32,000 nt of DNA, from positions 138,358 through 170,357 of the forward strand of contig JBHLKY010000005.1 of the NCBI GenBank assembly GCA_048886185.1, written 5' to 3'. Positions 1 through 32,000 of the stretch are shown in pieces; position 1 is the stretch's first letter, and each line of letters opens with the position of its first letter. The translations under genes were made by a program, and so were the position numbers. This DNA is from Candidatus Hermodarchaeota archaeon. GTDB taxonomy: Archaea; Asgardarchaeota; Heimdallarchaeia; Hodarchaeales; Hodarchaeaceae. The notes beneath the pieces were generated by a model. The model was not told the DNA's origin, searched no databases, and saw only the letters and a program-made list of their open reading frames with translations.

Positions 1-952
1 ATACATTTTGAGCTGCATATGTTATCACAAAAAACCAGTCAGCTACCCATCTTGTTGAACCAGAAACATCATTAAGAATGATAATTTCAGGATCCTGAAT
101 TCTTTTTTGTCTTTGAACAAGATCAAGAGGGGTTCCATTATTGGCTAAGTTTTTACGAAACGTTCGCCGAAAATCAAGTTTTCCAGACTTGGCAAGTTTC
201 CGACGACGTTTTTCCCGAGAAGCTAAAATACGCCCAATCTCTATAAGCTGCTCTTTTACATTTGAGACTGCTATAGATAGATAGGATAAATCATTGTAGA
301 GAAAGGAGTCTATTGAAGAGATATCTGCTGGTCTTTCCTGTTGAAGATGTTCTAACTTATTGGAATCTTCTCTGAATTGTTCTTGAAATCGTTTAGTCAT
401 AGCTTGATCAAACATTTGAAGATTTATTCCTAGTTGTATAGTTTCTTCTGGTAACTCTAGACGTTGATTTTGTGGTAAATCACGAATAGGTACTCTAATT
501 CCAAAAGCTAAACGAAAAGCTCGTTGTAAATCAGCTTGTAAACTAATAAACCCAGCTACTGGTGATTGACTTGATGATGAATCTGCCCCTCTGCTATTTA
601 GTATTTCTACTCGTTGAACTGCTTGATCAATTTCACTTTCTAGTAACATTTGGCCAATCTCTTGGTGATCTGGATCCTCTAATCGTTCAATAAATCTTTT
701 TTTAGCTCGTTCATAAGCTTGTTTCTCTCGATTTATAATGGGCTGCCGTTTAAAGAAAGAATTGAACGCTATATCAAAAATGTGGATATCTTCACGTTTT
801 CTCACAATAGAGGCTCTCAAACCAAATTGTAATGCCTCTTTTTCTCGAGTCCCAATAATTTGATAAGCTTTTTGAGCTGTGATGGTTTCATCTGGGGCAA
901 CAGGCATTCCAAGATATCGTAATAAAGCAACAAAATCTAGAATGACTCCCAT
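1..952 (-). CDS. CoxE-like VWA domain protein (3' end runs off the window; absent from the ORF track)
   Basis: Hand translation from ATG 952 stays open to the window edge: MGVILDFVALLRYLGMPVAPDET...GKLDFRRTFRKNL...IIILNDVSGSTRW. It has a MIDAS DxSxS motif and CoxE-type LDxRRT segment, a GGGAG RBS-like element upstream, and lies 14 nt downstream of the MoxR gene. Confidence 0.88.
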   Translation of the reverse strand, partial: MGVILDFVALLRYLGMPVAPDETITAQKAYQIIGTREKEALQFGLRASIVRKREDIHIFDIAFNSFFKRQPIINREKQAYERAKKRFIERLEDPDHQEIGQMLLESEIDQAVQRVEILNSRGADSSSSQSPVAGFISLQADLQRAFRLAFGIRVPIRDLPQNQRLELPEETIQLGINLQMFDQAMTKRFQEQFREDSNKLEHLQQERPADISSIDSFLYNDLSYLSIAVSNVKEQLIEIGRILASREKRRRKLAKSGKLDFRRTFRKNLANNGTPLDLVQRQKRIQDPEIIILNDVSGSTRWVADWFFVITYAAQNV

Positions 953-966
953 TAACGTGATTCTCC

Positions 967-1842
967 CTACTTAGTGCCTAATCGTATGATTTCCTTCAGC
1001 TGACTTTCTAATCGATTGATATCTTCTTGATACTTCAAGAGGACAGTTATGGTTTCTTTCAAGGCGGATTCATCAATGTGTTCCTTACCTAAGAGTACAA
1101 GTGCTTTAGCCCAATCTATCGTTTCTGCAATTGATGGAACTTTACGTAAATCATATTGTCTAATCTGATTGACAATTCCTGCAATACTTGAAATAAGCGG
1201 GTCATCAAAGTTTCTTCCTGTATGAGCTGCAAGAATTTGGCGCTCGCGTTCAAGGGTAGGGAAGTCAATATATAAGAAAAGACACCGTCGTCGAAGCGGT
1301 TCACTTAAATCACGACTAGAATTACTAGTTAGAACAACAACACGTTTCTCATTGCTTGAATAAAATGTACCTAATTCTGGAATTGTAATCTGGCGTTCCC
1401 CAAGCGCTTCTAATAAAAAAGCTTCAAACTCTTCATCAGATTTATCGATTTCGTCTATCAACAAGACGTTCGGATCATTTTCGATAAAAGAAAGGAATAA
1501 CGGTCTTTTAATAAAGAACTTCTTTGAGAAAATATCTTCTAAATCCATTGGAGCTTTTGAAGAGGATTTTTGCCTTTCTAACTCAATTTGTAACAGTTGA
1601 CGCTTGTAATCAAATTCTCCAATAACACTTTCAAATGTAATTCCCTCATAACACTGAATACGATATAATTTCCAATCTAGCGCTTTTGCCATAGAAATAG
1701 CAACACTAGTTTTTCCTGTTCCTGCAGGCCCTTCTATTAAAATAGGACGGTTTAACTTTAAAGCCAGATCAAGTGTAATATCAATCTCAGGGTTAGAAAT
1801 ATACTTCTGAGCAGCCAGATCAATGTTAGATAAAGATGTCAT
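967..1842 (-). CDS. MoxR/CoxD-family AAA+ ATPase
   Basis: Walker A GPAGTGKT, RIQCYEG motif, Walker B LLIDEIDK, TSN sensor, LRRRC arginine finger, PSIAETIDW; paired with the VWA gene. Confidence 0.92.
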   Translation of the reverse strand: MTSLSNIDLAAQKYISNPEIDITLDLALKLNRPILIEGPAGTGKTSVAISMAKALDWKLYRIQCYEGITFESVIGEFDYKRQLLQIELERQKSSSKAPMDLEDIFSKKFFIKRPLFLSFIENDPNVLLIDEIDKSDEEFEAFLLEALGERQITIPELGTFYSSNEKRVVVLTSNSSRDLSEPLRRRCLFLYIDFPTLERERQILAAHTGRNFDDPLISSIAGIVNQIRQYDLRKVPSIAETIDWAKALVLLGKEHIDESALKETITVLLKYQEDINRLESQLKEIIRLGTK

Positions 1843-1944
1843 TAACCGTTACTCCGAGTATACAAACTCTAAATAAGAAAAAATAAGATTTACTGAAATA
1901 TTCCTTAAAAAAGAATATTAAGGTATTCCTAAAAATTATATATT

Positions 1945-2415
1945 ATGGATATTAACAACGCAATTAATGACCTTCTAGTTAAATTCGTCCAATCAGCCGC
2001 AGGTATAAAGCAGATAATGCTTTCTGATGCAACTGGATTAGTAATTTCAAAAGTAACCAAGGATGTAAATCATTCAGATTTTGAAGGATTCGCTTCAATT
2101 TCTACCGCGCTTTATCTTGGCATGTCTGAACTAAAACTAGGCCCACTGGGATTCAGCCTCGCAGACTTCCCTGAGAATAATCTTTTGTTGTTTGGAGTAA
2201 CGAAGGAGCACGTATTAATAGTTATAACTTATAAGAATATATCGATCAACAAGTTAAAGACATCTCTAAGGGTGTTAAGTGAAAAGATTTCCCAACAGTT
2301 AGATCTTTGGAAAACAGCCGAAAATATCGAAATGAAACAGCAGGAAGTTATCGAAAAATCAGTTGGGCTATCAAAAGAGGAATTTAATCAATTATTAGAT
2401 GAATTGTCATTTTAA
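1945..2415 (+). CDS. Roadblock/LC7 domain protein
   Basis: GIKQIMLSDATGLVIS and later helix/beta pattern typical of Roadblock/LC7, plus a C-terminal helical tail ending EEFNQLLDELSF. Confidence 0.8.
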   Translation: MDINNAINDLLVKFVQSAAGIKQIMLSDATGLVISKVTKDVNHSDFEGFASISTALYLGMSELKLGPLGFSLADFPENNLLLFGVTKEHVLIVITYKNISINKLKTSLRVLSEKISQQLDLWKTAENIEMKQQEVIEKSVGLSKEEFNQLLDELSF

Positions 2416-2500
2416 TATGTACCACTCTGAAATATTTCCTGTAACTTTTAAAATAAATAAAGGTTTATCAATAATCTTTACCTCTTTTGCTTTTGATAAT

Positions 2501-3100
2501 TTACACAGATAGATGATCTTTTAGAATTTTCTTAGCCTGTTTAAAAACTTCTTTTTCGCTTCCGCTAAGAGTGAATACGGGGACATCATAGAGATTCTGA
2601 AACTTTATTAATATTTGAGAAATACTCTCATGCATCTCATTTCTCCATTCAGGATCAATAGACCTAAAATTATCATCTTCAATTTCTTCTATCTCGAAAG
2701 GTTGAATAAAGAAGAAAAGACTATAACTTTGAGAATAATCGAAAATCTCTTGCTCTTTTTGTTTGATCACATTTTCTTCTAAGTTACTTTTAACCGCTGC
2801 TCTTTTCCAGTAAACAAAATTATCGATTACTCCTCGATCGGTTATAATAACATGATGTCTGGGTTTAAGTTCCATCTCTTTCTGTATTTGATGATCTAAT
2901 ATCCAATCCTGAGCTTCAACAGAAGCATCTTCGTTAATAGGATCAGGACAATCTCGAGCAACTTCTCCTATCATACCAACGTTAATTCCATTGGTTCTTA
3001 GATAATTAGATAGTTTCGTGGAAAGTTGGGTCTTACCAACACATTGTGCACCAATAATCGCAATGGTCTCTGAAACCTGCGAGTTTTTTTTCATTTTCAT
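2501..3100 (-). CDS. P-loop nucleotide kinase-like protein (AAA_28/NadR-type)
   Basis: IAIIGAQCVGKT P-loop, EVAR after strand 2, ITDRGVIDNFVY, DDNFR lid segment. Confidence 0.75.
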   Translation of the reverse strand: MKMKKNSQVSETIAIIGAQCVGKTQLSTKLSNYLRTNGINVGMIGEVARDCPDPINEDASVEAQDWILDHQIQKEMELKPRHHVIITDRGVIDNFVYWKRAAVKSNLEENVIKQKEQEIFDYSQSYSLFFFIQPFEIEEIEDDNFRSIDPEWRNEMHESISQILIKFQNLYDVPVFTLSGSEKEVFKQAKKILKDHLSV

Positions 3101-3377
3101 TCATTTACTGTCTTTTAGACTGACTAGAATAGAGTTAAGCCATTTGTAGAAAAAATAGTAGACCCAAAAAAATGTTTCGTTGTTTACTTTCCTGTCGTCA
3201 AACGGTAATTGTACTCAAAAAATGTTAAACAGAATTAAAAACTAAAGAAAAATTTTAATTACATTTATTCTCCTCCTCTAGCTATTCCTGTATCTACAAA
3301 GAACAGAATGTCTCCTACATCATGAATTTTTCCCCAAACAAAAATGAAATGTACTCTAATAATGGAAATTGAATCGC

Positions 3378-4517
3378 TTAGGAATCTGGAATTAAATACT
3401 GGTGCAATTTTATTAGACCTAAAATTTCTCCACACGACTCCTCATTAATTACATGGTAATTACTTTGATTGTACCAACAAACGACTTTTTCCTGACCATT
3501 GAACTTTAATACTGAGGATTTTAAGAGCCCTTTCACTCCTTTTGCGTTTTTCTTACAAAAGCCACATTCACTGCAGCTTCGTGCAGTATTAAATAATAGT
3601 CTTTGAACAGGAATAGGTGCCATATGCGATATTGATGTAATCCTATTCATGGCAACAAATTTCACTGTCATCCTCACAGTATTCAGATAAATGGCATCAT
3701 AAATTAGAACAAATAAAGGTGTAGTCTTGATTTTATTGTTAGTATAATTAATTTCCAAGGTAGTATCATTATCAAGTCTTAATCCACATTTAAAACCACT
3801 AGTACAGAGAAATGAATGAATTATTTCATAGTTAGCATATTCTGACTCTGTAAACAGTCTTAAAATTAGCTCGTCAACTTCAAATTTATATCCTGAATTT
3901 ATAATTCGAAGATCACACCTTCTAAAAAAATAATGGTTTAGTTTACCAGTTTTTTCAGAGATCTTAGCAAACTGAGTCAATAATAGAATCAATTTGCTGT
4001 TTTCATCTGCTTTAATCACTGTAGAGGATTCTCCATGTTCGATATGTAACCCTAAATATCCCACAAAATCTAAAATTTTAGCTTTTATCCTTTTTTGCGT
4101 TTTCATGAATTTTAAATAATCATTTGTCGGGATTACGAGATTATTATTACTAACTTCTCCCTGAAGACTCGCAGTATAGAGAAAATCTAAAAAGTCAGCT
4201 ATAGGTTTTCTTACTTTTCCAAGGGCTTTGTTTAATTCTTTATTTTTACTTCTTTGTTCTTCATCTTTCAGTTGTATTGGTAATAAATCAGGGAATCCAA
4301 TCGAATTGTTATACCCCCCTTGATATAACTTGTTAAAAAAAGTCCATAATTCCTTAAACTCCTCATTATTGTTATTGTCATTATCATAATCAGAAAATAA
4401 CTGCAAGAAGAAGGAGAAGATCTGCTCTGAAAAGGTAGAAGGAGCGATTTCTCTGTAATTCATTATTTTCACTTCAGTAGATAGGCTATTTAAATATCTA
4501 GGATGAATATTTACCAT
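3378..4517 (-). CDS. Hypothetical protein with C-terminal CxxCxxC...C cluster
   Basis: 379-aa ORF; only recognisable motif is RSCSECGFCKK...VVCW. Confidence 0.6.
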   Translation of the reverse strand: MVNIHPRYLNSLSTEVKIMNYREIAPSTFSEQIFSFFLQLFSDYDNDNNNNEEFKELWTFFNKLYQGGYNNSIGFPDLLPIQLKDEEQRSKNKELNKALGKVRKPIADFLDFLYTASLQGEVSNNNLVIPTNDYLKFMKTQKRIKAKILDFVGYLGLHIEHGESSTVIKADENSKLILLLTQFAKISEKTGKLNHYFFRRCDLRIINSGYKFEVDELILRLFTESEYANYEIIHSFLCTSGFKCGLRLDNDTTLEINYTNNKIKTTPLFVLIYDAIYLNTVRMTVKFVAMNRITSISHMAPIPVQRLLFNTARSCSECGFCKKNAKGVKGLLKSSVLKFNGQEKVVCWYNQSNYHVINEESCGEILGLIKLHQYLIPDS

Positions 4518-4715
4518 GTTTAGATTTTCAAACTGGAAACTCGTTCAAAATGCTTTATATTTCTCGTTAAGATGTCCGTTTTGGCTTTAAGATAATTAAG
4601 TAATTAAAGAGTCTTTCAAACTAATTTCATTCCCTTATTTTTAAATTTTGAAGTATGTATGTAGATCTATCTGCTGAGAGCCCTAGGAAATGCTCTATTA
4701 AGAATATTTGAGCAT

Positions 4716-5297
4716 TTATTTCAGTTTCCTTCCGATTTTCCAAGCATGATTCATCACATCTTCCTTCTTATCTACAGTATCATCTTCAGTTAGACCAATA
4801 TGGGGCACAACCAAGCGTTCTATTACTGGAATGTCTAAAACTTTCATCACTACATTTATGGGTTCAATGGTTTCTTGAAATAAGTTGGTACATCCTTGAA
4901 CAATAATAATAGCTTTTTTGCCCCTAGGTACCCTAGAATGCATGGTTACTTGTCGTTGATCATCAACCTCGTAAATTAATTGACTTGTACAAAAGCGATC
5001 GAGCCAATTTTTCATATACCCGGTTACTGAGCGATTAATAGAGGGAGTGGCTACAATGAGTAAATCTGATTTAAAAACTTGTTCAAGATGCTCCTGAAAC
5101 CCATCATCAATGGAACAAACTCCTGTATCGTAACATTCACGGCACCAATTACAATAATCTAAGTGAAGATCAATCAAATGTACTATTTCACAGTGATGGC
5201 TCTGTTGGCGAGCACCTCGGAAAATTTCATTAATGAGTTTAACGGTATTCCCATTTTTATGAGGACTACCATTGATTGCTAAGATTTTCATACACAA
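4716..5297 (-). CDS. Iron-sulfur flavoprotein / NADPH-dependent FMN reductase (flavodoxin-like)
   Basis: KILAINGSPHKNGNT FMN loop, CNWCREC...C Fe-S motif, ATPS, MKNWLDR. Confidence 0.88.
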   Translation of the reverse strand: MCMKILAINGSPHKNGNTVKLINEIFRGARQQSHHCEIVHLIDLHLDYCNWCRECYDTGVCSIDDGFQEHLEQVFKSDLLIVATPSINRSVTGYMKNWLDRFCTSQLIYEVDDQRQVTMHSRVPRGKKAIIIVQGCTNLFQETIEPINVVMKVLDIPVIERLVVPHIGLTEDDTVDKKEDVMNHAWKIGRKLK

Positions 5298-5425
5298 AAC
5301 CCTTCAGAAAGGAAAAAAAGGATTTTTGGCTCTAGACAAATAAACGATTAAAAGATTTTATTACATTTAAAATAAAAGAATACGGTTTTTTAAATTGCCA
5401 TAAAAAGCTGGTTTAGGTTAAAAAA

Positions 5426-5445
5426 TATATACTAGGGTATATACC
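5426..5445. promoter_or_regulatory. Inverted repeat TATATAC-tagg-GTATATA overlapping the palindrome GGTATATACC, between the divergent flavoprotein genes
   Basis: Read directly from the sequence; function as an operator is inferred. Confidence 0.3.
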
Positions 5446-5591
5446 GAACCCTGAAACAGTGTTGGACACTCAAAGAACTCAAGATTGGATATTAACGCTA
5501 GAAAATTTCTTTATCCAACATTATACATATAAATGACTTCATGTTTAAAGTCATAATTTTCGAAAAGTCCTTAACTACTCCCTAGAATCAC

Positions 5592-6332
5592 TTGATGTGT
5601 CTGATTGTCCAAAGAAAAAAAGAAGGATATCCCGTGAGAATTGATATTCCTGCTATTCCTCCTAAAGAAGTGAATTTTCCTGATTATATTGGCTGGTATT
5701 ATAGTAATATTTTACTTCCTTATCCGCTTTATATCATTACTACTATTGATGAGAAAGGGATCCCGAACGCTCAACCAAACTCTTGGGGATTACCTTTCGG
5801 TGATGAATATGCTCAATTCTTTCTCTTTTATGATTGGACATCTCACCATACAGCCCAGAATATAGCTTCAACTAAAGAGTTTGTCATAAACATTCCTTCA
5901 GAAAAGCAGGTTCCCCAAGTCATGAACACAGTAAAGAAATACCCTAGGGGGGTTGATGAAATTCGCGCATCTGGATTAACTGCAATTCCCTCAAAAGTAG
6001 TGAATGTACCAAGAGTGAAAGAATGTATTGCTTATTTTGAATGTAAAGTACGTTGGTATAAGGAAAGCCACCATCGTGGAGAGAATGATGCTGGAATAAT
6101 CGTTTTGGGGGAAATAGTAGCTGCTTCAGCAGAAGAAGATGTCCTATATGGTAATTCATTTGATAAAATACTAAAGATGAAAACTGTGTATATTTTATCT
6201 AGGAATGTGGATTTGGAAAAGAAGAGAATTACAAACCTTATGACCTATGGAACAATAGATAAGCTTAAAGATTTCCATAAACTAGAACAAGGATTCATAG
6301 AGTATATCAAATTAGCTGAAGACAGCGAATAA
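5592..6332 (+). CDS. Flavin reductase family protein (DIM6/NTAB-like); true start may be GTG 5634
   Basis: PYPLYIITT, PNAQPNSW, HTAQNIASTKEFVINIP, PSKVVNVPRVKECIAYFECKV. Confidence 0.85.
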   Translation: MMCLIVQRKKEGYPVRIDIPAIPPKEVNFPDYIGWYYSNILLPYPLYIITTIDEKGIPNAQPNSWGLPFGDEYAQFFLFYDWTSHHTAQNIASTKEFVINIPSEKQVPQVMNTVKKYPRGVDEIRASGLTAIPSKVVNVPRVKECIAYFECKVRWYKESHHRGENDAGIIVLGEIVAASAEEDVLYGNSFDKILKMKTVYILSRNVDLEKKRITNLMTYGTIDKLKDFHKLEQGFIEYIKLAEDSE

Positions 6333-6425
6333 AGTGGATCCAATAACTTGAAACAACCAGAGAAAAAGATTCTGCGAGCACTGCTCATTAAACTCTTATC
6401 AAGTTTAGTTAAATTTTCTGATGGC

Positions 6426-7676
6426 TCATCTTGCTTGAGCTAATTTGATAGCTAAAGAAAATGTAAGATAAATATTTAATCGTTTTGCTTCTAATCTAAG
6501 ATATTTTAGTTTTTCAGGTGAAGGATAAGACCTACTTTTGATTTTAATTCTAAATATTGCTGTTAACGAGTTCTCTTTCTTATCGTGTAATGGAGAACTC
6601 CTTAAATGAGCTTTATACATCTTTTCAAGAGTTTGGTTAATGTTTTCGTCCAAATCAGTTATCGAAAGATCCCAGATAAGATACATCATATTAACAGCAG
6701 GCAGTTGATGAAATTCATAGGTGTTATTCTGAATTTCATTATCTGGGAATCGCAGGTGACCGATAATATATCCCTTTGGCTCGTTCCTTTCAGCAAAACT
6801 TACACGTTCAACTGATCCTGGATAAATAATTAATGGATTCTGAAAAACAGATGAGTTTAAACCGTTCTCATCACTAAAATACCATGATTGATGGTTGTCT
6901 TTTTGTTCTGCTAAAAAAAATTTGCTAGTAGATTGAGTTGGATTTAGTCTTGTCTTGTACAAAAGCTGAAAACGATGGACATGGCCACAAGCAATATAAT
7001 GGAATTTTTTGGGGATCTGTAGAAATGAGACTATATTAGCACCTCTGCGAAAGATAAAATTCTCAATACAAGATCCCTCAATTAACTGATGGATAACTAA
7101 AATTTGATAATCAGCTTTTTTTGCAAAGTCTCCAGAACTCTTTTGTGATGCTTTCTTTATTAGAGTCTTGAATTTTCTCTTTATATTTTCCCTGATGTAT
7201 GGAAAACCCATTAATTTAATCGAAATACCATTTTTTTTGAAAAAAAAAGAGCAGGGTTTCGAAAACAAGTTAATATTGTCAGAAAATGGAAGGAGACCAA
7301 AGGGAAGCTTACTTCTCTCATGATTTCCAGGTAAAACGAAAATTGGAATCCCTTCCCTTGTTGCAAGCTGAAAGGATTGGACTCCACGATCCACGATTTC
7401 AGGAGGAGGGTTACTACGATTAAAGAAGTCTCCTGAATGAATTATAAAATCTACTTGATGTCTTGATATTGATTTATTTATGAGATCATTTACTTTTTGA
7501 AAGAATAATTCTCCATAGGCACGCCGATTCAAATTCTTTGGATGTAACGCAAAATGAACCCCAAAGTGGGTATCACTTAGATGTAAAAATCTAACTGAAT
7601 TCTTATCATTATTCACTTGCATTGAGACCGCCTCTATAACGATCCTAATGTTTAATATTTTAGAATTTGAGAACAT
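6426..7676 (-). CDS. Mre11/SbcD-like metallophosphoesterase (nuclease); likely start ATG 7622
   Basis: All five phosphoesterase motifs present: HLSDTH, HSGDFF, PGNHE, IHQ, CGHVH; also YPGSVERVSFAE. Confidence 0.85.
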   Translation of the reverse strand: MFSNSKILNIRIVIEAVSMQVNNDKNSVRFLHLSDTHFGVHFALHPKNLNRRAYGELFFQKVNDLINKSISRHQVDFIIHSGDFFNRSNPPPEIVDRGVQSFQLATREGIPIFVLPGNHERSKLPFGLLPFSDNINLFSKPCSFFFKKNGISIKLMGFPYIRENIKRKFKTLIKKASQKSSGDFAKKADYQILVIHQLIEGSCIENFIFRRGANIVSFLQIPKKFHYIACGHVHRFQLLYKTRLNPTQSTSKFFLAEQKDNHQSWYFSDENGLNSSVFQNPLIIYPGSVERVSFAERNEPKGYIIGHLRFPDNEIQNNTYEFHQLPAVNMMYLIWDLSITDLDENINQTLEKMYKAHLRSSPLHDKKENSLTAIFRIKIKSRSYPSPEKLKYLRLEAKRLNIYLTFSLAIKLAQAR

Positions 7677-7875
7677 AAGACTGTTCGGAACACTGAAATC
7701 AAAATACTAATTTTCCCCAAATACTTAAAATGATTAATTTTCAATTGAGAGTAGCATTTTGAGTTGATTTATTTTGAGAGTAGTAGAGATTTGATGATTA
7801 AAGACTAATCCATTCTTGAGGAAGAATGTTTAAGAAAAGAATGCTAATTCAATAAAGATAAAACGAATAAATGAA

Positions 7876-8253
7876 GTGAATGAAAAAATGGCTGGAATAG
7901 TATTTCTTAAAACAACTAATATAGAGAGAATAACAGAATATTATACCACAATAATTGGAGCAACCATTTGGCTAGATCAAAAAGATTGTGTCATCCTTAA
8001 ACATGATAATTTCCTATTTGGGTTCTGTGAAAGAGGAGAAATTAATACTGGATGGTTATTAACGTTTTTTTTTAAAACAAAAACCGAAGTTGATGAGATA
8101 TATGAAAAAATAAAGAATTTTTCCACCACAAAACCAGTTCAAAACAGTAGATATCAGATTTACCAATTTTTTGCCAAGGATCCTGAAGGAAGAAATTTAG
8201 AGTTCCAATCATTTCTCCATGAAATTAATTTTAATTGGAATTCTTTCCATTGA
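7876..8253 (+). CDS. VOC/glyoxalase family protein
   Basis: beta-alpha-beta pattern, C-terminal YQFFAKDPEGRNLEFQ. Confidence 0.85.
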   Translation: MNEKMAGIVFLKTTNIERITEYYTTIIGATIWLDQKDCVILKHDNFLFGFCERGEINTGWLLTFFFKTKTEVDEIYEKIKNFSTTKPVQNSRYQIYQFFAKDPEGRNLEFQSFLHEINFNWNSFH

Positions 8254-8388
8254 GATAACCACCTGCAGCTCTTAACTCATTTTCTTCTAATTAAATTGAG
8301 GCACCTATAAAATTTATAAACCCGAGGCGCCAAGAAACAATTAGAAAAAGGCAAAAAAGATTCTAAATGTCATTTGCCCCGAATTTCG

Positions 8389-10674
8389 TTAAAAGAATGA
8401 TTCCAAGGTCATATCTTTCTTGTGGAATTCAGGAGGGATCAAATTTTCATATGCTCGGAGAATTAGCTTCCGATACTCATTGACGTCATATTGCTCGTTT
8501 CCTCTTAGAAGCTGTTCTGCTTTCACACGTTTTTTCCAGTCTTTTGCCTGTGCATCAATAATAAGATAGCGAATTTTCACCCCAGGTTCGACATTGACCC
8601 CTAAAGCAGCCAACTGTTTAGCTGCAATTGCTTGGCGAGAATTGTTGACATACTCATCAGGGGCGCGTGAGGGGCGAATTGTTACAAACAATTCTTCATG
8701 AGGGATATTTCCAGCTTCTAGCTCCTCAGTACACCTTTTGATGAATCTTTTCGCCCGAAGACTAGCAAGTCGATACTCTTCTCGTGTTCGAGCTTTTGCT
8801 AGGATTTTTAGCATATTCATCTGTAATTTCTTGATAAAGGAGGGACTACTTGACTGGCGGATCTCAATACCACGGATACGAAATGTTCCGTCCGTTTTGA
8901 CTCCATAATACCGATTTAAGACTCCAATTTCGGGTTCATATCGTCGTGGAAGGAAAACCATCCAATGATAATCAGCGGAATGCTCGACAGGTAGTTTAAC
9001 TATGTTTGCCACCTCTTGACGTAATTCACGAGTCATCTCAGTCGGAACAGGTTCTTCATCAGAATTTTTCAACCAAACTGAATCAACGATCCCCGCAACC
9101 ACTTCTAAACCATACCTAGAGGCAAGTTGCTGAGTGAGAGTCAAAGCATGACGACCATAGGCGGATATTGTCTCATGTGACTCAATTCTACCAAAACGAG
9201 CGTTTCGATAACCTTGGTAACCGAAACAGCAAACAAGCAGCCACTTAAGCACCTTTTGACGGCGATCATAGATCGAATGTAAGTTTCGTTTAGCCTTGAA
9301 ATACTGACGACGATTTAAGATATTCTCTAATGAAAGACTCACTAATCCAGGTCTGCGAGTGCAAATGTGATATTCCGTGAGAGGGACTGGTTGAGCTTCT
9401 CTTGCCGTACAACACTTGCAGTTAACAGTTTCAGGGGACACATTCTTGTGTACCATTATATTAGGATACATGCTTAAGAAATCTAGTTCTGTAACATTCG
9501 CATGGAACCCCACTCTTGGAGAGAAGACCAAACCCCCAACATCTGATTGTAAACTCCAAGCAGGACGAAAAGACTCCGCATCAGCTTTCCTAGCGGGGAT
9601 TAAAATACCCTGATGGTAAGCTGTTCGCATTTGAACTGCTGAAAGCGTTGTACCAATTGTTCCTCTCGCGATGCGCTGAGGATCGCTGCATCCCAAACGA
9701 ACCAGTTCTTGAATGCCTTCTATATTACCATCTTTCCACATAAAAGAATTTCCGACATCATAATGATGTCGGCCTCCGTCTAGATAGACCCCAAACTGAG
9801 AGAAATACACTCGGCCATAGCTGACAAAACTATGCCCTCTCTGGCTTTTTACTTCTCTTTGCCCTTCTTTGTATCGTATATACCCCTGCTTCTCTTTATT
9901 GTACCGTAGATAACTACTTAATGTTCGTTTTCCACGACCAAGTCTTAAATTCCCTATTCCAGCCCTCACCGCACGATGAGCTATTATGGGGAAAAATGTG
10001 TCCCCACCCCGAGTGAACAGAATATCAGGGTCGTTTTTTTGGACATAATGCACGCAATCACGAATTAGATTTTCCTCGTTATCCTCTTCAAAAACAACAG
10101 GCTCTTCGTCCTGATCAATAACTGATTTTCGCAGAAGAAACTTGGTTATACGGTTTTCCCGCTTCTCGATAAGGTGTGGGTTTCTGAATATTGGCTGTAG
10201 CCAAAGCGTCTTGAACGGTACCGCCTGATAATCCATCTGTACATACGACTCAAGAAGATCCCAATTCTTCAGTTCCCCATTTGCCACTTTAATAGTTGCA
10301 TAAGCATAGGGAAAAAGGCCCGTTTGAAAGCAGAATTGTTGCCACAAACTCAAATCGGCGTTGTGCAGGTAGTCACTCCAATACTTTCGTAAATCCTCAT
10401 AGGTACTTCGGATTTTTTGAGGATTCACCTGGACACGGAAAACATCGGAAAGGGCATGGTCATGGATAGAGAGGTACTTCGAAACTTTTGTAACGTTTTC
10501 AATCTCTGGGTGACTAAGTAATTGTCTTTCTATTTGAGGGTCGTCTTTCGCCAGAAAAAATTCCGCAGTAAGAGGATAAAAAGTACGAATGGTTTTTTTT
10601 CCTGTAAGCCAGTATACGTTGACCCCCCAATCAGTAGCTTCGATTTCATGGAGCCAAGCACGGATCGGAGACAT
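8389..10674 (-). CDS. polB2: Family B DNA polymerase, PolB2/Dpo2 subgroup (degenerate exonuclease)
   Basis: Motif A ELDFLSMYP; motif B QKVLKWLLVCCFGYQG; motif C GIVDSVW (YGDTDS with first Asp lost); RGIEIR; SPETVNCKCC insert; no intact ExoI DxE. Confidence 0.9.
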   Translation of the reverse strand: MSPIRAWLHEIEATDWGVNVYWLTGKKTIRTFYPLTAEFFLAKDDPQIERQLLSHPEIENVTKVSKYLSIHDHALSDVFRVQVNPQKIRSTYEDLRKYWSDYLHNADLSLWQQFCFQTGLFPYAYATIKVANGELKNWDLLESYVQMDYQAVPFKTLWLQPIFRNPHLIEKRENRITKFLLRKSVIDQDEEPVVFEEDNEENLIRDCVHYVQKNDPDILFTRGGDTFFPIIAHRAVRAGIGNLRLGRGKRTLSSYLRYNKEKQGYIRYKEGQREVKSQRGHSFVSYGRVYFSQFGVYLDGGRHHYDVGNSFMWKDGNIEGIQELVRLGCSDPQRIARGTIGTTLSAVQMRTAYHQGILIPARKADAESFRPAWSLQSDVGGLVFSPRVGFHANVTELDFLSMYPNIMVHKNVSPETVNCKCCTAREAQPVPLTEYHICTRRPGLVSLSLENILNRRQYFKAKRNLHSIYDRRQKVLKWLLVCCFGYQGYRNARFGRIESHETISAYGRHALTLTQQLASRYGLEVVAGIVDSVWLKNSDEEPVPTEMTRELRQEVANIVKLPVEHSADYHWMVFLPRRYEPEIGVLNRYYGVKTDGTFRIRGIEIRQSSSPSFIKKLQMNMLKILAKARTREEYRLASLRAKRFIKRCTEELEAGNIPHEELFVTIRPSRAPDEYVNNSRQAIAAKQLAALGVNVEPGVKIRYLIIDAQAKDWKKRVKAEQLLRGNEQYDVNEYRKLILRAYENLIPPEFHKKDMTLESFF

Positions 10675-10694
10675 TTTCAGCAGAATCCAATTGT

Positions 10695-10985
10695 TTACTG
10701 CTCCCCATAGCTCGTGGTTCGTACTGATTTCTTTTCTAGCTTGGTTAATTTTTCCTTCAGTCTTTGTATTTCCGATTGTTGGGCAATTAGCATGCTCATC
10801 ACAACATTATCGAAGACAATTGGACGAGTGTTGGCCGATGCCGCATCCGCAAGTTGGAAAGCATAGAGCCAAAGTTTTGTGAAACTGGCGCGATGAGGAT
10901 CACGAAGACGATTGGCAAAATGAACCTGCCAGAGTGTACGTTCTTTTTCCAGCATCACACGATAAGACGGTAACGTTCTACCCAT
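10695..10985 (-). CDS. PolB2-associated small helical protein (arCOG07300-like)
   Basis: MGRTLPSYR...AASANTRPIVFDNVVMSMLI pattern and position between radA-like and polB2. Confidence 0.8.
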   Translation of the reverse strand: MGRTLPSYRVMLEKERTLWQVHFANRLRDPHRASFTKLWLYAFQLADAASANTRPIVFDNVVMSMLIAQQSEIQRLKEKLTKLEKKSVRTTSYGEQ

Positions 10986-10991
10986 AATGGA

Positions 10992-11798
10992 TCACCAAAA
11001 TTCTGTTAGAGGAATCTGTTGTTTCCCAATTTGTTGATGAGTAAGTGCCGCTTGGACTGGGGGGCCTCCCTTTTGAACAGTGAATAGGAGAGCATAGTCA
11101 CTTGAGGAATTCCGAGAGGCAGGAGAGGCTTCGACTCGAATAATATCTGTTGCAGCATGCGCAAAAAATGTTCCACCAAGTGGTTTCTGACTCCTTGGAG
11201 CATTTTCTGCTGTCATCAACCCGATTAAATCATTTTGAATTGTTAAACTCTTTAATTTCCCCACAGCCTGAGTTAATTCGAGAATAGAAGATACTACCGT
11301 TAATTTGTCGTACTCAAGATACTGTAGAGCCTCATCAGACAAATAAAGGGATGATATCTGAGGTACCAAGACTATACGAATACTAGGATTCGTGTCGATT
11401 AGTTTAGGCAACTTTTTGGTGAGAATTTCTGTCACTTGATGATAATTAAATGCACGTGCTAACTGAATGCGATCTAGTATCGATAACGGATCAAATCCCT
11501 GCTTTCTGGCTTCAAATGAGACATTGTAATAAGGAAACACATTGGCTCCATCAACAAACGCCAAGTCAGTTTCAGGGTTATTTGATAACAGCGAAACTGT
11601 GAGTTGAGCTATAAAGGTGCGTGCAACTTTGAGTGACAATTCTCCTTGAATCAAAGTTAAACTGCCTGGGTACAGTTTAATCACATCATCTAAGTGTGGT
11701 ATCCCGAGTCGTAAGTATTGCTGCATTTGCTGGTAGCGTGCATCAGCTGAGGTGAAAGTATGAGAAAATAAGCCACGATTCCGACAGATTTGGATCAT
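10992..11798 (-). CDS. Inactivated RadA/Rad51-like protein of the PolB2 cassette
   Basis: LGIPHLDDVI, SLTLIQG with Walker A lost, FVDGAN, RIQLARAFNYHQ, LGGTFFAH; first gene of the cassette. Confidence 0.85.
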   Translation of the reverse strand: MIQICRNRGLFSHTFTSADARYQQMQQYLRLGIPHLDDVIKLYPGSLTLIQGELSLKVARTFIAQLTVSLLSNNPETDLAFVDGANVFPYYNVSFEARKQGFDPLSILDRIQLARAFNYHQVTEILTKKLPKLIDTNPSIRIVLVPQISSLYLSDEALQYLEYDKLTVVSSILELTQAVGKLKSLTIQNDLIGLMTAENAPRSQKPLGGTFFAHAATDIIRVEASPASRNSSSDYALLFTVQKGGPPVQAALTHQQIGKQQIPLTEFW

Positions 11799-12016
11799 CC
11801 CTAGTCATATGTGGTATATACTTCCCTCCCTCAAATTTGTGACACAGTCTGAGAGATGTCCGAAAATGATGAAAGAGACTGGTTTAAACAACTTCCGAGA
11901 AATAAGTGGGATTCGCTTTAATTTCCCCCTTACATGTTTTTAATGTATATGTCGACGTAATTGTTCAAACTAGAAGAAGGTAGGGGATTATGAAGAAAAC
12001 CCATTTACATCAATAA

Positions 12017-14864
12017 TCACTCAAGAACACAAATTTTAATCTCAAAAGGATCAAAAACCAATGTAGTTGAATCTTCTGTTAATTCTGTTTCTCCTTTTTT
12101 CGATCCGTCTATTTTGACCAGAGTACACTTTGTTATCGCAGAAGAAAATGTAATTTCAGCTGAAACAGTTTCATTCTGCAAATTAAACATAGTTACCCAT
12201 AATTTTTCATTACGTACTCGTAAGGAAGAAATCCTAATATTTGGATTATTTATGTAAATTAAAGGATAGAGTAAATCATCTGATCGTTCGTTCAAAGAGA
12301 ATTGAGTTGTTATTGGCTGCAGTGAAAAAGCCTCAGCATGATCCTCAGAATATGCTAATGGATCATCCTTTGAATGCAGTATTAGACTATATTCAAATGA
12401 ATACGTTGAATTTAGTTCTTGTGCACCTGGAGTAGCAATTCTTGGACCAGCATGTTCGGGCCTTTCAGGAATTCCAGAAAGTGAGAGCCACCCAACTGAA
12501 CGTACTAAGGTTAAAGCGAGTTGATTTCTGTTTACAAGTTCAATCTCTGGCAATCCTTTGTTCATTAAGGTAATAGCATATCGATTTAAATGATCCTCCA
12601 CTCTAATGTACCGTTTTTGAGGTTGGATTCCAGAAGGTTTTTCAATGAAAGTTTCATCACCAATAGGGCTACCAGATCTCTTAATACACCCAAAGTGCGT
12701 AGAAGTAAGAGTGTAATCTGTCTCAAATGGAAGGTTAAAACATACCCTTAGTCTATGATCCTTAGTAACATTTGTTAGGGTTGTTTTTAGATCAATTCTG
12801 GGAGAATCACGATAAAACTTGAAAATTGTTGTTATAGGTACTTTCTTTTTACCTATCCGTTTCTCTCTGGATTCATCAACTTCATAAAAGATTTCTATTA
12901 TCAAGGTTTGTTGAACCTCACATAATAAGGAACCAGATATTGTGACTGTCCTTTTCAGATCACTCACTTTAACGAATGCAGGACCCAATCGTCCAAATGT
13001 ATACTCATCTCCTCGGTCTCCCCAATCCTCAAACTGATGGAATTTCTGATAATTTTTCTTATTTTTCTTGTCATAAATATCAAAAGTTCCATCTCTGTTG
13101 AAAAGCAAATCATAGAAGGCATTACTCACACGATCTTTAGAAGCTTTAATGGAATTTGTTTGATTAATTTGTTTAATAGAGAAATCCGAGAGAATTAGTT
13201 TCGTAAAACTCCAAGGTTTCAAAGGAGCTAATGTTATGTATTTTTGTTCAAACTCTTTTGTGATTAATATATGGAATTTCTTGTACTTTTTACTATCGAT
13301 AACTTTTAATAGGTCCTTTTTCATTTCTCCCATATCAAGATCCCCCTCTGGTTTATCTCCGACGTTCATACGAACCTCGCATATTTCAGGATCATCTCCA
13401 TCAGATAATGAAGCTTTATTAACATAAAAGTTCATTAATCGCCTCCCTGGAAACATCTTCATTAATGCTCTCAGTTTAAGCCTACCAAGAGTCATCTCCC
13501 AAACAACATCAGTAGAAGATTGAAGTAGTTGTACCTCATAAATTTGTTTATCTATTTCAACTGATTTAACTGTAAAATCTCCAGAAACTTTAAACTCAAT
13601 ATTTCTTGGCATAGAGGTATTTGTTGGGTTGAAACAAAGGTATGATAGGTTAGTTGATGATTGCAATGTGTCATTTAAGGAAGTTAATGCTTTTTGAATA
13701 GCTATTTCTGCAAGAGATTCAGCCCAATAATAACGGAATCGCATTTCTTCATGAGTTTGGTCAATTGAACAACCACAAATCGAATCATGAGGTTGATTAC
13801 GTAAATACCACTTCCATGCTTGATTCAAATAAGCAGTTGGATAGCCATTATTTAGAAAATACCAAACGTAAGCATTTAATGGTTCTGCATAATGGACTAA
13901 CATGTCTTCTACTTTTTGATTCCACTGTTTGATCCACATCCTTGTTGAATAAGTGTCCTGTAATAGGTGTGCACGGGCGGCAGATCGAAATTCTCCAGTA
14001 AAAATAGGTGGGGAATAGTTTTCACGTTGCATTAATTGGATTAAACTCTGTACAAACTCATTTAAGACCCCAAGGGTTATCTCCACTCCATCAATGTCTA
14101 TATTTGAAAGATTAGCAGCCATTTGGGGATTGGGAAATTGATGATCAGTACCATTATGTAATAAGTATATAGGTAAAGGAGAGAAGGGAATCAATTGGCT
14201 AACAAGCTCCATTATTTCTGTAGTCAATTTTGAAGTCTCCTCTGGGAGCATAGCTGCGTTTCCATACCCAAAAGGAAGGTAAATTCCTAAAACAGAAGTT
14301 GTGGCTAAGGGATCACTTTTCCATATGAAAGGAACAGTGGTAATCTCAGGAGGTACTCCTCGCCAAACAACAACTGCCTCAAAATTTGTCAAATCACCGA
14401 TTAATTGGGGAATCACACGTGAATGACCAAACATATCGGGTAAATACCCTATTTGCATAAGTGGTATATTAAATTCTTTAGCTAGATCAAGACTATATTC
14501 AAGATTTCTTATAAGACTCTCTTGACCTACTAACCAAATGTCAGGAAGTAAGTACCAAGGTCCAACAGCAAGTTTCCCTTCCCTTATAAATTCTAATAGC
14601 TCTTCCTTCTTCTCTGGCCTAATTTCCAGGTAATCCTCTAAAACGATTGTTTGCCCATCAAACGTGAAATAAAAGTCTTGATTGTTTAAAATCTCTAACA
14701 ATTCATCAATCAAATTAACAAGCTTATATCGGAATTTTTGAAAAGGTAAATACCACTCTCTATTGGGTGTAAACTCACAAATGAGATCACATGTCCCAGT
14801 GAGTGTGAGGAGTGACAAAAATGTATTTTGCTTGATTTGAACTGTTATTTGTATCTGTGTCCAT
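12017..14864 (-). CDS. GH38 alpha-mannosidase (MngB-like), two exons: 14864-14793 and 14761-12017; 938 aa after splicing
   Basis: Exon 1 gives MDTDTNNSSNQAKYIFVTPHTHWD (24 codons, GGAG RBS-like element upstream). Exon 2 begins REWYLPF. Also FTFDGQ, GPWY, nucleophile GYLPDMFGH, NGTDHQ and QPHDSICGCS. The ORF-track start at TTG 14818 is out of frame with exon 1 and lacks HTHWD. Confidence 0.93.
14762..14792 (-). other. Candidate 31-nt bulge-helix-bulge (tRNA-type) mRNA intron
   Basis: Minus-strand insert ATGTGATCTCATTTGTGAGTTTACACCCAAT; central helix UGGG/CCCA; 3-nt bulges ACA and AUA; 10-position intron stem; exon stem CACUCAC/GAGAGUG; canonical cuts rejoin GAC|AGA in frame. Confidence 0.85.
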
Positions 14865-14897
14865 GTATTCGTATCTCCAAAGTTATTCTTATAACAA

Positions 14898-14903
14898 TTT
14901 AAA
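14898..14903 (-). promoter_or_regulatory. Putative TATA box (AAGG-TTTAAA) for the GH38 gene
   Basis: TTTAAA with purine-rich BRE-like flank about 34 nt upstream of ATG 14864; supports 14864 as the true start. Confidence 0.45.
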
Positions 14904-14938
14904 CCTTATAGGGAGCGAATTAAGCCAATTCAAAAAAA

Positions 14939-14944
14939 TTTAAA
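14939..14944 (+). promoter_or_regulatory. Putative TATA box for the DUF72 gene
   Basis: A-run followed by TTTAAA about 34 nt upstream of ATG 14978. Confidence 0.35.
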
Positions 14945-14977
14945 TTAATTCTTCTAAACATTTTTCTCTAGAGAGAA

Positions 14978-15970
14978 ATGCCAGCAAAAATTCTAATTGG
15001 GACAAGTGGATTTGGATATTCAGACTGGCAAGCTAGATATGAAAAAACTCGATTTCCTTTTTATCCTCAAAACTTAGATTCCCATCATCGCTTATCTTTT
15101 TATGCTGAAGTTTTTCCTACTGTGGAAATCAATACAACATTTTACCATTTTCCTCGTGCTTCAGTTGTGGATAAATGGGGACAACACGTTCCTAACGATT
15201 TTATTTTTGCATATAAGATTCCTCGTCATATTACACATCAGAAAAAACTTGATTTTAATCAAGGATACTGGGAAGAATTACGACCATTTTTGGATACTAT
15301 TTGCAGCGGTTTGGGTAGGAGTAAAACTGGGCCAGCACTACTACAATTACCACCTAAGTTTTCTGCTGACTATTTCAATCGTCTAGAAGTATTTCTGAAA
15401 TATTGGCCAAAAGACATTAGATTAGCAGTAGAGTTTCGCCACATTTCGTGGGTGGAACAAAAGCGACTTGATCAAACACTTTCACTATTATCCAAGCATA
15501 ATGCCGCTTATTGCATTGTTGATGAACCGTTGTTACCTCCAATAACACCAGTAACCGCTGATTTTTCATATATTCGATTCCATGGCCATGGTTTAAAACC
15601 TTGGTACAATTATCAATATAGTCTTGAAGAATTGACCCCTTGGGTATCGCGAATACGATCCCTAACTAGAAGTAAGGAATTGAAGGAAATCTTTACCTAT
15701 TTTAACAATCATCCACATGGTCATGCTCCTGCAAACGCACGACAATTAGCTATTCTTCTAAAGATTACACTAAAAAAGCCAGAGGATGTAAAGATGGCTA
15801 ATGTCAGGAGGAGGGCTGGGGATACTCCCCAACATTCATTAGAGAGCTTTTTAGATCTTCCATCTGTTGAATTAACCGATTATGTTCGATTTTGTTCCAA
15901 TTGTGGGAAAATGATCCTTAGAGATGACAATTTTTGTGAAAATTGTGGGCATCATCAGGAAAAGGATTAG
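14978..15970 (+). CDS. DUF72 (YecE-like) protein with C-terminal double zinc ribbon
   Basis: IGTSGFGYSDW, FPTVEINTTFYHFP, YKIPRHITH, LLQLPP, AVEFRH, YIRFHG, YFNNH; tail FCSNCG...FCENCG. Confidence 0.92.
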   Translation: MPAKILIGTSGFGYSDWQARYEKTRFPFYPQNLDSHHRLSFYAEVFPTVEINTTFYHFPRASVVDKWGQHVPNDFIFAYKIPRHITHQKKLDFNQGYWEELRPFLDTICSGLGRSKTGPALLQLPPKFSADYFNRLEVFLKYWPKDIRLAVEFRHISWVEQKRLDQTLSLLSKHNAAYCIVDEPLLPPITPVTADFSYIRFHGHGLKPWYNYQYSLEELTPWVSRIRSLTRSKELKEIFTYFNNHPHGHAPANARQLAILLKITLKKPEDVKMANVRRRAGDTPQHSLESFLDLPSVELTDYVRFCSNCGKMILRDDNFCENCGHHQEKD

Positions 15971-16237
15971 GATCAGAAAAATCCATCTCATTTATACCAA
16001 AAATGATATTCCTTGAGGAATTTAATCTACTATAATCGAATCATAACAAAAGGTTTTTTAGAATAAATAGATGATGTTCTAATTGAGGGATATTTCTTTA
16101 TTGTTTGAAATAAAGATCAGATTAGATATTTTTTTACCTTAAAAAAGGTAATTCTTGATTTACTCCTCTTTAACTGGTTCATCATTAGAAAAGAGAGACT
16201 ATCTGCCCTTATGAACTTCTAATAAGGATGGCTATAA

Positions 16238-18442
16238 CCCCTGTCTTTAGAAATTTGTAGTGAATGCACTGATAAAGGTGAACAGATTTATCGCTGCAGT
16301 AAGTGCTCCGCTCCACTTTGTAGGCATAATATTCGGGTTCATGTATGCTCTTCTCCCACGCTTGGGTTACGTGGTAAGCAAAGTCCTCGTAGGGAAGGAG
16401 CAGATATTTCTGAAGCCGCATGGAAAAAGCTTCTGAAGCAAAAGAAAAAATATCAGGTAAAAATTCAAGAGGATTTAACATTTCTTATAGAGTTCCCATG
16501 GTATCCTTTCACACAGCTAAATGGCTGGATCCCAACCCGTCGTCCACACTACAAAGCGGAAAGAATTCGATCACTAAATGTAGAAGAATTATTCTCCTAT
16601 CTGGAAAAAGAAAATGATGTAAATTACGATCGTAAATTCTTTTATGATCCCTGGGCTCAAGAGCAATTCAATATTTGGCAGAGAAATTGGAAAAGACATA
16701 ATGGTTATTGGGTGCAAAATCGAACGCATAGAGCGACCAAGTTCGAGCTACAATTCCCACAATTAGCGTATGAAGACCTAGAAATCCTTCGAAAAGCAGG
16801 ATGTGAAATCGTTTTTGCTCCTGGTGCAAAGGAAAGACTGGAAAAACTGGAAAAGAAAGCCTCTAAGAATTTTAAGGTCACAGTTAAAACTGTGAAAGAT
16901 CGTTTAAGAATACATTGGAATGACGACTTCAATACATGGTTCCATTCTTTATTTACAGTTTTTGCCCGATTTATGGCCATTCGATCTGACGATGATCCCG
17001 AGGCAGACTATATTCCATGTATTAATCAGACAGGTCCTCAGGAAATACAAGTGGAATATTGGGCAGCATTTAGAGCTAATCACTTCTGGCAAGTAGTTAA
17101 TAAAACATTAAAGGAATCAAATGGTCCACCTCTCTTTGAATTAAATTATAAACCATTTAAACCTTCTTCCAAGTCATATGAATTTACAATTGCACCTAAT
17201 TACACCCTTCGATCCTATCAGCAGATAGCAATAGATAAATGGAAAGAGAATAGCTATTTTGGATCTATTCAGCTCCCAACTGGTGCTGGAAAAAGTTTAA
17301 TAGGTATTGACGCAATACGAGATGTTCATGAAAGAACCCTTATTTTAGTACCGAATCTTGCTCTCGTAGATCAATGGGTCGATTTTACTTCAAAATTCCT
17401 TTCAATTCCTGTTACTCGAATAGGTATATTTAATGGCCAGAAAAAAGCATTCCGTGAGTATCCCATTGTTATTTCGACATACCAATTGTTAAGTCAATAT
17501 TTACAAGATTTACAGGCCTATAGACACAAAGATAATCCTACTAAACCTCTCCGTGAGAAAGATCTAGTAGAAGATACAATCGGATTCTTTACTCACAAAT
17601 TTGGCCTTTTAATCGCAGATGAGTCTCATCACATTCAAGCAGAAACTTTTAGACAAATCGCGGTAGATCTAGAAATCCCCCGACGTCTAGCATTGTCTGC
17701 AACTATCGAAAAAAGCGTCCACAGCAGCTTAGTTATTGCAACTATGGGGCCTATAATCCACAAAATTTCTTATGGACTCCTTGCAAGAGAAGGATTCATT
17801 GCTCCAATTTACTTTAAACGAATTCACATCCCATTAACTGCTGATGAAAAGGGATATTTAAACCGTAAAGGGAAAAGATCTTATGGGAAAGTCTCCAGAC
17901 AGGCGAGTAATAAACTAGTGGCTATTCGAAAACTTCTAGAATCAACTGTGACATCGCAGACTCTCATCTTTACCAGTCGTATCAAACACGCGATGAGAAT
18001 CCATTCATATCTTAAAAAACATGGAATAGATACCACTGTACTTACAGGACATACAGTGATGAATGATCAGGAGCTTAATCTGTTATTGGATCAATTTAGG
18101 GCCAAAAAAATAAATACACTTGTACTTGTAAAAATGCTTAATGAAGGGTTTGATGCTCCTGCAGACACAATTATCATTGCATCTGGTACGAGAAACAGAA
18201 GAGAACAAATTCAACGAGTTGGTCGAGCTACTCGTCCTGGAAAAGTTGCAAAGCTGTTCGAATTAATCATTGACCCTCTAGAATTGGATTACGAGTATGA
18301 AGTAGCTCAAGCACGAGATATCTCAGATGTGATTGAACCTCATGTACAAGATCTTCTCTTACCCGCTGAAGTTAAAGAGGAGATTAATAAAGTAGTTAAT
18401 GATATCAAAATCGGTTTTTATAACAATAGATATGAAAACTAG
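16238..18442 (+). CDS. XPB/Rad25-like SF2 helicase with N-terminal zinc finger; frame is open from 16238, first standard start is GTG 16712, true start unresolved
   Basis: LRSYQ, LPTGAGKS, LIADESHH, LSAT, EGFDAP, QRVGR. The same frame continues 158 codons upstream with CSEC...YRCSKCSAPLCRHNIRVHVC. Confidence 0.85.
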   Translation, partial: PLSLEICSECTDKGEQIYRCSKCSAPLCRHNIRVHVCSSPTLGLRGKQSPRREGADISEAAWKKLLKQKKKYQVKIQEDLTFLIEFPWYPFTQLNGWIPTRRPHYKAERIRSLNVEELFSYLEKENDVNYDRKFFYDPWAQEQFNIWQRNWKRHNGYWVQNRTHRATKFELQFPQLAYEDLEILRKAGCEIVFAPGAKERLEKLEKKASKNFKVTVKTVKDRLRIHWNDDFNTWFHSLFTVFARFMAIRSDDDPEADYIPCINQTGPQEIQVEYWAAFRANHFWQVVNKTLKESNGPPLFELNYKPFKPSSKSYEFTIAPNYTLRSYQQIAIDKWKENSYFGSIQLPTGAGKSLIGIDAIRDVHERTLILVPNLALVDQWVDFTSKFLSIPVTRIGIFNGQKKAFREYPIVISTYQLLSQYLQDLQAYRHKDNPTKPLREKDLVEDTIGFFTHKFGLLIADESHHIQAETFRQIAVDLEIPRRLALSATIEKSVHSSLVIATMGPIIHKISYGLLAREGFIAPIYFKRIHIPLTADEKGYLNRKGKRSYGKVSRQASNKLVAIRKLLESTVTSQTLIFTSRIKHAMRIHSYLKKHGIDTTVLTGHTVMNDQELNLLLDQFRAKKINTLVLVKMLNEGFDAPADTIIIASGTRNRREQIQRVGRATRPGKVAKLFELIIDPLELDYEYEVAQARDISDVIEPHVQDLLLPAEVKEEINKVVNDIKIGFYNNRYEN

Positions 18443-18641
18443 TTGTTTCCTATTTAAGTATTAGTGATTGGTGGAATCTCAATAACACTACAATCATTAT
18501 GAGCGTAAAAGTCAATGCTAGTTCAAATTCTTGGACATTTTTTTTTCTGATAGAACTATTTATCTAATTAATATCTCAATATTTTTTATGTGGCTAAGTA
18601 CACCTCTTAATATTAGTAAAAAAAAGATTATGCTTTTTAAT

Positions 18642-19871
18642 CTATTTTACAATGCGTAGAGTTTTTCTTCTATTCAGAATGAATAGTATCAACGTGATTA
18701 TTATGATTGCGAAAGAAATAATGTAGAAAACACTAATTAGGTCAAGGAACTCCCAAATCGGCCCTGATATGATAGTCGAACCTGTGCGTCCTAAAGATAC
18801 ATAGAATCCTAAAGCACCAAGGGCTGTGCCTTTATAAGATAAGGGTGCTTTTCTTGATACCTCATTATTTTCAGCCATATATGCAGTCACCAAAGATAAG
18901 TTCATGAAAATGTAGATTATTATCAATAGTAAAAAATTCTTTACAATCGTAAAAATGATTAATGCAAAAGAATAAACGATGAGGGTTGTCGTTATAACAG
19001 AAGTGAAGGTAAATTTATCAGTTAATCTACCAAGAAATGGTTTGAACCATAGACTCACCAAAATTACCCATAATCCAATTTCAGAGACATCTCCACGACT
19101 GAATCCTTTTTGAACTATAAGTAATGGAATAAATGTCGCAGCCGTGAACTCAACAAATGATACAAGTAATTGATAGATGTAAGCCTGCGTTAATTCTTTT
19201 GTCAAAGTCATTTTCTTTAAGGAGGACAACATTGAGAAAAAAGAGTCAAATATTGCTTTTGGAATGCTGGAAACTTGCTTTTTATTTGTTATTTCTAGTC
19301 CTTCAGGTAAAATAATAATGTTCACTAGCCCAAACACAAATGCAATTCCTGCAGCAATACCAAATAGATCAGTCAATTTCCAGACCAATTCATCTAAAAC
19401 TAAACTAGAAATTAACAATCCAAAAAGAGACCCTAAATCAGCCATTTGAAATATTCGTCCTATATTTCCTCCTCCAAAACTATTATCAGAGGCAAAATCT
19501 GAAAGATATGCCAAAATACATGGCCAGAATGCACTCATTCCGATTGCTACAAACATAATTGATAGTAACACCCAATGCCAGCTATCTGCAACAGACATGA
19601 GTACCAATGAAAGTGTTATACTGAAATGCCCTGATATAATCAATGGTTTCCTGCCGATTATCTGAGAGAGTTCACCAAAAGGTACACGAAAAAAAAGCTG
19701 TAAGAAATTCCTTAATGAAACAATAACCGTTATAATAGTAATAGCAGTTAAAAGATCCTCCCTTAAGAAAATAACCAAATAATTTCTTAATATAACCAAT
19801 TGAAATGTAGCTAAAACAGTGCTAAATCCGCCTATCCAGATTGCTTTGTTGTTACTTTTTATTTGGGTCAT
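18642..19871 (-). CDS. MFS transporter
   Basis: About 12 hydrophobic segments; motif A-like GELSQIIGRK and GRLTDKF. Confidence 0.9.
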   Translation of the reverse strand: MTQIKSNNKAIWIGGFSTVLATFQLVILRNYLVIFLREDLLTAITIITVIVSLRNFLQLFFRVPFGELSQIIGRKPLIISGHFSITLSLVLMSVADSWHWVLLSIMFVAIGMSAFWPCILAYLSDFASDNSFGGGNIGRIFQMADLGSLFGLLISSLVLDELVWKLTDLFGIAAGIAFVFGLVNIIILPEGLEITNKKQVSSIPKAIFDSFFSMLSSLKKMTLTKELTQAYIYQLLVSFVEFTAATFIPLLIVQKGFSRGDVSEIGLWVILVSLWFKPFLGRLTDKFTFTSVITTTLIVYSFALIIFTIVKNFLLLIIIYIFMNLSLVTAYMAENNEVSRKAPLSYKGTALGALGFYVSLGRTGSTIISGPIWEFLDLISVFYIISFAIIIITLILFILNRRKTLRIVK

Positions 19872-20053
19872 CTGACATTAATCAGCCTAATTATTTGTAA
19901 TTTAATCGAATTCTAGGTTTTGTTTATCTTGTTTCCTCAATTTTACACAATACTTAGAACAAAAATTATTTAATGCTATTCCGAGGTAAACAAGTAATTT
20001 TCTTTAATATCTTCTAATTAATTTGAAGAAAGTTTTTGGAAGAATGAAAGACA

Positions 20054-20950
20054 ATGGTTAAGATTATTCATAGTGAAGAAGCAACTGTTATAGCTAATAA
20101 GATTGAAATTGTCTATGACACCTTTGGTGATCCTAAAAACCCACCCATGTTGCTTATTATGGGATTAAGTACACAGATGATACAATGGGACGAAGCTTTT
20201 TGCCATGAACTAGCAAAAAAGGGATTTTGGGTTATTCGATATGATAATCGTGACATTGGTCTATCAACAAAGTTTGATGAAGCAGGTATTCCTGATTTAA
20301 TGGATTTGTTGATGAGAGTACAGCAAGGAGAGGTAGTTGAAGCTCCCTATACGTTAATAGATATGGCAGCTGATGCAGTAGGATTACTTGATGCTTTAAG
20401 AATTGAAAGCGCTCACATTGTAGGGGCATCAATGGGTGGAATGATTGCTCAAACCATTGCAATTCACTTCCCTGAAAGAATTCGAACTCTCACATCAATA
20501 ATGTCGTCCACTAGCAACCCAGAACTACCACAACCAGATCCCGAAGCATTGAACATCCTCATCACTCCCCCTCCATCAGATCGAGCAGAATATATTGAAT
20601 ATTCTGTAAAAATATGGCGTTTTTTAAGTGGAAAATTACCTTTTGATGAGAATTATGTTCGAAAACTCTCAGCTCGTGCATTTGATCGGAGTTTTTATCC
20701 AGTTGGATCTGCGAGACAATTAGCAGCCATTCTCGCTTCTGGTAGCAGGAAGGAAGAGCTGAGAAATGTACAAACTCCTACCCTTGTGATTCATGGAGAC
20801 ACTGATCCGTTGGTTCCAATTGAAGGAGGAAAAGAGACTGCGGAGGTCATCCCAAACGCCAAACTTTTAATAATTGAAGGAATGGGTCATAGCATCCCCG
20901 CCGAAGCAGCACCAAAAGTCTTAGAAGCCATTATACAACACGCAGTATAA
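20054..20950 (+). CDS. Alpha/beta hydrolase (esterase)
   Basis: MLLIMGL, RYDNRDIG, nucleophile GASMGG, HGDTDPL, GMGH. Confidence 0.92.
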   Translation: MVKIIHSEEATVIANKIEIVYDTFGDPKNPPMLLIMGLSTQMIQWDEAFCHELAKKGFWVIRYDNRDIGLSTKFDEAGIPDLMDLLMRVQQGEVVEAPYTLIDMAADAVGLLDALRIESAHIVGASMGGMIAQTIAIHFPERIRTLTSIMSSTSNPELPQPDPEALNILITPPPSDRAEYIEYSVKIWRFLSGKLPFDENYVRKLSARAFDRSFYPVGSARQLAAILASGSRKEELRNVQTPTLVIHGDTDPLVPIEGGKETAEVIPNAKLLIIEGMGHSIPAEAAPKVLEAIIQHAV

Positions 20951-20955
20951 CAAAA

Positions 20956-21516
20956 TTATGTAAGTCGCCTTTCAAATTCAATGTATCGTTCTTGTAATTC
21001 AGCGATAAAACGATCGATTTCCTTTTCCACGATTTCGATCCATTCAACTAAAATATTGAGAACTTGAAGTGCTCTTTTTCCCTTTTCTGTTTCTTTAGAC
21101 TCTGCAGATAGAGAAATCCCCCAGTGATCACGGATACGTCTGAGATCTTCAGCTTTGTCATGTAATGAGTCTGCATTCGTATCGTAGGTGTGAATTAGTA
21201 ACTCACGAAATGATGTTGAATCAACCTGATATTTCCACTCTCGACTCCCAGGTTCACGACGGCGAGCTATTAAATTCCATTTTTCTAGCTCTTTTAAATT
21301 CCTGCTAATTGTCGAGGGATTCACTTTGAATTCTTTCTGAAGTAAGCTTTGGTTTAAGTCCTCTTCAGGTGTTGATAAAACACATAATGAATAGATACGC
21401 CCTAGTAGTGGGGAGCCACCTCGATCATACATAAAATCCTCGAAAAAATTGGAAATTTCCTCTTCTAATTTTGTAATGTCTTGAGGAACTTTCTCTTCTT
21501 TCTTTGGTTCGGACAT
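20956..21516 (-). CDS. GbsR/MarR-like winged-helix regulator
   Basis: GRIYSL, LNQSLLQKEFKVNPSTISRNLKELEKWNLI, wing RREPGSREWKY. Confidence 0.8.
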   Translation of the reverse strand: MSEPKKEEKVPQDITKLEEEISNFFEDFMYDRGGSPLLGRIYSLCVLSTPEEDLNQSLLQKEFKVNPSTISRNLKELEKWNLIARRREPGSREWKYQVDSTSFRELLIHTYDTNADSLHDKAEDLRRIRDHWGISLSAESKETEKGKRALQVLNILVEWIEIVEKEIDRFIAELQERYIEFERRLT

Positions 21517-21749
21517 AAAATTCGACCTACAATAATATAAAAGGATTTGAATACATTAAATGAGGATCTTTATAAAAATCTTATCAATTTTCTCCAAGAA
21601 ACATTCTTTATATCAAAAGCAAAGAGAATCAAAAAGTATAGATAATTGGTTATGATTGATGTTGATCACCAATTTATTCTTATATGAAACATACAGAAAA
21701 ACTCTTTTTGGAATTATTAGATACTAGAAGAATGGTTAAGATCAAAACT

Positions 21750-22133
21750 TCAATTACCTTGTGAAGATAAAAAACGGTTCACGAATTGAATTAATTCTTC
21801 CGAAGTAAATGGTTTAGTGAGAAATGCATCAACACCAACCTTCATTCCCTCCTCAAATTGTTCATCTGTAATCAAACTAGAATAGAGAATTACTGGAATG
21901 TGTTTAGTTAAAGTGTTATCTTTTATTTGTTTACAAATGTCAAAACCTGTGGTATAAGGTAATCTAATGTCCATAAGAACTAAGTCAGGATTTTGAGACA
22001 CGAGTTCTAATGCCTCAGAACCATCAGAAGCACCCCAAATAGTATAACTCTTCTTCTCGAGAATAACTCTCATTAGTTTCAGAGAATAAGGATCATCATC
22101 AACAACAAGAATAATCTTTGAAAGATTAGCCAT
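21750..22133 (-). CDS. Stand-alone response regulator receiver (CheY-like)
   Basis: ILVVDDD, phosphoacceptor LMDIRLP, YSS, FLTKPF. Confidence 0.92.
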   Translation of the reverse strand: MANLSKIILVVDDDPYSLKLMRVILEKKSYTIWGASDGSEALELVSQNPDLVLMDIRLPYTTGFDICKQIKDNTLTKHIPVILYSSLITDEQFEEGMKVGVDAFLTKPFTSEELIQFVNRFLSSQGN

Positions 22134-22262
22134 TGCTAGAACACAACTTTTGAAATGTGCATCTTTAATGAACTATGAGGAATTTTTTGCCTAAAACATT
22201 TACCAAATTTACTCCTAATCTTATCAGACAATGCTCTTAGCGACTGTTTGGAAATGACAAAA

Positions 22263-22294
22263 TTTATATTGTTATATTTGCAAAACTTATGCAA
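22263..22294 (+). promoter_or_regulatory. TATA box (22263-22270) plus 17-bp operator TTGCA-AAACTTA-TGCAA (22278-22294) upstream of ABC module 1
   Basis: Inverted repeat read directly; the same motif and spacing recur at 30070-30101. Confidence 0.6.
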
Positions 22295-22352
22295 CTAAGA
22301 AAATTATAAATAATTCCCATAATTTGCAGGTATAATAATCTGGAAGTGCTTT

Positions 22353-23312
22353 TTGATGTCAACTAATGGAGCAGTCCTAAAGGTACAGAATTTAACAAAG
22401 ATATATGGTAGAGAACTTCAATTAGGCCCTCGAAAAGTTGGGCGTCGTATCGTTGCAGTAAATGACATAAGTTTCTCTGTTAAAAAGGGAGAAATATTTG
22501 GATTTCTTGGCCCCAACGGAGCGGGGAAAACAACAACTATCCGTTCCATTCTCGGTTACCTAACTATCAAAGCAGGGATAATTAAGATTAATGGCCTAGA
22601 TTATCGGAATGACGCCCTAGAAATCAGGAAAAACATCGGGTATATCCCTGGTGATGTGACTTTGTACGGAAATTTCACTGGAAATGAATTAATCAGTTAT
22701 TTTAACGAATTTCGCCCTACTGATATAATTTTTCTAAATCAACTTCGCTCTATTTTCAAAGTTGATCTTTCACTTAAAATCAGGAACCTCTCCTCGGGAA
22801 ACCGTCAACAAGCGGCAATTATCGTCGCCTTGGCCAGCAATCCTGATTTTCTCATTTTAGATGAACCTTCTAGTGGCTTGGACCCCTTAATGGCATCTCG
22901 ATTTCACAAATTATTACTTGAGATGCGAGATAAGGGGAAAACAATCTTCCTGTCAAGTCATAATCTCACTGAGGTACAAGCTGTCTGTGATCGTGTGGGA
23001 ATAATTCGTGAAGGAAAAATGATAATTATTGAATCTATTAAGGAACTAAAAAAGAAATCAATGCAAGCAATGAACGTAGAATTTGCAAGTGGCGAAGTTA
23101 TTGAAGTTGACGTATTTAAGGCTATACCAAATGTAATTGAGGTTAAGAAACAGGATGGGATATTCCAAATCAAAGTCAAAGAGGACGTGAACGATTTACT
23201 TAAGGCAGTGACTTCGCGACGTGTTAAAAGAATGACCTTAGAGGATAGCAGTCTCGAAGAGATCTTTCTCGAGTATTATAAAGATGAACTGGACCGAGAA
23301 AAGGAGGAATGA
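22353..23312 (+). CDS. ABC-2 type transporter ATP-binding subunit
   Basis: GPNGAGKT, signature LSSGNRQ, ILDEPSSGLD, SSH; C-terminal SLEEIFLEYY. Confidence 0.95.
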   Translation: MMSTNGAVLKVQNLTKIYGRELQLGPRKVGRRIVAVNDISFSVKKGEIFGFLGPNGAGKTTTIRSILGYLTIKAGIIKINGLDYRNDALEIRKNIGYIPGDVTLYGNFTGNELISYFNEFRPTDIIFLNQLRSIFKVDLSLKIRNLSSGNRQQAAIIVALASNPDFLILDEPSSGLDPLMASRFHKLLLEMRDKGKTIFLSSHNLTEVQAVCDRVGIIREGKMIIIESIKELKKKSMQAMNVEFASGEVIEVDVFKAIPNVIEVKKQDGIFQIKVKEDVNDLLKAVTSRRVKRMTLEDSSLEEIFLEYYKDELDREKEE

Positions 23313-24139
23313 AGTTGATAACGATTTATAAAAAACATATACAAAAAACTTGGCTCTTTTGGCTCTTACCTATAATATTACTTATAGTTTTATCCTTATA
23401 TATGGTTGTACTTTGGCCCACTTTTGAACCTCTTGCGGAAGATCTTCAGGAATTTTTAGAAAACCCCTTATATCAAGCTATACTTAGTGAGGGATCCTTT
23501 GAGTTGGGAATAGCATCATTTGAGGGTTTACTTAGCATAGAAATCTTCTTAGTTGGTGATCTCATTTTTCTGGGTTTGATCTTACTGTTTGGTACAATGA
23601 TCGTCGCAAGGGAAGTGGATACTGGAACTTTGGACATAATACTTAGTTTTCCTGTTCCAAGATGGAGATTTCTCCTAGAAAAATTTCTTGCCTTTATCAC
23701 TGTAACACTGACATTTCCGATTCTCACCTGGTTAGCCACAGCGTTGGGAGCGATGGCTTATGGTATAGATTTCAATAGTGAAGCTTATTTCCTGGGATTA
23801 TTTGGTAGATGGATCTTATATATGACATTGACATGTATCGTCATCCTCTGCTCGATAATTTTCATGGATACGACGAAGACACTTGGATCAGCTGGATTAA
23901 TCCTTGGAGGATCCTTTATTTTAGAACGTCTTGGGGGATTAGTTAGGACTGCTAGTGAAGAAACAGCTGATATTCTGCAAGGAATTTCTTTGTTTCATTA
24001 CTTAGATGGTTCAACGATCATGAACGCAATTTTAGATAACAATGGATTTCCGCTAGAAGAACTCATACTTGTACTACTAATAGGATTCATGGCTTTGCTA
24101 GCTTCATTGATGCTTTTTCAGACACGGGAATTTAAGTGA
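23309..24139 (+). CDS. ABC-2 type permease
   Basis: 4-nt overlap with the ATPase; AREVDTGTLDIILSFPVPRWRFLLEKF; about 6 TM segments. Confidence 0.9.
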   Translation: MKLITIYKKHIQKTWLFWLLPIILLIVLSLYMVVLWPTFEPLAEDLQEFLENPLYQAILSEGSFELGIASFEGLLSIEIFLVGDLIFLGLILLFGTMIVAREVDTGTLDIILSFPVPRWRFLLEKFLAFITVTLTFPILTWLATALGAMAYGIDFNSEAYFLGLFGRWILYMTLTCIVILCSIIFMDTTKTLGSAGLILGGSFILERLGGLVRTASEETADILQGISLFHYLDGSTIMNAILDNNGFPLEELILVLLIGFMALLASLMLFQTREFK

Positions 24140-24153
24140 ACTAATCTAAATAA

Positions 24154-25041
24154 TCAGATGTTTCTTGTGCCACAATTAGTACAAAATATTTCTCTAGGTG
24201 AAATTCTCTCTCCACAAACGGAACAATAACCAACTTCATCCATTTTTTCAGCGCTCTTATGTCTTAATCTTGGTTCATATAATACTGTACTCCTTCTACT
24301 TTGGGATCTTTGACTTCTTACAAGGAGAATACTTACGATACTTATTAATGAAAATAGCAGCAATGTTCCAAGAGCAAAAATTCCGATTAGTCCAAGAGTG
24401 ATGAAGGTAAAGTCATCTGAACTGACAGAGTATTGATATGATTCAAAGCTTACTTCCTCATATGATATTTCTAACCTAGATGACCAATAATACCCATTCT
24501 CTTCAGAGGCAATTGTAATTGACCCTTGACTACTAATAAGGGGTTCAATTTTGAAGTAATAGTAACCATTCTCCCTCACATGATGGACTGCACTCAAAGT
24601 GCATTCATACCAACCAAGCTGGGTAATGGTACCCACACTAACTAAAGTTTCTTCTCTTGAATTTGGTTTGTTTTCCCAAGTTATTGATTCTTCGTTAAAT
24701 GAAGAAGTTTCCCATACCCAAATATCGAATGATTGATTGAGGGGTATCAATGAAGTAATGTTAATACTTAATTTAACCCCTAAAACTTCACATGGAAATG
24801 GTAAACTGTTTACCCTAAAAGCTAAAAAGGTAAAATGCCATGTTAATGGAGAACTATTATAAGTGACTTTTAAATCTGAAGAGTTACCATAATTAATATC
24901 TGGATCCGAAGAGATGACATAAGAGTCAAAGGTACAATCAGAGATAACTGAATGCTCAACTAAAGGGGTGCTTGAGATTGAAAAGCAACCTAGGAAAGAT
25001 ATAGTTAATATGATAATTATAAATACTCTTTCTCTCATCAC
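24154..25041 (-). CDS. Single-pass membrane protein: signal peptide, DNRLRE/CBM96-like domain, TM helix, cytoplasmic double zinc ribbon
   Basis: Hydrophobic N-terminus; DSYVISSDPDINYGNSSDLKV; TM around residues 212-241; YCSVCG...FCTNCG. Confidence 0.6.
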   Translation of the reverse strand: MMRERVFIIIILTISFLGCFSISSTPLVEHSVISDCTFDSYVISSDPDINYGNSSDLKVTYNSSPLTWHFTFLAFRVNSLPFPCEVLGVKLSINITSLIPLNQSFDIWVWETSSFNEESITWENKPNSREETLVSVGTITQLGWYECTLSAVHHVRENGYYYFKIEPLISSQGSITIASEENGYYWSSRLEISYEEVSFESYQYSVSSDDFTFITLGLIGIFALGTLLLFSLISIVSILLVRSQRSQSRRSTVLYEPRLRHKSAEKMDEVGYCSVCGERISPREIFCTNCGTRNI

Positions 25042-25107
25042 TTCACCGTGTTTGATACATTTTAGTTTTAATGACTTCTTAAATTTATTCTTAGCAGAAT
25101 AAATTCA

Positions 25108-25287
25108 TTAGTCACAAGCTTGGTCACTTTTGACTGTATTAAGTTGACAAGACTTACAGAAGTATTCACCATTTGTGGTTTCTATCGTGCATTTTTCACA
25201 GAAGGTTCCTTTACAGAATGCACAAATATATTTGTTTTTACGTTTGCCACACCATTCACATAACTCTATACCCTCTTTTTCAGTCAT
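25108..25287 (-). CDS. 59-aa zinc-finger protein with four CxxC pairs (absent from the ORF track)
   Basis: MTEKEGIELCEWCGKRKNKYICAFCKGTFCEKCTIETTNGEYFCKSCQLNTVKSDQACD; GTGAG RBS-like element just upstream; fills an otherwise empty gap. Confidence 0.8.
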   Translation of the reverse strand: MTEKEGIELCEWCGKRKNKYICAFCKGTFCEKCTIETTNGEYFCKSCQLNTVKSDQACD

Positions 25288-25370
25288 CTTCTCACATCAA
25301 GAAGTGAACATGCATTCTTAACATATCACCATACCTAATTATACTGGAGAAGATATGTAAAATTAATTTT

Positions 25371-26105
25371 TTGATTGAGATTTATCTCGTACCAGGAGGA
25401 TTAGGCATGTCACAAACAATCTCTCTTCCAAGGTTGCTTATTCAAATAATAGTCGGATTCATAATCTATGGTATTTTGTTTTTTATACCCACAGGGACTC
25501 TTGAATGGTTGGAGGCATGGATTTTCTTAATTATTACCTTTTTTTATGTAATGATAATTGTGTTCTACTTTTGGAGAAAAGATCCAACAATTCTGGTTTC
25601 TCGTTCCAAAGTTAAGCCTGAAAAGGGCTTCGACACTGTTTTCTTGGTTGTTTCAGGAATAACTTTCTTCTCTATGTTCTTAATAACTGCTTTCAGTGTC
25701 AATCCTGGGTTAAGTGATCTATTTTTATGGTCAAATTACAAAGTTCCATTAGCTTTCGAAAGTATTGGATTTATTGGAATAATAATTGCCTTCATTGTCA
25801 TCTTTGTTGTCATGCGAGAAAATGCATATGCTTCTAAAGCAATTGAGGTTCAAAAAGGACAAAAAGTGATTGGTACGGGACCATATGCATATGTCCGCTA
25901 CCCTATGTACATCGGATTCATCATTATTACTATTTGTTTTCCTATAGCTTTAGGATCATTTCTTGCCCTTCCTCCTGCACTACTGGTAGTAATTCTTATT
26001 GCGATTAGAAAAATTTATGAAGAAAAAACATTAGTTGAAGAACTAGAAGGATACAAAGAATATATGAAAAAGGTACAATATCAATTAATACCAAAAATAT
26101 GGTAA
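25371..26105 (+). CDS. Isoprenylcysteine carboxyl methyltransferase (ICMT/PEMT)-family membrane protein; likely start ATG 25398
   Basis: Multiple TM segments, ENAYAS, QKVIGTGPYAYVRYPMY, EEKTL...GYKEY; GGAGG upstream of 25398. Confidence 0.85.
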   Translation: MIEIYLVPGGLGMSQTISLPRLLIQIIVGFIIYGILFFIPTGTLEWLEAWIFLIITFFYVMIIVFYFWRKDPTILVSRSKVKPEKGFDTVFLVVSGITFFSMFLITAFSVNPGLSDLFLWSNYKVPLAFESIGFIGIIIAFIVIFVVMRENAYASKAIEVQKGQKVIGTGPYAYVRYPMYIGFIIITICFPIALGSFLALPPALLVVILIAIRKIYEEKTLVEELEGYKEYMKKVQYQLIPKIW

Positions 26106-26875
26106 AACAAATGAAACCTGGTCTTTTATTAGGAGATGAAGGTATGGAAAAATGGATGGATATAGGAAAATCGTTAGAAGAAATTCTTCGACCACAAACG
26201 TATCCGCTTGGAGTGAAATTTGTGAGAAATGAATCCGAATTCCCAGAAAAAACACGGAAACCTGAAGAAAAAATTGCTATTTGCCAAGCGTTAACCATCA
26301 GTCGGAAATTCGGCTGGACGATGGGGATTACAGGAGAAGATAGTGGATGTCCAGGTGCAAGTCTTACCTATGGATGGACATCTCCACTCGACGAATTACA
26401 ATTAGCCCAATTTTTTGCTATGGCTGGATATGGTGCTGATGAGAATAGTACAAAAAAAATTGTTGAAAATTTAGATCGATTAGAACCCAGAAAATACGGT
26501 GCCATTGTAATTTCTCCATTGACACGGACGAAAATTGTCCCAGATGTTATCCTTGTATATGGAAATCCTGCACAAATTATGCGATTATTACAGGGAGCCA
26601 TGTATAAAGAAGGAAAGAAACTTAAATGCGAATTGGCTGGGATCATGGCATCTTGTACTACAGGTATTATACGTACGTTTAACACTAATGAATATCAAGT
26701 TGTAATACCTGGTAATGGAGACCGTGTTTTTGCTGCTACCAATGACAATGAAATGTTGTTCACTATCCCAGCCGAAAAAGCGGATGACGTTGTTACTGGA
26801 ATGAGAGCCCAAAAATTTGCAAAATATCCTATCCCCAGTTCATTGCAGTTACCTCCGCCATTTCCAGTTAATTAA
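26099..26875 (+). CDS. DUF169 family protein; start may lie slightly downstream
   Basis: TYPLGVKF, ICQA, CPGA, PDVILVYGNPAQIMRL, ASCT, PGNGDR. Confidence 0.85.
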   Translation: MVKQMKPGLLLGDEGMEKWMDIGKSLEEILRPQTYPLGVKFVRNESEFPEKTRKPEEKIAICQALTISRKFGWTMGITGEDSGCPGASLTYGWTSPLDELQLAQFFAMAGYGADENSTKKIVENLDRLEPRKYGAIVISPLTRTKIVPDVILVYGNPAQIMRLLQGAMYKEGKKLKCELAGIMASCTTGIIRTFNTNEYQVVIPGNGDRVFAATNDNEMLFTIPAEKADDVVTGMRAQKFAKYPIPSSLQLPPPFPVN

Positions 26876-26985
26876 ATCTAAAAATCAATTACACCTCAGA
26901 AAGATAAGGTTTTAAATAACAGAGCTGTAAATACTCCAAGCTTTTGAATTCGAGATCAAAATACAAATTGATATAACAATATCTG

Positions 26986-27249
26986 GTGAAAATGAATATG
27001 TTCGAAGAAGAATTCGAAAAAGCTGTAAAAAGAGCTAATAATTTGCCTAACCAACCACCTGAAGTACTACTTGAAATGTATGGACTTTATAAACAAGCTC
27101 TCAATGGAGATGTGACTGGAGAAAGACCGGGAAGAATGAAATTAAGAGCACGATATAAATACGACGCTTGGGCTTCCAGAAAAGGCATGTCACGAGAAGA
27201 TGCAATGAAAGCATATATCAAATTAATTGAAAAACTTGAAAATACCTAA
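26986..27249 (+). CDS. Acyl-CoA-binding protein (ACBP)
   Basis: FEKAV...LLEMYGLYKQALNGD...RPG...RYKYDAWASRKGMSREDAMKAYI. Confidence 0.93.
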   Translation: MKMNMFEEEFEKAVKRANNLPNQPPEVLLEMYGLYKQALNGDVTGERPGRMKLRARYKYDAWASRKGMSREDAMKAYIKLIEKLENT

Positions 27250-27266
27250 ACATGTAGAGTGAATAT

Positions 27267-28097
27267 ATGCCATATGTTGAAATTGGAGATACTAGTGTTT
27301 ATCATGAAATTAATGGAGAGGGAAATCCTTTCATTTTTATCCAAGGTGCTTTCGTTAATTCCACAATGTGGGAAAAACAGATCAAATTCTTTTCCAACAC
27401 ATTTCAGACTTTAATTTACGACATTAGAGGACATGGAAAAACAGGCTCCTCTTCCCTAAAAAAATACTCTATAGATCTTTTTGCTAATGATTTGAAAGAT
27501 CTGTTAAATATTTTAAAGATCGAACGGCCAGTGATACTATGCGGAATAAGTCTTGGAGGAATGATCGCTCAAGTTTTCGCAACAAAAAATCCGAAACGAG
27601 TAGCTGCACTAATATTAGTAGATACTGCAGCTACAATCACGCTCACACGATGGGATTATATAATACGTTATCTAGTCGGTCCAAAATGGCTGATGTTACT
27701 CTCTTTGCGATTGATGGGAGTTCATAGATTCATAAGGTTCTCATTCTGGTTAGGGAAATTTACAAGGAGTAAGGAGTGGCTTGGTAACGAAGAAATAATA
27801 AAATATGAGAAAAATGAAATGCTAAAACTTGATAAAAAAGAATATCTGAAAATTTTTGGGTCATTATACGATTTTAAACTGCAAGAATTATCTCTAATCA
27901 CATCCCCCACTCTTGTATTAAATGGTGAACACGAAGCAAAAAGTCTTTTCAAACACGCGGAAAAAATTCAGACCTTAATTCCCACTTGTGACGTGGATAT
28001 AATAAAAAATGCAGGACATACTTCTAATATGGAAAATCCTGAAGAATTCAATCGAAAAGTTGCTGATTTTCTTAAAAAACATAATATTGGATATTAG
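27267..28097 (+). CDS. Alpha/beta hydrolase (enol-lactonase-like)
   Basis: FIQG, YDIRGHG, nucleophile GISLGG, LNGEHE, AGH. Confidence 0.9.
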   Translation: MPYVEIGDTSVYHEINGEGNPFIFIQGAFVNSTMWEKQIKFFSNTFQTLIYDIRGHGKTGSSSLKKYSIDLFANDLKDLLNILKIERPVILCGISLGGMIAQVFATKNPKRVAALILVDTAATITLTRWDYIIRYLVGPKWLMLLSLRLMGVHRFIRFSFWLGKFTRSKEWLGNEEIIKYEKNEMLKLDKKEYLKIFGSLYDFKLQELSLITSPTLVLNGEHEAKSLFKHAEKIQTLIPTCDVDIIKNAGHTSNMENPEEFNRKVADFLKKHNIGY

Positions 28098-28198
28098 GAT
28101 AGGAGTCTCAAAAGAAGTATTCCATGAGAAAAATTAAATTTTAATTTCGCTCTGATTAGATTGTTTTAAAAAAAGGTGGGAGAATTGCTACCTCTTGC

Positions 28199-29062
28199 TT
28201 AGATAGCAAATTCTCTCTTATCAAATATTACTAGTGCCCCGATGAGTGCTGCAAGACCTACTCCAACAACAATGATTAGGTCTAGGAGGGGAAGCATTCC
28301 AGCTTCCATGATAGCATCGATTTTAAAGTAATGGAAAAGAGAGAATGATTGTACCTCAACAAATCCTTCTAACAAGCCAGATACCAATGCACCCATACTT
28401 TCCAAGAGATATTGCCCTAAAATTATTGCACCAGCAACAGATAATGATTTATTGGATTCTAAAAAAATCGTTGCACAAAGAAGAGATAATGCACCTAATG
28501 CAAAAATAAGTAAAAAGATACCCACCACATAATTGAGGACAAGGTTTGTGTCAATTTCATAATAATAAACCACATTTTCATACATGTAACCATCTTCGTA
28601 CATCATTTGCATAGCTGCTGTTGATCCTACCAGAATAGCAAAAATCGAAATTGGGAAGAGGAGGCCATAAGTGAGATAAACACTGAATTTTTCCAATAAA
28701 TAACGCCAACGAGGAATCGGATAACTTAGCATGACATCCAAGGTATTTTTATCAATTTCAGTGGACAAAAGGCGAGCAGGAATAAATAGAGCCACAAAAA
28801 GGAGGATAATATTCATAGTACCTCCAGCATACATAAAAAGAGCGCCTTGCCAGGTCAAGCCGAGGCCCTCAAGACCCAAATCTCCTAGAATCGCTTGATA
28901 GATAGGATTACTCATTTGGGATAATCGATCAAGTATTGTTTTACGTAAGGATGGGAAACCAATTGCAATCGTTGACACAAATCCTACGACAAATAAGGGA
29001 GGGATAATCCCAGTTACCCACGATTTACGTAAATTTTTCAAATAAACATGTACCATTATCAC
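28199..29062 (-). CDS. ABC-2 type permease (paralogue of 23309-24139)
   Basis: STEIDKNTLDVMLSYPIPRWRYLLEKF, SLFHY, C-terminal KREFAI. Confidence 0.9.
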   Translation of the reverse strand: MIMVHVYLKNLRKSWVTGIIPPLFVVGFVSTIAIGFPSLRKTILDRLSQMSNPIYQAILGDLGLEGLGLTWQGALFMYAGGTMNIILLFVALFIPARLLSTEIDKNTLDVMLSYPIPRWRYLLEKFSVYLTYGLLFPISIFAILVGSTAAMQMMYEDGYMYENVVYYYEIDTNLVLNYVVGIFLLIFALGALSLLCATIFLESNKSLSVAGAIILGQYLLESMGALVSGLLEGFVEVQSFSLFHYFKIDAIMEAGMLPLLDLIIVVGVGLAALIGALVIFDKREFAI

Positions 29063-29067
29063 ATCAC

Positions 29068-30009
29068 CTACTCGTAAAAATGGAGGAAAATCTCTTCAAG
29101 AGATGCATCCTCACAAGTAAAACGTTTAATGTCATAATTCGAGAGCCATTTAATCAATTCATTCACATCCTCTTTGATTTTTAAAACAAAAGTGTTCTCT
29201 TTTGTTTGTTCAACAGATATGACGGTATCTAATTGTTTGATGTCGCTTTCAGTTGGAATAGAGCCACCATTAAATTTAACAGTAACTTTTTGCATAAATT
29301 TAGCTTTAAGGCCTTCAACAGCTTCTACTAATATTATTTTTCCCTCCTTGATGATCCCAACACGATCACAAACCGCTTGAACCTCAGCAAGGTCGTGCGA
29401 ACTCAAAAAGATTGTGTATTCTTCATCCCTCAGTTTCTTGAGGATTTGATGAAAGTTCGCAGTCATAAGCGGATCTAGACCACTAGTAGGCTCATCAAGG
29501 ATTAGAAGATCAGGTTTAGAGGCTAATGCGGCAATCAACCCTGCTTGTTGACGATTACCCGTTGATAACGCCTTGATTTTTTTCTCAAGCTTAACACGAA
29601 AATTTTTTCGAAGTTCTTTCAGAAAACCTTCATTGATGGGTCGAAATTTGCCGAAATACTCTAGGAGTTCTTTACCTGTAAAATTCTCAAATAATGCCAT
29701 ATCACCAGGAACATAACCAATACGTTTCCGAATCGCAAGCCGATCACGATGATGATCTAAGCCAAAAATCGTAACTTCACCAGTCTGGATCTTCAAATAA
29801 TCCAAAATAGCGCGCATGGTAGTGGTTTTTCCTGCTCCATTAGGACCCAGGAATCCAAAGATTTCGCCTTTATTAACCGAAAAGGATACATTTTGAGCGC
29901 CAACAATACGTTCGCCGATAAAATTTCTATTTCCAAGACGAAATTCCCGACCATAGATTTTAGTTAGGTTTGAGACTTGAAGAACAGGTTCAATACTGCT
30001 AATACTCAA
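29068..30009 (-). CDS. ABC-2 type transporter ATP-binding subunit (paralogue of 22353-23312)
   Basis: GPNGAGKT, LSTGNRQ, ILDEPTSGLD, SSH, SLEEIFLHFY. Confidence 0.95.
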   Translation of the reverse strand: MSISSIEPVLQVSNLTKIYGREFRLGNRNFIGERIVGAQNVSFSVNKGEIFGFLGPNGAGKTTTMRAILDYLKIQTGEVTIFGLDHHRDRLAIRKRIGYVPGDMALFENFTGKELLEYFGKFRPINEGFLKELRKNFRVKLEKKIKALSTGNRQQAGLIAALASKPDLLILDEPTSGLDPLMTANFHQILKKLRDEEYTIFLSSHDLAEVQAVCDRVGIIKEGKIILVEAVEGLKAKFMQKVTVKFNGGSIPTESDIKQLDTVISVEQTKENTFVLKIKEDVNELIKWLSNYDIKRFTCEDASLEEIFLHFYE

Positions 30010-30069
30010 GTTTGATTACTCCAATTGTCTTTTTTTATTTGTCTTACTTTGTTTTTATTTTTTGGTTAT

Positions 30070-30101
30070 TTGCGTAACTGTCGCAATTAATAATTTATAA
30101 A
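30070..30101 (-). promoter_or_regulatory. TATA box (30101-30094) plus 17-bp operator TTGCG-ACAGTTA-CGCAA (30086-30070) upstream of ABC module 2
   Basis: Inverted repeat read directly; 13 of 17 positions identical to the 22278 site and the same 7-nt gap from the TATA box. Confidence 0.6.
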
Positions 30102-30105
30102 CTTT

Positions 30106-31299
30106 ATGAAAATAACACAAAATTCAAAAAATTTGGAAATATACGAAAAGTTTAAAAAACTTTTAGAAAAAGGACTTTTTAGCATGGAAAATATAGATCC
30201 TTTCATTCAAGTTAAAATCGATTATGTTCAGTATATGACGCAGCTATTTAAAGTCATGGCTTACGATGAAATTATTACAAGTATTCTTTTCGCTTTGATG
30301 GTTGAAGGAGGAAGATACCTGACTCAAGAGGAGCTTGAGTTATTTACAGGCTTTAACCGAACTAGTATCTCTCAGGCATTATCGAAAGTATCAGTGGTAA
30401 CTCAGGATTTTCCTATTATTCAAACAAGGAAACCAGGAGACAAAAAGAAATATTATTATTGTCCCATATCTTTTGAAGAATATGTCAAAAGATCGTTTCT
30501 TATCACGTCAGATGTTTCTAAGCAGAGTATGGAGTTTCTTCCTGAACTCACAAGTCGTTTAGACGCACTCTCCCCTCAAACTCCTTCGATTAGATATGTC
30601 AAACGAGTTTTTATTTATTTATTTGCAGCAACTTCTTATTATGAACAAATTATGAAGAAATCACACGAGTTTTTAGATAAAATGTTTACGGATCTTAATT
30701 TTGAGCCTAATTTTTCAGCTTTCATTAATAACATTCAAATAACACTTCCGAAGGTTGAAACTATTCCTTCTGATGATACGTTCACTCAAATTAAAATGGA
30801 TTTCATAACACAAATGATACACCTGAGTACAGAATTACTTGGAGGAAATGAAGAATTAATTGCAGTTTTTTTAGCTCTAATGCTTGAGAAGGATCCTGTA
30901 ACACAGGATAAGCTGATAAAACTAACAGGGGCAAGTCGATCAAATATATCAAGAGCCTTATCAATGATGGAGGAGTTGAAGGTTCTAGACATTATTAAGA
31001 AACAGAAAGACCGAAAGAAATATTATAAATCAAAAACAAGCATTGAAAATTATGGCCTTGGAAAATTACAACGTGTCCAGCGATATTATGCTCAAATTCT
31101 AATGATGATGCAAAAAAAATTCCTTCCAGACTTAAAGAAGATTGACCCTCCATCAGACCAAAAAAGAGAGAAAGAACGTTTAATTAATTTCTTTCAGGAT
31201 AATATCTCTTTTTTTAAGATTTTTATCAATTTTTCTAGTGCCATGCATTCTAGAGTTCAAAAGGAACTCAAGGTATTTGTTGAGAAGAGTTTTAGCTGA
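30106..31299 (+). CDS. Tandem double GbsR/MarR-like winged-helix regulator
   Basis: Two internal repeats: LTQEELELFTGFNRTSISQAL...RKPGDKKKYY and VTQDKLIKLTGASRSNISRAL...KKQKDRKKYY. Confidence 0.8.
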   Translation: MKITQNSKNLEIYEKFKKLLEKGLFSMENIDPFIQVKIDYVQYMTQLFKVMAYDEIITSILFALMVEGGRYLTQEELELFTGFNRTSISQALSKVSVVTQDFPIIQTRKPGDKKKYYYCPISFEEYVKRSFLITSDVSKQSMEFLPELTSRLDALSPQTPSIRYVKRVFIYLFAATSYYEQIMKKSHEFLDKMFTDLNFEPNFSAFINNIQITLPKVETIPSDDTFTQIKMDFITQMIHLSTELLGGNEELIAVFLALMLEKDPVTQDKLIKLTGASRSNISRALSMMEELKVLDIIKKQKDRKKYYKSKTSIENYGLGKLQRVQRYYAQILMMMQKKFLPDLKKIDPPSDQKREKERLINFFQDNISFFKIFINFSSAMHSRVQKELKVFVEKSFS

Positions 31300-31655
31300 A
31301 ATATTATCGTAATCAGTATATTAAACCATTTAGTACATTCTTTTATAATCTAAGTCCCCTTTTAATCTATCAAGACTTTTATTAATAATCTATATCTTAT
31401 TACTAGCGCTAATTATGGTTTTAGTGAGAGATATCTTTTTGATTGCCTTCGACGAATCAAAAAAAGGATTAAGACAAGTTCTACGCTCCCTATCTATTCT
31501 ATTAGTCTCATATGAGCGTACAAAAACTCTTAAAAGCCATTACAAGACTAGTTAAGATGATAGTAAAAACATAAGTCGTTTACATCACATAGAATAGAAC
31601 AGTATACATATAGCTTATCTAGACTACTTTTCTGATAAAAAATAACATAATTCTA

Positions 31656-31976
31656 TCATAAATCCTTTTGTGAATAATGACATTTCTGACAAAATGGTTC
31701 TCGCATGAAATATTGCTTACAATAAGGTATTGCTTCATTCTTAGTTATTAATTTTCGAGTAAACTTTCTGCAATATAAAATATACTTTCTTACTTCAAGC
31801 TCCTCTAAACTTCCGAGAGGCCCTGCTTTATAGTATGGACATCGGGGAGGGCAAGATTCATGCCAAAGTTTCAAGGTTAAACAATACTTTGATGCTCTAT
31901 TATGAGACGTAAGAAGAAATAAACACTCATGAAATGAGTGTTTTGTTACTTCTAGTGACATCCAATTTTCAATCAT
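31656..31976 (-). CDS. Cys/His-rich hypothetical protein (possible metal-binding)
   Basis: 106 aa with HEC, YC, HESCPPRCPYY, YCRK, YCK and FCQKCH. Confidence 0.55.
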   Translation of the reverse strand: MIENWMSLEVTKHSFHECLFLLTSHNRASKYCLTLKLWHESCPPRCPYYKAGPLGSLEELEVRKYILYCRKFTRKLITKNEAIPYCKQYFMREPFCQKCHYSQKDL

Positions 31977-32000
31977 CTCTTATTTCATCCTTCGATACTA

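What the first reader, a model, noticed from the sequence alone, without database searches (positions are those of the whole stretch)
14754..14805. Bulge-helix-bulge (tRNA-type) intron inside a GH38 alpha-mannosidase mRNA
Seen in sequence (minus strand): ATG 14864 reads 24 codons to ...CAC ACT CAC TGG GAC (HTHWD), then 31 nt intervene, then AGA GAG TGG TAT (REWY) resumes in another frame. The RNA folds as: exon stem CACUCAC/GAGAGUG (6 pairs, one A.A mismatch); central 4-bp helix UGGG/CCCA; two 3-nt bulges on opposite strands (ACA, AUA); intron stem UGUGAUCUCA/UGAGUUUACA (8 Watson-Crick, 1 G-U, 1 U.U) with a UUUG loop. Established: archaeal splicing endonuclease (EndA) cuts BHB motifs after the 2nd nucleotide of each bulge, and RtcB ligates. 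Those two cuts remove exactly 14792-14762 and give HTHWD|REWY in frame (938 aa). Structure and protein motif therefore predict the same junction independently, which argues against an assembly error or random insertion. The best-documented archaeal mRNA intron is in crenarchaeal cbf5. One in a metabolic enzyme of a probable Asgard archaeon would, as far as I know, be unusual and relevant to how mRNA splicing arose. That it is spliced in vivo is inference.
Basis: partly seen in the sequence, partly recalled or inferred. Interest (0 to 1): 0.95.

Follow-up and report, generated by a model that had tools for sequence, protein, structure and literature searches.

The report
tRNA-type intron in Asgard mannosidase gene
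A 31-base insert shaped like an archaeal tRNA intron splits the metal-binding motif of an alpha-mannosidase gene in a Hodarchaeales-type Asgard archaeon and in 14 related assemblies, so the enzyme can very probably be made only after the mRNA is cut and rejoined, which the papers I could search report for only one other archaeal protein-coding sequence (cbf5).

Summary
On the minus strand, ATG 14864 opens 24 codons ending in HTHWD. A 31-nt insert follows (14792-14762). REWY... then continues for 914 codons in another frame. [quoted passage not shown]

New evidence is comparative. Fifteen orthologous copies from independent assemblies carry a 31-nt insert at the same site. Fourteen relatives lack it exactly. 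Every 5' exon read out keeps its ATG and evolves like coding sequence only in the frame that needs the insert removed. In the 13 copies checked, unspliced reading hits TGA inside the insert. Intron-bearing genes are not one clade (AU p 1e-96), which implies repeated exact loss or exchange.

The genome encodes a catalytic EndA subunit with a crenarchaeal-type specificity loop, a second EndA-like subunit and RtcB. Its tRNA genes are full of introns.

Weak points: there is no RNA evidence, base-pair covariation is not significant, and the exon-side helix is weak in several relatives.

Verdict: a real BHB pre-mRNA intron (about 0.85). It is a new member of the cbf5 kind, in a new lineage and gene. 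This scan has already reported such introns in other Asgard genomes.

The parts
14862..14864 (-). Start codon of the 5' exon, preceded by a GGAG at 14875-14878
   Evidence: In one search most orthologues, with or without the insert, show a start codon 24 codons before the junction (range 17-29), usually behind a GGAG/GGTG-like motif.
14793..14864 (-). 5' exon: 24 codons ending in HTHWD, carrying the His and Asp that match the zinc ligands of GH38 enzymes
   Evidence: translation; codon differences among 13 copies are 211 synonymous to 212 non-synonymous in this frame, against 15:353 and 52:306 in the other two; dGMII zinc ligands are His90 and Asp92, followed by Trp95, the same H-x-D-x-x-W spacing.
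14762..14792 (-). 31-nt BHB intron (3n+1), predicted to be excised and circularised
   Evidence: Same site and length in 15 orthologous copies. Absent exactly in 14 others.
12017..14761 (-). 3' exon: 914 codons plus stop, the rest of the GH38 alpha-mannosidase
   Evidence: Pfam Glyco_hydro_38N from profile position 13 on, plus Alpha-mann_mid and Glyco_hydro_38C.
14754..14805 (-). Whole helix-bulge-helix-bulge-helix motif (exon helix 14799-14805 with 14754-14760)
14795..14798 (-). Central 4-bp helix, exon strand UGGG
   Evidence: paired in all 12 aligned orthologues (100% of cells; only G-C to G-U and U-A to U-G changes).
14764..14767 (-). Central 4-bp helix, intron strand CCCA
14792..14794 (-). 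5' bulge ACA; predicted cut between 14793 and 14792
   Evidence: The second bulge base is the free third position of the Asp codon (C in 7 copies, T in 6).
14761..14763 (-). 3' bulge AUA; predicted cut between 14762 and 14761
   Evidence: The middle base varies among copies (U, C, A).
14768..14791 (-). Intron hairpin: 10-position stem with one U.U mismatch and one G-U pair, loop UUUG
   Evidence: The four pairs next to the bulge are kept in 11-12 of 12 copies; the inner stem and loop vary.
14787..14789 (-). TGA that ends translation of the unspliced mRNA one codon after the 5' exon
   Evidence: all 13 copies examined hit a TGA inside the insert, after 1 or 5 codons.

Best explanation
The GH38 alpha-mannosidase gene is interrupted by a 31-nt archaeal bulge-helix-bulge (BHB) intron, placed between the Asp codon and the Arg codon of the conserved HTHWD|REWY motif. 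The proposed pathway is as follows. The primary transcript folds so that exon bases UGGG pair with intron bases CCCA, leaving a 3-nt bulge on each strand. The splicing endonuclease EndA cuts after the second base of each bulge. RtcB joins the exons and probably circularises the intron. Only the spliced mRNA encodes the 938-aa enzyme with all its metal ligands; the unspliced mRNA ends at a TGA one codon into the intron.

Shown here: the sequence anatomy, the fold, conservation of the insert, selection on both exons in different frames, exact absence in relatives, and the presence of the enzymes. Inferred: cleavage, ligation and translation of the spliced form.
For: (1) The anatomy and fold are as described.

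(2) The insert sits inside a motif that is contiguous in 105 of the 120 listed homologues and in 14 orthologue loci read as DNA. Pfam GH38N begins at profile position 13 in the 3' exon, so the first 12 positions belong to the 5' exon.

(3) Fifteen orthologous copies carry an insert of exactly 31 nt at the same site. They come from GTDB genomes, three NCBI assemblies, two JGI metagenomes and one Logan assembly.

(4) All 13 copies examined keep the 5' exon ending in ...PHTHWD; all 12 whose upstream region was read also have an upstream ATG. Codon differences are 211 synonymous to 212 non-synonymous in that frame, against 15:353 and 52:306 in the other frames. The Thr codon's third position shows all four bases.

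(5) Unspliced reading hits TGA inside the insert in 13 of 13 copies.

(6) The central helix is paired in 12 of 12 copies and the four adjoining intron-helix pairs in 11-12 of 12. Bulge bases and the loop vary.

(7) Synonymous sites that would pair in the exon helix are biased only where the intron is present: His CAC 13/13 against 3/13, Glu GAG 11/13 against 2/13.

(8) Intron-bearing genes are scattered over the gene tree (at least 6 changes on well-supported branches). The AU test rejects one clade at p 1e-96. Intron sequences nonetheless track their host genes, as expected for one gain followed by repeated exact loss.

(9) The machinery is present. One EndA subunit aligns without gaps to the Aeropyrum catalytic subunit, with Lys at both positions matching K44 and R46 of its specificity loop. 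There is a second EndA-like subunit and an RtcB.

(10) 21 of the 32 tRNA genes that aragorn finds in the genome carry a called intron.
Against: No transcript data exist: no RNA run holds this sequence. Base-pair covariation is not significant; there is one double compensatory change, and 87 of 500 shuffles reach the observed pairing percentage. The fold energy is ordinary (z -1.35). In five relatives the exon-side helix in the textbook register is weak (-4 to -8 kcal/mol against minima of -14 to -17), so the 3' site may be a relaxed internal loop. The codon-bias associations are not phylogenetically independent, and the independent-pairs test had no power. I found no second mRNA intron in this genome, but the BHB scan is insensitive.
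Confidence: 0.85

Rival explanations
1. The insert is never removed. The cell makes an N-terminally shortened GH38 protein from an internal start in the read-through frame, as public annotation assumes (933 aa from TTG 14818). The upstream 24 codons are an unrelated or vestigial mini-ORF.
For: The long frame is open through the insert, and gene callers produce such proteins in at least 10 database records.
Against: The shortened protein would lack the His and Asp that match two of the zinc ligands of GH38. The 5' exon shows coding selection in its own frame, while the read-through frame has 52 synonymous to 306 non-synonymous differences. The called N-termini start at different, non-homologous places. 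The insert length is fixed at 31 nt in 15 copies.
Confidence: 0.06
2. The 31 nt are skipped during translation (ribosome hopping as in phage T4 gene 60, or frameshifting) rather than removed from the RNA.
For: A stop codon and a hairpin follow the last exon codon, which superficially resembles a bypass site.
Against: Bypassing needs matching take-off and landing codons. A GAY codon directly before the 3' exon is present in only 2 of 13 copies. A frameshift would put 10 variable residues into the active-site motif, and the zero frame has TGA inside the insert. The conserved parts are the ones a BHB needs, in a genome with a broad-type EndA.
Confidence: 0.04
3. The gene is a pseudogene hit by a random insertion, or the insert is an assembly error.
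For: A 3n+1 insertion in a conserved motif is what a disabling mutation looks like in a single genome.
Against: The same insert is found in 15 copies from unrelated assemblies and studies. Every copy assembled to its end has a 3' exon open for about 890-917 codons, and there are no other lesions. Both exons are conserved at the protein level at 58-80% identity.
Confidence: 0.03

Closest known systems
BHB intron in the cbf5 pre-mRNA of Crenarchaeota (Desulfurococcales, Sulfolobales; Watanabe 2002; Yokobori 2009, PMC2738675)
   Same: A small BHB-flanked intron inside a protein-coding sequence. It is presumed to be cut by EndA and joined by the tRNA ligase, is present in a clade, and has been lost exactly in some lineages.
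   Different: The phylum differs (Asgard, Hodarchaeales-type), and the gene is a glycoside hydrolase rather than an RNA-modification enzyme. The intron lies in the active-site metal motif. Loss or exchange is much more frequent (at least 6 events within one GTDB genus). For cbf5 the splicing was shown experimentally; here it is inferred.
BHB intron in the 5' UTR of Haloferax volcanii HVO_1309 (Schwarz 2020, PMC7714728)
   Same: An EndA substrate in an mRNA, excised as a circle.
   Different: That intron lies in the untranslated leader and does not interrupt the reading frame. It was confirmed by circRNA-seq and in vitro cleavage.
Non-canonical-position tRNA introns of Thermoproteota and Asgard archaea (PMC3241643; bioRxiv 10.64898/2026.10.13.758758)
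   Same: Same motif, a similar size to the roughly 30-nt tRNA introns of this genome, and the same predicted enzyme. This genome's own tRNA genes are full of them.
   Different: The host RNA is an mRNA, so the exon-side helix must be built from codons. No sequence similarity to any other place in the genome was found.
HAC1/XBP1 unconventional mRNA splicing in eukaryotes (Ire1 cut, tRNA ligase or RtcB joining)
   Same: Non-spliceosomal, protein-only cutting at stem-loops in an mRNA. The exons are joined by the tRNA ligase, and the reading frame changes so that the active protein can be made. This rests on my own knowledge of the field.
   Different: The nuclease is Ire1, not the tRNA splicing endonuclease. 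The recognition motif is two 7-nt loops, not a BHB. No homology is implied.

Membership tests
Archaeal BHB (EndA-dependent) intron | Two 3-nt bulges on opposite strands separated by a 4-bp helix | tested here: met
   (minimum-energy fold); central helix paired in 12 of 12 orthologues; bulges are 3 nt in all.
Archaeal BHB (EndA-dependent) intron | Flanking helices on both sides (hBHBh') | tested here: inconclusive
   The intron-side helix is good: its four adjoining pairs are kept in 11-12 of 12 copies. The exon-side helix has a forced A.A or A.G mismatch and two competing registers. It is strict in this genome (0.4 kcal/mol above the minimum) but weak in five relatives. This fits a relaxed motif of the kind that (alpha-beta)2 enzymes accept (PMC3241643).
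Archaeal BHB (EndA-dependent) intron | Cuts after the second base of each bulge give a functional product | tested here: met
   The predicted cuts remove 14792-14762 and give HTHWD|REWY in frame. The result matches, residue for residue, the intron-less orthologues.
Archaeal BHB (EndA-dependent) intron | Host encodes the splicing endonuclease and the RtcB ligase | tested here: met
   Two EndA genes lie on contig 8, one with a Tyr/His/Lys-type catalytic subunit and a crenarchaeal-type loop. RtcB lies on contig 9 (533 bits).
Archaeal BHB (EndA-dependent) intron | Spliced RNA and excised (circular) intron observed | not testable with these tools
   No RNA run holds the sequence. The one run laid did not cover the site.
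Archaeal BHB (EndA-dependent) intron | Exact presence or absence among orthologues, with both exons kept intact | tested here: met
   15 copies with the insert and 14 without. The 5' exon shows coding selection. The AU test rejects a single clade.
Glycoside hydrolase family 38 (alpha-mannosidase / mannosylglycerate hydrolase type) | GH38 N-terminal, middle and C-terminal domains | tested here: met
   (E 1e-17, 6e-15, 1e-12); an intron-less orthologue matches the solved GH38 structures 3LVT, 5KBP and 2WYH.
Glycoside hydrolase family 38 (alpha-mannosidase / mannosylglycerate hydrolase type) | N-terminal H-x-D metal-ligand motif followed by Trp | tested here: met
   Present only in the spliced product: His and Asp are in the 5' exon and Trp in the 3' exon. 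The spacing is as in dGMII His90/Asp92/Trp95. Substrate specificity was not tested.

The most novel reading that the evidence does not exclude
Splicing of messenger RNAs by the tRNA machinery may be a regular, evolutionarily active layer of gene expression across Asgard archaea, including the Hodarchaeales-type lineage. Under this reading, introns enter coding sequences, act as obligatory and possibly regulated on-switches for enzymes, and are repeatedly erased with base precision. Such erasure could come from copying spliced mRNA back into DNA, or from recombination with intron-less alleles.
Probability: 0.2. Interest if true: 0.85.

Novelty: new member of a known kind. Interest (0 to 1): 0.62.

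Why it matters
In the papers I could search, protein-only splicing inside an archaeal coding sequence is documented for a single gene, cbf5, in Crenarchaeota (PMC2738675, PMC7714728). This case puts the same mechanism into an ordinary metabolic enzyme. The host's nearest relatives are labelled Hodarchaeota or Heimdallarchaeota, the Asgard group that, to my knowledge, is usually placed closest to eukaryotes.

The case comes with an unusually rich natural experiment. Fifteen intron-bearing and fourteen intron-less orthologues are interleaved on the tree, so gain, loss and the cost of an mRNA intron can be studied directly.

There is also a practical consequence. Public annotation gives the intron-bearing genes wrong N-termini that lack the catalytic metal ligands. 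Gene finders for Asgard genomes therefore need a BHB-aware step.

Tried and rejected
RNA evidence. No RNA holder was listed for window 13600-14900. The single run of unknown kind, laid at 80% likeness, covered only 13735-14117 and not the intron.

Similar copies. blastn-short of the intron and of the whole motif against the genome gave nothing beyond 15-nt chance matches. A covariance model of intron plus flanks found one site in this genome and sites only in the same GTDB genus. The intron is therefore not a spread element.

Genome-wide BHB scan with a reading-frame test. Frame-restoring candidates showed no excess over controls with the junction shifted by 1-2 nt (for example 86 against 70-76). 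Among the strict candidates only the GH38 site looked real. The scan demands 6 of 7 exon-helix pairs and recovers only 1 of 21 aragorn-called tRNA introns, so it cannot exclude other mRNA introns.

Paralogue-guided split-gene screen. The three frame-change pairs turned out to be ordinary gene boundaries, so no new intron was found.

Covariation was not significant. The independent-pairs test of the codon biases rested on only 2 well-supported pairs and had no power. Rfam gave no match in the window. Translational bypassing was considered and rejected for lack of conserved landing codons.

Full report
WHAT IS THERE. On the minus strand an ATG at 14864 opens 24 codons (MDTDTNNSSNQAKYIFVTPHTHWD). 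Thirty-one bases follow (14792-14762). REWYLPFQ... then runs for 914 codons to a stop at 12017 in a frame shifted by one. The 3' part carries the three Pfam domains of glycoside hydrolase family 38, and the N-terminal domain match starts only at profile position 13, so the missing start of the domain is the 5' exon. Public gene calling instead begins the protein at a TTG inside the 5' exon and reads through the insert (933 aa).

THE FOLD. The minimum-energy structure of 14748-14812 has a central 4-bp helix (UGGG with CCCA). Unpaired ACA and AUA triplets lie on opposite strands at its two ends. The intron hairpin has a UUUG loop, and an exon-exon helix closes the motif. Applying the rule that the splicing endonuclease cuts after the second base of each bulge removes exactly 14792-14762 and gives HTHWD|REWY. 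The energy itself is ordinary (z -1.35). The exon helix can form in the textbook register (0.4 kcal/mol above the minimum here) or shifted by two bases. Both registers leave the same three bases unpaired next to the central helix, so the predicted cuts do not depend on that choice.

BEYOND CHANCE. Relatives fix the boundaries independently of any fold, and at those boundaries such a motif is rare. Across the genome, a motif meeting my loose rule occurs at 2.9e-5 per position and length. The strict rule gives 4.8e-6 (81,115 and 13,303 hits over both strands and 287 lengths). The junction is ambiguous by one base, because both the intron and the 3' exon begin with A, so two placements are equivalent.

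COMPARATIVE EVIDENCE. Of the 120 best homologues, 105 have the motif contiguous (H/S-T-H-W-D-R-E-W-Y). Eleven, counting the window's own record, show a read-through N-terminus like ...LTGTC....EFTPNREWY.

I fetched the DNA. Fifteen orthologous copies carry an insert of exactly 31 nt at the same site. Eight lie in seven other GTDB genomes of the same genus; one of those genomes holds two. The rest are three NCBI assemblies, two JGI metagenome contigs, one Logan assembly and this window. Fourteen orthologues lack the insert exactly (...TGG GAY | AGR or CGN GAR TGG). Several of the fetched loci share a divergent DUF72 gene upstream, so these are orthologues.

All 13 copies examined keep the 5' exon ending in ...PHTHWD, and all 12 whose upstream region was read have an upstream ATG. 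Over the last 13 codons, variable columns fall 4, 4 and 10 on codon positions 1, 2 and 3. Pairwise codon differences are 211 synonymous to 212 non-synonymous in the exon frame, against 15:353 and 52:306 in the other frames. Most orthologues, with or without the intron, have a start codon 24 codons before the junction, usually behind a GGAG/GGTG-like motif. Unspliced reading from that ATG meets a TGA inside the insert in 13 of 13 copies. So two exons in different frames have been held together by selection while the proteins diverged to about 58-80% identity. That only makes sense if the 31 nt are removed.

STRUCTURE CONSERVATION. In a 12-sequence gapless alignment the central helix is paired in every copy, and the four intron-helix pairs next to the bulge in 11-12 of 12. 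The loop, the inner stem and the middle bulge bases vary. Overall 85.7% of cells are paired, against 34-54% when the partners are slid. However, only one pair shows a double compensatory change, and 87 of 500 shuffles reach the observed pairing percentage. Covariation is therefore not statistically significant.

A second line of evidence is synonymous-site bias. His CAC is found in 13/13 copies with the intron and 3/13 without (Fisher 1e-4). Glu GAG is 11/13 against 2/13 (1e-3). Arg AGR is 13/13 against 5/13. The first two are the bases that pair in the textbook exon helix. These rows are related, and the independent-pairs test had no power, so I count this as suggestive only.

HISTORY. On a 43-row, 915-column tree the intron-bearing genes are interleaved with intron-less ones, and well-supported branches force at least 6 changes. 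Holding the intron-bearing genes together costs 902 log-likelihood units (AU p 1e-96). The introns are clearly homologous to each other and resemble each other most where their host genes do. The simplest history is therefore one gain within this genus, followed by repeated base-exact loss or replacement by intron-less alleles. A covariance model of the intron with its flanks hits 8 of 22 genomes of the genus and none convincingly among 61 other genomes of the class. The one outside hit proved to be an intron-less gene.

MACHINERY. The genome encodes two full-length EndA homologues. One aligns without gaps to the catalytic subunit of the Aeropyrum pernix (alpha-beta)2 enzyme (E 3e-41). It has Tyr, His and Lys aligned identically with that subunit in the catalytic-domain stretches, and Lys at both positions that match K44 and R46 of the Crenarchaea-specific loop. 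That loop was shown to confer broad substrate range (PMC3241643). The other homologue has no His at that place (my reading). It matches the structural units of the ARMAN-2 and Methanopyrus enzymes best. RtcB is present. Aragorn calls introns in 21 of 32 tRNA genes, and earlier notes of this scan describe multi-intron tRNAs throughout this genome.

FUNCTIONAL CONSEQUENCE. In Golgi mannosidase II the zinc ligands include His90 and Asp92, followed by Trp95. The same H-x-D-x-x-W spacing is found here, with His and Asp in the 5' exon and Trp in the 3' exon. A protein started downstream would lack two metal ligands. Splicing is therefore an obligatory step for making an active enzyme. Whether it is also regulated is unknown.

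IS IT ALONE IN THIS GENOME? My BHB scan with a frame test showed no excess over shifted-junction controls and singled out only this site. The scan is insensitive. A paralogue-guided screen for split genes found none with a frame change. So I found no other mRNA intron here, but I cannot exclude one.

WHAT IS KNOWN. The searchable literature reports BHB introns inside a coding sequence only for crenarchaeal cbf5, plus one 5' UTR intron in Haloferax (PMC2738675, PMC7714728). A 2026 preprint on Asgard tRNA introns does not treat mRNAs. This scan, however, has already reported BHB introns in protein genes of Odinarchaeia, Jordarchaeum and Loki-type genomes, in two reports with RNA-derived contigs that lack the intron. 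I did not test those reports. The present case is thus a new member of a known kind. It is new in lineage (nearest records are titled Hodarchaeota or Heimdallarchaeota) and in gene, and it has a dense presence/absence pattern.

VERDICT. Observation confirmed; interpretation supported at about 0.85, with RNA-level proof outstanding.

Noticed in passing
window 12017-14818 (-), and database proteins P0003, P0004, P0006, P0007, P0015, P0016, P0018-P0021, P0024: Public gene calls for the intron-bearing orthologues start at assorted internal codons and read through the insert. Their N-termini are therefore artefacts (such as ...LTGTC..EFTPN) and lack the HTHWD metal-ligand motif.
   Followed up: yes
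G000 contig 8, loci L001 (1162-1782) and L002 (1222-1860): There are two EndA subunits. One is catalytic and carries a Crenarchaea-type specificity loop, with Lys at both positions matching Aeropyrum K44 and R46. The other has no His at the catalytic place. This suggests an (alpha-beta)2 enzyme in an Asgard genome.
   Followed up: partly
G000 contigs (oriented coordinates): C3(+)240352, C12(+)40204, C18(-)101730, C32(-)3565 (TAG); C5(-)44786, C25(+)41018 (TGA); C1(-)43829, C12(-)21736, C17(-)95746 (TAA): Nine genes are interrupted by a single in-frame stop while a paralogue aligns straight across it. These could be pseudogenes, read-through or recoding sites.
   Followed up: no
G000 contigs C3:182110-182310, C11:98585-98688, C14:26674-26782: Aragorn calls three intron-bearing 'tRNA-Pyl(cta)' genes, but no PylS is found (best 26 bits against a cut-off of 178). 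They are probably mis-called multi-intron tRNAs.
   Followed up: partly
G013 contigs C201 and C341 (loci L044, L050): One related genome holds two copies of the intron-bearing 5' end of the GH38 gene. Their introns differ by one base, which turns a G-U pair into A-U. This could be a duplicate gene or two strains in one bin.
   Followed up: no
window 14978-15970 (+): A DUF72 protein with a C-terminal zinc ribbon is encoded divergently upstream of the mannosidase gene. The same neighbour appears upstream in several of the fetched relatives, with and without the intron.
   Followed up: partly
window 8389-10674 (-), 10992-11798 (-), 16712-18442 (+): A family B DNA polymerase, a Rad51/RadB-like ATPase and an XPB/Rad25-type helicase flank the locus. 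This is an ordinary information-processing neighbourhood with no link to the intron.
   Followed up: no

What the first reader, a model, noticed from the sequence alone, without database searches (positions are those of the whole stretch)
14761..14864. Intron position makes splicing an obligatory on-switch for the enzyme
Seen in sequence: unspliced mRNA from ATG 14864 hits TGA at the second intron codon, giving a 25-aa peptide. The only alternative (TTG 14818, the ORF-track call) replaces HTHWD with unrelated residues. Established: the second His and the Asp of the GH38 HxHxD motif are Zn ligands and the Trp three residues later contacts the substrate (H90, D92, W95 in Drosophila Golgi mannosidase II). 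No active enzyme can be made without splicing. Inference: mannoside/glycan breakdown may be tied to tRNA-splicing capacity. After splicing, the exons leave a stem with a 7-nt loop (UGGGAC|A) with the junction at the position equivalent to tRNA 37/38, so the self-complementary His-Thr-His-Trp / Arg-Glu-Trp codons may have served as a landing site for a tRNA-derived intron.
Basis: partly seen in the sequence, partly recalled or inferred. Interest (0 to 1): 0.6.

Follow-up and report, generated by a model that had tools for sequence, protein, structure and literature searches.

The report
tRNA-type mini-intron splits Asgard mannosidase gene
A 31-base insert shaped like an archaeal tRNA intron breaks the only alpha-mannosidase gene of a Hodarchaeales (Asgard) archaeon inside its metal-binding motif, so the mRNA almost certainly has to be cut and rejoined by the tRNA-splicing enzymes before a working enzyme can be made; nothing shows that this step is used as a regulatory switch.

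Summary
On the minus strand, ATG 14864 opens a 24-codon exon ending in HTHWD. A 31-nt insert (14792-14762) follows, with TGA as its second codon. Exon 2 (14761-12017) then starts with REWYLPF in another frame.

Removing the 31 nt restores HTHWDREWY, which 32 intronless Asgard orthologues encode without a break. The insert folds as a bulge-helix-bulge motif: a 4-bp helix UGGG/CCCA between the 3-nt bulges AC|A and AU|A. The rule-predicted cuts fall exactly on the frame-restoring junction.

Ten copies in 8 of 22 genomes of one genus carry it, always 31 nt, at the same site, with a 24-codon exon 1. None was found in 61 genomes of 17 other genera. The genome encodes two EndA paralogues and RtcB.

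Carriers are not monophyletic, so the intron was lost precisely or exchanged at least twice.

"Obligatory" is right. "On-switch" and "tRNA-derived" are unsupported, and the 37/38-like 7-nt loop follows from BHB geometry in only one of two exon pairings.

No RNA data exist.

This scan has already noted similar roughly 30-nt mRNA mini-introns in Lokiarchaeia. In the papers I could search, only cbf5 is reported.

The parts
14875..14878 (-). Shine-Dalgarno-like GGAG, 10 nt upstream of the start codon
   Evidence: Read from the sequence. A GGAG or GGTG motif sits at the same distance in the other carriers and in intronless L005.
14793..14864 (-). Exon 1: ATG plus 23 codons, MDTDTNNSSNQAKYIFVTPHTHWD, carrying the GH38 H-x-H-x-D metal-ligand motif
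   Evidence: All 10 carriers have an ATG and exactly 24 codons. In the last 12 codons, pairwise differences by codon position are 0.087, 0.098 and 0.285, which means the exon is coding in this frame.
14762..14792 (-). 31-nt BHB intron AUGUGAUCUCAUUUGUGAGUUUACACCCAAU. It shifts the frame and is not coding.
   Evidence: It shows no codon periodicity (0.244, 0.231, 0.276). Variation is concentrated in the hairpin loop (0.56, against 0.17-0.24 in the stems).
14787..14789 (-). In-frame TGA, the second intron codon, which ends translation of the unspliced mRNA after 25 residues
   Evidence: Every one of the ten carriers has an exon-1-frame stop inside the intron: TGA at codon 2 or 6 in eight, TGA at codon 5 in L068, TAA at codon 2 in L069 (read).
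14795..14798 (-). Central helix H, 5' strand: UGGG, made of the Trp codon plus the first base of the Asp codon and therefore fixed by the protein sequence
   Evidence: It pairs with 14764-14767 (CCCA). All 10 carriers pair at all four positions, with only GC/GU and UA/UG changes.
14792..14794 (-). 5' bulge A-C|A; predicted cut between 14793 and 14792
   Evidence: MFE fold. The cut rule, between the second and third bulge bases, is from PMC2738675.
14768..14791 (-). Intron hairpin h': UGUGA.UCUCA / UGAG.UUACA around a 4-nt loop
   Evidence: 86% of cells are paired, with compensatory changes at columns 35-52 and 38-49.
14764..14767 (-). Central helix H, 3' strand: CCCA, inside the intron
14761..14763 (-). 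3' bulge A-U|A; predicted cut between 14762 and 14761
   Evidence: The cut gives the junction GAC|AGA, which reads D|R.
14750..14760 (-). 3' strand of the exon-exon outer helix (GAGAGUGGUAU, from the R-E-W-Y codons). It pairs either with 14799-14805 (proximal register, leaving a 7-nt loop after splicing) or with 14807-14818 (distal register).
14799..14818 (-). 5' strands of the two alternative exon-exon outer helices, from the Y-I-F-V-T-P-H-T-H codons
   Evidence: The distal helix has 11 pairs, 95.5% of cells paired and one compensatory pair.
12017..14761 (-). Exon 2: 914 codons plus stop, REWYLPF..., holding the rest of the GH38 enzyme, including the motifs aligned with the nucleophile Asp (LPDMFGHS) and His471/Asp472 (PHDSICG)
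14816..14818 (-). TTG used by the mechanical ORF call. It is probably not a real start.
   Evidence: Gene callers read through the intron in the same way in other carriers (P0002-P0012). In L008 that frame is closed by a TGA at the start of the intron.

Best explanation
This is a bulge-helix-bulge (archaeal tRNA-type) mini-intron inside the coding sequence of the only GH38 alpha-mannosidase gene of a Hodarchaeales-type Asgard archaeon.

Proposed mechanism:
1. The pre-mRNA folds so that exon 1 (the codons for ...T-P-H-T-H-W-D) pairs with exon 2 (R-E-W-Y) and with the 3' end of the intron.
2. This forms a 4-bp helix flanked by two 3-nt bulges.
3. The splicing endonuclease EndA cuts after the second base of each bulge, at GAC|A and AU|A.
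4. RtcB joins the exons, giving ...HTHWD-REWYLPF... in a single frame.

Without splicing, the ribosome stops after 25 residues. Any downstream start gives a protein that lacks two of the metal ligands.

Splicing is most likely constitutive. On this reading the intron is a tolerated passenger, held in place because the exon half of its splice signal is built from nearly invariant codons and because only an exact deletion can remove it.

Shown: the anatomy, conservation, intronless orthologues, host enzymes and loss pattern. Inferred: that cleavage and ligation actually occur, and that they are constitutive.
For: 1. Exact excision of 14792-14762 fuses two frames into HTHWDREWY, which 32 distinct intronless orthologues from Heimdall, Hod, Thor and Sigyn lineages encode without a break. 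It also completes the Pfam GH38N profile: exon 2 starts at profile position 13, and L005 matches from position 2.
2. The MFE fold gives a 4-bp helix with two 3-nt bulges. The published cut rule (PMC2738675) places both cuts on the frame-restoring junction.
3. Ten copies in 8 of 22 genomes of the genus, plus one metagenome contig, all have a 31-nt insert, a 24-codon exon 1 and an ATG start. At least three further read-through gene calls also have 11 codons between G and R.
4. Both exons evolve as coding sequence in their own, different frames. The intron shows no periodicity and varies most in its loop.
5. Pairing is kept in 92.4% of cells, against 32-56% in slid controls. The central helix is paired in 100% of cells, and three pairs show compensatory changes. 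A fold with the central helix and both bulges lies within 1.1 kcal/mol of the MFE in all eight carriers tested.
6. The genome encodes two EndA-family paralogues and RtcB.
7. Independent DNA contigs from a second study carry the insert without any indel.
8. Sister genes differ by presence or exact absence of the 31 nt. This fits loss through a spliced intermediate or exchange with an intronless allele.
9. The rest of the active site in exon 2 is intact, and this is the only true GH38 gene in the genome.
Against: - No RNA evidence of any kind. No RNA run holds the locus, so neither a spliced junction nor a circular intron has been seen.
- Covariation is weak. There are only 10 closely related sequences, and 27-45 of 500 shuffles reach the observed values.
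- The register of the exon-exon helix is ambiguous. In most carriers the favoured fold puts the 3' cut in a 9x3 internal loop, not in a strict bulge, so a relaxed-specificity enzyme is assumed.
- I did not verify that the two EndA paralogues form an (alpha-beta)2 enzyme.
- All the genomes are MAGs.
Confidence: 0.8

Rival explanations
1. Regulatory gate. The same BHB intron is spliced, but splicing efficiency is limiting and variable, set by EndA/RtcB capacity, by competition with ribosomes that enter exon 1 and melt the exon helix, or by temperature. Mannosidase output would then be switched by splicing.
For: - The intron lies only 72 nt into the ORF, and its splice motif uses translated exon-1 codons, so translation and folding could compete. 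This is inference.
- Every carrier has a stop in the exon-1 frame inside the intron.
- Length and position are invariant.
Against: - There are no expression data at all.
- The intron is absent from the sister genes L005 and L007 and from every orthologue found outside the genus. The enzyme therefore works without such a gate in close relatives.
- The hairpin loop, where a sensor or binding site would be expected, is the least conserved part (0.56 differences per site).
- An in-frame stop is expected by chance in an AT-rich 31-mer.
Confidence: 0.1
2. Translational recoding without splicing. The ribosome either bypasses the 31 nt (as with the 50-nt hop in phage T4 gene 60) or shifts +1 and reads through the insert.
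For: - A stop codon lies close after the Asp codon, and a hairpin follows, as at the gene 60 take-off site (own knowledge).
- The exon-2 frame is open through the insert in 9 of 10 carriers.
Against: - There is no matching landing codon. The last three intron bases are AAU, AAC, AAA or GAU, and only one carrier matches GAY.
- A +1 shift would insert about 10 variable residues between the Asp ligand and the stacking Trp.
- In L008 the exon-2 frame is closed by a TGA at the start of the insert.
- The insert shows no codon periodicity.
- The exact BHB geometry would be an unexplained coincidence (about 1.9e-5 per site).
Confidence: 0.03
3. The gene is inactivated or shortened. The insert is a disabling insertion, and the cell makes either nothing useful or an N-terminally truncated, non-catalytic GH38-like protein from a downstream start.
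For: - Automatic gene calls all use downstream or read-through starts.
- No RNA or protein data exist.
Against: - Exon 1 keeps its ATG, an SD-like motif, 24 codons and the HTHWD motif under purifying selection in 10 carriers.
- Exon 2 is intact, with its catalytic motifs, in all carriers.
- The insert length never drifts from 31 nt.
- The alternative starts are not conserved.
Confidence: 0.05

Closest known systems
cbf5 pre-mRNA intron of Sulfolobales and Desulfurococcales (Watanabe 2002; Yoshinari 2006; Yokobori 2009, PMC2738675)
   Same: - A BHB-type intron inside a protein-coding sequence.
- Cut sites between the second and third bulge bases.
- A host with a hetero-oligomeric EndA.
- Gene callers misread it.
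- One gain followed by lineage-specific precise losses (compared here).
   Different: - A different gene (a glycoside hydrolase, not an RNA-modification enzyme) and a different phylum (Asgard/Hodarchaeales, not Thermoproteota).
- Here the motif around the 5' cut is canonical.
- The intron has the size and hairpin design of the host's own tRNA introns.
- It lies 72 nt from the start codon, inside a catalytic motif.
- Splicing of cbf5 was shown experimentally; splicing here was not.
BHB intron in the 5' UTR of HVO_1309 mRNA, Haloferax volcanii (Schwarz 2020, PMC7714728)
   Same: An mRNA substrate of the tRNA-splicing endonuclease. Its removal appears to matter for expression.
   Different: That intron lies in the untranslated leader and does not interrupt a reading frame. 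The one here breaks the frame within an active-site motif.
Heavily interrupted tRNA genes of Asgard archaea (Valentin-Alvarado 2024, PMC11291895; bioRxiv 10.64898/2026.10.13.758758)
   Same: - The same predicted machinery and motif.
- The host's aragorn-called tRNA introns peak at 30-31 nt (5 of 21), with one hairpin closed by the 4-bp helix, as here.
- That preprint also reports repeated gains with no identified route of arrival.
   Different: The host RNA is a messenger, not a tRNA. No sequence similarity to any tRNA intron or other site in the genome was found.
HAC1/XBP1 unconventional splicing (Ire1 endonuclease plus tRNA ligase or RtcB; own knowledge)
   Same: It works alike in three respects: a short frame-shifting intron (26 nt in XBP1) is removed without a spliceosome, the ends are joined by the tRNA ligase, and only the spliced mRNA gives the active protein. 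This is the known example of such splicing used as a true on-switch.
   Different: The endonuclease there is the stress-activated Ire1, which recognises two 7-nt-loop hairpins. Regulation there is demonstrated; here EndA is a housekeeping enzyme and no regulation is shown. The two are not homologous systems at the endonuclease step.

Membership tests
Archaeal BHB (EndA-spliced) intron | [quoted passage not shown] | tested here: met
   The MFE fold shows UGGG/CCCA with the bulges ACA and AUA. The central helix is paired in 100% of cells across 10 carriers. A fold with the central helix and both bulges lies within 1.1 kcal/mol of the MFE in all 8 carriers folded.
Archaeal BHB (EndA-spliced) intron | Cuts between the second and third bulge bases give a functional joined RNA | tested here: met
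   The rule is from PMC2738675. The predicted cuts at 14793|14792 and 14762|14761 give GAC|AGA, which reads HTHWD|REW. This is identical to the intronless orthologues and completes the Pfam profile.
Archaeal BHB (EndA-spliced) intron | Flanking helices: h (exon-exon) and h' (within the intron) | tested here: met
   h' has 10 pairs with 86% of cells paired and 2 compensatory pairs. h exists in two registers, proximal (6 pairs) and distal (11 pairs, 95.5% paired). With the distal register the 3' cut lies in a 9x3 internal loop, which is a relaxed motif.
Archaeal BHB (EndA-spliced) intron | The host encodes the splicing endonuclease and the RtcB ligase | tested here: met
   PF01974 gives two hits at 93.8 and 58.9 bits. 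PF01139 gives 533.6 bits. An alpha-beta heteromer is assumed from the two paralogues; I did not verify it.
Archaeal BHB (EndA-spliced) intron | A spliced RNA or circular intron observed, or in vitro cleavage by EndA | not testable with these tools
   No RNA run holds the locus. The runs laid were DNA contigs only.
Glycoside hydrolase family 38 (alpha-mannosidase) | N-terminal, middle and C-terminal GH38 domains | tested here: met
   PF01074, PF09261 and PF07748 all score above their cut-offs. The best PDB relatives are 5kbp, 3lvt and 2wyh.
Glycoside hydrolase family 38 (alpha-mannosidase) | The metal ligands and nucleophile: H-x-H-x-D, the nucleophile Asp, and H-D in the middle domain | tested here: met
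   HTHWD is in exon 1. LPDMFGHS and PHDSICG in exon 2 align with the same motifs in 5kbp. Residue roles are from PMC13204073. The full set is present only in the spliced product.
Regulated unconventional splicing switch (HAC1/XBP1-like) | A spliced fraction that changes with a signal | not testable with these tools
   No transcript data exist. The patchy presence among sister genes argues against a conserved switch but does not test it.

The most novel reading that the evidence does not exclude
The 31-mer is one of a class of roughly 30-nt BHB mini-introns that spread into protein-coding genes of Asgard archaea. Earlier notes of this scan report them in Lokiarchaeia. On this reading they settle where the exon codons already supply a helix and half of the splice motif, and here splicing competes with early translation, so that mannosidase output depends on tRNA-splicing capacity. 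That would mean the closest archaeal relatives of eukaryotes routinely splice, and can gate, messenger RNAs with the tRNA-splicing machinery.
Probability: 0.15. Interest if true: 0.85.

Novelty: new member of a known kind. Interest (0 to 1): 0.6.

Why it matters
In the papers I could search, splicing of an archaeal coding sequence by the tRNA endonuclease is documented for one gene only, cbf5, in Crenarchaeota.

This is a well-supported second kind of host gene, in Hodarchaeales, the Asgard group placed closest to eukaryotes. It shows the same gain-and-precise-loss dynamics.

- It shows that Asgard gene calls can be wrong at such sites. Every database entry for the carriers has a false N-terminus.
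- It gives a short, cheap test object for mRNA splicing in Asgard archaea: an 85-nt transcript with known cut sites and an enzyme with a colour assay.
- It shows how conserved protein motifs can supply the exon half of a splice signal.

Tried and rejected
- **RNA evidence.** No RNA holder is listed for the locus. The runs laid were DNA contigs, which only confirm the insert as DNA.
- **More carrier DNA.** DNA for further carriers seen as read-through gene calls (P0003, P0007-P0010) could not be fetched, and covariation stayed at 10 sequences.
- **Sibling copies.** A covariance model of the intron with its flanks (R1) finds only itself in the genome at E<=10. Elsewhere it finds only the orthologous sites: 8 of 22 genomes of the genus and none of the 61 other genomes of the class. 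blastn-short with eight introns gives only chance matches; the best, 15 nt at C9:160142, lies in uninterrupted coding sequence.
- **Other mRNA introns in this genome.** A scan for BHB motifs (L 24-39, not a multiple of 3) that fuse two open frames gave 110 hits, against 115 with a non-pairing null. There is no excess, so the scan is uninformative. A few real sites could be hidden among the hits.
- **Rejected readings.** Ribosomal hopping or a +1 frameshift, a pseudogene, and an assembly artefact were all considered and rejected (see the rival explanations; for the artefact).
- **Metagenome pattern scan.** It returned one false positive (L055), one near-duplicate (L057) and one new carrier (L056).
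- **Rfam.** No family matched anywhere in the window.
Full report
**Observation.** All coordinates are on the minus strand.
- ATG 14864 opens MDTDTNNSSNQAKYIFVTPHTHWD. The next two codons are ATG and TGA, so unspliced translation ends after 25 residues.
- From 14761 a different frame reads REWYLPF... for 914 codons. It carries the three GH38 Pfam domains, but the N-terminal domain match begins only at profile position 13.
- The mechanical ORF call starts at TTG 14818 and reads through the insert.
The spacing H-x-D-x-x-W matches H-W-D|R-E-W here.
- The insert therefore sits between the Asp ligand and the substrate-stacking Trp.
- The motifs in exon 2 that align with the nucleophile Asp and with the His471/Asp472 pair are intact.

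**What the insert is.** The 31 nt at 14792-14762 fold, in the plain MFE structure, into the following parts:
- a 4-bp helix (UGGG 14798-14795 with CCCA 14767-14764);
- a 3-nt bulge ACA on the 5' strand and a 3-nt bulge AUA on the 3' strand;
- an inner hairpin;
- an outer helix made of exon 1 and exon 2.

This is the bulge-helix-bulge motif of archaeal introns. The published rule, that cuts fall between the second and third bulge bases (PMC2738675), gives GAC|A and AU|A. That is exactly the excision which restores HTHWD-REW. My own BHB criteria are met at about 1.9e-5 of (position, length, topology) combinations in this genome, whereas here the boundaries are fixed independently by homology.

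**Comparative evidence.**
- The genome is a 4.84-Mb, 35% GC Asgard MAG of the Hodarchaeota/Hodarchaeales type, from sediment.
- Thirty-two distinct orthologues from Heimdall, Hod, Thor and Sigyn MAGs encode HTHWDREWY (or a close variant) without a break. In one of them the Pfam match starts at profile position 2.
- Ten copies carry a 31-nt insert at the identical site. They come from 8 of the 22 genomes of the window's genus, plus one metagenome contig.
- None was found in the 61 genomes of the 17 other genera of the class that were searched.
- At least three further carriers appear in the protein database as read-through gene calls with the same 11 codons between G and R.
- All ten carriers keep an ATG, an SD-like GGAG or GGTG motif, a 24-codon exon 1 and a 31-nt insert.
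- The last 12 codons of exon 1 differ mostly at third positions (0.087, 0.098, 0.285), and exon 2 likewise.
- The insert shows no periodicity, and its variation is highest in the hairpin loop (0.56, against 0.17-0.24 in the stems).
- Two exons under purifying selection in two different frames, around a non-coding structured spacer of fixed length, is what an obligatorily spliced intron predicts.
- DNA contigs from a second study carry the insert without any indel, so it is not an assembly artefact.

**Structure statistics and a caveat.**
- On the ten carriers 92.4% of cells pair, against 32-56% when partners are slid.
- The central helix pairs in every cell, with GC/GU and UA/UG changes only.
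- Three pairs show compensatory changes (columns 11-67, 35-52 and 38-49).
- With so few close relatives the shuffle controls are only mildly exceeded (27-45 of 500), so covariation supports the fold but does not prove it.
- The exon-exon helix is ambiguous.
- In the other seven carriers folded, a distal helix (14818-14807 with 14760-14750; codons Y-I-T-P with R-E-W-Y) is much more stable. That helix puts the 3' cut in a 9x3 internal loop.
- In either register, the central helix and both 3-nt bulges stay within 1.1 kcal/mol of the MFE.

**Machinery.** The genome has two EndA-family genes and one RtcB. Two paralogues fit the heteromeric (alpha-beta)2 enzyme. That type is linked to relaxed motifs and to cbf5 splicing and has been reported for most Asgard genomes. 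I did not verify subunit roles.

**History.**
- On a tree of the exon-2 proteins the carriers are not one clade.
- The grouping (L004 with intron, (L005 without, (L006 with, L007 without))) has 100/100 support.
- The AU test rejects monophyly of the carriers (p = 6e-5). At least three changes are needed.
- Where the intron is absent, the absence is exact to the base.
- L005 and L007 share about 80% identical upstream flanks, while the flank of L006 is unrelated. The break lies at the 5' end of the gene.
- Exchange of the 5' segment between alleles is therefore as likely as independent deletions.
- This mirrors the gain and loss of the cbf5 intron.

**The interpretation.**
- "Obligatory" is right. 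This is the only true GH38 gene in the genome, and no unspliced product can hold the His and Asp ligands.
- "On-switch" has no support. There are no transcript data, the intron is dispensable in sister genes and absent outside one genus, and its loop is its least conserved part.
- The tRNA 37/38 likeness is a geometric consequence of any BHB of this orientation, and it holds for one register only.
- The "landing site" idea is partly borne out. The central-helix strand UGGG is fixed by the Trp and Asp codons. Intronless orthologues already pair at 4.5 of 6 (proximal) and 8.2 of 11 (distal) exon positions. Carriers reach 5.5 and 10.6, with CAC in 8 of 8 carriers compared against 9 of 32 intronless genes (the lineages are not independent).
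- "tRNA-derived" is not supported by sequence. Only the size and design match: 30-31 nt is the commonest class among the aragorn-called host tRNA introns, and those have the same single hairpin.

**Rivals.**
- Ribosomal hopping lacks a matching landing codon.
- A +1 shift would insert about 10 variable residues into the active site, and the frame it needs is closed in L008.
- A pseudogene does not fit the selection seen on both exons.

**Known comparators and novelty.**
- The papers I could search report one coding-sequence BHB intron (cbf5) and one 5' UTR case in Haloferax. I found none for Asgard mRNAs.
- Earlier notes of this scan describe similar roughly 30-nt mRNA mini-introns in Lokiarchaeia genomes, and another first-stage note flags this same stretch. 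I did not test the Lokiarchaeia notes.
- My crude genome-wide scan for further sites in this genome showed no excess over a null: 110 hits against 115.

Noticed in passing
proteins P0002-P0012: Public gene calls for every intron carrier start inside or upstream of the intron in the exon-2 frame. They therefore carry false N-termini such as MYISLLILTGTCGIIREFTPN and lack HTHWD. Several are named only as 'GH38 C-terminal domain-containing protein'.
   Followed up: partly
L006 compared with L005 and L007, from about 90-150 nt upstream of the REW codon: The upstream flank of intron-bearing L006 is unrelated to the flank shared by its intronless relatives L005 and L007 (about 40% against about 80% identity). 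The breakpoint lies at the 5' end of the gene. This suggests recombination or relocation coupled to the presence or absence of the intron.
   Followed up: partly
G005: L009 (C201) and L069 (C341, contig end): One MAG holds two intron-bearing copies that differ by one intron base (G to A at column 35, which keeps the pair) and in exon 1. They could be a duplication, strain variants, or a mixed bin.
   Followed up: no
window 8389-10674, 10992-11798, 14978-15970 and 16712-18442: The mannosidase gene sits among unrelated genes: a family B DNA polymerase, a weak RadA/Rad51-like protein, DUF72 with a zinc ribbon, and an XPB/Rad25-like helicase. There is no glycan-use cluster, so the gene looks monocistronic.
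   Followed up: no
genome contigs C3, C8, C11 and C14: aragorn finds only 32 tRNAs, 21 of them with introns, and makes odd calls: three 'tRNA-Pyl(cta)', plus Tyr(ata) and His(atg). These are probably multi-intron tRNA genes that were misread.
   Followed up: no
G000:C4:94921-95280: A second, sub-threshold GH38N-like match (20.6 bits) lies in a 713-aa open frame. It may be a distant relative of the fold and is not a second GH38 enzyme by Pfam's cut-off.
   Followed up: no
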